Assembly: GCA_963748815.1 (NCBI GenBank)
Contig: CAVVKJ010000009.1
Location: 32,001 to 96,000 of the forward strand
Length of the DNA: 64,000 nt
Reading direction: 5' to 3'
DNA from: an uncultured Gemmatimonadales bacterium
Lineage (GTDB): Bacteria > Gemmatimonadota > Gemmatimonadetes > Gemmatimonadales > GWC2-71-9
A program made the position numbers and the translations under genes. The notes beneath the pieces are model-generated. The model did not search any database. It was not told the origin of the DNA and worked only from the letters and a program-made list of their open reading frames with translations. Shown here piece after piece: positions 1 through 64,000 of the stretch (its first letter is position 1; each line of letters begins with the position of its first letter).

Positions 1-1155
1 GGCCAGTCCGGCCAGGATGGCGTACCCGGCGACGGTCGGGTCGACCGCGATCTGCGTGGCGCGGGGCAGCGTCCCGGCGGCGACCGAGGTCAGGACCGGC
101 GCGGCGAGCCACGCGAGCAGCAGCCCGGCGGCGGCGCCGGCCGCGGCCAGGATGGCGCTTTCGAGCAGCAGCTGCCCGACGAGCCGCGCCCGGGTGGCGC
201 CAAGCGCCGCGCGGATGGCCAGTTCGCGGAACCGGCCCAGGCCGCGCGCGAGCACGAGGTGGGCGACGTTGACGGCCGCGATCAGCATCACCAGCGCCAC
301 CGCCGCCATCAGCGCGACCAGCGGGGCGCGGACCCGGCCGAGGAGGTACTCCTCCACCGGGCGCAGCGCCGGCTTGTCCCAGTCGGTGTTGCTCTCCGGG
401 TACTCGCGCGCCAGCCGCGCCAGCACCTCACCGAGCTGCGCCTCGGCGGCCGATGGGGTCACGCCCGGGGCCAGGCGGGCCACCGCGTTGAGCCAGCGAA
501 TGGGGCGGAGGTGCGGGATTTCGCGATCGGTGAGCAGGGAGAGCGGCAGCCAGACCTCGGCCGCCGCCGAGGGAAAGGCAAAATCGGGCGGCATGACGCC
601 CACGACCCGGAAGGGCTGGCCGTCGAGCTGGACCACGCGACCCACGACCTCGGGGTCGCCACCGAGCGCGCTCCGCCAGAACTGGTCGCTGAGCACCACG
701 ACCTGGTTGGCGCCGACGACGTCGTCGGAGGCGTCGAAGGTCCGGCCTTGCACGGCCGAGACGCCGAGGGTTTCGAACAGATGACCATCGGCCATGACCG
801 CCGAGACATTCAGCGGCTCGCCGAGGCCCGTGAGGTTGCGGGTGCCGAGTCCCGGGGTGTAGAAGTAGGCCGTGATCGCACTGAACTTGTCGGCGGCCGC
901 GCGGACATCCTCGAAATCCTGGGGCGAGAATCCGCCGAAGACGGCGCCGCGTCCCGGCCGCGTGTGTCCCACCTGGACCAGCTCGTCGGGGCGCTCGAAG
1001 GGGAGCTCGCGGAGCAGGACCGCCCGCACCACGGTGAAGATGGCGGTGCTGGCGCCGATGCCGAGGGCCAGCGTCGCGAGCGCGACGAGGGTGAAGCCCG
1101 GCGTGCGTGCCAGCCCGCGGACCGCGAGTCGCGCCCCGGCCAGGAGACTACTCAC
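1..1155 (-). CDS. ADOP/MacB-family ABC transporter permease, runs off the left edge of the window
   Basis: Not in the ORF track because no stop lies in the window. Minus-strand read from GTG 1155: VSSLLAGARLAVRGLARTPGFTLVALATLALGIGASTAIFTVVRAVLLRELPF, the same N-terminal signature as the two neighbouring permeases. Start overlaps the upstream stop. Confidence 0.85.
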   Translation of the reverse strand, partial: MSSLLAGARLAVRGLARTPGFTLVALATLALGIGASTAIFTVVRAVLLRELPFERPDELVQVGHTRPGRGAVFGGFSPQDFEDVRAAADKFSAITAYFYTPGLGTRNLTGLGEPLNVSAVMADGHLFETLGVSAVQGRTFDASDDVVGANQVVVLSDQFWRSALGGDPEVVGRVVQLDGQPFRVVGVMPPDFAFPSAAAEVWLPLSLLTDREIPHLRPIRWLNAVARLAPGVTPSAAEAQLGEVLARLAREYPESNTDWDKPALRPVEEYLLGRVRAPLVALMAAVALVMLIAAVNVAHLVLARGLGRFRELAIRAALGATRARLVGQLLLESAILAAAGAAAGLLLAWLAAPVLTSVAAGTLPRATQIAVDPTVAGYAILAGLA

Positions 1156-3620
1156 CGCGCAGCGCCTCGACCGGATCCAGCGTCGTGGCGCGGCGGGCCG
1201 GCACCCAGCTCGCCAGCAGCGTGACGGCGAGCAGCAGGAGCGGGATCGCGACAAAGGTGAGTGGGTCCTGCGCGGACACGTTGAAGAGGAGCCGGTCCGT
1301 GGCGCCCACGGCCGCCTGGCTGTCCAGCGCCTTGAGCAGGTTGGTGAGGGCCACCGCCGCCACCAGCCCGAAGCCGATGCCCACCAGCGCGAGGCGCATC
1401 CCCTGCCCCATCACCATCCGCTGGACTTCGCCGGGGGTGGCGCCGAGGGCCAGCCGGACGCCGAGCTCCTTGGTGCGTTGCGCCACGGTGAAGGCCATGA
1501 CGCCGTACAGGCCGATGGCGGCGAGCGCCGCTGCCAGGAGCGAGAAGACGGTGAGCAGCACCATGGAGAAGCGCCGCGGGCCGGTGCTCGTCGAGACCAG
1601 CGCATCCATGGCATCGATGTTGGCGATGGCCACATCCGGGTCGACCGACTTGAGCGCTTCGCGCACCGCACCCACCGCCGCAAGTGGCTCGGCCGTGGTG
1701 CGCACGGCGTACGCCATGAAGTTGTTGCCCGCCTGCGCCAGGGGGAGGTAGTACTGGATCCGCTTCTCGGCGTCGAGGCCTTCGTGCATGGTGTGCCCGA
1801 CCACGCCGACCACGGTGATCCAGGTGATGGCCGAGTCGGTGAACTCGTTGAAGGTGATCCGCTTGCCGATCGGGTCGGTGTCGGGCCAGTAGGTCTTGAC
1901 GAGCTCCTCGTCGACGATGGCCACGATGGGCGCCCCCTCCACGTCCTGCGCGGTGAAGAAGCGGCCCTTGAGGAGCGGCGCGCCGATCGTGCGCAGGTAG
2001 TCGGGCGTCACGATCCGGATGTCGCCCCACGGCATGTTCCCCTTGGGGGGCACGACGTACCCCTCGACGTTGAACGACGAGGTGCTCCAGTTGTTGGTGA
2101 ACGGAAGCACGGAGGTGGCGCCGGCGGAGATCACCCCCGGCTGCGCGGCGATCGCCTCCGTGGCGCGGTCGAAGAACGCCACGCGCGCGGTGTCGTTCGG
2201 GTACTTCGCGTTCGGCAGCGCCATGTTGAAGGTCAGGAGGTGGTCCTGGCGGAAGCCGGGGTCCACCTGGAGCAGCTGCGAGAAGGACCGGGTGAGGAGC
2301 CCGGCGCCGACCAGCAGTGTCAGCGCAAGCGCGACCGTGGCGACAACCAGGCCGCGCCGGAGGGTCAGCCCCCCGCGATCCCCCGCCGCGCCTCGGCCCC
2401 CCTCCTTCAGCGATTCCTGGAGCGAGGTGCGCGACACCCGCAGGGCGGGCGCGAGGCCGAAGACGAGGCCCGTCAGCAGCGACAGGCCCAGGGTGAAGGC
2501 CAGCACGCTCGCCGTCGATGCCGATGGCCGACGCGGGCGGCAGGTTGCTCTCGTTCAGCGACATCAGCGCGGGCACGCCCCAGAGCGCGAGCAGGATGCC
2601 GAGCACCCCGCCCGCCAGCGCGAGCACCATGCTTTCCGCCAGCAGCTGACGGAGGAGGTCCCTCGGCGAGGCGCCGAGCGCGACGCGCACCGCGATCTCG
2701 CGCGAGCGCGAGGCAGCGCGGGCGAGCTGCAGATTGGCCACGTTGGCGCAGGCGATAAGCAGCACGAGGACCACCGCCCCGAGCAGCACGAACATCGCGC
2801 GCCGCATGCCCGCGGAGGTGACCTGGTCGCTGAGCGGCGAGAGTTTCAGGCCCCAGTCGTCCGAGACCTGGTCGGGCCGATCGGCCTTGATGCGCGCCGC
2901 CAGGGCGTGCATCTCCGCCTCCGCCGTCTCGAACGACACGCCGTCCTTGAGCCGCGCCGTCACACCCAGGAATTCGTTGCCCCACGAACTCGCCAGCTGC
3001 CGCGGCGTGAACGCGATCGGCGTCCAGAGATCGATGGTGCGGTTGAGCATCGACGTGAACGACGGCGGCATCACCCCGACGATCTCGTAGCTCTCGCCGT
3101 TGAGGAGCATCTGCTGTCCGACGATGCCCGGATCGGCGCCGTAGGAATTGCGCCAGAAGGCGTCGCTGAGCACGACGACATGGTCGCTCCCCGCGACCGA
3201 CTCGTCGGCGCGGAGCGCCCGGCCGAGCGCGGGTTGCACCCCGTAGGTGGTGAAGTACTCGCCGGCCACGCGCTGGGCCTGGAGGCGGCTGGCGTCGCCG
3301 TGCCCGGTCAGCGTCGGCCCCCAGCCGGTGAAGGCCGTCATGGCGCTGAACGCCTGGTCCTGCTTCTCGTACTCCAGGAATCCGGGGACCGACACCCCAG
3401 CCATCAGGTTCGCCAGGGAGGGATAGAAGTGGTTCACCACCACCAGCCGGTCGGGCTGCGCGTACGGCAGCGGGCGCAACACCACAGCGTTGATGACCGA
3501 GAAGATGGCGGTGTTGGCGCCGATCCCCAGCCCCAGCGTCAGGATGGCGACGAAGGCGTACCCGGGACTGCGCCGGAGGGTGCGAACGGCGTAGCGCAGC
3601 GTGTTGCTCAGCGGGGCCAT
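1148..3620 (-). CDS. ADOP/MacB-family ABC transporter permease with a +1 frameshift near 2510 (probable sequence error)
   Basis: The N-half (LRYAVRTLRRSPGY...LGIGANTAIFS...LLIACANVANL) is in ORF 1152..3620. The C-half (LAFTLGLS...RRATTLDPVEALRGE) is in ORF 1148..2506. Confidence 0.88.
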
Positions 3621-3633
3621 GCGATGCTCCTCT

Positions 3634-4347
<714 letters not shown>

Positions 4348-4408
4348 GGCAAGAACTCCGGAGAGAGGCAAAGAGGCGACACGTCAGTAGTTGGGCAGAA
4401 CCCGCGGG

Positions 4409-5650
4409 CTATTTGATGCGCACCCGGTCGACGGAGCCGAACCGGGTCATGTCGGACAGGATGACGAGATCGCCGGCGTCCAGGCCCGCGACGATCTCGA
4501 CGGCGTTGGCGGAGGTGCGCCCCAGCGTGACCTGCACCCGCACGGCCTCGTCGCCGTCGGGGGAGAGACGGAAGAGGCCGATGGTGCTGTTGGCCTGGCC
4601 ATAGGTCGGGCGCCCGACGTGCAGCACCTGGCCGAGCCGCTCGATCTCGATGGTGCCGTCGACGCTCAGGTCGGGCCGGGCGCCCTTCGGCAGCGAATCG
4701 GTGAGCGCCACGTCGACCGTCACCATGCCGCCGGACGAGGACGGATCGATCCGCGAGACACGCCCGCGCACCAGGCCGTTGCGGGTGTCGATGACGGCGG
4801 ACTGGCCGAGGGCCACGTCCCGCGCCTGGTTTTCCTGCACCCGGAGGACGGCCTTGAGCCGGTCGGGCTGGACCACCTTGGCGATGGTCGTGCCGCTGGT
4901 GGCGAACTGGCCCACCTCGAGCGGGAGTTCCTGCAGCACGCCATTCGCGCCGGCGCGCACGGTCATGGCCCCGGCCAGGGAGCGCTGGAATTGCACGACC
5001 GCCTTGAGGCGCTGCACCTGTTCGCGCTGGACGGCGAGCTGGGCGGGAATGTTGTCGGTGATGAGTTTGAGGCGCTGTTCCTCGATGCCGAGCCGCTCGG
5101 TCATTTCCGTGGCGTGCTCCTTCGCCTTCTTCGCCTCGAACACCGAGATCAGCTGCTGGTCCACCATCGCGTTGGCCGCATCGGCGTTCCGCTTCGCCTC
5201 GAGGTATGCCGACCGCGTCTGGGCGACGACACCGGCCTGGGTCAGGCGCTGGGTCTCGAGGCTGACCTGCAACGCGACCAGCTGGGCCTGCGCGTCGGTG
5301 AGCTGGCGCTCGGCCTGCAGCAGCTGAATTTCGACGTCCGGATTGACCAGCTCCATCAGGATGGTGGATGCGGTGACCTTTTCGCCGGGCTGGACCAGTT
5401 TCTTCTCCACGCGGCCCGGGGCGATGGCCGAAATCCACCGGATCTGCTCCGGCACCAGGGAGCCGGGGGCCCGGACCTCACGCACCATGGGACCCGACAC
5501 GACGGAATCGATCGACAGGGTGGGTCGCTCGACGCTCGGCGCCGCCGGCTTCAACCGGCCAACGCCGACGAGGACCACGACGACCACCACTCCGATACCG
5601 ATGTAGAGGGGGCGGCGCTTGTTCGGCGGCTTGACGCGAGCAACGTCCAC
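4409..5650 (-). CDS. HlyD-family periplasmic adaptor (membrane fusion protein)
   Basis: N-terminal TM, lipoyl-like GRVEKKLVQPGEKV, long coiled coil, C-terminal GLDAGDLVILSD. First gene of the ABC operon. Confidence 0.92.
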   Translation of the reverse strand: MDVARVKPPNKRRPLYIGIGVVVVVVLVGVGRLKPAAPSVERPTLSIDSVVSGPMVREVRAPGSLVPEQIRWISAIAPGRVEKKLVQPGEKVTASTILMELVNPDVEIQLLQAERQLTDAQAQLVALQVSLETQRLTQAGVVAQTRSAYLEAKRNADAANAMVDQQLISVFEAKKAKEHATEMTERLGIEEQRLKLITDNIPAQLAVQREQVQRLKAVVQFQRSLAGAMTVRAGANGVLQELPLEVGQFATSGTTIAKVVQPDRLKAVLRVQENQARDVALGQSAVIDTRNGLVRGRVSRIDPSSSGGMVTVDVALTDSLPKGARPDLSVDGTIEIERLGQVLHVGRPTYGQANSTIGLFRLSPDGDEAVRVQVTLGRTSANAVEIVAGLDAGDLVILSDMTRFGSVDRVRIK

Positions 5651-5709
5651 AGATTGTCCTGTTCAGAAAAGTCCGGAGCGCGGCCGTACGGGACGAGTCT
5701 CCCCAGCAA

Positions 5710-5822
5710 GGGAAGAAGCGTGCCGATTCTCCTCCCAGAACCTGAATTCCAACTCTTGCAGTAGCAATGATTTACGCCGGGCAATCCTCCGCGAGTTTCC
5801 GCGGAGTGTCCGGTTTTGGGAT
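5710..5822 (-). promoter_or_regulatory. Putative sigma54-type promoter with IHF-like site and upstream activator box
   Basis: Minus strand GGCACGCTTCTTCC (5711-5724). TAGCAAtgatTTA (5762-5774) resembles the IHF consensus WATCAANNNNTTR. TGTCCGGTTTTGGGAT (5807-5822) is repeated at 8438-8453. Confidence 0.55.
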
Positions 5823-5856
5823 TCCTGGTCCCGACAGCGACCAGCCAGCTGGGGCG

Positions 5857-8280
5857 CTACTCCCCGCGCAGCGCCTCGACGGGGTCGACCCGCGACGCCC
5901 GACGAGCCGGGAGGTAGCACGCCAGCAGGCCCACGCCCAGCAGCACGGCGGTCATGCCGGCGAAGGTGACGAGGTCGAAGGCCGCCACGCCGTAGAGGAG
6001 GCTGCCCAGGGCGCGCGTGGTGGCGAGCGCGACGGCGAGTCCGATGGCGATCCCGACCGCCACGACGCGCGTCCCCTGCAGGACCACCATCCGACGGACC
6101 TCCCCGGCCGCGGCGCCAAGCGCCATGCGCACTCCGATTTCACGCGTGCGCTGCCCGACGACGTACGACAGGACGCCGTAGAGTCCGACGCTCCCCAGGA
6201 TGAGGGCGAGCGTCGACGCGATCCCGAGCGTCAGCATCAGGAAGGAGAGCTGGGCCATCGAGTCCCGGGCCAGGCCCGCCATGGTGTAGACCCGGTACAT
6301 CGGCGCTTCCGGCGCCACCTCCCGGGCCAGCGCGCGGACGTCCGGCGCGATGAATTCGGCGCGGGTCGTCTTGAGGACGTAGGCCGGCGACGACATGGCC
6401 CAGCTGGTCGGGGTGGGGCCGACGAGCGGGAGGTACACGACCGGCTCCGGCGGATCGCGAAAATTGTCCTGGAGAACATCCTCGACCACGCCAATGACGG
6501 TGAATCCCTCCGGGCTGGACTCCGACGTGAGACGCCGCCCGATCGGGTCGGTATCCGGCCAGACGAGCCTGGCGGCGGACTCGCTGAGGATGACCTGGCC
6601 CACTCCCGAGAGTTGATCCTCGTTCGTGAAGACCCGCCCGCGCAGCACGGCGATGTCCATCGTCGTGAAGTAGTCGCCGGCCGTCCAGGTGAAGTTCAGC
6701 AGCGGCAGGACATCCGCGTCAGCGCCCTCCGGATGGAACGCCTGCGAGCGGGTGCCCTCGTTCAGGGGGACATTCTCGATCAGCCCGACCGATTCGACCC
6801 CGGGAAGCGCCCGGAGCCGGTCCATGAAGGCGAGATCGAAGCGCGCGAAGGACGGCCCGTCGTTCAGCGTTTCCCGTTCGGGCGCGATCTGGAAGGTGAA
6901 GACATCGCGGGTGTCGTACCCCGGATCGACATGCGAGAGCTTGTCGAAGCTCCGGACCAGGAGTCCCGACCCGATGAGCAGCGCCAACGCCAGCGCCGTC
7001 TGCACCACGACGAGGCCGTCCCGGGCCCAGTTGCGCTGCCGCGTGGCGCCGCGGCCGCCTTCGCGGAGCCGCAGCATGCTCGGCTCCGAGACACGGATCG
7101 CCGGGACCAGCCCGCACGCCAGCGCCGAGACCAGCGCGGCGACCAGCGTGAAGAGCAGCGCCGGGAGTCCGAGGGCGACCGTACCGATCCGCGGGATGTC
7201 CTCCGGCGCGGCGCCCACGAACAGCGGCAGCGCCCAGCTCGCCAGCACCACCGCCACGCCGCCGGCGCAGAGGGCCACCACCACCGCCTCGGCCATCTGG
7301 AGCCGGATCAGTGGCCAGCGGCCCGCGCCGATGGCCCGCCGGACCGCGAGTTCCTGATGCCGCACGTCGGCGCGAACCACGAAGAGGTTGGCGACGTTGG
7401 CGCAGGCGATGAGCAGCACGATGGCCACGGCGCCGAGGAGCACCCAGAGCGGCTGGGCCACGCTGCCGAGCATCTGCTCTTCCAGCGGGCGCACGACGGC
7501 CTGGTATTGCTCCATCAGCCGGGCGTACTGCGGAGGGCCTCCGAACCGTTCCGGCAGGCGACGCGCCAGTGCCGTCAGTTCGCTGGCGAGTGCCTCAGCC
7601 GTGACGCCGGGTTTCATCCGTGCCACCATCGGAACGCCGAAGCGCCCGGGGGTGATGCCGTCGAGACGAACCGTGGCGGGGTACCAGAGCTGGGTGTCGT
7701 CGACCGGAAATCCGAACTCCGATCCCATGACGCCGATGACGGTACGGCTCTCTCCGGAGACCTCGAGGGCTCGGCCCAGGACCGCCGAGTCGCCACCGAA
7801 CCAGCTCTGCCAGAGCCCGTAGCTGAGGACCACGACCCCCGCTTCGTCTTCGGGCAGCGGGAGGCGGCCAAGGATCGGGGTGGCATCGAGCACCGAGAAG
7901 AGGGAGGGGGTCGCCTGCGACATCCGGATCCGCTCCACCCGGTCCGCGGTGCGCAAGGTCGAGGTGAACGACCCGTAGATGGCCACGTCCTGCAGCAGCT
8001 GGGACTGTTCCAGGTACTGCGGGTAGAACTCGAGTGAGACGCCGAACTCGTCCGGCATGTCGGAGCCGGGCGCTGTGCTGGCAATGGAGACGACGCGATC
8101 GACGTCGCCGTATGGAAGGGGATGGAGCAGCACGGCGTCCACGACGCTGAACATGCCGACGTTGGCACCGATCGCGAGCCCGAGGGTGCCAATCGTCACG
8201 AGGGCAAATCCGGGGGCCCGACGGAGCGCGCGCATGGCGTGGCGCAGGTCGGTGAGCCAATCGGTGAGGGTCGGTCGCAT
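5857..8280 (-). CDS. ADOP/MacB-family ABC transporter permease
   Basis: DLRHAMRALRRAPGF...LAIGANVGMFS, LLIACANVANL, C-terminal RRASRVDPVEALRGE. Likely ATG at 8280. Confidence 0.93.
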   Translation of the reverse strand: MRPTLTDWLTDLRHAMRALRRAPGFALVTIGTLGLAIGANVGMFSVVDAVLLHPLPYGDVDRVVSIASTAPGSDMPDEFGVSLEFYPQYLEQSQLLQDVAIYGSFTSTLRTADRVERIRMSQATPSLFSVLDATPILGRLPLPEDEAGVVVLSYGLWQSWFGGDSAVLGRALEVSGESRTVIGVMGSEFGFPVDDTQLWYPATVRLDGITPGRFGVPMVARMKPGVTAEALASELTALARRLPERFGGPPQYARLMEQYQAVVRPLEEQMLGSVAQPLWVLLGAVAIVLLIACANVANLFVVRADVRHQELAVRRAIGAGRWPLIRLQMAEAVVVALCAGGVAVVLASWALPLFVGAAPEDIPRIGTVALGLPALLFTLVAALVSALACGLVPAIRVSEPSMLRLREGGRGATRQRNWARDGLVVVQTALALALLIGSGLLVRSFDKLSHVDPGYDTRDVFTFQIAPERETLNDGPSFARFDLAFMDRLRALPGVESVGLIENVPLNEGTRSQAFHPEGADADVLPLLNFTWTAGDYFTTMDIAVLRGRVFTNEDQLSGVGQVILSESAARLVWPDTDPIGRRLTSESSPEGFTVIGVVEDVLQDNFRDPPEPVVYLPLVGPTPTSWAMSSPAYVLKTTRAEFIAPDVRALAREVAPEAPMYRVYTMAGLARDSMAQLSFLMLTLGIASTLALILGSVGLYGVLSYVVGQRTREIGVRMALGAAAGEVRRMVVLQGTRVVAVGIAIGLAVALATTRALGSLLYGVAAFDLVTFAGMTAVLLGVGLLACYLPARRASRVDPVEALRGE

Positions 8281-8339
8281 GTCGAGGCCTTCGGTGGGAG
8301 TCGCGGGGCGCGCCAGGCGGCGAATGGCGGCTCCCATTG

Positions 8340-8453
8340 GAAAGAAGCGTGCCGCCGCAACACCTCCTCGCCACGCCGACAAGGCCGTGCGGCAACACGG
8401 CATACGGCCGCGCTGCCAACCGCCATGTACGACCGATTGTCCGGTTTTGGGAT
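8340..8453 (-). promoter_or_regulatory. Second putative sigma54-type promoter with the same upstream box
   Basis: Minus strand GGCACGCTTCTTTC (8340-8353) and TGTCCGGTTTTGGGAT (8438-8453), with nearly the same spacing as at 5711-5822. Confidence 0.55.
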
Positions 8454-8512
8454 TGCCCGTCCCGCGACCGGGCAGTGCCCGGCACGGGGAGTGACGTCTC
8501 AATAGACTGCGG

Positions 8513-9241
8513 TCAGCTGGAAATGGTTGCCGGCGAATTCGAGGGTCGGTCAGCGCCCCGCCGCCTCCGCCACACCAGGAGCAGCACCAGCCCGGTCGCC
8601 GCCACCACGATCAGCATCAGCGCCAGCCGCCGCTGCAGGAAGGCGTCGCTGAGCATCACGGCGCCGAGACCGTAGGGCAGCTCGGCGAGGAGGAGCGCGG
8701 GGAAGTAGATGCGGGCCGGATACTTCACCAGCCCGAAGAAGTAGCCCCCGATGTCGGACGGGACCGACACCGAGACCAGCAGCGCCGGGAGGAAGCGCCC
8801 GCCGGACGGAATCCGCCCCTCGTATCGGGAGATGAGCGCGTCGGGAAGCAGCCGGCGGACCACCGGCCGGCCCAGGAACCGGCCGATCGAATAGGTGACC
8901 ACCCCGCCGATGAACCAGCCGGTCAGGAGGAGCGCGAAGCACCACCACGGCCCCCACGCCTGGACCCCGATCGGCACCAGCAGCCAGCTCGACACGAAGA
9001 TCAGGATGGCGCCCAGGGCGGACAGCCCCGTGAAGACCACCGCCCCCCAGACCGGGTGCGCCGCGATGACCGGCTCGGCCAGCGCAATCCACTCGACCAC
9101 CTGCTGGTGCAGCCCCGTCGACGACGCCACCAGCGCCGCCGTCGCCACGGCCAGCATCAACAGCGCCAGGCGCCGCCGCCGCTCCTGCCCGACCGTGCGC
9201 CCCGGCTCCGTGGCGCTCGCTGCCCGCAGTGTTTCGCTCAT
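8513..9241 (-). CDS. DedA/VTT (TVP38/TMEM64)-family membrane protein
   Basis: Multi-TM protein with GGVVTYSIGRFLGRPVV and VPSDIGGYFFGL motifs. Confidence 0.75.
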   Translation of the reverse strand: MSETLRAASATEPGRTVGQERRRRLALLMLAVATAALVASSTGLHQQVVEWIALAEPVIAAHPVWGAVVFTGLSALGAILIFVSSWLLVPIGVQAWGPWWCFALLLTGWFIGGVVTYSIGRFLGRPVVRRLLPDALISRYEGRIPSGGRFLPALLVSVSVPSDIGGYFFGLVKYPARIYFPALLLAELPYGLGAVMLSDAFLQRRLALMLIVVAATGLVLLLVWRRRRGADRPSNSPATISS

Positions 9242-9367
9242 TCCTAAATCTACCTCTGAACCACCCTTCACCCGCACGTCACGGACGGTTCAGCGCCCGG
9301 CCCCTAGCATAGAGGCAACCGGCGCGCCCCCCCGACTGGCCGCGCTCCCGACTCCCAGGAGGCCCCT

Positions 9368-9997
9368 GTGCCCACGCTGCTCCAGATCGTCGCCACCCCG
9401 CACCAGAACGGGAACTCGCAGACCCGGCAGCTGGCCACCGCGTTCCTCCAGGGCTGGGAAACGGTGCACCCGACCGATGCGGTCGAGACCCTCGACCTCG
9501 CACAACTCGACCTTCCGCCGCTCGATGAAGCGATGGTCGCCGTTCTCTTCGACCGACCCTCGGGGTTCGCCGGCGAGATGCTGGCCCAGCGCCGTCGCGC
9601 GCTCGACCGGCTCGTGGCCCAGTTCGTCGCGGCCGATGCCTACCTCTTCGTGACCCCGATGTGGAACTTCGGCCTCCCCTACGAGCTGAAGCACTACTTC
9701 GACCTGGTCATCCGGCCCGGCTGGACCTTCTCCCTCGGCCCGCAAGGGGCGACCGGCCTCCTCGGCGGGCGTCCCGCCTACGCCGTGATTACCCGCGGCT
9801 TCGACTACAGCCCCGAATCGGGGAAGGCGCAGTACAACCATCTCGAGCCCCACCTCCGGACGCTGCTCGGCTTCATGGGAATCGAGGACCTGTCGGTCGT
9901 CGCGGCGGAAGGGATGATGCTCCCCGGCGCGGACGACCGGATGGACGCGGCGCTGAAGGCCGCCACGGCGATGGGGCTGGGATTGGTCACGGCCTGA
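9368..9997 (+). CDS. azoR: FMN-dependent NADH-azoreductase (flavodoxin-fold)
   Basis: TPMWNFGLPYELKHYFD, ITRG, YNHLEPHLRTLLGFMGI motifs. Confidence 0.85.
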   Translation: MPTLLQIVATPHQNGNSQTRQLATAFLQGWETVHPTDAVETLDLAQLDLPPLDEAMVAVLFDRPSGFAGEMLAQRRRALDRLVAQFVAADAYLFVTPMWNFGLPYELKHYFDLVIRPGWTFSLGPQGATGLLGGRPAYAVITRGFDYSPESGKAQYNHLEPHLRTLLGFMGIEDLSVVAAEGMMLPGADDRMDAALKAATAMGLGLVTA

Positions 9998-10022
9998 CGG
10001 CAGCGCGGCCGACGGAATCGTG

Positions 10023-10601
10023 CTACTCGTCCTTCGGCAGCGCCAGGTGGACCCGCTCGACAAACCGGTGAAACTCCGTCATGAACTTCCGGAGGAATGC
10101 CTCGGTGGACTCCCGGGTGACCTCGCCCTCGTCGGTGATGAGCCCCGGGGTCATCTGGATGTACGCCTCCGGCGAGTTCATCTGCGGCGAGTTCAGGTGC
10201 GCCAGCACGCCGCGCAGGTGCTGCTGCGCAATCGCGGTGCCGATGGCGCCCGTCGACGCCCCGATGGTCGCGGAGGGTTTGCGGGCGAAGGAGTTCGTGC
10301 GCGAGGGCCGGCTGGCCCAGTCGATCGCGTTCTTCAGGCAGCCCGGCACGGACCGGTTGTACTCCGGGGTGACCAGCAGGACGGCGTCCGCGGCCTCGAG
10401 GGACTCCTTCAGCGCCGTTCCCGCCGGCGGATAGTCGGAATCGTAGTCGTAGCTGTAGAGCGGCAGGTCCCCGATGGGGATCTCGAACATCTGGAGCGCC
10501 GGCGGCGCCAGGCGCACCAGCGCCCTGGCGAGCACGCGGTTGATCGACGCGCTCGCCAGGCTGCCGATGATATACCCAACCTTGAACGTTCGTCCCGCCA
10601 C
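10023..10601 (-). CDS. NAD(P)H-dependent FMN reductase (ChrR/SsuE-like)
   Basis: GSL..SIN, TPEYNRSVPGCLKNAIDWASRP, GASTGAIGTAIAQQHLR. Confidence 0.92.
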   Translation of the reverse strand: MAGRTFKVGYIIGSLASASINRVLARALVRLAPPALQMFEIPIGDLPLYSYDYDSDYPPAGTALKESLEAADAVLLVTPEYNRSVPGCLKNAIDWASRPSRTNSFARKPSATIGASTGAIGTAIAQQHLRGVLAHLNSPQMNSPEAYIQMTPGLITDEGEVTRESTEAFLRKFMTEFHRFVERVHLALPKDE

Positions 10602-10602
10602 G

Positions 10603-10818
10603 CTACCTCCCGTCCCCCTTCAGGACGAAGGAGATCTTCGCGTTGACCCGGTAGTGCGTGATCTTGTCGCCGTCGATCTCGGCGCTGAAGTTGTCGACCC
10701 AGATCGACTTCAGCCCCTTCACCGTCCTGGCCGCCTCGCGGACCGCGACCTTCACCGCATCATCGAACGACTTGTTCGACTGCGCGATGACTTCAATGAC
10801 CTTGACCATGTCGCTCAT
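10603..10818 (-). CDS. Dodecin-family flavin-binding protein
   Basis: 71 aa: KVIEVIAQSNKSFDDAVKVAVREAARTVKGL...YRVNAKISF. Shine-Dalgarno GGAGG upstream. Confidence 0.9.
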   Translation of the reverse strand: MSDMVKVIEVIAQSNKSFDDAVKVAVREAARTVKGLKSIWVDNFSAEIDGDKITHYRVNAKISFVLKGDGR

Positions 10819-10880
10819 GTTTCCTCCCGGTGATTGTGGGTTGTGCCTACCCACCCAAGGTAACAAGGTGGGCCCGGGAG

Positions 10881-10963
10881 GCGGGGAAGCGGGGAAGCGG
10901 GGAAGCGGGGAAGCGGGGAAGCGGGGAAGCGGGGAAGCGGGGAAGCGGGGAAGCGGGGCCGAA
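10881..10963 (+). repeat. (GCGGGGAA)9 tandem array ending GCGGGGCCGAA
   Basis: Counted directly from the sequence. Confidence 0.97.
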
Positions 10964-10975
10964 TGTCTGATAGAT

Positions 10976-11123
10976 GTCATCCCGGCGCAAGCCGGGATCC
11001 ATTTTCATTTGGGACACTGGACCCCGGCTTTCGCCGGGGTGACGGGCGAGTCATCCCCTTCACGCCTTCACGCCTTCGCGCCTTCGCGTGAGCACCTTGG
11101 ACCCCGGCTTTCGCCGGGGTGAC
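10976..11123. repeat. REP/BIME-like cluster of three palindromic units plus a short CTTCRCGC run
   Basis: GTCATCCCGGCGCAAGCCGGGATCCA (10976-11001) and its near reverse complement TGGACCCCGGCTTTCGCCGGGGTGAC (11018-11043 and 11098-11123). Confidence 0.85.
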
Positions 11124-11142
11124 AATCTGGCGCGGGGTGACG

Positions 11143-13351
11143 TCATGTCGTGCGGTTGATGCGCAAGGGCAGTTTCCGCAGCCGTTCCCCCGTCAGCGCG
11201 AACACCGCGTTGGCCACTGCCGGCGCGATCGGCGGCACCCCCGGCTCCCCCACCCCGCCCGGCGGCTCCGTGCTCGGCACGATATGCACCTCCACCACGG
11301 GCGCCGTCGGCATCCGCACCATCTCGTAGTCGTAGAAGTTGCTCTGCTGGACCCGCCCCTTGTCGAGGGTGATCTCGCCGTGCAGCGCGGCGGTGAGCCC
11401 GAAGATGACCCCACCCTGCATCTGTGCCGTGATCAGCCCCGGGTTGACCGGCGTGCCGCAATCCACCGCGCACGTCACCCGGTGCACCTGGATGACCCCG
11501 GCCGGTGACACCGACACCTCCGCGACTTCCGCCACGATGCTGCCGAAGGAACGCACGATGGCCAAGCCGCGCGCGCGGCCGGGGGGGAGCGGGCTCCCCC
11601 ACCCCGAGCGAATCGCCGCGCGCTTGAGCACCGCCGACATCCGCGGGTCGTCCTTGAGCAACCGGTGGCGATAGATGAGCGGATCCTGCCCGGCCGCCGC
11701 CGCGAGTTCGTCGACGAAGCTCTCGGTCACGAACGAGTTCTGCGAGTGGCCCACCGAACGCCAGAAGCCGACCGGCACCGGCAGGGTCAGTTCCCGCCAG
11801 TCCACCAGGAGGTTCGGCACCGCGTACGGGAGGTCGGCCGACCCCTCCACCGCGGATGGATCGACGCCGTGCTCCAGCGCTCCCGTCAGGCTCATGGCGA
11901 AGTCGGGCAGCCACCCCGGCACCCAGTTCCGGATGATCGACTGGCAGGCGATCCGCTGGCGCCATGCCGCCGGCAGCCCGTCGCTCCCCAGGGAAGCCGA
12001 AAGTGCGTGGGCGGTGATGGGGCGGTAATAGTCGTGCCGGGTGTCGTCCTCCCGGCTCCAGATGACCTGGACCGGCCGCGCGATTTCCCGGGCGACCAGC
12101 ACCGCCTCCGTCACGTAGTCCACCTCGAGCCGGCGGCCGAATCCCCCGCCGAGAAAGGTGGTGTTGATGGTGACGTCCGAGGTGGAAACGCCGGCCGCGT
12201 CCGCCGCGACCCCGCGCGCGCCACCCTTGTTGAGGAAGCCGGGACCCATCTGGAATTGGGTCGGCGCCCAGACCTCCACTCGGCCGTCGTGCACCCAGGC
12301 GGTGCAGTTCTGCGGCTCCATCGTGGCATGGGCGAGGTAGGGGGCCTCGTACAGCGCGTCGACCCTCGTGCCCCCCGACGCCAGCGCCGCGTTCGCGTCG
12401 CCGACTTCGCGCGCCACCTTGCCCTCGTCCGACGCGAGGAGGCGCTGCAGCTGCCCGGCGATTCCCGCGGACGACAACGACGCGCCGGCGCCCTCGTCCC
12501 AGGTGATCTCGAGCGCCCGGCGCCCCTTCACCGCCTGCCAGTAGTGCTCGGCCACCACGGCGACCCGGTCCTTCAGCCGCACCACCTTGATGACCCCCGG
12601 CATGCCTGCCACCACTGCCTCCCCTGCCACGCTGCCCACCTGCCCCCCCGGCACCGGGCAGCGCTCCACGCTGGCGTACACCATGTCCGGAAGCCGCACG
12701 TCGATGCCAAAGGTGGCGGTCCCGCGCACCTTGGCAACATTGTCGAGCCGGTCGACCGACGTGCCGATGAGCCGGAAATCCTTCGGGTCCTTGAGGGGAA
12801 TGTCCTTGGGCACCGGGAGCACGTTCGCGTCCGCCACCAGCGCGCCGAAGTCGAGTTCCTCGCCGGTGGCGTCGTTCCGGACCATGCCGGAGGCGGTGCT
12901 GCAGGAGGCCGCCGGCACGCCCCACCGGCCTGCCGCCGCCGCAATCAGCATCGCGCGCGCCGTCGCCCCGGCCTGTCGCATCGGCAGCCACCCGGTGCGG
13001 ATGCTGGTGCTCCCGCCGGTCACCTGCGCCTGCAGTGCCGGGTTGTAGTACGCCTTGGCCGCCGGCGCCTGCACGAAGGTGACCCGTTCCCAGCCGCAGT
13101 CGAGCTCCTCCGCCAGCAGCATCGCGAGCCCGGTGGTCGGCCCCTGCCCCATTTCCGAACGACCGATGACCACCGTCACCATGCCGTCGGGCGAGAGGCG
13201 CAGGAAGGCATCCGGCGCGAAGATCCAGTCGGGGGCGTCCGGCGCGCCGCTGCCGCACCCCTGGAAGTAGACGGCCAGCGTCAGCCCGGCGCCGGCGGTC
13301 GACGGCCGCCTTGACGAAGTCCCTTCGGGTGACGCCGTCGGAACCGCTCAC
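11143..13351 (-). CDS. IorB-like molybdopterin-binding subunit (xanthine dehydrogenase family), Tat signal, +1 frameshift near 13300
   Basis: GTG 13351 overlaps the iorA stop. TRRDFVK Tat motif, then [42 protein letters not shown]. Confidence 0.88.
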
Positions 13352-13806
13352 GAGGTGGCCTCCGCGGCGCGGTGAATGGCCAGCCGGATCCGTTCGTAGG
13401 TGCCGCACCGGCAGATGTTGCCCGCCATGGCCGTGTCGATGTCCTGGTCGGTAGGACGCGGGGTCCCGGCGAGGAGGGCGGCGGCGGACATGATTTGCCC
13501 GACCTGGCAGTAACCGCACTGCGGGACCTGTTCCCGGAGCCACGCCAGCTGCACCGGATGACTCCCGTCGGCGGAGAGACCCTCGATGGTGGTGATGGCC
13601 CGCGCCCCGACATCCCGCACGATCCACTGGCAGGAGCGGGTGGCCTCGCCGTCGAGGTGGACGGTGCAGGCGCCGCATTGGCCCACGCCGCACCCGAACT
13701 TGGTGCCGGTCAGGTTGAGATGGTCCCGCAGCACCCAGAGGAGGGGGGTGTCGGGGTCGACATCCACGGTGGTGGAGGTGCCGTTGATGCGCAGGGTGTA
13801 CTGCAC
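13348..13806 (-). CDS. IorA-like (2Fe-2S)-binding subunit
   Basis: [32 protein letters not shown]. Confidence 0.95.
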
Positions 13807-13818
13807 GTGGCCGATCCG

Positions 13819-13848
13819 GAAAGGAGTGCCGGAACTAATGGCACTCCC
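13819..13848 (-). terminator. Hairpin, probable terminator after the protease/lipoprotein pair
   Basis: GGAGTGCC-N9-GGCACTCC followed by TTTCC on the minus strand. Confidence 0.45.
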
Positions 13849-13872
13849 CCCGGTGGCGTCAAGCGGTTTGGG

Positions 13873-14280
13873 CTACTTCTGTACCTGCAGGCTGTAGGTG
13901 CCCACAGCGCGCTGGGCGTAGGTGACCTTGGCGGCCACCTGCAGCAGCTGGGTGGTGATGGACGACGCCTTGCTGACGTCGGCCACGTAGAGCGTCAGGA
14001 GGTTGCTCCCGGTCGCGATGTCGCCGGTCACGATGGCGCGCACCACGTTCGGGCCCGGGATCGACTGGTAGAGCGTGAGGCCCGCGGGGGCCACGACGGA
14101 ATCCACCACGCCGGTCACCTGGAACATCACGGCGCCGTCGTCGGTGTTGGGGGTGGTGATGACCACCCGCAGCGGACCGGCCACCGGCCCGGTGGGGCCG
14201 CCGCCGCTATCGCTGCCACAGCCGGCGGCCACCACGAGGGCGGCCACGAGGGCGGTGCCCCGGATCAGGGTCGACTTCAT
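13873..14280 (-). CDS. Small beta-rich lipoprotein, possibly cohesin-like
   Basis: Lipobox VVAAGC, Gly/Pro linker, alternating beta-strand pattern. ATGA overlap with the upstream protease. Confidence 0.7.
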   Translation of the reverse strand: MKSTLIRGTALVAALVVAAGCGSDSGGGPTGPVAGPLRVVITTPNTDDGAVMFQVTGVVDSVVAPAGLTLYQSIPGPNVVRAIVTGDIATGSNLLTLYVADVSKASSITTQLLQVAAKVTYAQRAVGTYSLQVQK

Positions 14281-16295
14281 GGGGTCACTCCCTTCGGCGT
14301 CTGCGCCGTAGTCGGGCCTGCCGCAGCAAGCAATTTGGCCATCAGCTCAGGCGGGACGCCCTGGCCGGAAATGGTGACCCAGCGCAGGAAGTCGCCGAGG
14401 TCGTAGGTGCCGTTGTTGTTGCCCTCCTGGTCGAGCAGGGTGCGCTGTGCCACCGAGAGGCTCGGCACGCCGAGCAGGTCGTTCGCCGCGGCGGTCGTGG
14501 TAAAGACGGCCACGAACGTGAACTGCGCGGTCAGCGCCCAGTTCCGGTCCATGGTCACGATCAGCTCGGCGTTGGTGGTGGTCGTGTCGCCCGCCCAGCC
14601 GACAAAGGTGTGTCCCACCGCCGGGAGCGCGGTCAGCGTCACCACGGTGCCCGGCGGCACGCCGACCCCCGCCGCCAGGTCGCCCGCGACCGACGACTGA
14701 ATGGTGCCGGTTCCAGTGCCGAACTTGGTCACCTGCAGCAGCTGTTCAACGCGGTACCGGAACCGGACGACCTGGCCGGATTCGATGCGGATCGAGTCGA
14801 TCAGCCCCGGCAGGGAGGCGCCGGCGTTGGTGCGGAAGGCGGGGTTGGTGTTGGCGTTGAACGTCGTGTTGTTCGTGGAGCCGGGGAAGGCGTCGCCCAC
14901 GTCGCCCCGGTTGTTCTGCCCGGCCGGCGCGCGAAGCTGGTTCAGGCCGTCGGCCTGCATCAGCGCCACCCCCTGGACCGCCCCGGTGTTGACGGTGTTG
15001 GTATTGAGCCCGGTGTTGATGCGGGACTGGTCGATGTGCCAGATGTAGAGCCCGGGTGACTTGACCCGACTGTACGCCGGGTTCATCTGCGCGGTATCGC
15101 TCTCGATCGCGGCGCGGTTCTCGAGGATGAAGTACTCGCCCGGCGTCGCGGTCTTGAGGATCCGGACCGTGTCGGAGGTGGCCACCGGGTTCATGGTGAT
15201 GGTGCCCGAGGCGGCGATCGTGTCGGCCTTGACCCAGCCGAGTTCCAGGAGCGACCACCCCTCCATGCGGGACGGGCTGTACGCGCGGGCGTAGTTGCCG
15301 GAGCCCATGAGGCCGAACTCGCCGATGCCCTGGGTGCCGGTCTGGGTGTCGTAGAGGTCGGGAAGGCCGAAGGCGTGGCCGGTCTCGTGGGCCACGGTGC
15401 CGATCGGCATGATCTGTCCGGCGGTGCAGGAGCTGTTGCCGCCCTGGCCACTCTGGATGGTGTAGTCGGAGATCCGGATCTTGCCGCCGCCGAAGCGGTT
15501 GGTCTTGGTGACGAACGGCGACCCGTTCATCCACCCTTCCATGACCCAGCGGTGCGCCCAGATGTGGACGGTGCCGCAGGCGCCGTCGACCTCGGGCTGG
15601 ATGAAGGTGACGAAGTCCACGTAGCCGTCGTCGTCGCCCGAATTCGGGATGCCGTCCGGCCCGTCATTGTCGTAGGCCGACCAGACCGTGAGGGAGTCGG
15701 CCCCATTGGACACCTTGGTCAGCGCCCCGACGAGCATCGTGCCGAACCGGGCACCGCCGTCCGAGCAGGGGTTCTGCACGCCGATGCCGTTGCAGCCGTT
15801 TTCGTAGTAGGCGGCGCTCGAGTCGGCGGCGACCCACGGGAAGACGACGCCCGACATCGTGATGTTCCCGTTGGCCAGCTGCTCGTAGTACGTCTTGAGG
15901 CTGTACGGGTTCACCGCCGGCGCCGGCGAGAAGAGCACGTCCTGGTACTGCGCCGTGGTGAAGAGCGTCAGGGTGTCGGTGTTCGAGAACCGGACCGCCA
16001 CCACGGGAATCACGAAGTTGCCCGTGACGACCGTTGCCGACCGGCCCGGCGCGCTGGCGTTCAGGGTCCCGAACTGCCCCGCCGAGAGGAGGGCCTGCCG
16101 AGTGGCCCGGATACTGGCGGTCTGCTTCCGCCAGGCGCCATTGGGCCGGAAATCGAGGCCCCGGACCTCGAACTGCCCGGGCCGAGCCCGGGGGTACTGG
16201 GCTGCCGCCGGCGCGACTCCAGCCAGCAACAGCACCGCCGCCCCGATCAGGGACGGGAAAGCCGAGTTAAACCGCAATGGGGATGCTCCTGGCAA
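14277..16295 (-). CDS. Secreted M6-family (immune inhibitor A-like) zinc metalloprotease with a bacterial repeat domain and C-terminal dockerin-like motif
   Basis: Signal peptide, SLKTYY, DDGYVD, IWAHRW, HETGHAFGLPDLYD, GLMGSG, YFILENR, GLYIWHID. Tail LLG..L...Q..LDQEGNNNGTYDLGD. Confidence 0.88.
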   Translation of the reverse strand: MPGASPLRFNSAFPSLIGAAVLLLAGVAPAAAQYPRARPGQFEVRGLDFRPNGAWRKQTASIRATRQALLSAGQFGTLNASAPGRSATVVTGNFVIPVVAVRFSNTDTLTLFTTAQYQDVLFSPAPAVNPYSLKTYYEQLANGNITMSGVVFPWVAADSSAAYYENGCNGIGVQNPCSDGGARFGTMLVGALTKVSNGADSLTVWSAYDNDGPDGIPNSGDDDGYVDFVTFIQPEVDGACGTVHIWAHRWVMEGWMNGSPFVTKTNRFGGGKIRISDYTIQSGQGGNSSCTAGQIMPIGTVAHETGHAFGLPDLYDTQTGTQGIGEFGLMGSGNYARAYSPSRMEGWSLLELGWVKADTIAASGTITMNPVATSDTVRILKTATPGEYFILENRAAIESDTAQMNPAYSRVKSPGLYIWHIDQSRINTGLNTNTVNTGAVQGVALMQADGLNQLRAPAGQNNRGDVGDAFPGSTNNTTFNANTNPAFRTNAGASLPGLIDSIRIESGQVVRFRYRVEQLLQVTKFGTGTGTIQSSVAGDLAAGVGVPPGTVVTLTALPAVGHTFVGWAGDTTTTNAELIVTMDRNWALTAQFTFVAVFTTTAAANDLLGVPSLSVAQRTLLDQEGNNNGTYDLGDFLRWVTISGQGVPPELMAKLLAAAGPTTAQTPKGVTP

Positions 16296-16361
16296 GAGAC
16301 AAATGAGGGTGGCACAAAGTAGCGTCCGGCGGCCGAAAACTCAATGAACCACCCCAATGAG

Positions 16362-16484
16362 GCGGGGCAGCGGGGCGGCGGGGCAGCGGGGAAGCGGGGA
16401 AGCGGGGAAGCGGGGAAGCGGGGAAGCGGGGAAGCGGGGAAGCGGGGAAGCGGGGAAGCGGGGAAGCGGGGAAGCGGGGCCGAA
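16362..16484 (+). repeat. (GCGGGGAA)11 array with three degenerate leading units, ending GCGGGGCCGAA
   Basis: Counted directly from the sequence. Confidence 0.97.
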
Positions 16485-16675
16485 GGTGAGCACGGCCACT
16501 GAACCTGTCAACAGGCAGCCTGATGGGATTGACCAACCGCGGGGATTTTCGGCATCCGGCACGTTGGGTTGAACCCGTTTGAATAGGGGTGGGCATATGC
16601 CCACCCCGGCCGGTGCGCCCGCGCATGGGGATGCGATTGCATTCGGGGCTCCGCCCACCCCGGCCGGTGCGCCCT
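16480..16675. repeat. Dispersed ~200 bp palindromic element, copy 1
   Basis: Aligns almost without gaps to 22501-22698. Contains the perfect palindrome GGGGTGGGCATATGCCCACCCC and the internal direct repeat GCCCACCCCGGCCGGTGCGCCC. Confidence 0.85.
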
Positions 16676-16789
16676 CCGGCCCCCCTGCCCCCAAGCTTGT
16701 GCCCTGCCCCCCAATTTTGTAGTTTAAACCGTTCTGTTACATAGCGATGGGGGGCGACCCTCAGGACCATTCAGCCCGCCCGAGGTTCC

Positions 16790-17998
16790 GTGGCCACTCA
16801 GACCCTTCCGCACGTCGCGCTGTTCGACAAGTGCCGTGATTTCACCAAGGTCGATGAGATCAGGGCAGCCGGGCTGTATCCCTACTTCAAGCCGATCTCG
16901 GAGTCGGAAGACACCGTCGTCGTCATCGAAGGCCAAAAGCGGATCATGCTCGGGTCGAACAACTACCTCGGCCTGACCCACCACCCCAAGGTGCTCGAGG
17001 CCGCCTCCCGCGCCCTGCACCGCTACGGCTCCGGCTGCACCGGGAGCCGCTTCCTGAACGGCACCCTCGACCTGCACCAGCAGCTCGAGGCCGCCCTCGC
17101 CGAGTTTGTCGGCAAGGAAGACTGTCTCGTCTTCTCCACCGGCTATAACGCCAATCTCGGCCTCATCTCCGCCCTGGTCGGCAAGGACGACGTCGTCTAC
17201 CTCGACAAGCTCGACCACGCCTCGATCGTCGACGGCGCAAAAATGTCGTACGGGACCACCAGCCGCTTCAACCACGGCAACCTGGCCCAGCTCGACCGCA
17301 AGATGGCGCCCGATGCCGCCGCCGGCCGGGGGATGATGATCATCGTGGACGGGGTCTACTCCATGGAAGGCGACATCGCCGACGTGGCCGGCCTGTCCGC
17401 CCTGGCCCGGAAGCACGGCGCCGCCCTCGCCATCGACGACGCCCACTCCCTCGGCGTCCTCGGCCCCAAGGGCGACGGCACCGCCGCCCACTTCGGGATG
17501 ACCGACGACGTCGACATCATCGCCGGCACCTTCTCGAAGTCGCTGGCCTCCATCGGCGGATTTGTCGCCGCCCGCGCCAATGTCATCGACTACCTGCGGC
17601 ACCACTGCCGGCCGCTCATCTTTACCGCGTCGCTCCCCCCGGCCAACACCGCCGGCGTACTTGCGGCCCTCGAAGTGATGCAGCAGGAGCCGGAGCGGCG
17701 CGAGGCCCTCTGGGCCAACACCCGCCGCCTGCAGGACGGCTTCCGCCACCTCGGCTTCGACATCGGGCCGACCGAAACCCCGATCGTGCCCGTACTCGTC
17801 GGCCCGCTCGAGACCACCTTCCTCTTCTGGCGGAAGCTCTTCGACGCCGGCGTCTTCACCAATCCGGTGGCGCCCCCGGCCGTTCCGCCGGCGCAGTGCC
17901 GGCTCCGGACCAGCCTCATGGCCACCCACACCTTCGATCAGATCGACTTCGCACTCGAGGCCTTCGCGAAGATCGGTCGCGAGCTCGGCGTCATCTGA
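16790..17998 (+). CDS. spt: Serine palmitoyltransferase-like PLP-dependent alpha-oxoamine synthase
   Basis: SNNYLGL, GSRFLNGT, FSTGYNANLG, HASIVDG, GVYSMEGD, DDAHS, GTFSKSLASIGG (PLP lysine), IFTASLPP, plus operon context. Confidence 0.8.
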   Translation: MATQTLPHVALFDKCRDFTKVDEIRAAGLYPYFKPISESEDTVVVIEGQKRIMLGSNNYLGLTHHPKVLEAASRALHRYGSGCTGSRFLNGTLDLHQQLEAALAEFVGKEDCLVFSTGYNANLGLISALVGKDDVVYLDKLDHASIVDGAKMSYGTTSRFNHGNLAQLDRKMAPDAAAGRGMMIIVDGVYSMEGDIADVAGLSALARKHGAALAIDDAHSLGVLGPKGDGTAAHFGMTDDVDIIAGTFSKSLASIGGFVAARANVIDYLRHHCRPLIFTASLPPANTAGVLAALEVMQQEPERREALWANTRRLQDGFRHLGFDIGPTETPIVPVLVGPLETTFLFWRKLFDAGVFTNPVAPPAVPPAQCRLRTSLMATHTFDQIDFALEAFAKIGRELGVI

Positions 17999-19140
17999 AC
18001 GGAGCCCTCCAGGTCACGCCGGTCCGCACCGGCGCCGACCTCAACGCCTTCATTGCCCTGCCCTACCGGCTGCACGCGGCGGACCCGAACTGGGTTCCGC
18101 CGCTCCGCATGGACGTGCGCACCCTGCTCGACCGCGCCAAGAACCCCTTTTTCGAGCACGGCGAGGCGGAGTATTTCCTCGCCACCCGCGCGGGCGCCGT
18201 GGTCGGCCGCATCACCGCCCAGATCAACACCCTCCACAACCAGATCCACGAAGACAAGGTCGGCTTCTTCGGGTTCTTCGAGTGCGAGAACGACCAGGCC
18301 ATCGCCGACGCGCTCTTCGACACCGCCGCCGCCTGGCTCCGGACTCGCGGCTTCGACACCATGCGGGGCCCCGCCTCCTTCTCGGTGAACGACGAATGCG
18401 GCCTCAAGGTGGACGGCTTCGACACACCGCCGACCATCATGATGCCGCACAACCCGCCCTACTACGTCCAGCTGGTGGAACTCGCCGGGTTCGTGAAGGC
18501 CAAGGACCTGCTCATCTACCAGGGCGGCGACCTCACCTTCCGGGCCTACAAGCCGGTGCACGAGCGGCTGACCCGCGCCGTGAGCATCATGCAAACCCGG
18601 ATGGGCGTCACCCTGCGGCCGATCGACATGACGCGGTTCCACGAAGAAATCGAGCTGGTCAAGTCGCTGTACAACCGGTCCTGGGAAAAGAACTGGGGCT
18701 TCGTCCCCATGACCGATCACGAGATCGACCACCTCGCGAAGCAGTTCAAGCCGGTCATCGTCCCCGACCTGATCACCTTCGCGGAGAAGGACGGCGTCCC
18801 GGTCGGCTTTTCGCTGGCCATTCCCGACTTCAACGTCATCTTCCGCACCAATCGGCAGGGCCGCCTCACGCCGATGGTCATCCTCCGCCTCCTCTGGGCG
18901 CTGAAGCGGGAAAAGCTCCGGCGCTGCCGCATCCCCCTCCTCGGCGTCGTGCCGGAGTTCCGGGGCCGCGGGCTCGATTCGGTGCTCTACCACGCGGTCT
19001 GGACCAAGGCCGCCGAGCACGGGATCTACTGGGGCGAAGGGGGCTGGATCCTCGAGGACAATCCCGCCATGAACATGGGGCTCTCCAAGATGGGATTCAC
19101 CGTGTACCAGATTCTCCGGATGTACGACCGACCGCTGTGA
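17995..19140 (+). CDS. GNAT-fold N-acyltransferase, bacterial ceramide synthase (bCerS)-like
   Basis: FIALPYRLH..DPNWVPPL, NPFF, VGRI, GFFGFFEC, MMPHNPPYY, NWGFVP, LGVVPEFRGRG, WILEDN. Probable CTG start overlapping the spt stop (CTGA). Confidence 0.75.
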   Translation: MNGALQVTPVRTGADLNAFIALPYRLHAADPNWVPPLRMDVRTLLDRAKNPFFEHGEAEYFLATRAGAVVGRITAQINTLHNQIHEDKVGFFGFFECENDQAIADALFDTAAAWLRTRGFDTMRGPASFSVNDECGLKVDGFDTPPTIMMPHNPPYYVQLVELAGFVKAKDLLIYQGGDLTFRAYKPVHERLTRAVSIMQTRMGVTLRPIDMTRFHEEIELVKSLYNRSWEKNWGFVPMTDHEIDHLAKQFKPVIVPDLITFAEKDGVPVGFSLAIPDFNVIFRTNRQGRLTPMVILRLLWALKREKLRRCRIPLLGVVPEFRGRGLDSVLYHAVWTKAAEHGIYWGEGGWILEDNPAMNMGLSKMGFTVYQILRMYDRPL

Positions 19141-20105
19141 AGGCGCTCGTCACCGGCGGCACCGGCTTCGTCGGCAGTCACCTCATCGACTCATTGCTGC
19201 ATCGCGGGGACGAGGTCACCGCGCTGGTCCGGACGCCCGCCAAGGCGGCCGGCCTCGCCGAGCGCGGCGTCCGGCTGGTCCGGGGCGACCTGGCGGCGCT
19301 CGACGCCCTGCGCGAGGCCGCCGAAGGGGCGGACGTCATCTACCACGTGGCGGGCGTCGTGGCCGCGCGCAACGACGCGGAGTTCCTGCAGGCCAATCGC
19401 GACGGGACGGCCAATCTCCTGGCCGCGGCACGCCAGTCGGGATCGCCCCGCTTCGTGCTCGTCTCCACCCTGGCCGCCGCCGGACCGGCCGCCCGGGGGG
19501 TCCCCCTCGTGGGAGGGGAACCGCCCCGGCCGGTGACCGCCTACGGCCGCAGCAAGCTGGCCGGCGAAGAGGTGGTGCGGTCCAGCCCCCTTCCCTGGGT
19601 CATCCTCCGCCCCCCGATGGTCTACGGCCCCCGGGACACCGAGGTGCTCAAGCTCTTCAAGATGGCCAAGTGGGGCGTGTCACCCGTTTTCGGGAAGGGC
19701 GACCAGGAACTCTCGGCCATCTTCGGCCCCGATCTCGCCGACGCGCTCATCGCCGCGGGTACCAGCGCGAACGCCGTCGGCAAGACCTACCTCCCCTGTC
19801 ACCCCGAAGTCTTCACTTCCGGCGCCTTCGCGCGACAGATCGGCACCGCGGTGGGCCGGGATGTCCTGGTGCTGTCGGTGCCCGAAGTGATCGGCCGCGG
19901 ACTCCTGGCCGCGATCGGCGGCGCCGCGAAACTCACCGGCACCGCCAGCATCCTCTCCTCCGAGAAGGCGGACGAGTTCTTCGAGGCGGCGTGGACCGGA
20001 AGCCCCGCCGAATTCATGGCCGATACCGGCTGGCGCCCCTCCACCGACATCGCGAAGGGACTGGCGGAGACGATGGCGTGGTATCGCGCCGAGGCGTGGC
20101 TCTGA
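19137..20105 (+). CDS. NAD(P)-dependent epimerase/dehydratase-family SDR, ceramide reductase (CerR)-like
   Basis: GTGA overlap. TGGTGFVG Rossmann motif, YGRSK catalytic motif, RPPMVYGP. Confidence 0.85.
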   Translation: MKALVTGGTGFVGSHLIDSLLHRGDEVTALVRTPAKAAGLAERGVRLVRGDLAALDALREAAEGADVIYHVAGVVAARNDAEFLQANRDGTANLLAAARQSGSPRFVLVSTLAAAGPAARGVPLVGGEPPRPVTAYGRSKLAGEEVVRSSPLPWVILRPPMVYGPRDTEVLKLFKMAKWGVSPVFGKGDQELSAIFGPDLADALIAAGTSANAVGKTYLPCHPEVFTSGAFARQIGTAVGRDVLVLSVPEVIGRGLLAAIGGAAKLTGTASILSSEKADEFFEAAWTGSPAEFMADTGWRPSTDIAKGLAETMAWYRAEAWL

Positions 20106-20926
20106 TGCGAACGCTGGACAAGGTGATCCTGGGCTACGTCGCGATCGTCTCCGCCCTGGCGCTCTGGCGGGCGCCGGAGAGCCCCGGCTGCTGGTGGCTC
20201 CTGGGAGCCCACGCCCTCGTGGTCGTGCTGATCCTGCTGCTGACCCGTCCGGGGCTGGGGCCGGTGGGGCGGGTGCTGCGGGAGTTATACCCCGTCATCC
20301 TGCTCATCCTCTTCTACAGCGAAATCGACATCCTGAATGCCGGCGGCATCGTGATACACGACGCCACGGTGCAGCGCTGGGAGCTGGCCCTCTTCGGCGA
20401 GCAGCTGAGCCAGACCCTCTGGCGGGACCGCTTCCCGAGCACCGTTCTCTCGACCATTCTGCACGCCTCCTATTGGAGCTATTACCCGCTCCTCCTCCTG
20501 CCGGTCGGCTATTTCGCGCTGCGGAAGGACTGGTTCTCGCTCCGGCGCACGATGTACGTCGTGATCCTGACCCTCCTCGCCTGCTACCTGGTCTTCCTCA
20601 CCTGGCCGGTGGTGGGGCCGTACTACGAATTCGCGCGCCCCGACGCCTGGTTCCTCGACAATCCCCCGGCCCGGCTGGTCTACGCGATGCTGGCGTCAGG
20701 GAGCTCGTATGGCGCGGCGTTCCCGTCGTCGCACGTCGCGGCCACGATGGCCGCCACCTCCGGCGCCTGGCGCGGCGACCGCCGGCTCGGCCTCGCGATG
20801 CTGCTCCCGATGGTGCTGCTCATCATTTCGGTGGTGTACTGCCAGATGCACTACGGGGTGGACGCGTTGACGGGGATGGTCGTGGGCGCAGGGGCGTGGT
20901 GGGCGGGAGGGAAATACAGGGAATAG
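20105..20926 (+). CDS. PAP2-superfamily integral membrane enzyme (Aur1/IPC-synthase-like)
   Basis: TGATG overlap. Multiple TMs, WPVVGPYY, AAFPSSH, HYGVD. Confidence 0.8.
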   Translation: MRTLDKVILGYVAIVSALALWRAPESPGCWWLLGAHALVVVLILLLTRPGLGPVGRVLRELYPVILLILFYSEIDILNAGGIVIHDATVQRWELALFGEQLSQTLWRDRFPSTVLSTILHASYWSYYPLLLLPVGYFALRKDWFSLRRTMYVVILTLLACYLVFLTWPVVGPYYEFARPDAWFLDNPPARLVYAMLASGSSYGAAFPSSHVAATMAATSGAWRGDRRLGLAMLLPMVLLIISVVYCQMHYGVDALTGMVVGAGAWWAGGKYRE

Positions 20927-20968
20927 GGGGGAGCGGGGGAGGAGGCTGCCTTGCATCGGGAAACGTCA

Positions 20969-20995
20969 AGGGGCAACCAGTCCATGGTTGCCCCT
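20969..20995. terminator. Hairpin between convergent genes
   Basis: AGGGGCAACCA-GTCCA-TGGTTGCCCCT. Confidence 0.6.
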
Positions 20996-21038
20996 CGCCG
21001 TTGTTGCCCAGCGGGCCAGCCGAATTACGACGCCGTGG

Positions 21039-21512
21039 TCAGTCGTCGACCGTGATGACGGCGCGCATCCCCATCGCAAGATGCGGCAGGCAGTAGTACT
21101 TGTATTCGCCCTCTGGCGCGCCGGCAAACGAGATGCTGTAGACCGCGTCCTGCACGACGAGCATGGTGCCCGAGAGGGGCTGGAGCTGGTCGGGCATGTT
21201 CGCGCCCAGGACGGCGGCGGCGCCGGTCGGAATGCTGTCCGCCCAGAAGGCCACGTTGTGCGGGCCACCGCTGACGTTGTGGAAGTTCACCACGTCGCCG
21301 GCCTTGATGGTCAGCGTCGCCGGAACGAAGTGATAGGTCTTGCCATCGAACTCCATCTTGACGTCGTGCGTGGCGCCGGTCGCCGCGGGTGCCGCCGCAG
21401 GAGCCGCGTCAGCCGCCGGGGTCGCCGCCGGAGCCTGCTCCGGGGCCTTGTTCTCACCGCCACACGCCGCCACCAGGACGGCCAAACCTGCCACCAAGCT
21501 GATCTTCTGCAT
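21039..21512 (-). CDS. Plastocyanin/azurin-family blue copper lipoprotein
   Basis: Lipobox LVAAC, Ala/Pro tether, type-1 copper ligands in PHNV...YYCLPHLAMGM. Confidence 0.92.
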   Translation of the reverse strand: MQKISLVAGLAVLVAACGGENKAPEQAPAATPAADAAPAAAPAATGATHDVKMEFDGKTYHFVPATLTIKAGDVVNFHNVSGGPHNVAFWADSIPTGAAAVLGANMPDQLQPLSGTMLVVQDAVYSISFAGAPEGEYKYYCLPHLAMGMRAVITVDD

Positions 21513-21705
21513 CGCTGCCAAACCTCCGAAAGAACTGATGAGTGGTCCCGCCCGCCCTGGCCGCCCGCCCCTCCTGATTCACAAGTGCGGATCACCTTGT
21601 GAACGAAGGCGCAAAGATAACAGACGACCCCCAGCCACGCGAGTGACCCCCTGTCCCGCTATCATTCGCGCCAGAACGTTCGGCGATCACTCAATCCGGA
21701 TTCCC

Positions 21706-22446
21706 ATGCCCACGCCTCCCCCCTGCAAATCCCTCGGCCGCCAGTGCCGCTCCCTCGACGTCACCCTCCGGATCGGCAAGCTCGAGGAGGGCCCGGAGTC
21801 CCTCGACCACGAGGCCACCTGGCTCCTCGGTCACACCGACCGCATGGACTTCGGCCGGCTGCACGTCCGGAAGGGGGAGCTCCTCGTCGACGCCCGGCTC
21901 CACGTCCCCTGCAAGCACCTGAAGGAAGCCGGCGGGCGGGCGCACTGCGGCGCGCACGGGTTCCGGGGCCCCTCACCCGCCCAGCCCCGCCGGCCGGCCC
22001 AGCCCCGCCAGCTCGGCGGAAACCAGTTCCGGATCGTGGACCAGCGCCGGCTCGTCGCCCGGCCGGCGGTCGACGTCAAGGCGGGCCTGCCGGTGCTCGG
22101 CACCAACCCCTGCCTCGGCGCCCCCTGCCGGACCGCCGACCACACCCGGGCCGCCGCCTGCTGCCGGGACCTGCAGATCGAGATCATGTGCACCCCCGAG
22201 GAGACCCGCCTCGAGGCGCTGGTGCGGGCGCGCCAGTCGCCCTACCTCTGCAAGACCGAACGGGATGAGCCGGACTCCATCGAGTCCGAGATGATTTCGG
22301 CCTGCGGCTACCTCGCCGAGGACGGGGTGGCCTGCAGCCTCCACGGCCGGCTCCGGGAGGACGGCCGACCCGCCAAGCCCGACCTCTGCAGCACCTGGCC
22401 GGAGGGGGGGGATTTGATGCATCCGGGGTGTGTGTTCAAGAAGTAG
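21706..22446 (+). CDS. Cys-rich protein with two YkgJ/CxxCxxCC-like domains
   Basis: PCKSLGRQCR...PCKHL......CGAHG, then PCLGAPC...ACCRDL...CGYL......CSLHG...KPDLCSTWP...PGC. Confidence 0.6.
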   Translation: MPTPPPCKSLGRQCRSLDVTLRIGKLEEGPESLDHEATWLLGHTDRMDFGRLHVRKGELLVDARLHVPCKHLKEAGGRAHCGAHGFRGPSPAQPRRPAQPRQLGGNQFRIVDQRRLVARPAVDVKAGLPVLGTNPCLGAPCRTADHTRAAACCRDLQIEIMCTPEETRLEALVRARQSPYLCKTERDEPDSIESEMISACGYLAEDGVACSLHGRLREDGRPAKPDLCSTWPEGGDLMHPGCVFKK

Positions 22447-22505
22447 GCGGGGAAGCGGGGAAGCGGGGAAGCGGGGAAGCGGGGAAGCGGGGAAGCGGGG
22501 CCGAA
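22447..22505 (+). repeat. (GCGGGGAA)6 array ending GCGGGGCCGAA
   Basis: Counted directly. Begins immediately after a stop codon. Confidence 0.97.
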
Positions 22506-22698
22506 GGTGCGAACGCCCACTGATGGCGTCAAACGTCAGCCTCACGGAATTGGTCAACCGGGGGGATTCCTGGCATCCGGGACGAAGCGGCGCGTTCGCT
22601 TGAATAGGGGTGGGCGTGAGCCCACCCCGGTCGGTCCGCCCGCGCACGGGTTCGTGAAGCACATCGGGACCCATGCCCACCCCGGTCGGTCCGCCCGC
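22501..22698. repeat. Dispersed ~200 bp palindromic element, copy 2
   Basis: Homologous to 16480-16675. Contains GGGGTGGGC-GTGA-GCCCACCCC and two copies of GCCCACCCCGGTCGGTCCGCCCGCGCACGGG. Confidence 0.85.
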
Positions 22699-22836
22699 GC
22701 ACGGGGTGGCTCCCCTGCCGGGGCGATGTGCAGATACCCCCCACCCAGACGTCCCCTACCCAGATGGCAATTGGCCGCAAAATCATCATATTTCACATAG
22801 ACTTGTAGGCGTGCTCCCCTGTCCCAAAGGCCCCGC

Positions 22837-23358
22837 GTGCGCGACGAGATCGAAACCCTCTACCTGACGACCTACGCCGCGGTGGTGCGGTTCCTGTACC
22901 GCAAGGTATGGGACGCCGACCGGGCGGAGGATCTGGCGCAGGAGGTGTTCGTCCGGGCCATGCGGCATCGGCCGGAAAAGCCGCGGGCCTGGGTCTTTGC
23001 CGTGGCGGCCAACCTGGCCCGTGACGAGGCCCGGTCCGCCATCCGGCGGCGGAAACACCTGACGCTGCTGACCAACGAGCCGACGCAGCGGCACCAGGTG
23101 GAGCCTGAAGGCGAAGAAAACGTCGAGCACGACGAGAAGATGGAAAAGGTGCGGGTGGCCCTGGCGGAGCTCTCCCAGCGCGACCGGGATGTCCTCCTCC
23201 TCTGGGATGCCGGTCTCAGCTACCCCGAAATTGCCGAACAGTCGGGCCTCGCCGTCGGCGCCGTGGGCACCACGCTCGCGCGCGCCCGGAAGCGCCTCAT
23301 CGAGGCCCACGACCGGATGGAAGTCGAACGGAAACGGAACCATGCCGCGCAATCCTGA
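22837..23358 (+). CDS. ECF RNA polymerase sigma factor
   Basis: AEDLAQEVF, WVFAVAANLARD (region 2); LSYPEIA...VGTTLARARKRL (region 4). Confidence 0.92.
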   Translation: MRDEIETLYLTTYAAVVRFLYRKVWDADRAEDLAQEVFVRAMRHRPEKPRAWVFAVAANLARDEARSAIRRRKHLTLLTNEPTQRHQVEPEGEENVEHDEKMEKVRVALAELSQRDRDVLLLWDAGLSYPEIAEQSGLAVGAVGTTLARARKRLIEAHDRMEVERKRNHAAQS

Positions 23359-24367
23359 GCCGCCGCGCCATATCCCCGAAGAGGAGCTCCACGCCTATCT
23401 CGACCAGGCGCTGAGCCGGTCGCAGTGCGTGGAAATCGAGCACCACCTGGCCGGGTGTCACCCCTGCCGGGCGGATCGCGACGCAATCGCCTCCCTGCGG
23501 GACCGGACCACGGCGCTGCTGGTGACGGCGGCACCCCGCCGCATTCGTCCCCGGCCGTATGCCGACCTCTCCGTGGCCGTTCGCCAGCAGGCGGCCCACC
23601 GCGGCCACCGGCTGCGCGACGCCGCCTGGGCCGCGACCGTGGTCGCCGCCCTCGGCCTCGGCTGGGGACTGAGTGAGTGGTCGAATCCGGGCGTTCCGGA
23701 GAGCCCTGTGGCTTCGGGCAATCCAGCCCCGGTCCAGGCGCCCCCGATTACCGCCAATCTTCCCCCCGCGACTCTCGCCACCACGCCGGCTCGGACCCCC
23801 AGCCCCACTCCAGCCCGCATTGTCGGCGCCTCCGACCGGCCGGCCTCCCGGGTCACCCCCTCGCCCCGGACCCCGACCCAGCCCGAGGTGATGCCGGTGG
23901 AATCGGTCGAACCCCCGAGGCCAGTCGGCACCTCCCTGGCCTCGCTCGACGGCACCTCGGCCACCCGGGATCCGGTACTCTCGGGCGTCTGGCGGACGGT
24001 TGCGTTCACCAACAGCCAGTCGTCGCAGGAGGAGTGGGTGCCCAGGGTGGAGGGGGTGCCAGTGGTCCAGGTAAAACAGCGGCAGGCGCCCCAGGGAGGA
24101 CGGCCGATCACGCTGGTGACGCAGCTTCTCGCCAACGGCGAGGTCATCAGCACCGTCGAGGGCCCGGCCACCGAGGTGGCGGCGCTGCTCTCCCAGCAGC
24201 CGGGCCAGAGCGCCAGCGCAGAACTGCAGGACATGGAGCTGTCCGGCCCGCCCCAGTTCTCCGAGGGAACCGCTCAGTCGGCCCCGGGAAATGCGCCGCG
24301 CACCCTGGCCATCTTCGGCAGCGCGCCGTCGGATTCGCTGAAGGCGTTCATGCTGAGGGTGAAGTAA
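23342..24367 (+). CDS. Zinc-finger (zf-HC2) transmembrane anti-sigma factor
   Basis: LHAYLD...HLAGCHPC (HxxxCxxC), TM segment WAATVVAALGLGW, Pro-rich linker. Overlaps the sigma gene. Confidence 0.85.
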   Translation: MPRNPEPPRHIPEEELHAYLDQALSRSQCVEIEHHLAGCHPCRADRDAIASLRDRTTALLVTAAPRRIRPRPYADLSVAVRQQAAHRGHRLRDAAWAATVVAALGLGWGLSEWSNPGVPESPVASGNPAPVQAPPITANLPPATLATTPARTPSPTPARIVGASDRPASRVTPSPRTPTQPEVMPVESVEPPRPVGTSLASLDGTSATRDPVLSGVWRTVAFTNSQSSQEEWVPRVEGVPVVQVKQRQAPQGGRPITLVTQLLANGEVISTVEGPATEVAALLSQQPGQSASAELQDMELSGPPQFSEGTAQSAPGNAPRTLAIFGSAPSDSLKAFMLRVK

Positions 24368-24496
24368 GCGGGGAAGCGGGGAAGCGGGGAAGCGGGGAAG
24401 CGGGGAAGCGGGGCCGAAGATGACGAACGGGGACGATGCCGCAAGGCACCGTCCCCGTATTCGTTCACCAATCGACCTTCCCCGCTTCCCCGCTTC
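24368..24496. repeat. (GCGGGGAA)5 array, GCAA-loop hairpin and short inverted array, probable bidirectional terminator
   Basis: Array 24368-24418, hairpin GGGGACGATGCC-GCAA-GGCACCGTCCCC, then CTTCCCCGCTTCCCCGCTTC, between convergent genes. Confidence 0.8.
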
Positions 24497-24508
24497 GCCG
24501 CCGCGTGG

Positions 24509-25852
24509 TCAGCTGACCTCAGGATCCGCCAGAAAATCTTCGGCGCGCTCATCGTGATCGAAGTGATCCTCGACCGCGTGGTGGCGTTCCGCCATCACGG
24601 TAATCTCCGCGAGGCGCGGCGAGACCATCGGGAAGCGCCGGGCAAAGAGCCCGTAGGCCAGGAAGAAGAGGCCGGCCAGCAGCAGCGTCGGCCCGAGTTC
24701 CGGGAGGCCGAACGTCGGGCCTTCGAGTGCCGTCACCGACGGCATCACGAGCAGGTACCGCTCGAGCCAGAGCGCCACCAGCGAGACGGTGGCGAAGAGC
24801 GCCATGGTAACGGGAAACTTCTTCGGCGAGACGCCGAGGAGGCCGATGAAGGGAATCAGGAACATCCCGAGGAAGACGGCGCGGCCGATCGGGAGCCAGG
24901 TACCCCAGAGCCGCGCGAAGACGAAGCCGGTCTCTTCGGGGAGGTTGCCGTACCAGATGACGAGGAACTGCGCGAACATCAGGTAGGCCCAGAACACCGT
25001 GAAGCCGAAACAGAGCTTGCCGAGGTCGTGGCGCTGCTTGGGCGAGATCAGGTTCCAGACGCCGGTCTGGGTGCCGGCATACATCGCCGTGAGGGCCAGC
25101 AGCATGTGGGCGCCGAGGAACGACCCCATGAAGTAGAAGCCGCCGAGCAGGTTCGAGAACCAGTGCGGCTGAAGCGCCATGATGCCGTCGAACGCCACCA
25201 GGGTGAAGACCATCGCGTAGGTGGCCGCGAAGAGCGGGCCGAGGCGAGCCAGCCGCGCCTCGTTGGCGGCGCGGCCCTCCGGGCTGTTGTCGAAGCCGGC
25301 CAGCATCCGCTCGTACCGGGCCCGGCGCGGGCCGTCGGCCTGCGCCAGCGTGTCGGCCATGTCCGGGAGGAGATCGGCCCGGATCAGCTGCCACCCGAGG
25401 TAGTAGAGGGCGGAGAGGCCGACGAAGAGCCGGCCGAACATCCACGGCTTCGAGAGCCAGAGCGCCTTGCCGTGGGCCAGCGAGTGCAGCTGCTCGTGCA
25501 TCGGCCCGTAGATGTGATCGTAGCCGAGGGTAAAGATGAGCACGAGACCGAGGAGCGAGACCGGGAAGAACGCGACCGCCGCTTCGGCGAAGCGCAGCAC
25601 GACCCCCGACCACCGCGCCTTGACGATCTTGTGCACCGCCGCGACGGCCACCGAGCCGCCGGCCAGTCCGGTGAAGTAGAGCCAGTTGACGTGGAAGAGC
25701 TGCCACGCCCGGTCGGCCTCGGCGCCGGTGAGCGACATCGCGAAGAGGGCGGCCCCGGCCAGCGCGAGGACACCGCCGCCGAGTACGAAGAGCTGGAACC
25801 GGCCGCCGAGGGCGTGGCCGGCGAGTCGGGCCTGCAGCTTGGCGTCGCTCAT
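24509..25852 (-). CDS. actF: Alternative complex III subunit ActF
   Basis: Multi-TM NrfD-like protein with PHWFSNL, HDLGKL, FWAYLMFAQFLVIWYGNLPEE. Last gene of the act operon. Confidence 0.88.
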   Translation of the reverse strand: MSDAKLQARLAGHALGGRFQLFVLGGGVLALAGAALFAMSLTGAEADRAWQLFHVNWLYFTGLAGGSVAVAAVHKIVKARWSGVVLRFAEAAVAFFPVSLLGLVLIFTLGYDHIYGPMHEQLHSLAHGKALWLSKPWMFGRLFVGLSALYYLGWQLIRADLLPDMADTLAQADGPRRARYERMLAGFDNSPEGRAANEARLARLGPLFAATYAMVFTLVAFDGIMALQPHWFSNLLGGFYFMGSFLGAHMLLALTAMYAGTQTGVWNLISPKQRHDLGKLCFGFTVFWAYLMFAQFLVIWYGNLPEETGFVFARLWGTWLPIGRAVFLGMFLIPFIGLLGVSPKKFPVTMALFATVSLVALWLERYLLVMPSVTALEGPTFGLPELGPTLLLAGLFFLAYGLFARRFPMVSPRLAEITVMAERHHAVEDHFDHDERAEDFLADPEVS

Positions 25853-26430
25853 CACTGGCCTCCCGCCGGCTGGGGCGCCGCGGCCTGCAGCTGCCGCACG
25901 TAGTTGACGACCTGCCACCGGTCGTCCTGCTCGGTGAGCTTGTCGCCGTACTTGCCCATGATGCCCCGGCCGTAGCGCGTGATGCTGTAGAGGTAGCCGT
26001 CCGAGTAGCCGATGGCGCGCGGGGTCAGGAGCGAGGGCGCCGCGACCTTCGGTCCGACCGGTCCGTCGCCCGCCCCCGCGACGCCGTGGCAGACGGCGCA
26101 GAAGGTGTGGTACAGGGTGTCGCCCCGGGCGCTGGCGGCGCCGGCGAGCGGATTGACGAGCTTGTCGGCGGTCGTGGTGTTACCGGTGGCCCATTCGGCC
26201 GACCAGTCCACCTCGCCGCCGGTGACCGGCACGGTGCCCGGGGGGGTGTTCCGCGGGATGCCGAGCCGGGAATAGGGGAAGACGGCCCGCGACGAGATCA
26301 TGTGGTCGAACCACGGCACCTGCGCCACGAGGTTGTCGGGCGAGGGCACGTCGTTGTACCAGGTGTTGCACCCCGCCGTGGCAGCGGCGAGCAGGGCCAG
26401 CGCGAAGGCCGGATGCGCGCTACGACGCAT
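25852..26430 (-). CDS. actE: Alternative complex III monoheme cytochrome c lipoprotein ActE
   Basis: Lipobox TAGC, PPGTVP, CAVCH, GDG, DRWQVVNYVRQLQ. Confidence 0.9.
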   Translation of the reverse strand: MRRSAHPAFALALLAAATAGCNTWYNDVPSPDNLVAQVPWFDHMISSRAVFPYSRLGIPRNTPPGTVPVTGGEVDWSAEWATGNTTTADKLVNPLAGAASARGDTLYHTFCAVCHGVAGAGDGPVGPKVAAPSLLTPRAIGYSDGYLYSITRYGRGIMGKYGDKLTEQDDRWQVVNYVRQLQAAAPQPAGGQ

Positions 26431-26928
26431 GCGTCACCTCCACCGAGCCGGCGCGCTTGAGCAGGGATTCGACCGCGGCGGCCTGCTCGGCGCGGCAGGG
26501 CACGAACACGCCGATCTGGTCATCGGAGAACTTCTCGCTGTAGGGAACCCGCTTCCGGGCGTTGACCACCGACATGATGATGACGCCGGCCACGGTGCTG
26601 AGGGCGCCGAGGAGGATCATCAGCTCGAACCCGAGCACGACGTACGGCGGGACCGTGGCGATCGGCTTGCCGCCGACCAGGAGCGGCCAGTTGTTCGACA
26701 TCCAGAAGGTCATCGCGAAGCCCGCCGCGCACCCCGTCAGGCCGCCGACCAGGGTGAAGAGACGGACCGGGCTCACCGGGTGATCGAGGACCTCCTCGAT
26801 CTCGTGGTTCGGCGCCGGCGTGTAGACCGTCAGGTCGGTGTGCCCCTGCGCCTTCAGCGCGCGGATGGCGTCGGTCGCGGCGTCGACGTGGACGAAGCTG
26901 GCGAGGACGCCGGGCGTCATGGTCGCCA

Positions 26929-26929
<1 letters not shown>
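26420..26929 (-). CDS. actD: Alternative complex III subunit ActD (DUF3341-like)
   Basis: YTPAP, GGLTG, WPLLVGGKP, FELMIL. Lies between actC and actE. Confidence 0.88.
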
Positions 26930-28263
<1,334 letters not shown>

Positions 28264-31200
28264 CTACGCCTCCACCCCGTTGAGGACCTTGGCCAGGTAG
28301 GTGACGGACGGCCGCACGTTGGTCTCCTCAAAGACGTGGTACCCGCGCGGGTCCGCCGCGCTCAGCGCCACCCGGCTCGCCGGGTCCATCCGGTCGCCGA
28401 AGATGATGGCGTCCGACGGACAGGCCTGGGCACAGGCGCTGGTGACGTCGCCGTCGCGGAGCCCGCGGTGCTCGAGGGCCGCCACGTTCTGCGCGCCGCG
28501 GATCCGCTGCACGCAGAAGGTGCACTTTTCCATCACGCCGCGGGCACGGACCGTCACGTCGGGGTTGAGCTGCAGGTTGAGCGGCTCCGGGAACGCCTTC
28601 TTGTTGTAGGCGAACCAGTTGAAGTACCGCACCTTGAAGGGGCAGTTGTTGCTGCAGTACCGCGTGCCGACGCACCGGTTGTACACCTGGCCGTTGAGGC
28701 CGTCCGGCGTGTGGTAGGCCGCGTACACCGGGCAGACCGGCTCGCAGGGCGCGTTGCGCGCAGTGCTGGCAGAGCATCGGCACGAACCGCGTCTCCAGCG
28801 GCTCGCCCTCCTCCCCGCCCTCGTAGTACCGCTCGATGCGCATCCAGCTCATTTCGCGGCCGCGCAGCACCTCCGACTCGCCCACCGTCGGGATGTTGTT
28901 CTCGGCGTAGCAGGCCGTGACGCACGCCGAGCAGCCGGTGCACTTGGCCAGGTCGATCGTCATCCCCCACTGCGGATGGTCGCCGACATAGTTGCCCTTG
29001 AGCGTGGCGGCGTGCTGCGCCGCCGCAAAGCCGGCGATGGCCTCCAGCTCGCGCGGGGTGTTGATCTCGTGTGCGCCGCCCCCCGCCTCCTCGTGATGCG
29101 CCTCTTCCGGGGTCAGCCCCTTCCGCGCCGCCGCGAGCGGCATCGCCTCGGCGATGCCACGCCCGAGCTGCCGGTTGTTGCCTTCCGTCTTGGCCACCTT
29201 CTGGTAGCGCCGGGTCTTCTCGAGCGACACCCGGGTGGAGACGTACGGCACGAAGGCCGCGTCGCCCGGCGCCGCCAGGAGGTCGAGCGCGTTGGCCCCG
29301 CGACCGGTGGCGTACTCGCCGAAATTGGTGTGCCCGTAGCCAAGCGGCGCCGAGAGGACGTCGCGGCGCACCCCGGGATAGAGGTAGGCCGGCGCCTCGA
29401 TGCTGCCCGACGCGGACACGAGGCGGACGATTTCCCCCTCGCGGATGTCGAGGTCGGCAGCCGTCTCGGGATGGATTTCCACCCACGACTGCCAGGTGAT
29501 CTTGGTGACGGGGTCGGGATTTTCCAGCAGCCACGGCTTGTCGGTGCCACGGCCGTCATAGAGCAGCGACGACGCCGAGGGCGCAAAGAGGAACTCCCCC
29601 TCGCCGCTGAAGGCGGGCGAGGCGCCGACCACCTGCTGGGCGCCGGCCGCCAGGCGCACCGCGGTCGGCGCCGGCGCGGCGTCGTAGAGGCCGCCCTGCG
29701 CCAGCGTGCTCACCCACCAGGACGGGAACGTCGAGCACCCCGCGGCTCCGGGCCACGCCCTGCCACGCCTCCTTCAGGTACGCGTCCCACGACGCCGCCT
29801 GGAACCCGGCCAGCGGCCCGCCGACGGCCTTGGCCACGCGGAGAAGCACCTCACCGGCGGGCAGCGTGTCGAACACCGGCTCCATGACCGGCTGCATCAG
29901 GGACTGGATGCCGGCGCGCGGGCGCAGGTCGTCCCACCGCTCGAGCCCATGGGACTGCGGGAGGAGGAGGTCGCAGAGCGCGGCGGTCTCGTCGAGCACC
30001 AGCGCGGTGGACACCTTGTACGGCACCTTGGCCATCGCCGCCGCGAACCCGGAGCTCTTCGGCAGCGCGTAGACCGGGTTCGCGTCGTGCACCACCAGCA
30101 CGGCCACCTGACCCGCCTCCATCTCCTTCTGGAGCGCGGCGAGGGCGGCGTAGCCGTCGCCCGAGTCGAGATCGGCGCCGAAGCGGACCGTCTGGCCGAC
30201 GTTGCCGGCCACGTAGTTCAGGATGTTGACCGCGGCGCAGGCCTGCGCGGCGCCGGCGTGCTGGCTGCCGATGCCGCCGGCCACCGCGAGGCTCGGCTCG
30301 GCCGACACGAATTCGCGGGCCAGCAGCGTGATCTGCTCCGCGGTGAGCCCGGTCTGCTGGGCCACCTGCTCCGGCGCGTACCCGGCGAGCATGCCGCGGA
30401 GCGCCACGGCGTCGGACGGGGCGCTGCTCCGCTCGGCCAGGATCACCTGCGCCATGGCGAGCGCGATCGTCGCCTCGGCGCCCGGCACGATGGCAAACCA
30501 CTCGTCGGCGTTCATCCCGGTCAGCGACATCCGCGGGGCGAGCGCCACGTGCCTGGACATCGTCCCGTCGTGGTAGCCGTGCGACGCGGCGAAGCCGCGC
30601 TGGTTCTCGACCGGCGCGAGCCAGGTCTCGAGGAAGTCGGCACCGAAGGAGAGAATGAACTTCGCCGCGGCGAAGTCGTGCGCCGGAAGGCCGTCCACCC
30701 CGAACACCTGCCGGTTGGCCGCCCGCATCGGCTCATGGTCAAAGGGCTGGTACCGGACGACCTTGCCGCCCAGCGCTGCGGTCCACGAGGCGAGGAGGTC
30801 GGAGAAGGTGCCGCGCCCGGCGCCGGAGATGACGGCCACCTTGCCGCCGGCGGCGCCCGCCTTCGCGGCAAACTCCGCCACCGCATCCGCCCAGGCGATG
30901 TCCGCCGTGCCGCCGTCGGCGAGCCGCTTCTTCGGCCCGCGCACACGATTCGGGTTGTACAGCGACTGCAGCCCCGCCTGGCCCCGGGCGCAGAGCTTCC
31001 CGGCGTTGACCGGGTGCGCCGGGTTGCCCTCGAGCTTGATGGCGCGGGCCTCCCGGGTCTTCACGTGCAACCCGCACCCGGCGGCGCACTCGGTGCAGGT
31101 GCTGGAGTAGAAGGTGGGGATGCCGGGCACCTGGTCCTCGGACTGCACCAGGTACGGGATCAGCTTCTGCACCCGGTCCGTGGAGCAGCCGGTCAGCGCC

Positions 31201-31277
31201 GCCGTGCCCGCCCCGGTCGCGCCGAGCACGGTCAGGAAGCGCCGTCGGTCCATCCCGGTGTCTTGCGTCTCGTCCAT
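28264..31277 (-). CDS. actB: Alternative complex III ActB (molybdopterin-oxidoreductase-like domain fused to an Fe-S domain), two +1 frameshifts near 29729 and 28757
   Basis: Tat/lipobox MDRRRFL...LTGC, IKLEGNP.HP, ENPDPVTKITW, CTGCSACVTAC, CQHC..APCEPVCP, RCVGTRYCSNNCP, GVMEKCTFC, spread over three frames. Confidence 0.9.
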
Positions 31278-31303
31278 TGCTGCGCCTCGAGGGCTGGCAG
31301 TCG

Positions 31304-31897
31304 CTAGTAGTGGCAGACGGAACAGTCTCGCGACACGTTCCGCTCCAGGTGGCAATTGATGCAGAAGCCCATGTTGTTCACGTTGTTCACCTTGAACACC
31401 TGGGGCGCCCGCGTCACGTCGCCGTGGCAGGTGGCGCAGGCGTTCGGTCCCATCGCGTTGATGTGCCGCATATGGGGGAAGTGCGCGTGGCGGGCCAGGA
31501 AATAGACCCGGTTCCACTCGACCGGCGTGTTGGTGTTGTAGGACTCGCGGACCTTGGCAATTTCCCGCTGCGCCGTCGAGTCGGTGCCGCCGATGACCAG
31601 GTGGCAGTTCATGCAGGTGCCCATGCTCGGGATCCCAGGCTCCGAGGAGACCGAGACCGAGTAGTGGCAATACTGGCAGTTGATCTTGAATTGACCCGCG
31701 TGAATGTCGTGACGGAAGAAGATCGGCTGGCGCGGACCCTTCAACGCGGCCGAATCGGCGGGCGTGAGGACCGGGGCAAGGAGCGAGTCGTTGACGGCTG
31801 GAGCGGCCTGCCTGGTCGCGCCGGCGTCTCGGGCGAGAAACGCCACAGCCAGCGTCAGGAGCAGCGTTCCGCCGAACACCGAGGCCAGCTTACGCAT
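31304..31897 (-). CDS. actA: Alternative complex III pentaheme cytochrome c ActA
   Basis: Five CxxCH motifs (CQYCH, CMNCH, CATCH, CINCH, CSVCH) and QPIFFRHDIHAG. Confidence 0.93.
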   Translation of the reverse strand: MRKLASVFGGTLLLTLAVAFLARDAGATRQAAPAVNDSLLAPVLTPADSAALKGPRQPIFFRHDIHAGQFKINCQYCHYSVSVSSEPGIPSMGTCMNCHLVIGGTDSTAQREIAKVRESYNTNTPVEWNRVYFLARHAHFPHMRHINAMGPNACATCHGDVTRAPQVFKVNNVNNMGFCINCHLERNVSRDCSVCHY

Positions 31898-31938
31898 GAG
31901 CCGTCACCATTGTCCAGGAGGGAGACCGGAAACTCTGT

Positions 31939-31956
31939 TTGTGAAACAATTCACGA
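31939..31956. promoter_or_regulatory. Rex-like (or CRP/FNR-like) operator upstream of actA
   Basis: TTGTGAA-ACAA-TTCACGA, one mismatch to the Rex consensus TTGTGAA-N4-TTCACAA. Confidence 0.6.
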
Positions 31957-32079
31957 AGTCGCAAGTGCAGCGGAGAGAATCGCCTTGCCCCGCGCAGGCC
32001 GTATTATATGCCCGCCAGAGCGAATCACAACCCTGTGCGATACAATTATATCCGAGATAATCGTTCGGGATTTATCTGC

Positions 32080-32565
32080 CTACCCTGCCGCGCGCCGGAG
32101 CGAGCCCGGAGGCGCCTCGGCGCGCATCCATTCCGCCTTCTTCCTGGCGAAGCCGAGGAACGCCGCGGCCAGTCGCTGATCCGAGAAGGCCAGCCAGCAC
32201 CAGCGCACCGGCCCGGTACGCTGCGCCTCGGTAATGGCGTGGACCACCGAGGCCGGCAGGCGCGCGTCGTCGACCTTGCGCTCCTCGACGTCCGAAATGG
32301 TCCAGGTGGCGCTGACGCCGTCGGTCATCACGTGCAACCAGCAGAGCTTCCGGTTGCCGAGGGTGTACTCCCACGCCCAGCGCCACTGCGGGCCGAGGAA
32401 CTTGACGTGCTCGATGACGCCGGGGATGGAGCGGAGCCCGTCGCGCACCAGCTTGAAGCGGGCGGCCGCGGTCGACGGCAGATCCTTGAGCGGCGCCCTC
32501 GGTTCCGGCTCGACTGAGGACTCCGGATACCGATTGCCCTTCCAGTACGACGTCGATCGGCTCAA
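32080..32565 (-). CDS. Hypothetical protein (DUF3788-like)
   Basis: WAWEY...RKLCWLH...GPVRW...FARKK pattern; GC-biased codon usage. Confidence 0.55.
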   Translation of the reverse strand: MSRSTSYWKGNRYPESSVEPEPRAPLKDLPSTAAARFKLVRDGLRSIPGVIEHVKFLGPQWRWAWEYTLGNRKLCWLHVMTDGVSATWTISDVEERKVDDARLPASVVHAITEAQRTGPVRWCWLAFSDQRLAAAFLGFARKKAEWMRAEAPPGSLRRAAG

Positions 32566-32765
32566 GGATGGCTCCGCGCCAAAGAGAAACGTGAATCCGG
32601 AAATCTACGGGGGAGCCAGTGGCAGAGGGAAGCGGCGACGTGTGCGGATCGCCTCGGCGGCCGTCGTCTCCATTCCCAACTCGCCCCGGCGCGTCCGCGA
32701 GCATTGCGACTGTGGACGGCCGTGCCCGGTTCAGCGAGCCAGAACCGTGGTACGGCGGCCCCGTA

Positions 32766-33566
32766 TCACGGTTCGCCGGCGTGAGCCTCGGGCGGCTCGC
32801 CGGCGGGCGCCACGCCCGCACGTTCCAGATAGCGGCGCACTTCGATCCCCATCGCCCGCAGCAGCGACGCCTCCCGACCGTCGAGTCCCGCCCGAAAGAC
32901 GATTTCCCGGAACGAACGCATGACGTGGTCGTGCTGCCGGGTCTTGAAGAAATCGATGGCCCACAGCGCGCGGGTCCAGTCGGTAAAGAGCCACTCGATC
33001 TGGTCGGCCGCCGCGGGGGCGGCGCGCCGCCGGGGGGGCTTGGTCGTGATGTCGGCGCCGATCCGGACCCGCCAGGTCTCGTAGCTCATCACGCCGATGG
33101 CCTGCGCCAGGTTCATCGACGTGTATTCCGCGCTGGTGGGGATCGACACCAGGGCGCGACAAAAATCGAGTTCGTCGTTGGCGAGTCCCTTGTCCTCCCG
33201 CCCGAACACCATCGCCACCGGCCCCGTCTCCGCGCTCGCCACCAGCTCGGTGGCCGCCTCGCGCGGCTCCAGCACCGTCCGCTTGGCGGCGCGGCCCCGC
33301 GCGGTGAGCGCCACGCTGTAGACCGTGTCCGCCAGCGCGTCCGACAGCGAGGTGAAGGTCTCGATCCGGGCGACGAGATCGGCGGTGTTGTGCGCGATCC
33401 CCTCGATCCGCCAGGGATCGAACACTTCCGGATTCACCAGCCGGATGCCGGTGATCCCGAAGTTCTTGGCCAGCCGGACGGCGCTCGCGATGTTGACGAT
33501 GTCCTGCGGCGCCACGAGGACCAGGATCGGCGCGCCGCCCGGATTCGGTCGGATGGGGTCGGTCAC
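32766..33566 (-). CDS. TrmJ/TrmH-family SPOUT RNA methyltransferase
   Basis: NIASAVRLAKNFG, VFGREDKGLANDEL, IPTSAEYTSMNLAQA. GTGA overlap. Confidence 0.9.
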   Translation of the reverse strand: MTDPIRPNPGGAPILVLVAPQDIVNIASAVRLAKNFGITGIRLVNPEVFDPWRIEGIAHNTADLVARIETFTSLSDALADTVYSVALTARGRAAKRTVLEPREAATELVASAETGPVAMVFGREDKGLANDELDFCRALVSIPTSAEYTSMNLAQAIGVMSYETWRVRIGADITTKPPRRRAAPAAADQIEWLFTDWTRALWAIDFFKTRQHDHVMRSFREIVFRAGLDGREASLLRAMGIEVRRYLERAGVAPAGEPPEAHAGEP

Positions 33567-34450
33567 CCGCGCAACTCCACCCCGGCCTCGCGCTCGATCA
33601 GCTGGATCGGCGCGAGGTAGTCGGCCTCTTCGCCCAGGGCGGCGCGCGCCCGGCCGAGCAACTCGGAGGTGAGGTGGAGGACCGGGCCGGCGACGCCCTG
33701 CCCCTCGAGGAACTCCGCGCCGATGCGGGTGTCCTTGTCGAGCAGTGCCAGGCGGAAGGTCACCGGAAAGAGCCGGGTCAGGACCCGCTCCGGCACCAGG
33801 TACTCGCTCACGAAGCTCCGCCCGCTCGAGGCGTTGAGGACCTCCACCGCCTTCTGGGCGGAGATGCCGCTCTTCACCAGGGCCGACAGCCCCTCGCCGA
33901 CGGCAAGCAGATTCACGGCCAGCAGCGCGTTGTTGACCGCCTTCATCGCGTGGCCCGCCCCGAGGGGCCCCATGTGCTCCACCCGGCGGCCGAAACACTC
34001 CAGCACCGGCCGCGCGCGCGCGAAGACCTCGCCGGTCCCCCCCACCATGACGGTGAGCGTGCCCGCCTCGGCGCCGTTGGTGCCGCCGCTCACCGGTGCG
34101 TCGGCGAACTGGATGCCGAGCGACGCCAGCCGCGCCCCGATCTTCCGGGTGGTGTCGGGATCGCCGGAGGTGCAGTCGAGGAAGAGCGTGCCCTTCCCCA
34201 ATCCCGCGAGCAGGCCGTCGGGACCGTCGAGCAGTGCGTCGACGTCGGCGGAGGTGGGGAGGCAGGTGATGACCACCTCCGACCCGGCCACCGCCTCGCG
34301 CGGGGTCGCGGCCGCCGTGCAGGGGTGCGCCGCGGCGAACGCCGCGGCCTTCGCGCCGGTGCGATTCCAGACCGTGAGCTGGTGGGCCTTGGCGAGATGG
34401 ACGGCCATGGGCGTGCCGATGGCGCCGAGGCCGAGGAAGGCGACGCGCAT
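33563..34450 (-). CDS. 3-hydroxyisobutyrate dehydrogenase-family NAD(P)-dependent oxidoreductase
   Basis: FLGLGAIGTPMA, DAPVSGG, GTLTVMVGG, KAVNN. Confidence 0.92.
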   Translation of the reverse strand: MRVAFLGLGAIGTPMAVHLAKAHQLTVWNRTGAKAAAFAAAHPCTAAATPREAVAGSEVVITCLPTSADVDALLDGPDGLLAGLGKGTLFLDCTSGDPDTTRKIGARLASLGIQFADAPVSGGTNGAEAGTLTVMVGGTGEVFARARPVLECFGRRVEHMGPLGAGHAMKAVNNALLAVNLLAVGEGLSALVKSGISAQKAVEVLNASSGRSFVSEYLVPERVLTRLFPVTFRLALLDKDTRIGAEFLEGQGVAGPVLHLTSELLGRARAALGEEADYLAPIQLIEREAGVELRG

Positions 34451-34950
34451 CAGCCGGCCTGTCCGCGGCGGCCGAGTTCCCGGTCGAACATGTAGAGCCC
34501 GGAGGTGTTGGTGCCGATGAGTCGCAGGGTGTCCACGATGCCGCGGCTCGTCTTTTCCTCCTCCACCTGCTCCGTGATGAACCACTGCAGCAACGCCTGC
34601 GAGGCGTAGTCCTTCTCCTTCGCCGCCAGTTCGAAGAGCGCGTTGATGCTGGCGGAGACCATGGCTTCCTGCTGGACGGCGGCCTCGAAGGCGGCGAGCG
34701 GCGATGCGAAGGTCGTCGGGGGCGCCGCCAGCTCGCGCAGGACGATCGTCCCGCCGCGATCCTCGACGAAGTCGGTGAACTTCATCGCGTGGCCGAGCTC
34801 CTCCCGCGCCTGGATCCGCATCCAGGACGCGGAGCCGGGCTGGTTGATGCCGCTGAAGTACGCCGACATCGCCAGGTACTGGTACGCCGACTCGAGTTCC
34901 TTGTGAATCTGGTCGTTCATGGCGGCCTGGACCGCCTTGCCGATCTGCAT
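34450..34950 (-). CDS. ftn: Non-heme ferritin
   Basis: NDQIHKELESAYQYLAMS, EELGHAMK, LQWFITEQVEEE. Confidence 0.93.
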   Translation of the reverse strand: MQIGKAVQAAMNDQIHKELESAYQYLAMSAYFSGINQPGSASWMRIQAREELGHAMKFTDFVEDRGGTIVLRELAAPPTTFASPLAAFEAAVQQEAMVSASINALFELAAKEKDYASQALLQWFITEQVEEEKTSRGIVDTLRLIGTNTSGLYMFDRELGRRGQAG

Positions 34951-34988
34951 GGGGTGCCTCCGGGATGAGAAGGAACGCCGGCCCGCCG

Positions 34989-35017
34989 TTGACGCCAGCC
35001 CCGGGGGGGCGTACGCT
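34989..35017 (+). promoter_or_regulatory. Putative sigma70 promoter of the modBC-like operon
   Basis: TTGACG-N17-TACGCT, 11 nt before the ATG at 35029. Confidence 0.55.
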
Positions 35018-35028
35018 ACGCGCGAGCC

Positions 35029-35853
35029 ATGACCCCCAAAGATAGCCTGCCCTCCGGGGCCCCGTCATCGATCCGGCGACCCGTTTCCTGGAGCCGGGTG
35101 GCGCTCGCCACCCTCGGCGCCGTGCTCGTCGTCTTCATCATCGGGCCCCTGCTCCGGCTGCTCGTCCTGGCCACCCCCGCCAGCCTCGGCGAGGCGCTCC
35201 ACGACCAGGAATTGCTCGCGTCGATCGGGCTCACACTCGCCACCGCCACCGCCGCCACCCTGATCGGCGCCGTGCTCGGCGTCCCCCTCGCCTACCTGCT
35301 GGCCCGTCGCTCCTTCCGCGGCCGCCGGTTCATCGAGGCGGTCGTCGAACTGCCGGTCGTGATCCCCCATCCCGTCGCCGGCATCGCGCTGCTCCTCTTC
35401 CTCGGCCGGCATTCCACGGTCGGTGGCGCGTTCGCCAGGATCGGCATCGAGTTCGTCAGCCACGTCCCCGGCATCGTGGCCGGCATGCTCTTCGTCTCGG
35501 TCCCCATCCTGGTGAGCGGTGCCCGGGAGGCGTTTCGCGCCGTGGACCCCCGGCTCGAACGGGTGGCCCGGACCCTCGGCGATCCCCCGGCGGTGGTGTT
35601 CCGGCGGGTGACGCTGCCCCTCGCGGCGCGCGGCATCCTCGCCGCCGCGGTCCTCTCCTGGGCGCGCAGCGTGAGCGAGTTCGGCGCCATCGTCATCCTC
35701 ACCTACAACCCCCAGGTGGCGAGCGTCCTGATCTACGACCGCTTCACCACCATCGGGCTCCCCGCCGCCGTCCCCGCCGCGCTCCTCCTCCTGGGCGTGG
35801 CGCTCGGCGTCTTTGCGCTGGTGCGGATGCTCCAGCCGGCGGAGCGCCGATGA
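35029..35853 (+). CDS. Molybdate/tungstate ABC permease (ModB/WtpB-like)
   Basis: GVPLAYLLAR, ELPVVIPHPVAGIALL, ARTLG, WARSVSEFGA. Confidence 0.88.
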   Translation: MTPKDSLPSGAPSSIRRPVSWSRVALATLGAVLVVFIIGPLLRLLVLATPASLGEALHDQELLASIGLTLATATAATLIGAVLGVPLAYLLARRSFRGRRFIEAVVELPVVIPHPVAGIALLLFLGRHSTVGGAFARIGIEFVSHVPGIVAGMLFVSVPILVSGAREAFRAVDPRLERVARTLGDPPAVVFRRVTLPLAARGILAAAVLSWARSVSEFGAIVILTYNPQVASVLIYDRFTTIGLPAAVPAALLLLGVALGVFALVRMLQPAERR

Positions 35854-36915
35854 TCCGGCTCGAGCACCTCTCGGTGCGGGTGGGGGACTTCCTCCTGCAG
35901 GACATCTCGTTCGAGGTGCCGAGCGGGGGATATGGCCTGCTCATCGGCCCCTCCGGCTCCGGCAAGACGACGCTGCTGGAGACGGTGGCGGGGCACGTCC
36001 CGGCCCTCGGCGGCCGGGTGCACCTCCACGGTGAGGACGTCTCCCACGTGGCGCCCGAGCGGCGGGGCGTCGGGTTCGTCTACCAGAACTACCATCTCTT
36101 TCCCCATCTCGACGTCCGCGACAACATTCGCTACGGCCTGGTGCGGGGCTCCCTCCCGGCCGCCGAGCAGCGCGATCGGGTGCGGGAGCTGGCCGCCCTG
36201 CTCGGAATTGAGCCCCTCCTCGACCGCACGATTCACGGCCTGAGCGGCGGCGAAACCCAGCGGGTGGCGCTGGCCCGCGCCCTCGCCCCGCGGCCGAGCA
36301 TCCTCCTGCTCGACGAACCGTTCGCCGCCGTCGATCCCGCCACCCGCCACATGCTGCGCCGGGAACTCCGCGCCATCCACACGCACGAGCGGGTCACGAC
36401 GCTGCAGGTGACGCACGACTTCGACGAGGCGCTCCGCCTCGGCGACGTGGTCGCAGTGCTGGCCGAGGGCCGCATCGCCCAGCTCGGCCGTCCCGACGAA
36501 GTGTTCCGCTTCCCCAATTCGGCCTTCGTGGCGAGGTTCATCGGGACCGGCACCGTCCTGCGCGGGGAGGTCACGCGCCAGCCCGGCGAAACGGGCGACG
36601 GCCCCTTCGCCGCCTGGTTCGACAGCGCTCCCCTGAAGTTCGAGGTCGTCGCCGAGCGGGAGGGGCCGGCCCACGCCGTGCTCAGGCCGGAGGATCTCAT
36701 GCTCAGCCGCGAGGCGATCAGCGGCTCCGCCCGGAATCGGTTTCGCCGCGGTCGTGAGCCGGGTGGAGCGGGTCGGGCCGGTCAGCTATGTCCATCTCGA
36801 CGCCGGCCGGCCCCTGACCGCCGCCGTCACCAGCGCCTCCGCCGACGAACTGGCCCTCGGCGCGGGCGTCGAAGTCGTCGTCACCGTGAAGGCCACCGCC
36901 ATCCATCTCGTGTAG
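35850..36915 (+). CDS. Molybdate/tungstate ABC ATPase with TOBE domain (ModC/WtpC-like), +1 frameshift near 36745
   Basis: GPSGSGKT, LSGGETQRVALARAL, LLDEP, SARNRF. After the shift: VVSRVERVGP...LTAAVTSASADELAL...VKATAIHLV* (TAG 36913-36915). Confidence 0.85.
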
Positions 36916-36929
36916 TGAGGACTCGCTCG

Positions 36930-37946
36930 ATGCGCACTGCCGCCACTTCCCTGCTCCTGCTCGCCTCGCTTGCCTGTGCCGATCCCAAGCCGGTCGTTCC
37001 GCCGATTCAACACTCGATCCTCGCCACGATCGGGGACAGCGCCTCCACCATCGAGGGGATCGCCGAGTTCGCCGGCCTGTTGTACGTCTGCGACTGGAAG
37101 GACGGGACGATCTACCGGATCGACCCGCGAGACCCGATCCCGCGCGCGGTCGGTGCCCTGCCGATCGCCCCCGGCACCGCGGTGCTCGGGATGCGGACGG
37201 ACGCCCAGGGCAACCTCTACCTGGCGGTGCCGGAGTCGGGCACCGTGTACCGGGTGGCGGCGGAACGGCTCGGGGCAAAGGATTTCGACCCGCGGAAGGA
37301 CGCGATGGTCTTTGCCAGCGGCGCCGACGGCGCCAACGCGATCACCTTCGATTTCCCCGGGGGGCATCTCTGGATCTCGGGCGGGCCGACCGGCAACCTC
37401 TATCACGTGGGTCCGGAAGGCGGACGGGTCGCCATTGCCGCGGTCGGATATGCCGCGATGGGGACCGACACGACCCTGCCGGTGCGGGTGTACACCGTCA
37501 ACGGCGTGGCCGTCAACAGCCGGGGCGTGATCTTCACCGCCAACACCGGCACCGGTGAAATCACGAGCCTGGTCATCGGGGCCGGCTACCTGCCCCGATC
37601 GGTCGCCACCTTTGTCCAGGACGACCGCCTGATCGGCGCCGACGGGCTCTACTTCGACGCGCAGGACAACCTCTGGGTCACCGCCAACTTCCGGAACACG
37701 CTGGCCCGCATCGGGCCGGACGGCACGGTCACCATCGTGGCGTCGAGCACGCCCACCGGCACGTTCACGGATTCCACGATGATCCCGGCCTATCCGCAGG
37801 TGGGGGTGGGCAACGCCCTTCGCTTTCCCGCGGAGCTCACGAGGCTGGGCAACACGATGTATCTCGCGAACCTCAACTTCCCCATCGGCGCCAACACCGG
37901 GCAGCCCGTCAAGGGGGCCAGCGTGGCGGCGGTGACGCTCCCTTGA
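36930..37946 (+). CDS. SMP-30/gluconolactonase-like beta-propeller lipoprotein
   Basis: Own ATG after GAGG, lipobox LASLAC, repeated blades (EGIA, ANAITFD, NGVAV, ADGLYFDAQDNLWV). Confidence 0.75.
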   Translation: MRTAATSLLLLASLACADPKPVVPPIQHSILATIGDSASTIEGIAEFAGLLYVCDWKDGTIYRIDPRDPIPRAVGALPIAPGTAVLGMRTDAQGNLYLAVPESGTVYRVAAERLGAKDFDPRKDAMVFASGADGANAITFDFPGGHLWISGGPTGNLYHVGPEGGRVAIAAVGYAAMGTDTTLPVRVYTVNGVAVNSRGVIFTANTGTGEITSLVIGAGYLPRSVATFVQDDRLIGADGLYFDAQDNLWVTANFRNTLARIGPDGTVTIVASSTPTGTFTDSTMIPAYPQVGVGNALRFPAELTRLGNTMYLANLNFPIGANTGQPVKGASVAAVTLP

Positions 37947-37950
37947 CCCG

Positions 37951-39195
37951 GTGACGATCCGCTTCCTGCACGTCGACCTCGACGCCTTCTTCGTGGAGGT
38001 CTGCCGCCAGCTCACGCCCGAGCTGCGCGCGGTGGACCTCCTGGTCGTTGGGGGACAGCCGAAGGGGCGCGGCGTGGTGCAGTCGGCCTCGTATGGCGCC
38101 CGGGCGTTCGGGGTGCGGGCGGGCATGGCGTCGAGTGAAGCGGCGCGGCGCTGCCCCGGCGCCACCTTCGTGCAGACGTCGTTCGACGACTACCGCCGCG
38201 CCTCGCGCACCGTCCGCCGGGTCCTCGAGGAATTTTCCCCGCTGGTCGTGATGGCCTCGCTCGATGAGGGCTATCTCGACTTCTCCGGCACCGATCGCCT
38301 CTACCCGGTCTCGCTCCTCCCGGTGGCGGAGCGACTCCGTGCGCGGGTGCGCGCCGAGGCGGGTCTCGACTGCAGCATCGGCATCGGGCCGAACCGGATG
38401 GTGGCCAAGCTCGCCTCCGATGCCGCCAAACCGCGCGGGTTCATGGAGGTGCGGGAAGGGTGGGAAGAGGGGTTCGTGGCGGGCCTGCCCCTCAAGGCGC
38501 TGCCGGGGGTGGGCCCGAGGACCGCGGACCGGCTCGCCTCGCTCGGCCTGACGGAGGCGTGGCAGGTGCAGCAGCGGTCGGTGACGGAGCTGGAAAAATT
38601 GATCGGGGCCGAGGCAAAGCTGCTGAAGCGCCGGGCCCATGGGCACGGGGGGCGGGTCCTCCGTGCCCGGCAGGAGACCAAATCGATCAGCCGGGAAACG
38701 ACGCTCGACCGCGACACCGCCGACCTCCCGCAGCTCGAGCGGATTCTTCTCCGACTCTCGGCCCACGTGGCGAGCCAGCTGCGACGAGAGCAGATGGCCG
38801 GCCGCACCGTGACCCTCAAGCTCCGACACGGCGACTTCGTGACGATCACCAGGAGCCAGACCCTCCCCGCCGCGACCGACCTCGACGCCGACATCGTGGG
38901 AGCGGCGCGCGCACTGCTGGGGACGGCGTTCGAGGAGGTCCGCAGGCGCGGACGAGGGGTGCGGCTCATCGGCGTGGCGGCGACCAACCTGACGGAGGCG
39001 CCGATGCCCGACCTCTTCGAGGCGCCGGAACGGACGAAGCTCCGGCACCTCACCGCGGCGGTGGACCAGGTGCGGGAGCGGTTCGGGTTCGACGCGGCGA
39101 AATCGGGGAGCTTGGTGAGGAAGGCTGGCAAGCGGGGACCCGAGAAGGCGGGGAAGCGGGGAAGCGGGGACGCGGGGAAGGGAGAACTGCCTTGA
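37951..39195 (+). CDS. dinB: DNA polymerase IV (Y-family)
   Basis: HVDLDAFF, SASYGARAFGV, SLDEGYLD, AKLASDAAKPRG, KSISRETT, VRLIGV. Confidence 0.95.
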   Translation: MTIRFLHVDLDAFFVEVCRQLTPELRAVDLLVVGGQPKGRGVVQSASYGARAFGVRAGMASSEAARRCPGATFVQTSFDDYRRASRTVRRVLEEFSPLVVMASLDEGYLDFSGTDRLYPVSLLPVAERLRARVRAEAGLDCSIGIGPNRMVAKLASDAAKPRGFMEVREGWEEGFVAGLPLKALPGVGPRTADRLASLGLTEAWQVQQRSVTELEKLIGAEAKLLKRRAHGHGGRVLRARQETKSISRETTLDRDTADLPQLERILLRLSAHVASQLRREQMAGRTVTLKLRHGDFVTITRSQTLPAATDLDADIVGAARALLGTAFEEVRRRGRGVRLIGVAATNLTEAPMPDLFEAPERTKLRHLTAAVDQVRERFGFDAAKSGSLVRKAGKRGPEKAGKRGSGDAGKGELP

Positions 39196-39377
39196 CGCGA
39201 AGACGCGAAGAGGCGCGAAGCCCCCCCACCTCATATCAGGATAGTAGCCAGCACCGCGGCCGGAACCAGCACGTCTGGTAGATTTAAACGGTTGTAAAAC
39301 AATAACTTACGGAACTTCACTACGATCAGAAGTGGCTGCCTCACCGGGAGCTCTTCGCGCCTCTTCGCGTCTTCGCG
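39196..39377. repeat. Perfect 25-bp inverted repeat enclosing an AT-rich core with IHF-like sites
   Basis: CGCGAAGACGCGAAGAGGCGCGAAG (39196-39220) and its exact reverse complement (39353-39377). Confidence 0.9.
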
Positions 39378-39426
39378 CTGAAAAGCTGTTACCGCAAGAG
39401 CTTGAATTCTGAGTCCCATTTCGCCA

Positions 39427-39448
39427 ACTTGCTATACGTCAAGCAAGT
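39427..39448. promoter_or_regulatory. Putative TetR operator
   Basis: ACTTGCT-N8-AGCAAGT just upstream of the TetR Shine-Dalgarno. Confidence 0.5.
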
Positions 39449-39465
39449 GCCACTCTGGAGGCACC

Positions 39466-40122
39466 ATGGCTTCTGTTGCCCCTCAACTGCTCGAGTCCGA
39501 GAAGCCCGGTTCCCGCGCGACGCGGGAGGCGGTGCTCGACGCCGCCGAACGGCTTTTCGCCGAGCGGGGGTTCGAGGCCACGAGTCTCAACGATGTGGGC
39601 ACGGCGGCCGGCGTCTCCCGCGGCACTCCTGGTTATTGCTTCGGCTCCAAGGCCGACCTCTATCGTGCGGTGCTGGAGCGTTGTTTTTCCGAGGTGCGGA
39701 GCGCCGTGCGGAGCGGGCGGGCCCGGGCCATGGCCAGCGGCGAGTCGGCTGACAAGGTGCTGGCCGGCATCGTCTCGGAGTACTTCGACTTCATCACCGC
39801 CAACCCCTACTTCGTGCGCCTCATCGAATGGGAAGCGCTGACCGGCGGCCGGACCCTCGAGGAGGTGCCGCCGCACGTCGAAGCCGCGCAGGAAGCCCTG
39901 GCCGCGCTCAGCGATGAGCTGGCCCTCGACCCCGCCAATCCGGGCGAGGCGGCGCAGCTCCTGCTCAGCGTGATCGGCCTCTGCTGGTTTCCGCTGGTGC
40001 ACTCGAAGACGATGCTCCGCGCGCTGGGCATCAACGCCACGACTCCCGAATTTCTCCAGGCGCGGAAGCGCCACGTGATCGACCTCGTGCTCTCGGGCAC
40101 GCTGGGTCGGTCCCCGTCCTGA
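39466..40122 (+). CDS. TetR/AcrR-family regulator
   Basis: VLDAAERLFAERGFEATSLNDVGTAAGVSRG...FGSKADLY helix-turn-helix. Confidence 0.92.
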   Translation: MASVAPQLLESEKPGSRATREAVLDAAERLFAERGFEATSLNDVGTAAGVSRGTPGYCFGSKADLYRAVLERCFSEVRSAVRSGRARAMASGESADKVLAGIVSEYFDFITANPYFVRLIEWEALTGGRTLEEVPPHVEAAQEALAALSDELALDPANPGEAAQLLLSVIGLCWFPLVHSKTMLRALGINATTPEFLQARKRHVIDLVLSGTLGRSPS

Positions 40123-40147
40123 CTCCCTAGCTGAGCGTGAGACGCAT

Positions 40148-42004
40148 ATGACAACCGCCATCAAGCAACCGACCCACCGCGACCTCGCGCCGAAGACGAC
40201 CGAGCAGGAAGCCCGCGACGTCGCCGAGGCCGCACGCGAGCAGGAATGGTCGTCGCGGAGCTTTGTCCGTGAGCTCTTCGAGGGGGACTACGACCTCGAC
40301 CTGATCCACCCCTTCCCCGAGCCGGACCCCGCCGACCTGGCCAGGGCCAAGCCGCTCATGGAGCGGCTCGAGAAGTTCATGCGCGAAAAGGTCGACAGCG
40401 ACAAGATCGACCGCGAAGGGAAGATCCCCCCGGAGATCATCGAGGAGCTCCGCCAGATGGGCGCGTTCGGGCTCAAGATCGGCGAGGAGTACGGCGGGAT
40501 GGGGCTGAGCCAGTACAGCTACACCAAGGCCATCAGCCTGGTGACCAGCAACGACGGCAGCATGACCGCGCTCCTTTCCGCCGCGCAGTCGATCGGCGTG
40601 CCGGTGCCGCTCAAGCTTTTCGGCACCGACGCGCAGAAGAAGAAGTACCTCCCCCGGCTCGCCAAGGGCGCCATCTCCGCGTTCGCGCTCACCGAGACCG
40701 GGGTCGGATCCGACCCCGCCGGCGTCGCCACGACGGCGGTCCTCTCCGACGATGGCAGCCACTACATCCTGAACGGCGAGAAGCTCTGGTGCACCAACGG
40801 CACCATCGCCGAGTTGATGGTGGTCATGGCGCGGACCGGCAAGAAGATCAGCGCCTTCATCGTCGAGGCCGACTGGCCCGGCGTCGAGGTGGTCGAGCGC
40901 CTGCACTTCATGGGGCTCAAGGCCATCGAGAACGGGCTGATCCGCTTCACGAATGTGAAGGTGCCGGCCGAGAACATCATCTGGGGCGAGGGCAAGGGTC
41001 TCAAGCTGGCGCTGGTCACGCTCAACACCGGCCGACTGACCCTGCCGGCCTCCTGCGCCGCGGGCGCCAAGCGCTCGCTGGAGATTGCCCGCACCTGGGC
41101 GGCGGAGCGCCAGCAGTGGGGCGCGCCGATCGGCAAGCACGACGCCGTGGCCCAGAAGCTGGGCCGGATGGCGGCCGACACCTTCGCGATGGACTCGGTC
41201 AGCGACCTGGCTTCGCTGATGGCCGACAAGGGCACCGTCGACATCCGCCTCGAGGCGGCCATCGCGAAGATGTGGAACTCCGAGGTCGGGTGGCGGATCG
41301 TGGACGACCTGCTGCAGATCAAGGGCGGGCGCGGCTATGAAACCGCCGACAGCCTGCGGAGCCGGGGCGAGCGCCCCGACCCCGTCGAGCGGATGATGCG
41401 CGACTACCGCATCAACCTGATCTTCGAGGGCTCCAGCGAAATCATGCGGCTCTTCATCGCGCGCGAGGCGGTGGACACCCACCTCAAGGTGGCGGGCGCG
41501 CTCATCGACCCGAAGTCCTCGACCGGCACCAAGGTGAAGGCGCTCTTCGGCGCCGGCGCCTTCTACGCCCTCTGGTACCCGAAGCTCTGGATCGGCCTGA
41601 AGGGCCGGTTCGGCTACGGCGCCTTCGGGCCGCTGGCCACCCACCTCCGCTTCGCCGAGCGGCGCTCGCGGAAGCTGGCGCGCTCGCTCTTCCACGCCAT
41701 GATCCGGTTCGGCCCGAAGCTCGAGAAGCGGCAGGCGGTGCTCGGCCGGCTGGTCGAGATCGGCGCGGAGCTCTTCGCCATCTCGGCCACCGTCAGCCGG
41801 GCCCAGGCGATGGTCACCAAGAATCCCGCCGACCGATCCCCGGTCGAACTGGCCGACGCCTTCGCGCGGAACGCGCGCCGCCGCGTCGACGACCGGTTCG
41901 CGGCCCTCTTCGACAACGAGGACGTGATCAACTACGCCGTCGCGCAACAGACGACGGCCGGCAAGTATGCCTGGGTGGAGTCCGGCATGGTGCGGGAGAA
42001 GTAG
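40148..42004 (+). CDS. Acyl-CoA dehydrogenase (very-long-chain type)
   Basis: AFALTETGVGSD, LNGEKLWCTNG, LNTGR, GGRGYE, IFEGSSEI, with C-terminal extension. Confidence 0.95.
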   Translation: MTTAIKQPTHRDLAPKTTEQEARDVAEAAREQEWSSRSFVRELFEGDYDLDLIHPFPEPDPADLARAKPLMERLEKFMREKVDSDKIDREGKIPPEIIEELRQMGAFGLKIGEEYGGMGLSQYSYTKAISLVTSNDGSMTALLSAAQSIGVPVPLKLFGTDAQKKKYLPRLAKGAISAFALTETGVGSDPAGVATTAVLSDDGSHYILNGEKLWCTNGTIAELMVVMARTGKKISAFIVEADWPGVEVVERLHFMGLKAIENGLIRFTNVKVPAENIIWGEGKGLKLALVTLNTGRLTLPASCAAGAKRSLEIARTWAAERQQWGAPIGKHDAVAQKLGRMAADTFAMDSVSDLASLMADKGTVDIRLEAAIAKMWNSEVGWRIVDDLLQIKGGRGYETADSLRSRGERPDPVERMMRDYRINLIFEGSSEIMRLFIAREAVDTHLKVAGALIDPKSSTGTKVKALFGAGAFYALWYPKLWIGLKGRFGYGAFGPLATHLRFAERRSRKLARSLFHAMIRFGPKLEKRQAVLGRLVEIGAELFAISATVSRAQAMVTKNPADRSPVELADAFARNARRRVDDRFAALFDNEDVINYAVAQQTTAGKYAWVESGMVREK

Positions 42005-42047
42005 TCAACCGCGGCCGCGACCTGCGGCCGGCGGGGGCGGGAGCAAC

Positions 42048-42075
42048 GAAGGGCGCGGAGAGTTCCGCGCCCTTC
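42048..42075. terminator. Hairpin between convergent genes
   Basis: GAAGGGCGCGGA-GAGT-TCCGCGCCCTTC. Confidence 0.7.
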
Positions 42076-42100
42076 ATCGCATGGGTGGCCGTCAGGCCCG

Positions 42101-44614
42101 TCAGAAGAAGCAGCAGACGTAGACCACCTGGATCGAGGCGTCCACGGTTGTGACCCCATCCGAGACCCGCACCTGGAGTACCGCCGATCCGCCATCCGTC
42201 ACATTGCCGCTGATGACGCCATCCGGTGACATCGTCGACCCCACGGGCAGGACCCCCGAGAGCAGGGTCCAGACATAGGGGGGCCCTCTCCCTCCCGACG
42301 CCTGGAGCGCGGCGGTCATCGGGATGAACGGAGTGAATCGTTTGTCCGGCAGGCTCACGGTGATGGACGTCGTGACGACCCGCAGGGTGTCCCCGAGAAT
42401 CCGCAGCTCGAGCGTCGTGGCGTCGGTGAGGGCGCCGTCCGTGACACTGATGTTGAGCGAGACCGTGTCCGTGCCAATGGGCGTCCCGGAGATCAGGCCC
42501 GACGGGGTGACCTGCAGACCGTTCGGCAGTCCTCCGCTCACGGTCCACGTCAGAGTCTCGGGTGCAAGCGTCGCCATGAGTTGCACGCCGTACGGGACGC
42601 CCACGCGACCGTCGGGGAGCACCGTGGTGAGGATTTCCAGGGATTGTCCATTCGGGAGCACCTGAACCGAGAGCACCTGCTGCGCTGAATCCGTCCCGCT
42701 CCTGACCTGGACCGTGAAGGTCGAAGGACCGGCGAACGAAGGAGTCCCCGAAATCACTCCCGTCGTGGCCGCCAGCGACAGGCCTGACGGCAACGCTCCC
42801 GAAACGACGCTCCAGTTGTATGAACCGGTGGAGCCTTCTGCCGTCAACGCCTGGGAGTACGGTTCGCCGACCATCCCATCGGGAAGCGTGGTGGTGGTGA
42901 TCCTGACGGTCTCGGCGAGGCGAACCTCGAACCGCAAGGGCTCGGAATGCCCAGTCAAATTGAATTCGCTGCCACAGAAATCACCTGTCCGCTGCAACTC
43001 GACGATGACGTACACGATTTCCCCCGGGGAGACCTCAGCAATGCTCCGCAGCTCCGCCCCCTGGATCAGGATCGGTTGGGGCAGGTACGTCCCGGGGCCG
43101 GCAGGCCTGGTGGCAACGGTTGCCGGCGCGTGCCCACCACTCAAGACCCGAACCTGCAGGTCGCCACCGTCACCGCCATCGGCGCTACACGCGAGCGCGC
43201 GCGCCGGCCCGGTCAGTTCGAGAACCTGTTGCGCGCCGAGCGTGAGCGTGTCCAGCACCCGGGGGCCGGGCAGCGTGCCCCCGCCGAGCGAATCGGCGCG
43301 GCGCGCCGTCCCCCCGGCATCCAGGAGACGCCACCTCACGCCGAGGCCACAGAGTTGCGCATCACTCTGGATGTCCGCCAACGAGTACGGGCTCGCGGCC
43401 TCGGCATCGATGTAGGCGATCTCGGTGGCCACCAGCAGCCGGTGCATCTGCTGCGCGCCCGTCGCCGAGCAGGTGGCGTAGGCGATGTTCCGGAGCCGAA
43501 CGAACTGGCCCGAGACGAAGGTGGTCACGGTCACATCGAAGGGTTCGAGCTGCTGATTGAACCGGAAATTGGCCGTCAGTTTGAGGAGCTGAAGGAGCCG
43601 GTCCCGGATTATGCCCCGGAACCCCGCACTGTCGGCCACATTGAAGAGACTGATCTCCTCCTCGATCAACGGCAGGAAGGCGGTCAGCTTGTCCCCGATG
43701 GCCTGCGCCGGGTCGGTCAGTGGCTCGGGACAGCCTGCTTGCTGCAGCTCGTGGGCGGCCGTGGTGAAGCCGATCGCCGTCTCCCCCCAGCGAAGCACCT
43801 GGCGGATGCGCTCCGAGAGCCCCGGTACGCCGCCGGCGTCCGCATACGTCTCGAGGTCGCTCAACGCGAAGGAATACTGACCGCAGACCACGCGTCGCAT
43901 TTCCGACATGGCCGGCGGGATGTTCGCGTCGGCGGTGGCGACGGATCCGTAGGCGACGACCAGGCTCTGCAGCACCGAGAGAAACGCCTCGGCATTCTGG
44001 AAGCTGCCGGTGGTCTTCAGTGAGTCCGCGATGACCAGGAGCGCCGCCAGAAGATCGAGGTAGTCCTGCGAGACCACCGCGCCAGACCCCCCACCGGCAA
44101 ACGAGGACGAGGGCGAGGGGCCCCGTGCCGAAACCGGGCCGGCCCCGGATGCCCACCCCAGGTGCCGGAGGATGGTCGTGACCCTCCGACCTGAGATATC
44201 CACGAGGCTGGGCGACGGCACCGCGACGGGGCCGAGGTCGAACGTCAATGTTGCCCTCCCGTCGATCGTGACATCGGAGCCAAGCGTCGCGGAAAAGGTC
44301 ACCGGCCCGAAGAACTCGAGGCCCGCGGGGGAAAAGGTGAAGGCGGCGTACTCCCCCGCCACCGGCTCCACCGGCGAGATGGTGATGGCCACCGAGTCGG
44401 AGAGCGCACCCGCAGGGATCGAGAGCACCAGCGTCCCCCCACCCGCCAGCGCGGCCGTGACCTCGCCGCCAGCCGCGCCCACCACGGCCGTGCCGGGCGT
44501 CCCCGGCGATCCCGGGACGCCCGGCCCATCGGGTCCGGCGGAATCCGAACAGGCGCCAGCCCACACCATCGTCAGTAGCACGAGTGCGGCGCGTGCCCAT
44601 GGATGCCTCGTCAT
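42101..44614 (-). CDS. Lipoprotein with ZU5-like N-domain, helical middle region and three putative Ig (He_PIG-like) repeats
   Basis: Lipobox WAGAC. VGAAGGEV...LSIPAGAL...PAGLEF. Repeats of ITTTTLPDG.VG.PY...W....G.LP.GL......G.ISGTP. Confidence 0.8.
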   Translation of the reverse strand: MTRHPWARAALVLLTMVWAGACSDSAGPDGPGVPGSPGTPGTAVVGAAGGEVTAALAGGGTLVLSIPAGALSDSVAITISPVEPVAGEYAAFTFSPAGLEFFGPVTFSATLGSDVTIDGRATLTFDLGPVAVPSPSLVDISGRRVTTILRHLGWASGAGPVSARGPSPSSSFAGGGSGAVVSQDYLDLLAALLVIADSLKTTGSFQNAEAFLSVLQSLVVAYGSVATADANIPPAMSEMRRVVCGQYSFALSDLETYADAGGVPGLSERIRQVLRWGETAIGFTTAAHELQQAGCPEPLTDPAQAIGDKLTAFLPLIEEEISLFNVADSAGFRGIIRDRLLQLLKLTANFRFNQQLEPFDVTVTTFVSGQFVRLRNIAYATCSATGAQQMHRLLVATEIAYIDAEAASPYSLADIQSDAQLCGLGVRWRLLDAGGTARRADSLGGGTLPGPRVLDTLTLGAQQVLELTGPARALACSADGGDGGDLQVRVLSGGHAPATVATRPAGPGTYLPQPILIQGAELRSIAEVSPGEIVYVIVELQRTGDFCGSEFNLTGHSEPLRFEVRLAETVRITTTTLPDGMVGEPYSQALTAEGSTGSYNWSVVSGALPSGLSLAATTGVISGTPSFAGPSTFTVQVRSGTDSAQQVLSVQVLPNGQSLEILTTVLPDGRVGVPYGVQLMATLAPETLTWTVSGGLPNGLQVTPSGLISGTPIGTDTVSLNISVTDGALTDATTLELRILGDTLRVVTTSITVSLPDKRFTPFIPMTAALQASGGRGPPYVWTLLSGVLPVGSTMSPDGVISGNVTDGGSAVLQVRVSDGVTTVDASIQVVYVCCFF

Positions 44615-44808
44615 TCGGTCCCCCCGGGGATTCGATCGGGTGATTGACAGATGTAGCGCGCCAACTCGAGCGCGCTGTCGAACTCCAGTTTCTCACCGCT
44701 CCCAAGCCGCTCCACGACGCCTGCCAGTCCTAGGCTCGAGCCCCGCCCCGACCAGTGCACCCGGACGACGAAATAGCCGAAGCGACCTGGGAGAAGAGGA
44801 GTTGCCAT
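44611..44808 (-). CDS. Small hypothetical protein (65 aa)
   Basis: GGAGG then ATG 44808. YFVVRV...LAGVVERLGSGEKLEFDSALELARYI. ATGA overlap with the Ig lipoprotein. Confidence 0.6.
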   Translation of the reverse strand: MATPLLPGRFGYFVVRVHWSGRGSSLGLAGVVERLGSGEKLEFDSALELARYICQSPDRIPGGTE

Positions 44809-44934
44809 CTCGCGGCCTCCAGCACGAATGAGGACACCTGGGAGGGCTAGCCGAACCGGCCGATGGCGCACATTATAAAGATGGATCGTCAACGGGCCGT
44901 GAGGCCGCGTCAAATGGCGCAAGGATATGGGCTT

Positions 44935-47900
44935 ATGGACGACGCACCTCGCCTCCTCACCCTCGGCCCAGTCCGGCTCGAGGGCCCCGGGGGGCCTCTC
45001 CTGGCGCGCCGGCGGAAGGAGCTCACACTCCTCACCTATCTCGCTCGGCGCCCCAACCAGACCTCCGATCGGATCACGCTGGCCACCTTGTTCTGGGGTG
45101 AGCGTGACGAGCGCCGTGCGCGCCAATCCCTCCGGCAGGCGCTCCTCGTCCTTCGTCAGGGACTCGGCGACGCGGTCGAAGTGAACGGAGAGCTGGTTCG
45201 GCTCCGTCCGGGTGCCCTCGAGGTTGACGCCTCCGCATTCGAGGCCGACGTCGCCGCTGGTCGGCTGGAGGATGCGCTCCGTCGGTGGGGCGGGGAATTT
45301 CTTCTCGGGCAGGAGGACGCCGGCACCGAGGTGTTCCGGGAGTGGGTGGAGGCGGAGCGAAGTGGCTTGCACCATGTATTCGCCGCGGCGAGTGCACGGT
45401 CGATCCAGCTGTGGCAGGAGCGGGGCGACGCGGCTGGGGCCCTCGAGGCCGCCGAGCGGTGGTGCCGCCTGAGTCCCGGCAGCGAGGACGCAGTGCGCAC
45501 ACACATGGAACTGGTCCGGGCACGTGGCAGGAATCAGGGCGAGCGAGATCTCCCCTCGGTCGGCGCGGCCGGGCTGCTGACGCCGGACCTGGTCGGACGC
45601 ACCGAGACGTTCGCGAGCCTCACGGCCGCCTGGACGCTCGCACGGGAGGGCACTGGAGTCGTGGTGCTCGTGGAGGGCGCCTCCGGATCCGGGAAGAGCC
45701 GCCTGCTCTCCGAACTCCGGCGGTTGGTGTCCGGTCGGGCTCCCCGGGCCGTCGTCGCCATGGCGCGGGGCTACGAATCCGAGCGCGAGCGCCCCTACAG
45801 CACCGCCCGATCACTCCTCGCGGCGCTGGCGAACGCCCCCGGTATCCTGGCGGTTCCACCAGATTCCCTGGGCGCCCTGTCATCCGTCTCCCCGGAGCTC
45901 AGGGAACGCATCACCGGATCCCCCGCCGCTTCGCCCCTTCCGCCGTTCGCTGACGCCTTCCACCGAGCCGTGCAGGAAGTTGCTGCCGAAGCCCCCTGCA
46001 TTCTCCTGTGCGACGATGCCGGGCTGGCGGACCCGCAATCGCAGGACGCGTTGGCTGGCCTGGTCAGACGGCCTCCGCCAGGGGTCATGCTGGTCCTGGC
46101 CGCCCGGGGAGAATCGCTCGAAGGAACGGCGCTCGCCCGAGATTTTCGTCAGGGTACCGAGGCGCTTCACCTGCGACTCGGACCGCTCGGCCTCGCGGAC
46201 GTCGAACGACTGATCACCTCGATGGTCCCCGTGTCACCCGACCTCCTCAGGCCACTTGCGAGCCAACTGCAGGCCGCCGCCGGCGGCAACCCCGGGCTGA
46301 TCGTCAGCCTGGTGGGGCTCCTCGCCGACGAAGGCACCCTGCGTCCGGACGCCCGGGGGGTATGGGAACTCACGGCCTCCGTCACCGCCGAGACGCTCCC
46401 GCTCCCGATGGACCTGCGGTCCGCGGTGGAAGTCCGCCGGACCCGGCTTCCCGATGGGGCGCGTCGACTTCTAGACGCAGCCGCCGTTTTGGGCTCCCCA
46501 TTTCGCGCCGAAGATGCGGAGGCCATCGGCGGCCTGGCACCGAGCGGCCTGGCATCGGGACTCGGCGCTCTGCTGTCACGGGGCTGGGTGCGCGAGGCGG
46601 GCGCGGGGACGCTTGAGTTCACCGGCGAGGGGAGTCGCCGAGTGGTGTACGACCTGATCTCACCTGCTGACCGCCGACGGATGCATCGTGCGGCCCATCG
46701 GAGGCTGCGCGAGGTCCCCCCACTCAGAGGCAGTGATGCCGCCCGGCTGGCGTTGCACCGGTCGCGGAGCCGCAGTCGCCTGACAGCGCCCGGGCCCCTC
46801 AGAATCGGCGCCGCCGCGCTGCTGGTGCTGGCGGCGCTCCTTGGCTGGTGGCGACGTCCCGAAGTGACACCGCAGCCGCACTCGGGCCTCATCGACCTAG
46901 CGGTAGAGCCGTTCACCGCTCCCTCCTCGGAGGCGGAAGCAGGGCTGGCGCAAGGCGTGGCCGAGCTGGTGACCCAGGCACTCAACGGCGCCGGGATAAT
47001 CCAACTCGCCGGCGGAGAGCGCAGTACCGCAACCGCGATCGTGCGAGGGCAGGTCTACGTGAACGGCGCCAGGTCGTGCTCACGGCAAGCCTGAGCAGCG
47101 CAGCAAATGGCGCCGTCGTCGGTCGCGTCCGAGCCGTGGGACCACGCACGCGCATCGATTCACTCTCGGAACTCCTGGCGGCGAGACTCCTCGCGACAGC
47201 CGCTCAGCTTGACGGCGACCGCCCGGGTGGCAAACGCGAGCCCGGCTCGGAATCGCTGGTTGCGCTGAAGGCCTACCTCAGAGGGGAGCGGCTCTACCGT
47301 GCAGGGATGCTAGCTCCGGCGCTGGACCAGATGACCGACGCGGTCCGTGCGGACAGCCAATTCGCCCGCGCCTGGTTCCGGCGGGCCCAGCTCGCCGATT
47401 GGATGCAGCTTCCGGACTCCGCGCTGCTCTCCATCCGGCGGGCGCGATCGCTCAGCGAGCGCGTCAGCGCACTCGAGCGCCGGCTGTACCCGGGGATCGA
47501 AGCGTACCTCCTCGGCGAGTTCGAGGAGAGCGAAGCGCTCTTGCGCCAAGCACTCGGTATCATGTCGGCTGACCCTGATGCGCGCGTGGCGCTCGGCGAA
47601 ACTCTTCTGCACGGCAATTGGACCCGCGGGCGGTCCATGATCAGAGCGGATGCCGAATTTCGGGAGGCACTCCGCCTCAGGCCAACCGAACCGACCGCGC
47701 GCCGTCACGCGGGGGACCTCGCCTATCGACAGGGCGACACCGTCCGCGGCGACTCGATTTTCGGGGTGGTGTTCTCCCAGATGCGACAATGGCCGCCACG
47801 GAGCATGACCCACCTCTCGGCCCTCCAAGCGTTCTCCACGAGGGACACGGCCAGACAGTCGCGCGTCCTCGACACCCTGCGCACGAGTGGGGAGCGGCTC

Positions 47901-48677
47901 GTGGTCATGGCCGTCTGGGTAGTCTCCCTCTACAATCCCGTGCCCGCCGATATCCGCCCACTCGCCGCCCTGTTGACGGCCCCCGATCGCCCCGTGTCCT
48001 CCAGCGCGCTTGGACACCGCACGCTGGCATACCTTGCCCTCGCCGAGGATGACTTCGCAAGCGCGGACCGCCACCTGAAATTGGCCGACAGCCTGGACCC
48101 CGAGGAAGCCCTGGTTCTCGAGGGATACCTCCGACTCACTGGCCGCCTCGGGACTGGCTCGGATGCCTCGCGCACAATCCTTGAACGGCTCCAAATCTGG
48201 TCGCCGGAAGGCGCAGCGCCGTCGGAACGCGTCGTTCCCGAAACGGTGCACCCGATCATCGCCCCGTCCGCCCGGAGCTACCTGCTGGCGCTCGCCGCCC
48301 TGGAGCAAGGCGACATGGCGGCAGTCGAGGCAGCGGCCCGACGACTGGAACTGGCTCGGCCCCTACTCCGCGGGCTTGAGCCCAGCCTGGCCGCCAGCCT
48401 GCGGGCCCGCGCGGCGCTCGCTCGCGGCGACACGGCACGCGCCCTCGCCTTGCTTGAGCCTTCGTGGCTCGGCATCCAATTCGAGCCGGGCCGCGCATCG
48501 CCGATTGTGTCGCGTCCCGCTGATCGCATCCTGATGGGCAACCTCCTTGCGCGGACCGGAAATCCGGAAGGGGCCCGGGGCTGGTATGCCACAATCTCCG
48601 AGCTTAGCCCGTGGGACCTGGCTTGGCTTCCGGAGGCCCAGCGGGGTCTCGCGGCGCTTGAGGACTCCGCACGTTAG
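44935..48677 (+). CDS. SARP/BTAD regulator fused to P-loop NTPase, TM helix, TolB-N-like and TPR region; frameshift near 47070
   Basis: LTLGPVRL...LATLFW...ARQSLRQAL, FREWVEAER, Walker A GASGSGKS, Walker B LLCDDA, GGNPG, TM IGAAALLVLAALLGWW, LAVEPF, SLVALKAYLRGE TPR-like repeats. Confidence 0.8.
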
Positions 48678-48708
48678 ATTTCTACTTCACTCATCGCTCA
48701 GGTGCTCG

Positions 48709-49101
48709 ATGCCCAACCCCGAAGGCCGCTCCCTCCCGTTCACCGGCCCCGAGCACGTCGACGTCGCCGTGCTCGAGACCTTCCCGTACGAGGGACCCGA
48801 GCAGGAAATCGTCACCACCACCGACGAGTTCAGCGCCGTCTGCCCCTACAGCGGGCTCCCCGACTTCGCGACGCTGACCATCCGGTACGTGCCGAACGGC
48901 TCCTGCATCGAGCTCAAGAGTCTCAAGTACTACGTCACGAGCTATCGCAGCGTGGGCATCTACCAGGAGCACGCCACGGCGAAGATCGCCGAGGACCTCT
49001 ACACGGTGCTCACGCCCGAGACGCTCACGGTCGAGACGATCTACAACGTCCGGGGCGGGTTCCTCACCACCTGCAGCGTGACCCTCCCGACGCACGACTG
49101 A
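48709..49101 (+). CDS. queF: NADPH-dependent preQ0 reductase (short unimodular type)
   Basis: EFSAVCPYSGLPDF, ELKSLKYY, GIYQEH, VRGG. Confidence 0.92.
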   Translation: MPNPEGRSLPFTGPEHVDVAVLETFPYEGPEQEIVTTTDEFSAVCPYSGLPDFATLTIRYVPNGSCIELKSLKYYVTSYRSVGIYQEHATAKIAEDLYTVLTPETLTVETIYNVRGGFLTTCSVTLPTHD

Positions 49102-49122
49102 CGGCGGAATGGCCGGAATGCG

Positions 49123-49161
49123 GAAGAGCGGGGCGGGGAGAAATTCCCCGCCCCGCTCTTC
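49123..49161. terminator. Bidirectional terminator-like hairpin
   Basis: 17-bp perfect stem GAAGAGCGGGGCGGGGA / TCCCCGCCCCGCTCTTC between convergent genes. Confidence 0.75.
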
Positions 49162-49182
49162 GTCTTTCGACCTGCTGGACCG

Positions 49183-50703
49183 CTACTTCTTGGCCAACCC
49201 CGGGCTCGGCGGCAGCACCGTGCGCGGCGTCACCTCGCGGACCGGCCCGCGCGGCAGCAAGACCGGCAGGTTGGCCAGTTCGAACGCCGTCACCGCCATC
49301 ACCGCCGAGGCCTGGCGCAGGTCGCTCGGCACCGCGTGGTCGTAGGTGTCGATCTGTGAGTGGTGGGTGTGGTTATACCCGCGGGATTCCTGGTCGAAGT
49401 TCCAGCCGGGCACGCCGTAGGGAATGAACGAGAGGTGGTCGGTCCCCCCCTTGTTCCCCTCGCGCACCTTCCCCGCACCGAGCGCGGCGACGGGCGCCAG
49501 CAGGTCGGTCCAGAGTTGTGCATCCTGGTTGCGACCCTGCAGCGCCATGCCGGTGATCATGCCGGTCCCGTTGTCGAGCACCAGCACCGCCTGGATCTTG
49601 TCCATCTCCCCCGCGTGCTGCGCGGCGTACGCCGCCGACCCGAGCAGTCCTTCCTCCTCACCGCTGAAGAGGATGAACCGGATGGTCCGCTTCGGCTTGA
49701 GCCCGCTCGCCTTGATGACCCGGGCCGCCTCCATCACGACCATCGAACCGGTGGCGTTGTCGGTGGTCCCGGTGCCGAGATCCCAGCTGTCGAGGTGGGC
49801 GCCGAGGATGACGACTTCGTCCGGCCATTCCGTCCCCTTGATCTCGCCGATGGTGTTCCACTGGGTGACCGGCTTGGTGCCGAGCGTGTTGTCGACCCGT
49901 CCGGAAACCCTCGGCGTGACCCCGTGCTCCAGCAGCCGGGAGAACTGGGCGTAGTCCTCGTGCGCGATGACCACGTTGGGCAGCGGCGACACGCTGTAGG
50001 GCGAGCCCGACATGTTCATCAGGCCGAATTCCTTCCCCGCGTCGGTCAGGACGCCGAGGGCGCCGGCGTTCTTGAGCAGGTAGTTGCGGTCCACCGCGAA
50101 CTGGCGCCGGGCCTGGCGCGCCGCCGCGGAGGTATCAGCCGGTGCGGCCCGGAAGGCGGCCATGCGCGCCTCCCGTTCCGCCTGCGCGGCGGCCGAGTCG
50201 GCGGCGGTCATCGGCGGGCCGTCCGGATTCCAGATGTCGGCGGCGGGCCGGAGCATGAGCCAGGCGCCCTTGATCCTGTCCTGGTAGACCGCCAGGCTCT
50301 CGGCCGTCGACACGTCGACCAGCACGACCGGCCCGGTGAGCGTCTTGCCGCCGGTGCCCGCGGTCCACGCCCAGCTGTGCGCCGTCAGGTTGCGGGGAAA
50401 GGGCGCCTCGATGCGGAACGCGATCGGCCCCCGCTCCCAGGTGACGCCGTACTCCCACGCCTCCTGCGTGGCCGTGAGGCCGTAGAGCTTGAACTGGGCC
50501 TCGGTCCAGTCGTTGGCCTGCTTCATCGCCGGCGAGCCGGTCAACCGGGGGCCGATGACGTCGGTCAGGAACTGCAGGGTGGTCATCACCTGGGACTTGT
50601 TCATCGCCTCGCCGATCAGGACGCCGGTGCCGGCGGTGTCCACCGTCTGCGCGGCGAGAGGCGTGCTGACGAGGGCGAGCAGGAGGAGCATCCGTCGTGT
50701 CAT
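49183..50703 (-). CDS. Secreted M28-family peptidase (carboxypeptidase Q-like)
   Basis: Signal peptide, IGPRLTGS, GAHLDSWD, DNATG, GEEEGLLGS, TDHLSF, HHSQID. Confidence 0.92.
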   Translation of the reverse strand: MTRRMLLLLALVSTPLAAQTVDTAGTGVLIGEAMNKSQVMTTLQFLTDVIGPRLTGSPAMKQANDWTEAQFKLYGLTATQEAWEYGVTWERGPIAFRIEAPFPRNLTAHSWAWTAGTGGKTLTGPVVLVDVSTAESLAVYQDRIKGAWLMLRPAADIWNPDGPPMTAADSAAAQAEREARMAAFRAAPADTSAAARQARRQFAVDRNYLLKNAGALGVLTDAGKEFGLMNMSGSPYSVSPLPNVVIAHEDYAQFSRLLEHGVTPRVSGRVDNTLGTKPVTQWNTIGEIKGTEWPDEVVILGAHLDSWDLGTGTTDNATGSMVVMEAARVIKASGLKPKRTIRFILFSGEEEGLLGSAAYAAQHAGEMDKIQAVLVLDNGTGMITGMALQGRNQDAQLWTDLLAPVAALGAGKVREGNKGGTDHLSFIPYGVPGWNFDQESRGYNHTHHSQIDTYDHAVPSDLRQASAVMAVTAFELANLPVLLPRGPVREVTPRTVLPPSPGLAKK

Positions 50704-50785
50704 CGGTCGAAACCTTCCGTTGGGAGACAGAGGTCAGGGGAAGCGTGAGATATATCGCGTGGGGGCCCGGAACGCGAGGGGACGG

Positions 50786-51691
50786 TCAGCCTTCCCCGAC
50801 CAGGCTGGTCGCGATGGCCCGGAGCCGGTCCACCTCGGGGAGGGCCGCAATCCACCGTTCGGGAATCGCCGCCTCGCCGTCCCGGGCGCCCAGGAGGCCG
50901 CCGGCCACGGCGGCGTTGGTGTCGGTATCGCCCCCGGCGTTGGCCAGCCAGATGAGGGCCGATTCGAGCTTCGGCTCGTGCCACGCCGCCCAGAGCGCGA
51001 TCTCCACGCAGCTGACGGCATCCCCGGCCCGGTCGCCGAGAATCGGCAGCTCCTCCCGCCGCTCGAGCGGCACGCGCCGGACGGCGGCCAGCAATTCGGG
51101 CGGTGCCTCGTTGACGCGCAGCACCTCGATCACGTCGGCGAGGAAGTCCCGCCGACCCGCCAGCAGCTCCGCGGCCGCGACGTTCACCGCCACCGCGCCC
51201 CAGGTGCAGCGGTCGTCGGGATGGGTGAGCGCCGCGGTGTGCCAGGTCCCGGCCACCAGATTGCGCGGGGAACCCCGCGTGGCGAGGGCGACGGGGAGGG
51301 CGCGCATCACCGCCCCGTTGGGCGCGCGCCCCCCGGTACCCGATGGGGGGGAGCCGTGGGTCCGGATGTGGTTGAGCGCGGTCCGGGTCCAGGTTCCGGC
51401 CCCCCGGCCATCGGCGTCGAGCCAGCCGATCCAGCGGTGGGCCAGGCGCTCGAGGTCGACCTCGCCGGCCAGGAGCTCCTCGGCGAGGAGGAGCGCCATG
51501 GCGACGTCATCGTCGAAGGGGCTGGCCGGCGTGTCCCGGCGCAGGATGTCGCGCACACCGCCGGGGAACTCCAGCAGGATTGCCTCGGGCCGCCCGAGCA
51601 ACTCGGTAGGCACACCAAGGGCGTTCCCCGCGGCGTGCCCGAGAAGGGCGCCCCGGGCGCGCTCGGCGATGGTGAGGGAGGCGGAAGGCAT
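50786..51691 (-). CDS. ADP-ribosylglycohydrolase-family protein
   Basis: GALLG.A.GNALG, DDD, NGAVMRALP, ALTH, GGDTDTNAAVAGGLLGA. Confidence 0.9.
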   Translation of the reverse strand: MPSASLTIAERARGALLGHAAGNALGVPTELLGRPEAILLEFPGGVRDILRRDTPASPFDDDVAMALLLAEELLAGEVDLERLAHRWIGWLDADGRGAGTWTRTALNHIRTHGSPPSGTGGRAPNGAVMRALPVALATRGSPRNLVAGTWHTAALTHPDDRCTWGAVAVNVAAAELLAGRRDFLADVIEVLRVNEAPPELLAAVRRVPLERREELPILGDRAGDAVSCVEIALWAAWHEPKLESALIWLANAGGDTDTNAAVAGGLLGARDGEAAIPERWIAALPEVDRLRAIATSLVGEG

Positions 51692-51783
51692 CGGCGCACA
51701 AACGTAACCGGCTTTGCCCCGGCCTGCCTCCCGGCTATTTTTCCCCCGTCACCGCAATGCCTTCTCACCATAAGGACCGCTCT

Positions 51784-53070
<1,287 letters not shown>

Positions 53071-53073
53071 GCG

Positions 53074-55005
53074 CTACTCGCGCCGCGCGTCGCCTTCGAG
53101 GTAGGTGTACCCCTCGAGCCCCGCCACGTAGTCCGCAATGAACGAATTCGCCTCGGCCCGGGAGAGATCCCGGGCCGCGGTCACTTTCCGGCGCCACGTC
53201 GCGAGCAGGTCGGAGGCGTGGAACTGGACGTAGTTGAGGACCTCGGTGACGGTGTCCCCGTGCACGAGGTCGGTCACCTGGTACCCCTGGGGCGTCAGGC
53301 GGACGTGCACCGCGTTGGTGTCGCCGAAGAGGTTGTGGAGGTCGCCCAGGATCTCCTGGTAGGCCCCGGTCAGGAAGAACCCGAGCACATAGGCGTCGCC
53401 GTCGGCGCAGGCGTGGAGCTCGAGCGACGGCTTCCCCTTGCGGCCCCCGGCGAACCGGTCGATCACCCCGTCGGAGTCGCAGGTGATGTCCTGCACCGTG
53501 CCCCGGCGCGTCGGGCGCTCGTTGAGCCGGTGGATCGGCATGATGGGGAAGAGCTGGTCGATGGCCCAGTTGTCCGGCAGCGACTGGAACACCGAGAAGT
53601 TGGAGAAGTACCGGTCCACGAGCGTCGCGTCGATGTGGGCCGTGATTTCGGGATGGGACGTCCGGTCGTCGCCCAGCAGCTGCTGCATGGCCGTGAGCGT
53701 GCAGAGGTACAGCTGCTCGGCGTCGGCCTTGTCACGGAGCGTGAAGACCCCGCTGGCGAAGTACTCGTTGGTCCGTTCCTTGGCAAAAATGACGTCGTGG
53801 AACGCCTCGTCGAGGCGCTCCATGCTCAGGCCCTCGAGATTCTCCGACATTTCCCGGAGCAGAGCGTGGGGCTCCTCGCCGAGCACCGGCGCCACCGGCT
53901 CCACCTGGCTCTCAACGTCGATCACGTTCACCAGCAGCAGCGAATGGTGCGCGGTGAGCGCCCGTCCCGACTCCGAAATCAGGTGGGGCATCGGCAGCTC
54001 CCGCTCGCGGCAGGCGGTGCCGATGGTGTACACGACGTCGCTTGCGTACTCCCGCATGGTGTAGTTGACGCTGGCGGGCCGGGTCGAACGCGACCCGTCG
54101 TAGTCCACGCCGAGGCCGCCGCCGACGTCCACGTGCGTGAGCTGGAAGCCCATCGCGTGGATTTCGCCGTAGTACCGGGTGATCTCCTCCAGCCCGGCCT
54201 TCACGTGCCGGATGTCGGTGATCTGGCTGCCGAGATGGAAGTGCACCAGCCGGAGGAGATCCTTCCGCCCGAGCCGGTCCAGCTTGGTCAGCAGCCGCAT
54301 GAGCTCCACGGCGCTCAGCCCGAACTTGGACTTCTCCCCGCCGCTCTTGGCCCAGCGCCCCGACCCCTCGGTGGCGAGCTTGATCCGGACGCCGAGCGTC
54401 GGCACGATCCCCATCTCGTCGGCCACCGACAGCAGCAGGTCCAGCTCGTGGAGCTGCTCTACCACGATGAACACCTGGTGGCCCAGGCGCTGGCCCATGA
54501 GAGCCAGCCGGATGAACTCCTCGTCCTTGTAGCCGTTGCAGACGATCACGTGCTGCGTGCTCTCGTGCAGGCCGAGGACGGCCTGCAGCTCCGGCTTGCT
54601 GCCGCACTCGAGGCCGACGCCGTGCGCGGCGCCGAACTCCACGATTTCCTGCACCACGTGGCGCTGCTGGTTGACCTTGATCGGATAGACGGTGGTGTAG
54701 GAGCCCTCGTACCCGAACTCGCTGATGGCCTTGCTGAACACCTCGGCCAGCTGGGAGATGCGCGCCCGGAGGATGTCCGAGAAGCGGAGGAGGAGCGGAA
54801 GCCCGACACCCTGCGCCTGCAGGTCCATGGCCAGCTGGTACAGGTCAAGGCCGCGCGCCGGGTCGCCATCGGCGTGCACCGTGACGTGGCCCTCGTCGTT
54901 CGTGCGGAAGAAGCCCAGGCCCCAGCCCGGCATGTTGTAGAGCTTCTCGGCGTCCCGGGACGTCCAGGCGGCCGGCGGCGCGCTCGGCGGCGTGACGGTC
55001 GTGAT
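53074..55005 (-). CDS. speA: Biosynthetic arginine decarboxylase, probable non-canonical start
   Basis: YPIKVNQ, GSKPEL, HFHLGSQI, DVGGGLG, ESGRA, DITCDSDG, GAYQEILG. The W...DA..LYN N-terminus lies upstream of the first ATG (54933). Confidence 0.93.
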   Translation of the reverse strand: MTTVTPPSAPPAAWTSRDAEKLYNMPGWGLGFFRTNDEGHVTVHADGDPARGLDLYQLAMDLQAQGVGLPLLLRFSDILRARISQLAEVFSKAISEFGYEGSYTTVYPIKVNQQRHVVQEIVEFGAAHGVGLECGSKPELQAVLGLHESTQHVIVCNGYKDEEFIRLALMGQRLGHQVFIVVEQLHELDLLLSVADEMGIVPTLGVRIKLATEGSGRWAKSGGEKSKFGLSAVELMRLLTKLDRLGRKDLLRLVHFHLGSQITDIRHVKAGLEEITRYYGEIHAMGFQLTHVDVGGGLGVDYDGSRSTRPASVNYTMREYASDVVYTIGTACRERELPMPHLISESGRALTAHHSLLLVNVIDVESQVEPVAPVLGEEPHALLREMSENLEGLSMERLDEAFHDVIFAKERTNEYFASGVFTLRDKADAEQLYLCTLTAMQQLLGDDRTSHPEITAHIDATLVDRYFSNFSVFQSLPDNWAIDQLFPIMPIHRLNERPTRRGTVQDITCDSDGVIDRFAGGRKGKPSLELHACADGDAYVLGFFLTGAYQEILGDLHNLFGDTNAVHVRLTPQGYQVTDLVHGDTVTEVLNYVQFHASDLLATWRRKVTAARDLSRAEANSFIADYVAGLEGYTYLEGDARRE

Positions 55006-55153
55006 CGCGGTGCTCCTGCTGAGGAATCGGCCTCAATGTTAACGCCCACGGCCTCCCCCCGAAAGAACCGCCCCCCGGCGAGTTTCCGGACGCCTCGCGC
55101 CGAGGGGCCGACCGGGCGAGATTTCAGCGTCACGTCACATTCGGGGAGCAGGC

Positions 55154-56294
55154 ATGCAGTGGTCGTTCCGTATCGGACGGGTCGGCGGCACCGACATCAA
55201 GGTCCACATCACCTTCCTCGCGCTGGTCGCGTGGTGGGGATACTCGGCCTACGCCGACGGTGGGCGGACGGCCGCGGTCCAGGCGGTCGTCTTTCTCCTC
55301 GCGCCTCTTCGCCTGCGTGCTGCTCCACGAATTCGGCCACATCCTGATGGCGCGCCACTACGGCGTCCGGACCCCCGACGTCATCCTCCTCCCCATCGGC
55401 GGCCTGGCACGCCTCGAGCGGATGCCGGAGGAGCCGCGACAGGAGCTGCTGATCGCCGCGGCGGGCCCCGCCGTGACACTCGTCATCGCGCTGACGCTCT
55501 TCGGTGCGCTGCAACTGACCGGGGCGCCCCTCGATTCCGAGCAGCTCGACCCGACGCGTTCCGGCCTCCTGCAGCAGATCATGTGGATCAACGTGGCCCT
55601 CCTCCTCTTCAACCTCCTCCCGATCTTCCCGATGGACGGCGGCCGGATGCTCCGTGCGCTCCTCGCCATGCGCATGGGCCTGCAGCGGGCCACGCGTCTG
55701 GCCGCCCGCGTGGGGCAGCTCGGCGCCATTGGGCTGGGGCTCTGGGGGCTGGGGTTCTTCTCGCGCTGGGGGTACGGCCCGAACATCGTGCTCGTGCTGA
55801 TCGCGGTGTTCATCTATCTCGCCGCCGGGGCCGAGGGGGCCGCGGTGGAGACCAGGACGGCGGGACGTGGCCTGACGGTGCGGGAACTGATGATCACGCA
55901 GTTCGTCGCCCTGCCGATCTACGCCACCCTGCAGCAGGCGGTGGACGCCCTTCTCGCCGGGGAACAGAGCGAATTCCCGATCATGGACAACTGGGGAAAG
56001 GTGGAGGGAATCCTGACCCGCGACGGACTCATCCGGGGACTCTCCCAACTGGGCGTCGGCGCCACCGTCGAACGGGCCATGAGCACCGGCTTCGCGTCGG
56101 TCCCCGTCGAGCTCCCCTTCGAGGCGGCGATCGAACGGCTGGTCCAGAGCGGGCTGCCGGCGCTCCCCGTCGTCGACGACCGCGGGGCGCTGGTGGGTCT
56201 CCTGACGGGGGACAACGTGAAGGACGTGCTGCTGGTGCGGCAGGCGGGGGTGCAGTTTCCGGCCCGTGCGCATCATCCGCCCCGTCTCGAATGA
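55154..56294 (+). CDS. Site-2 protease (M50) with tandem CBS domains, +1 frameshift near 55305
   Basis: IKVHITF, LLHEFGH, AAAGP, FNLLPIFPMDGGR, C-terminal CBS pair. Confidence 0.9.
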
Positions 56295-56511
56295 GCACCG
56301 GTGCGGCGATGCCTTCCAAACCGCCTGCTGGGCTGCCGTCGTCCTCCGGGTGGCCTTCGAGCGGCTGACCCAGAACGGCGCCATCATCACCGCGCTCCGG
56401 CCCGTGCTGGTGGCCGAGCAGCTCGGGCCGGTCCCGACCACGACTCCCGTCGCCAGCCGGGAGTCAAACGAGTTGGCGGAGGCTGTCGTCCAGACGCTTC
56501 GGCGCGACTAG
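56266..56511 (+). other. Possible 3' gene remnant or small ORF
   Basis: Coding-like codon bias in the 3' part (VAFERLTQNGAIITALRPVLVAEQLG), with no convincing start. Confidence 0.25.
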
Positions 56512-56763
56512 CTCGATGGGGCCGATCTGACCGCGCCGGCCGTCCTCCAGGCCTCGCGGACTATCATACCGAGGAGGCCCCGCACTCGGGCCTTCAGATA
56601 CTCAGCCCCGTCGCCTGTCGGCAGGCCCAGGTGGTAGCCAGGCAAGAGGCATCCTAGGCCGGCGGCTGTCTCGCCAACCGGGGGTCAGATCACATCTGGG
56701 GACTCGGGCGTGAGGGTTACGACCAGTGCCCGGCGTGCGCTGTCACTGTTGGGAGGACTTCTC

Positions 56764-57474
56764 CTAATACCCAGCCCGATCGGCATCACGGAGAAGTGGG
56801 CCAATAATTGTGTCAAATGCCCGCCGCTGGTCTCCCTTGAGAAGCCGCTGCATGAGGCGCAGTTCGGCGATCCCTGCCTGGTACCAGAGCGGCGCGTCCA
56901 CCTGAGCACCGAGGCGCCTCCAGGTCGTGAGTTGCCCTCCGACTGCTTCGAGGGTCGCACCCGTGAGGCACGCTTGGCGCAGGAGGGATTCTTGTTGATC
57001 CGAGGTAAGCTCGGCGCTCAGGGCTGCCAAGATCTCGGTCCGGCGCTCGTCCTGCGTCGGGTAGTCGAAGGCCCATAGAATCAAGTCTGCCGGCCCGCCA
57101 AGCCTCCGATATATCTCAGCTGCGGACATCGCGACCCACGCACCGAACTCCAGGGGATCGGTAATCATTGCCGCGAGAGTATTCGCCAAGGCCAGGGAAT
57201 CTGCCTGCCACACGCTATCAAGCTGCTGCCACGACGGTCCGCGGGCCGGATCCTCCCTGAGTATCAACGGCTCGAACATCTTCACGATCGTCGAATCGGC
57301 CTCCAGACGGACTCCCGGAGCGATGTCCTCCCTTGTGCGCGCCGGTAGCACCGCGACACATTGGCTGACGACGGACTGGGCTGCGGCCGCGCCGGGCAGA
57401 CCAGACCACAGCAACAGGAGGAAACGCAGGCGGAAGTGGCGTCGTGGCAAGAGGGTCTCTCCGGTCATCAACAA
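56764..57474 (-). CDS. Putative immunity protein of the orphan Rhs C-terminus, with signal peptide
   Basis: Overlaps the toxin stop and has an AAAQ cleavage site. Paralog of 58415..59176 (LDS.W.AD......TLAA....P; WY..GI.EL.LM..LL.G.....FD.I.GP.L). Confidence 0.7.
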   Translation of the reverse strand: MLMTGETLLPRRHFRLRFLLLLWSGLPGAAAAQSVVSQCVAVLPARTREDIAPGVRLEADSTIVKMFEPLILREDPARGPSWQQLDSVWQADSLALANTLAAMITDPLEFGAWVAMSAAEIYRRLGGPADLILWAFDYPTQDERRTEILAALSAELTSDQQESLLRQACLTGATLEAVGGQLTTWRRLGAQVDAPLWYQAGIAELRLMQRLLKGDQRRAFDTIIGPLLRDADRAGY

Positions 57475-58360
57475 TGGAGCGACGGCCCGCGGACCAGTTG
57501 ATTCGCGGCTTGGTAAGTCGCGCAGTGATAGGTAGAAGTGCCATCATATGCCGAAAGGCTATGCAGTTGTTCATGGATGGCGTAGTTGGCCAAGTATCGC
57601 CCCAACCGGGGCGCGAAGAACCGGCCGGCGTGGATCGCGGTCGGAGCACCGAAGTTGTCGCTGTCATACGGCGTGGCGGCAACTGGAAATTCGCCTGGTT
57701 TGGTCATGGTCGAGTTCACATACTTGCTGTTCTCAAACACGAGGCCACCCAGTAGACGCTTAAGAAAGCCTCCCATCGCTTGCCCCGGCGACACATGGAG
57801 TCCATTGGGAAGGGTCACCGATGGGCTCGCCCAGTTCATGCCGGTAAGGACTGCCTCGAACAGCCCCCCAGACTGGCCGAATTTCAGCGGAGACGCCCCG
57901 CCACACACCACGCCGAATACCCCGCCCCCGGCCAAAACGCCCCCCCCCCCGACAGAACCCCGCGACACGCCCCACCCACAGGTCGCACACTGCGCCCGAG
58001 GCACGCGCCCATTCCATCGGCGCCGCCGCCCCCCGCTGCCCATAGCTCGCCCCGCCGGTGAGTGGACGGAGCTCCCCGCCCCCACCGAAGCAGATATCCA
58101 CGCCCAGGCACAAGTCGTCCCAGCTGAGATATGCCCAGGTCGCATCCTTGACCAGCCCATCCGGATCCCGGGCCTGGAGCACGTCGCCGTTGATATAGGC
58201 ATAGACGTTTCCGCCCCCCGCATAGCCGATGCGGTCCTCCTGCACAAACCGCCCCACCGTGGGGTCAAAGTACCGGCTCCGGTGGAAGTAGAAGCCGGTC
58301 TCGGCGTCCCATTCCCGCCCGGTCCAGCGATACCGGGGCGGGGGCTGGGGACCGGCGCTG
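57468..58360 (-). pseudogene. Orphan Rhs module: core remnant plus HExxH C-terminal domain, no start codon, frameshift near a G11 run
   Basis: RYRWTGREWDAETGFYFHRSRYFDP...RDPDG, then in another frame GGFLKRLLGGLVFENSKYV...IHEQLH...HC...C*. Confidence 0.82.
58034..58360. repeat. ~330 bp direct repeat of 59702-60028 (Rhs core end and post-DPDG segment)
   Basis: Manual alignment. Differences are mostly synonymous. Confidence 0.92.
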
Positions 58361-58414
58361 CGTCAGCATCGACCGGACCGGTCGGTGCCGTCCGTCGTTG
58401 GAGGCCCCAGAACC

Positions 58415-59176
58415 TCACCGGCTTGGGGGTGCTAGCCATTTCACAAGTGCTTCTTCGGCCCGGCCCAGAGTTGGTCCGAGAATGCGATCGAACTGCACGA
58501 GCAACTCCCCCGAGAGGAGGCCCCTCATCAACTCCAACTCCTGAATCCCACTATCATACCAGCTTGGCAACCCAGCTCGACCGTCAAGTGATTTGAGCGA
58601 ACCGAGGTGGGGAGTCAAGGCGTCCACACCTATCGCCGTCCGACAGGCTACCCGGAACACCAGAACCTGTTCGAAACTCGACAGTGAATCTGGAAGCGCG
58701 ATGAGGATGTTGTAGTTGCGTGTCTCCGACTGGGGCACATCGAGGCTTGCAAGAAGCCACGTCGATGGGCCTCCGCGCCAATGGTATTCCGTCGCAGCGC
58801 CAAGGGCAGCATCGTGCGAATACTCAGATGGAGTCACAACGATCGCAGCAAGAGTGCGGACAAAGCCCTCGGGATCTGCCTTCCATGCGCTGTCGAGAAC
58901 AAGTCTCCGGCTTCTGGCGGTGGCGCTGATTGGCTCGTCGATGACTGTTGACGAAAAGATTGGCAGCACTAGGGGAAGTAACTGACGATCCGGCCATGGA
59001 TAGCGCGATGACGCGCTGTCGGATGTGCCCGCCTTGGCTATCACCTTTTTGCAATCGCATGCCATCGACTGAGCGAACGCCGCCTGTGGCCCGATGAATA
59101 TGGCGAACGTCACTGCCAAGGCCCGCGCCTCGCGCGCCCAGCCAATTCGGGCGCGTCCGACGATCACGGTATGCAT
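58415..59176 (-). CDS. Putative immunity protein of the full-length Rhs toxin, with signal peptide
   Basis: Overlaps the Rhs stop, lower GC, hydrophobic LAVTFAIFIGPQAAFAQ segment, paralog of 56764..57474. Start uncertain (59176 or 59224). Confidence 0.7.
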   Translation of the reverse strand: MHTVIVGRARIGWAREARALAVTFAIFIGPQAAFAQSMACDCKKVIAKAGTSDSASSRYPWPDRQLLPLVLPIFSSTVIDEPISATARSRRLVLDSAWKADPEGFVRTLAAIVVTPSEYSHDAALGAATEYHWRGGPSTWLLASLDVPQSETRNYNILIALPDSLSSFEQVLVFRVACRTAIGVDALTPHLGSLKSLDGRAGLPSWYDSGIQELELMRGLLSGELLVQFDRILGPTLGRAEEALVKWLAPPSR

Positions 59177-62100
59177 GGGAGATAGTGGTCGGTTAGGTAA
59201 TTGGCGGTTGCGTAAACAGCGCAATGCCCAGCTTCGGTCGCAGAAGCGCCCGGGAAGAGGAAATGCAATTCTTCATGTACGAATGTGTTCGCCAGATCGT
59301 CCCGGTTTGTCCGCGCGAACACGAGGCGCTCATCCACTATCGTAACACCGAACACGGTCACCGCTCTCGTATCTGGTGAGCGGCCGCCTCCGTGGACATA
59401 CCGCGCGTTCTGGAAGATGCTGCCGCCGACCAGGCGCGCAATGAATGAGCCGACTACCGTTGACCCGAACAGGTCGCCGAATAGCAAGCTGGAGCGAGTG
59501 TTACGAGTTACCGCGTCGAGGGCTCGGTAGAAGTTCCCTCGCCCCAATGCACTCGCGCCCTCAAACATCGCTGACACTTCGGGTAGAGTCCCAGGACCGC
59601 CTATAGATTGGGCCAGCGCGGCGTAGTTTTGCTTGTACTGTTCATACATGTCGAACTTGAAACTCGACTGGGCCCCCCACTCGATGAGCGCATTGGCCAT
59701 GCGCTGCCCATAGCTGGCCCCGCCGGTCAGGGGACGGAGCTCCCCGCCCCCACCGAAGCAAATATCCACGCCCATGCACAAGTCATCCCAGCTGAGGTAC
59801 GCCCAGGTCGCGTCCTTCGTCAGCCCATCCGGATCCCGGGCCTGGAGCACATCGCCGTCGATATAGGCATAGACGTTTCCGCCCCCCGCATAGCCGATGC
59901 GGTCCTCCTGCACGAACCGCCCCACCCCCGGATCATAGTACCGGCTTCGGTGGAAGTAGAACCCCGTCTCGGCGTCCCACTCCCGCCCGGTCCAGCGGTA
60001 GCGGAGCGGGGGCTGCGGGCCGGCGCTGTCGATCAGGTTGCCGTAGGGGTCGTAGCGCAGGCTCCCGACCCACGCCCCGTCGCCTCGCCGCACCAGGGCC
60101 CGCACACTCCCCAGCGGGTCCAGCACCACCCGGTAGGTGGTGTCGCGCACCGTCACGCCCAGCAGGTTGTCCACGCCGGGACCCCAGGTGTAGATCGTCG
60201 TGAGGCCGGTATTCGCCGAGTCGGTCTCGAAGGCTACTTGGCCCCCGGCATAGACCATCCGGAGGTACCCCACCGTGCCGCCAGTGGCGCCGCTGTACAC
60301 CCGCTTGACGATCCGGCGGCCGGTCACGTCATACCCGTAGCGGGCGATCAGCACCCCGTTCTGCCGCACCCAGATGAGGCGCTCCAGCGCATCATACCCG
60401 TAGGTCCACCCCGGCACCACCTTCTGGAGGAGGTTGCCGGCATGGTCATAGTTGAGGAAGCCTCCGGACTTCCGCAGCTGGTTGGTCGTGGCGTTGAAGA
60501 GCTCGCCGCCCTGCACAAACAGGTTGTCCATCCGGTCAAAACTGTAGCTCCGGCTCACCAGGGAGTCGGGACTCCCCGCCGCCCGCGCGGCCGAGGAGCG
60601 CTGCCACCACCCGATCACCCGCTGCCAGCCGTCGTAGACCACCGAGTCCCGCAGGCTGTCGGGCGTGGCCACGGCACCCGCCTGCCGGCTCCAGAAGGGC
60701 TTGAGCATTGGGCCCAGGGAGTCCACCGCGTCCTCCCGGTCGAGCGCGAGGGCCGCCCACGTCGGGCTGCTGAACACATTCACCTGGTAGCTGGCCGCCG
60801 TGAGCGCCCCGCTCAGGTTCCAGCCCCGGCTCTCCAGGTGAATCGGCGTGCCCGCCGGCCCCCGGGTCGTGAGGCTCTGGCTCCGGCCCAGCTCGTCCAG
60901 CACCAGCGCCAGCGAGTCGCCCAGCGGCGTGAGCAGGGTGTCGGGGATGCCGCGGGCCGTCTCGTAGCGGGTCTGCCAGGTGCCGACCGCGTCGGTCCGG
61001 GTGGTCGGACGCTCCCAGGGATCATAGGTGTAAGTCTGGATGCGGGGTACCGTGCCGCTCCAGGCGGTGTCGGCCACCAGGCGCCCCCGCTGGTCGTAGC
61101 CCCAGCGGAGTTCGCCATTGATCCCGCCGATCGAGTCCACCGGATTCTCCAGCCACTGCCGCGTGCGCTGGTCCGCCGGGCCCTGGTAGGCCTTCCGCAT
61201 CGTGCCCACCGTGGGAATCACCGCCAGGGTGTCCCGGTTTCGGCTGTCATAGTGGGTCGTGATGACGTACCCCCGCCGGGTGATGGTCTTGACGACGTTG
61301 CCAGCTAGATCGTAAACGAGCGAGTCCTTCACGGTCGCACTGTCGGCCCACGGCCGCCGACTCACCACCCGGCCCAGCCGGTCCAGCCGGTAGGTGGTGG
61401 CCTTGCCCCGGGGGTCCACCCGGGCCGTGTCCCGCCCCGCGCGGTCCCGCCGGTACCCCACCGCCTGCCGGTGCAGGGAGTCGAAGCTCGCCGGCCACGA
61501 ATAACAGGGCGCCGTGCAGTTGTCGCCCCGGAACAGCACCGTCGAGTCCACCTCGTTCGCCACCGTGTACCAGGTGCGGACCTTCCGCCACTGGATCCGG
61601 GTGGCCCCGAGGCTGTCGGCGACCCGGAGCGAGCTCTCGGTCGTCGTGTCCCGCCCCTGGGCATCGTACTTCGTCCGCGACCGGAGCTGGTTGTAGGGGC
61701 CCGTCACCTCGCTTGGGTTCTGCCAGGTGCCATCATACGCGTACCGCACCGCCCCCGCTCCCGAGCGCCGGGTCGAGTCCACCCGCCCGTCGGCCCGATA
61801 CCACACGAAGCTGGAGTCGTCGGCGGGCCCCACCGTACGGATCGGGTTGCCCACCGCATCATAGGTGATCGCGGTGCTATTGTCCCGAGGATCCACCTGC
61901 CGGATGACCCGGAAGTTGGCGTTGTAGACCAGGCTGTCGAGCCGCAGCGTGTCGCTCGCCGCGCGGACCCAGAAGGTCTTCACCACCTGGCGGAGGCTGT
62001 CATACTGGGTCCAGACCCGGCTCGAGTCGGCCACCTTCCCTTCCGTCCAGACCACCCGCCCGTCCATGTGGAAGCTGGCCTGTGCGAGGAGCCCGAGCGC

Positions 62101-64000
62101 ATCCCAGGTCCGGGTCGCCTGCCCCCAGCGATTGACCAGCGAGCGGGTCCAGAAGCCGCGCGGGTCGGTCATCTGGACGTAGGCGCTGTCCAGCGCCCGG
62201 AGCGCCCCGAGGCCCTGGTACTCCCGCGCCGTGTACCCGATGGTGGGCGTCTGCCAGCTGCCGCTCGAGTCCTGCACGCTGGGAAGCTGCACCTGCACGG
62301 GGCGGAAGCCGAAGGCCGGGTCATACGCCACCACGGTCGTGTCCGCGAGCACGCCGATGCGGCGCTGGAGCACCAGGGTCTTGCTTAGCGCCCCGTAGAC
62401 CGCATAGACATAGCTCGTCGTGTAGGGCGCTCCCGTTGGCGAAGGGATCGAGTCCCGGGTGAGTTGGTTGGTGGGGCCGTCAATCGTCACCTTGGTCTGT
62501 CGGAGCGAGCCGCCCGTCAAGCTGGCCAGATGCGTGAGCGTCCCACCGGCGGTGTAACCGAAGCTGATCTCCTTCCCGACCGGATCCTTCACCTTGAGAA
62601 TCTTGTCGCTCGACCCCTCCCACAGCACCGAGTCGCGCTGGCCATTGACGTCCTGGGTGTACAGCAGGCGCCCCGTCGTCGCCTCGTATACGCTGCGGGC
62701 GAGACTGCCCCGAGGGGAAAGCTCGAGCTGGGCGCCGACCTTCTGCAGCACCACCTCGCTCCCCGGCGGCGCCAGGAAAAGGCTGTCCCCATTCCCCCGG
62801 AACACGCTCACCGCGCCGGTGGCCGAGACCAGCAGCCGGTCGTTCCCCGCCGGCACCAGCAGCACCCCCGCCGTCGGCCACCACCCCGATCCGTACCGCG
62901 TGGCCCGCCGGTCCACCAGCACCACCTCCACCGAATCGCTCGAGCTCCGGGTCGTGCCCCCGGACGTGACCCGGCCCTCCACCCGGAGCCACTTCCGGGT
63001 CGGGGTCGGAAACGTGCTCCCCATGAAGTCACCTTGCAGCACCGCCCGGCACCGCCGCACCGAGCCGGTGAGGCAGGTCGGGCTCGCGAACCGCACCGAG
63101 TCGAGCACCGTGGTCCCGTCCTGCAGCACAAAGGTGAGGTCGTCCGGCGTCCCGGCCGGCCAGGTGAGCTCCAGGTCCACCGGCACCAGCACCCGGGGAT
63201 ACGACTGCCGCGTCGAATAGACCAGCCCCGTGCTCCGCGGCACGCCGCGCGACACGTACGGTACCGTGCTCACCCCCGCCTCGATTTCTCCGGCGGTGAC
63301 CGCGAGCCCGGGGCCGAAGGGCGAGCTGAAGGCCCGCCCCAGCGCTTCGGACGGCACGCCGCTGAAACCCAGGATCGGCTGCTCATCGCTCGGGAGCACG
63401 ACCCACGGGGTCACGGTGGTGCAGCCCCCGTTGAGTGCGCAGACCCGGAGGCTCAACGCCGCCGAATCCGCCGCGCCCGAGCCCACCGTCCCCAGCCCCT
63501 GGCTCGAATCCGGTTCCCACTCCAGGAGCCCCCGATTCACCCGGGCCTGCCGCGTCACGTCCACCCCCCGCCAGGTGAGTCGCACCGTCGTCGAGTCGAT
63601 CGCCTGCCCGGGGTCCAGTCCGCCGCGCACCCACTGCGCCGACACCCGGGGCTGCCGCGTGCGCACCACCGCCCGGTTCGGCCCCGTGGCAATCGGTGCC
63701 ACCAGCGTGATCACCGGGTTCGCGAGCAAGGTCACCGCCAGCGTATCCGCCGCCGGGCCACCCGTCTTCCCCGTGGCGGTCAGGATCACCTCACCCGCAC
63801 CACTGGTGCCGGTCGCGTAGGTCACATCCACTTCCCGGCTCTGCCCCGGGGTCAGGCTGCTCTGAAAGCTGGGTGTCACGCTCACGCAGGCCACCGCCCC
63901 CGTCGCTGAGCACGCCATGCCGATGTTGATGATGGTGGTGGTGCCGGTGTTCCGCACCAGGAAGGTCCCGACCACCGCACCCTGCCCCGCCGGCTCGGTG
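59164..64000 (-). CDS. Rhs/YD-repeat protein with HExxH C-terminal toxin domain, 5' end beyond the window
   Basis: Many YD repeats, core RYDPYG...WTGREWDAETGFYFHRSRYYDPGVGRFVQEDRIG...DPDG, lower-GC tail with VHEELH. Confidence 0.95.
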   Translation of the reverse strand, partial: TEPAGQGAVVGTFLVRNTGTTTIINIGMACSATGAVACVSVTPSFQSSLTPGQSREVDVTYATGTSGAGEVILTATGKTGGPAADTLAVTLLANPVITLVAPIATGPNRAVVRTRQPRVSAQWVRGGLDPGQAIDSTTVRLTWRGVDVTRQARVNRGLLEWEPDSSQGLGTVGSGAADSAALSLRVCALNGGCTTVTPWVVLPSDEQPILGFSGVPSEALGRAFSSPFGPGLAVTAGEIEAGVSTVPYVSRGVPRSTGLVYSTRQSYPRVLVPVDLELTWPAGTPDDLTFVLQDGTTVLDSVRFASPTCLTGSVRRCRAVLQGDFMGSTFPTPTRKWLRVEGRVTSGGTTRSSSDSVEVVLVDRRATRYGSGWWPTAGVLLVPAGNDRLLVSATGAVSVFRGNGDSLFLAPPGSEVVLQKVGAQLELSPRGSLARSVYEATTGRLLYTQDVNGQRDSVLWEGSSDKILKVKDPVGKEISFGYTAGGTLTHLASLTGGSLRQTKVTIDGPTNQLTRDSIPSPTGAPYTTSYVYAVYGALSKTLVLQRRIGVLADTTVVAYDPAFGFRPVQVQLPSVQDSSGSWQTPTIGYTAREYQGLGALRALDSAYVQMTDPRGFWTRSLVNRWGQATRTWDALGLLAQASFHMDGRVVWTEGKVADSSRVWTQYDSLRQVVKTFWVRAASDTLRLDSLVYNANFRVIRQVDPRDNSTAITYDAVGNPIRTVGPADDSSFVWYRADGRVDSTRRSGAGAVRYAYDGTWQNPSEVTGPYNQLRSRTKYDAQGRDTTTESSLRVADSLGATRIQWRKVRTWYTVANEVDSTVLFRGDNCTAPCYSWPASFDSLHRQAVGYRRDRAGRDTARVDPRGKATTYRLDRLGRVVSRRPWADSATVKDSLVYDLAGNVVKTITRRGYVITTHYDSRNRDTLAVIPTVGTMRKAYQGPADQRTRQWLENPVDSIGGINGELRWGYDQRGRLVADTAWSGTVPRIQTYTYDPWERPTTRTDAVGTWQTRYETARGIPDTLLTPLGDSLALVLDELGRSQSLTTRGPAGTPIHLESRGWNLSGALTAASYQVNVFSSPTWAALALDREDAVDSLGPMLKPFWSRQAGAVATPDSLRDSVVYDGWQRVIGWWQRSSAARAAGSPDSLVSRSYSFDRMDNLFVQGGELFNATTNQLRKSGGFLNYDHAGNLLQKVVPGWTYGYDALERLIWVRQNGVLIARYGYDVTGRRIVKRVYSGATGGTVGYLRMVYAGGQVAFETDSANTGLTTIYTWGPGVDNLLGVTVRDTTYRVVLDPLGSVRALVRRGDGAWVGSLRYDPYGNLIDSAGPQPPLRYRWTGREWDAETGFYFHRSRYYDPGVGRFVQEDRIGYAGGGNVYAYIDGDVLQARDPDGLTKDATWAYLSWDDLCMGVDICFGGGGELRPLTGGASYGQRMANALIEWGAQSSFKFDMYEQYKQNYAALAQSIGGPGTLPEVSAMFEGASALGRGNFYRALDAVTRNTRSSLLFGDLFGSTVVGSFIARLVGGSIFQNARYVHGGGRSPDTRAVTVFGVTIVDERLVFARTNRDDLANTFVHEELHFLFPGASATEAGHCAVYATANYLTDHYLPCIP

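What the first reader, a model, noticed from the sequence alone, without database searches (positions are those of the whole stretch)
56764..64000. Rhs polymorphic toxin locus with a family of HExxH C-termini and exported immunity proteins
Seen: Rhs, then immunity 1, orphan core plus C-terminus, and immunity 2. The two C-termini are divergent homologues (GSFIARLVGGSIFQNARYV vs GGFLKRLLGGLVFENSKYV; LANTFVHEELH..HCAVYATAN vs LANYAIHEQLH..HCATYQAAN). Both keep a possible third His ligand and a Cys pair near the end. Both immunity proteins are paralogues with signal peptides. Known: Rhs orphan toxin/immunity modules swap in by recombination, and HExxH marks zincin peptidases. Inference: an envelope-acting metallopeptidase toxin with a periplasmic inhibitor family that I do not recognise, diversifying within one family rather than between unrelated ones.
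Basis: partly seen in the sequence, partly recalled or inferred. Interest (0 to 1): 0.75.

Follow-up and report, generated by a model that had tools for sequence, protein, structure and literature searches.

The report
Exported Rhs peptidase toxin, unnamed antidote
A Gemmatimonadales-type bacterium carries a giant Rhs protein, likely exported, that ends in a predicted zinc-peptidase domain, plus a spare frame-broken cassette, each followed by a gene for a likely exported antidote; the design is known from other bacteria, but neither protein family matches a catalogued one.

Summary
The locus is real: Rhs with C-terminus CT1 (HEELH…HC), imm1, an orphan core plus CT2 (HEQLH…HC), then imm2. CT1/CT2 are 35% identical and imm1/imm2 33%. 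The confident CT model has a zincin-like fold (best Z 6.7, M35 peptidases) and matches no Tox-MPTase2-5, M91 or M35 profile. The imm proteins belong to an unnamed all-helical family (158 hits at the 50% level) with signal-like N-termini and two conserved Cys, found only in one Gemmatimonadales family. Of 43 Rhs ends in relatives, 10 are followed by this family and all 10 carry this CT family; 10 other HExxH tips are not. The third His is Glu in some relatives. Relatives swap unrelated toxins onto the same Rhs, so 'diversifying within one family' is local only. No T6SS was found in 6 genomes. Periplasmic HExxH Rhs toxins with periplasmic immunity are already shown (M91; also Tpe-Tpi). Verdict: new families of a known kind. 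Toxicity and binding are untested.

The parts
59164..64000 (-). Rhs/YD-repeat protein (continues beyond the window; signal-like N-terminus at window-equivalent 64144 in another frame across a 17-base run); weak Ig-like match at the start, YD repeats, core, C-terminus CT1
   Evidence: homologous open frames of about 1,540-1,780 aa, several with hydrophobic N-termini
59821..60054 (-). Rhs-associated core ending in DPDG (59824-59835), the likely autoproteolysis site
   Evidence: TIGR03696 E 5.7e-19; position; cleavage role is established Rhs knowledge, recalled
59164..59823 (-). CT1, 219 aa: linker plus predicted zincin-like metallopeptidase; HEELH 59263-59277, candidate third ligand His 59224-59226, Cys 59221-59223 and 59173-59175
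   Evidence: AlphaFold pLDDT 88; fold search; alignments
58415..59176 (-). imm1, 253 aa, all-helical, signal-like N-terminus (AFA|QS), two family-conserved Cys; putative cognate immunity protein of CT1
58008..58307 (-). orphan Rhs core end plus linker, 89% identical to 59676-59975; likely recombination handle
57896..57985 (-). G-rich, A-poor patch with an 11-G run where the frame changes between orphan core and CT2; assembly error or real lesion undecided
   Evidence: not covered by listed contigs
57468..57944 (-). CT2 peptidase part: HEQLH 57561-57575, His 57525-57527, Cys pair; homologue of CT1
56764..57468 (-). imm2, 234 aa, signal-like N-terminus (AAA|QS), paralogue of imm1, start overlaps the CT2 stop

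Best explanation
This is an Rhs polymorphic-toxin locus whose tip is predicted to be a zinc metallopeptidase that likely attacks the cell envelope of neighbouring bacteria, and the gene after each tip likely encodes a periplasmic protein that binds and blocks it. Inferred steps: the Rhs goes through Sec by its N-terminal hydrophobic segment, without a T6SS. The core cuts at DPDG and frees CT1. CT1 binds zinc with His142 and His146 of HExxH plus His159 on the next helix (Glu in several relatives), is probably disulfide-stabilised, and cleaves an unknown envelope protein or lipoprotein. The orphan core-CT2-imm2 is a spare cassette that could recombine in through 300 bp of 89% identity, while imm2 may already guard against kin carrying CT2-like tips. 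Shown: anatomy, homology, predicted fold, family-specific pairing. Not shown: export route, toxicity, target, binding.
For: Rhs core and YD repeats. Zincin-like model, with H133-148 carrying HExxH and a following helix 156-170. The first 26 rows of the wide fold search, and about 47 of 50 by my reading of titles, are zinc-peptidase-fold proteins; best Z 6.7, rmsd 3.4, 117 aligned. Atlas features of a homologue point to metallopeptidases (top 0.91). HExxH is invariant in 10 of 10 CT-family rows, and the terminal Cys is kept in at least 90%. Pairing: CT1 alone found G006, G009 and G011, and the CT alignment found G218; all have an imm-family gene next. Of 43 Rhs ends, 10 are followed by the imm family and all 10 are CT family; 0 of 10 other HExxH tips are, and two such clades share only the motif (HHalign 2% and 6%). 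The four imm proteins beside His-type tips lie in one branch, support 100 (quick tree). Imm family: 99 of 129 proteins of 200 aa or more have a hydrophobic N-terminal stretch; one Cys is in 129 of 130 rows, the other in all 110 rows covering it. VipB, VgrG and Hcp were not found in the own genome, nor VipB in 5 carriers at least 90% complete. Precedent: PMC13556075, PMC6899460.
Against: No experiment. The best fold Z (6.7) is under the tool's mark of 8, and Foldseek found nothing at E<=0.001. The third ligand rests on alignment and helix position; coordinates were not inspected, and one member (HEYAH) shows no clear His or Glu there. The 10-of-43 tally is partly circular (four CT rows of the profile were picked for lying before an imm gene), includes near-copies, and some loci were fetched because of imm hits. 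Many imm-family genes have no toxin next to them, including a conserved stand-alone copy (64-93% identical) in 7 of 17 genus genomes, which could mean another role. The only secretin found sits in a pilMNOPQ-like operon by my reading, so no route across the outer membrane is identified. The own genome is 86% complete.
Confidence: 0.68

Rival explanations
1. The tip is a toxin, but it acts in the target cytoplasm or on a eukaryotic competitor or grazer. The exported partner only keeps it inactive while the Sec-exported Rhs sits in the producer's periplasm.
For: Any Sec-exported Rhs passes through the periplasm, so partner location need not mark the target compartment (inference). Atlas feature neighbours include host-directed protease families M85 and PipA/GogA at 0.91 and 0.89.
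Against: Toxin-free imm clusters (5 copies in G125, 3 in G422) make sense mainly if the toxin arrives from other bacteria in the periplasm. The Cys pairs fit an oxidising compartment. The Atlas hits share only 110-128 of 256 features, the range of distant relatives or chance.
Confidence: 0.1
2. The Rhs is a surface or secreted protein whose peptidase tip serves feeding, adhesion or self-processing. The downstream protein is a chaperone, a general inhibitor or an envelope housekeeping factor, not kin-specific immunity.
For: A conserved stand-alone family member sits at one fixed locus in 7 of 17 genus genomes, 5 of which have no CT-family match. No delivery machine was identified.
Against: The orphan cassette layout, about 30% identity among Rhs-adjacent partners, the swapping of unrelated tips each with its own downstream gene and the clusters of partner genes are the pattern of polymorphic toxin and poly-immunity loci (PMC3482391).
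Confidence: 0.13
3. The HExxH domain is a zincin-fold hydrolase that is not a protein peptidase, for example a peptidoglycan-peptide hydrolase or a YbeY-like nuclease.
For: YbeY (three-His ligand set, recalled) is among the fold hits at Z 5.4, little below the M35 peptidases at 6.1-6.7.
Against: The top four rows are peptidases. Several relatives carry Glu at the third position, as gluzincin peptidases do. An exported partner argues against a nucleic-acid target.
Confidence: 0.09

Closest known systems
Salmonella Dublin Rhs-M91 SED_RS06335 / SED_RS06340 (PMC13556075; abstract, methods part and passages read)
   Same: Rhs with a C-terminal HExxH metallopeptidase, toxic only when periplasm-targeted, rescued by the adjacent envelope-located protein.
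   Different: PAAR-Rhs delivered by a T6SS, triad HExxH + E/D, membrane-anchored immunity. Here: a hydrophobic N-terminus and no T6SS found, no PF14891 match, His as candidate third ligand, and a partner predicted to be a soluble all-helical protein.
Tpe-Tpi family: P. aeruginosa VgrG2b-CT / PA0261, A. baylyi Tpe1 / Tpi1 (PMC6899460; passages read)
   Same: Periplasmic zinc metallopeptidase toxin; signal-peptide immunity protein with partly conserved Cys and low identity among orthologues.
   Different: T6SS effectors, not Rhs tips. Only a weak fold match (6h56 Z 3.9, rmsd 4.0, 106 aligned). The immunity proteins were not compared directly with PA0261.
Tox-MPTase1-5 of Zhang et al. 2012 (PMC3482391; table and passages read, supplement not read)
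   Same: Small Wss1-like zincin tips on Rhs proteins, several listed with the 'T2SS' export class; Tox-MPTase5 has HEELH like CT1; Wss1 is a fold hit (Z 5.5).
   Different: No match to PF15638-PF15641 at the locus. The table lists no immunity protein for them and no Gemmatimonadetes. Tox-MPTase1 was not tested by its own profile.
M35 aspzincins (deuterolysin 1eb6, AsaP1 2x3a, GfMEP 1g12)
   Same: Best structural neighbours, Z 6.1-6.7, rmsd 3.4-3.6 over 114-119 residues.
   Different: No PF14521 match. The Asp-ligand motif (recalled as GTxDxxYG) is not visible in the alignment. These are not Rhs tips.
Poly-immunity loci and orphan immunity genes (PMC3482391)
   Same: Clusters of divergent paralogous immunity genes away from a full toxin (G125, G422).
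   Different: The described loci are same-strand arrays without toxin cassettes. In G125 the five copies lie on both strands and one follows a CT remnant.

Membership tests
Rhs polymorphic toxin locus | YD/RHS repeats and an Rhs-associated core ending in DPxG | tested here: met
   PF05593 E 9e-11, TIGR03696 E 5.7e-19; DPDG
Rhs polymorphic toxin locus | Variable C-termini on a conserved scaffold among relatives, each with its own downstream gene | tested here: met
   43 distinct Rhs ends, mostly unrelated tips
Rhs polymorphic toxin locus | Orphan core-CT-immunity cassette downstream | tested here: met
   300-nt repeat at 89%; CT2 frame-broken as assembled
Rhs polymorphic toxin locus | The tip inhibits growth and the adjacent gene neutralises it | not testable with these tools
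   needs expression assays
Zincin metallopeptidases | HExxH on an active-site helix preceded by a small beta sheet | tested here: met
   H142/E143/H146 invariant in 10 rows, on helix 133-148 after strands 113-122
Zincin metallopeptidases | Overall zincin fold | tested here: inconclusive
   best Z 6.7, under the mark of 8, though nearly all top rows are zincin-fold proteins; no Foldseek hit at E<=0.001
Zincin metallopeptidases | Third zinc ligand on a downstream element | tested here: inconclusive
   His159 at the start of helix 156-170 in 4 rows; Glu at or near that place in 5 others; none clear in 1; geometry not inspected
Zincin metallopeptidases | Zinc-dependent peptide hydrolysis | not testable with these tools
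   bench assay
Tox-MPTase5 (PF15641) | HEELH signature | tested here: met
   CT1 and one G006 tip have HEELH; CT2 and the others do not
Tox-MPTase5 (PF15641) | Profile match over the cut-off | tested here: not met
   only genome hit is elsewhere, E 0.57, under the cut-off; 0 of 10 CT rows match
Tox-MPTase2/3/4 (PF15638, PF15639, PF15640) | Profile match over the cut-off | tested here: not met
Tox-MPTase1 | Profile match | not tested
   no accession for this family was used; the general Pfam scans found nothing
Peptidase M91 (PF14891) | Profile match over the cut-off | tested here: not met
   no hit at the locus
M35 aspzincin (PF14521) | Profile match and Asp-ligand motif | tested here: not met
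   motif (recalled) not seen
Tpe-Tpi (VgrG2b-type) effector-immunity pairs | Delivery by a T6SS | tested here: not met
   VipB, VgrG and Hcp not found in the own genome (86% complete); VipB not found in 5 carriers at least 90% complete
Tpe-Tpi (VgrG2b-type) effector-immunity pairs | VgrG2b-CT fold | tested here: inconclusive
   6h56 Z 3.9, rank 33
Catalogued immunity families (Pfam Imm*, NCBIfam, PADLOC) | Profile match of the imm family | tested here: not met
   Pfam: of 67 hits scanned, 65 no family, 1 weak DoxX, 1 unrelated ankyrin protein; NCBIfam 1 weak hit among 130; PADLOC 0 for imm1 and imm2

The most novel reading that the evidence does not exclude
One Gemmatimonadales family runs a T6SS-independent, Sec-exported Rhs arsenal aimed mostly at the envelope. 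About 20 of 43 tips seen are HExxH zincins of several unrelated clades, and 18 of 27 genes after tips outside this family have hydrophobic N-termini against 32% background. This CT family has switched its third zinc ligand from Glu to His in one lineage. Its all-helical inhibitor family has spread into toxin-free clusters, and one copy has been fixed in the core genome of the genus as a standing, broad zincin inhibitor: a new class of periplasmic metallopeptidase inhibitor and an unknown delivery route.
Probability: 0.3. Interest if true: 0.65.

Novelty: new member of a known kind. Interest (0 to 1): 0.43.

Why it matters
It adds an uncatalogued toxin family and a large uncatalogued immunity family (158 hits among 50%-identity representatives) from a phylum for which two searches found no paper on such Rhs systems beyond general surveys. 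The 2012 catalogue lists no immunity protein for its five Rhs metallopeptidase families; here one is pinned to its toxin by context. If the partner is a true zincin inhibitor with its own helical fold, it is a new inhibitor scaffold. The conserved stand-alone copy makes it testable whether orphan immunity genes become broad, permanent shields. The lack of a T6SS in carriers raises the open question of how signal-bearing Rhs toxins of diderms reach their targets.

Tried and rejected
Complex prediction CT1 + imm1 with alignments: no answer, score 0.17 against a mark of 0.32, controls not folded; no evidence either way. Fold searches of the imm model: only generic helical bundles (best Z 9.5 over 82 residues; Foldseek none at E<=0.001), so its fold is unassigned, not shown to be new. 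PDB sequence searches: nothing for CT1 or the imm profile; only weak hits for the CT profile (BepA/M48 at E 0.03-0.25, interferon gamma by chance). Atlas for an imm homologue: first hits under 0.9, unnamed. Word-index protein searches were insensitive: 3, 1 and 3 hits. The metagenome locus scan found no relative. Laid contigs from 8 runs did not cover the orphan frame break in the listed rows. Phase variation at the two homopolymers was considered: they are the longest in the genome, but relatives' Rhs N-termini show no such run in translation, a relative's contig differs in length there by a non-multiple of three, and the neighbouring M50 gene also has a frame break (1 of 21 further bins), so assembly error is preferred but unproven. 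A recent duplication of CT1/imm1 as the source of the orphan was rejected: imm2 is nearer to outside proteins (67%) than to imm1 (33%). Small shares in sequencing runs were not used for habitat. Four look-ups of earlier findings returned nothing. Literature: five searches; supplements of the 2012 catalogue were not read and could list related sequences.
Full report
Observation. The region holds, on the minus strand, an Rhs gene running out of the window, imm1, an orphan core with a second C-terminus, and imm2. The Rhs matches RHS_repeat and the Rhs-associated core and ends its core with DPDG. CT1 and CT2 share 33 of 95 residues (E 2e-11); imm1 and imm2 share 70 of 214 (E 1e-30). The orphan keeps 300 nt at 89% identity to the main core and linker. 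GC drops to about 0.58-0.60 over the tips and partners against about 0.70 around. Short public contigs match pieces of the cassette exactly, including the imm1/orphan junction.

The orphan core and CT2 are in different frames. The change lies in a patch with an 11-G run, 53 G and 2 A in 90 nt, more extreme than any of 210,348 sampled windows. Just outside the window, a hydrophobic, signal-like N-terminus is in another frame from the Rhs body across a 17-base run. A relative's contig differs in length there by a non-multiple of three, and relatives' Rhs proteins begin with hydrophobic segments. The assembly has other frame breaks. Assembly error is therefore likely for the Rhs start and undecided for the orphan.

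Organism and range. A protein from a same-genus genome is named 'Gemmatimonadales bacterium' by its source. The Rhs scaffold was found in 22 of 301 family genomes. The five-row CT profile matched 5 of 401, and the imm profile 23 of 401 family genomes. In a phylum sample the imm profile matched 10 of 166 genomes of this family and 0 of 234 from other families.

The tip. Neither tip, nor any of 10 family rows, matches Pfam at a meaningful level; CT1 has only a weak unrelated NCBIfam hit. Profiles for Tox-MPTase2, 3, 4 and 5, M91 and M35 do not ring at the locus, although CT1 has the HEELH string given for Tox-MPTase5 (PMC3482391). The model is confident (pLDDT 88, pTM 0.84, six rows): a short sheet, a helix with HExxH, then a helix starting at the second His-Cys motif. 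Foldseek gave nothing significant. The wide search ranks M35 peptidases first (Z 6.7, 6.7, 6.1), then BlaR1, Wss1, YbeY and minigluzincins. Each Z is below the tool's mark, but nearly the whole list is zincin-fold. HExxH is invariant. The candidate third ligand is His in the four tips from this genus's subgroup and Glu at or near that place in five others, while one row has neither. That supports a ligand role, but geometry was not checked.

The partner. A profile of eight imm proteins found 158 proteins at E<=0.001 among 1.84 billion representatives, mostly 200-250 aa. None of 67 scanned has a real Pfam family, apart from one ankyrin false hit; NCBIfam and PADLOC are likewise empty. Of 129 proteins of 200 aa or more, 99 have a hydrophobic N-terminal stretch, and many read A-x-A|Q. 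One Cys follows the predicted cleavage site and another lies mid-protein (all 110 covering rows, and 129 of 130), which suggests a disulfide. The model is all-helical (pLDDT 88) with only generic fold matches.

Pairing. Searches begun from the toxin side found tips in G006, G009, G011 and G218, each followed by an imm-family gene. The earlier six-row profile also touched the G386 tip before an imm gene (E 7e-4). Over 43 distinct Rhs ends with room to see the next gene, 10 are followed by the family and all 10 are CT-family. None of the other 33 is, including 10 HExxH tips of other clades, two of which share only the motif with this family. The tally is partly circular and holds near-copies. 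The partners of His-type tips lie in one branch (support 100, quick tree only), at 27-36% mutual identity.

Against 'one family only'. G013 has the same linker start with an unrelated HEFGH tip and another downstream gene, and G218 arrays mix unrelated tips. The scaffold behaves like any polymorphic toxin; the homology of CT1 and CT2 is local. imm2 is closer to outside proteins than to imm1, so the orphan was probably acquired rather than recently duplicated.

Toxin-free partners. G125 has five copies in about 5 kb with one CT remnant, G422 three, and no Rhs core was found in the fetched regions. A stand-alone copy lies between a Ser/Thr kinase-like gene and an Mrp-like gene (my reading of translations) in 7 of 17 genus genomes, including this one (C5:457215-457904), at 64-93% identity. 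A profile built only from six Rhs-type members finds it at E 3e-11 to 2e-7, and five of the seven genomes have no CT-family match. This fits a retained orphan immunity gene, but also a housekeeping role.

Delivery. VipB, VgrG and Hcp were not found in this 86%-complete genome, nor VipB in five better carriers. The one secretin lies in a pilus-like operon. Genes after tips outside this family are also mostly export-like (18 of 27 by a crude score against 290 of 902 background). Sec export is inferred; the step across the outer membrane is unknown.

Comparison with what is known. A periplasm-toxic Rhs-M91 tip rescued by its neighbour (PMC13556075) and the Tpe-Tpi family (PMC6899460) establish the mechanism, both through a T6SS. 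The 2012 catalogue lists Rhs zincin tips but no immunity for Tox-MPTase1-5. Two searches naming Gemmatimonad with Rhs returned only general surveys or nothing; subscription papers and supplements were not seen.

Verdict. The feature is real and works like a known periplasmic metallopeptidase toxin-immunity module, but it is not a member of any profiled toxin or immunity family tested. New member of a known kind; confidence in the mechanism about 0.68; interest 0.43.

Noticed in passing
G000:C5:457215-457904 (L047:716-1405, minus): Stand-alone, conserved member of the imm family with no toxin beside it; same locus in 7 of 17 genus genomes, 64-93% identical.
   Followed up: partly
L101:6562-11862 (G125) and L102:6626-10596 (G422): Clusters of five and three imm-family genes on both strands among other small exported proteins, with no Rhs core in the fetched region; near-identical orthologues are shared between the two genomes.
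   Followed up: partly
Loci (L019-L046), L104, L110, L113: The same Rhs scaffold carries many tips with no Pfam match: 25 of 29 had none under E 0.005, two matched eCIS_core, one DUF6782 and one DUF4329. By eye some look JAB-like, lysozyme-like, cell-wall-hydrolase-like or papain-like. Most downstream genes look exported. A pool of uncatalogued toxin-immunity pairs.
   Followed up: partly
window 57940-57950 and G000:C9:96061-96077: The two longest homopolymers of the 3.16-Mb genome (11 and 17) both lie in this locus and both coincide with frame changes; error or slippage undecided.
   Followed up: partly
window 57468-58439, minus: As assembled, a 323-aa open frame starts at an ATG in the end of imm1, reads the orphan core out of frame and runs into CT2; probably coincidental.
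   Followed up: no
window 55154-56294, plus: The M50-like peptidase/CBS gene next to the locus has a frame break relative to its intact G009 orthologue.
   Followed up: partly
L015:1285-8291 (G009) versus window 55154-64000: G009 has its Rhs-CT-imm between the same two flanking genes but in the opposite orientation and without an orphan cassette.
   Followed up: no
L014:8075-16059 (G006): Two Rhs genes lie back to back on opposite strands, with a His-type and a Glu-type tip of this family that share a linker, each with its own imm gene.
   Followed up: partly
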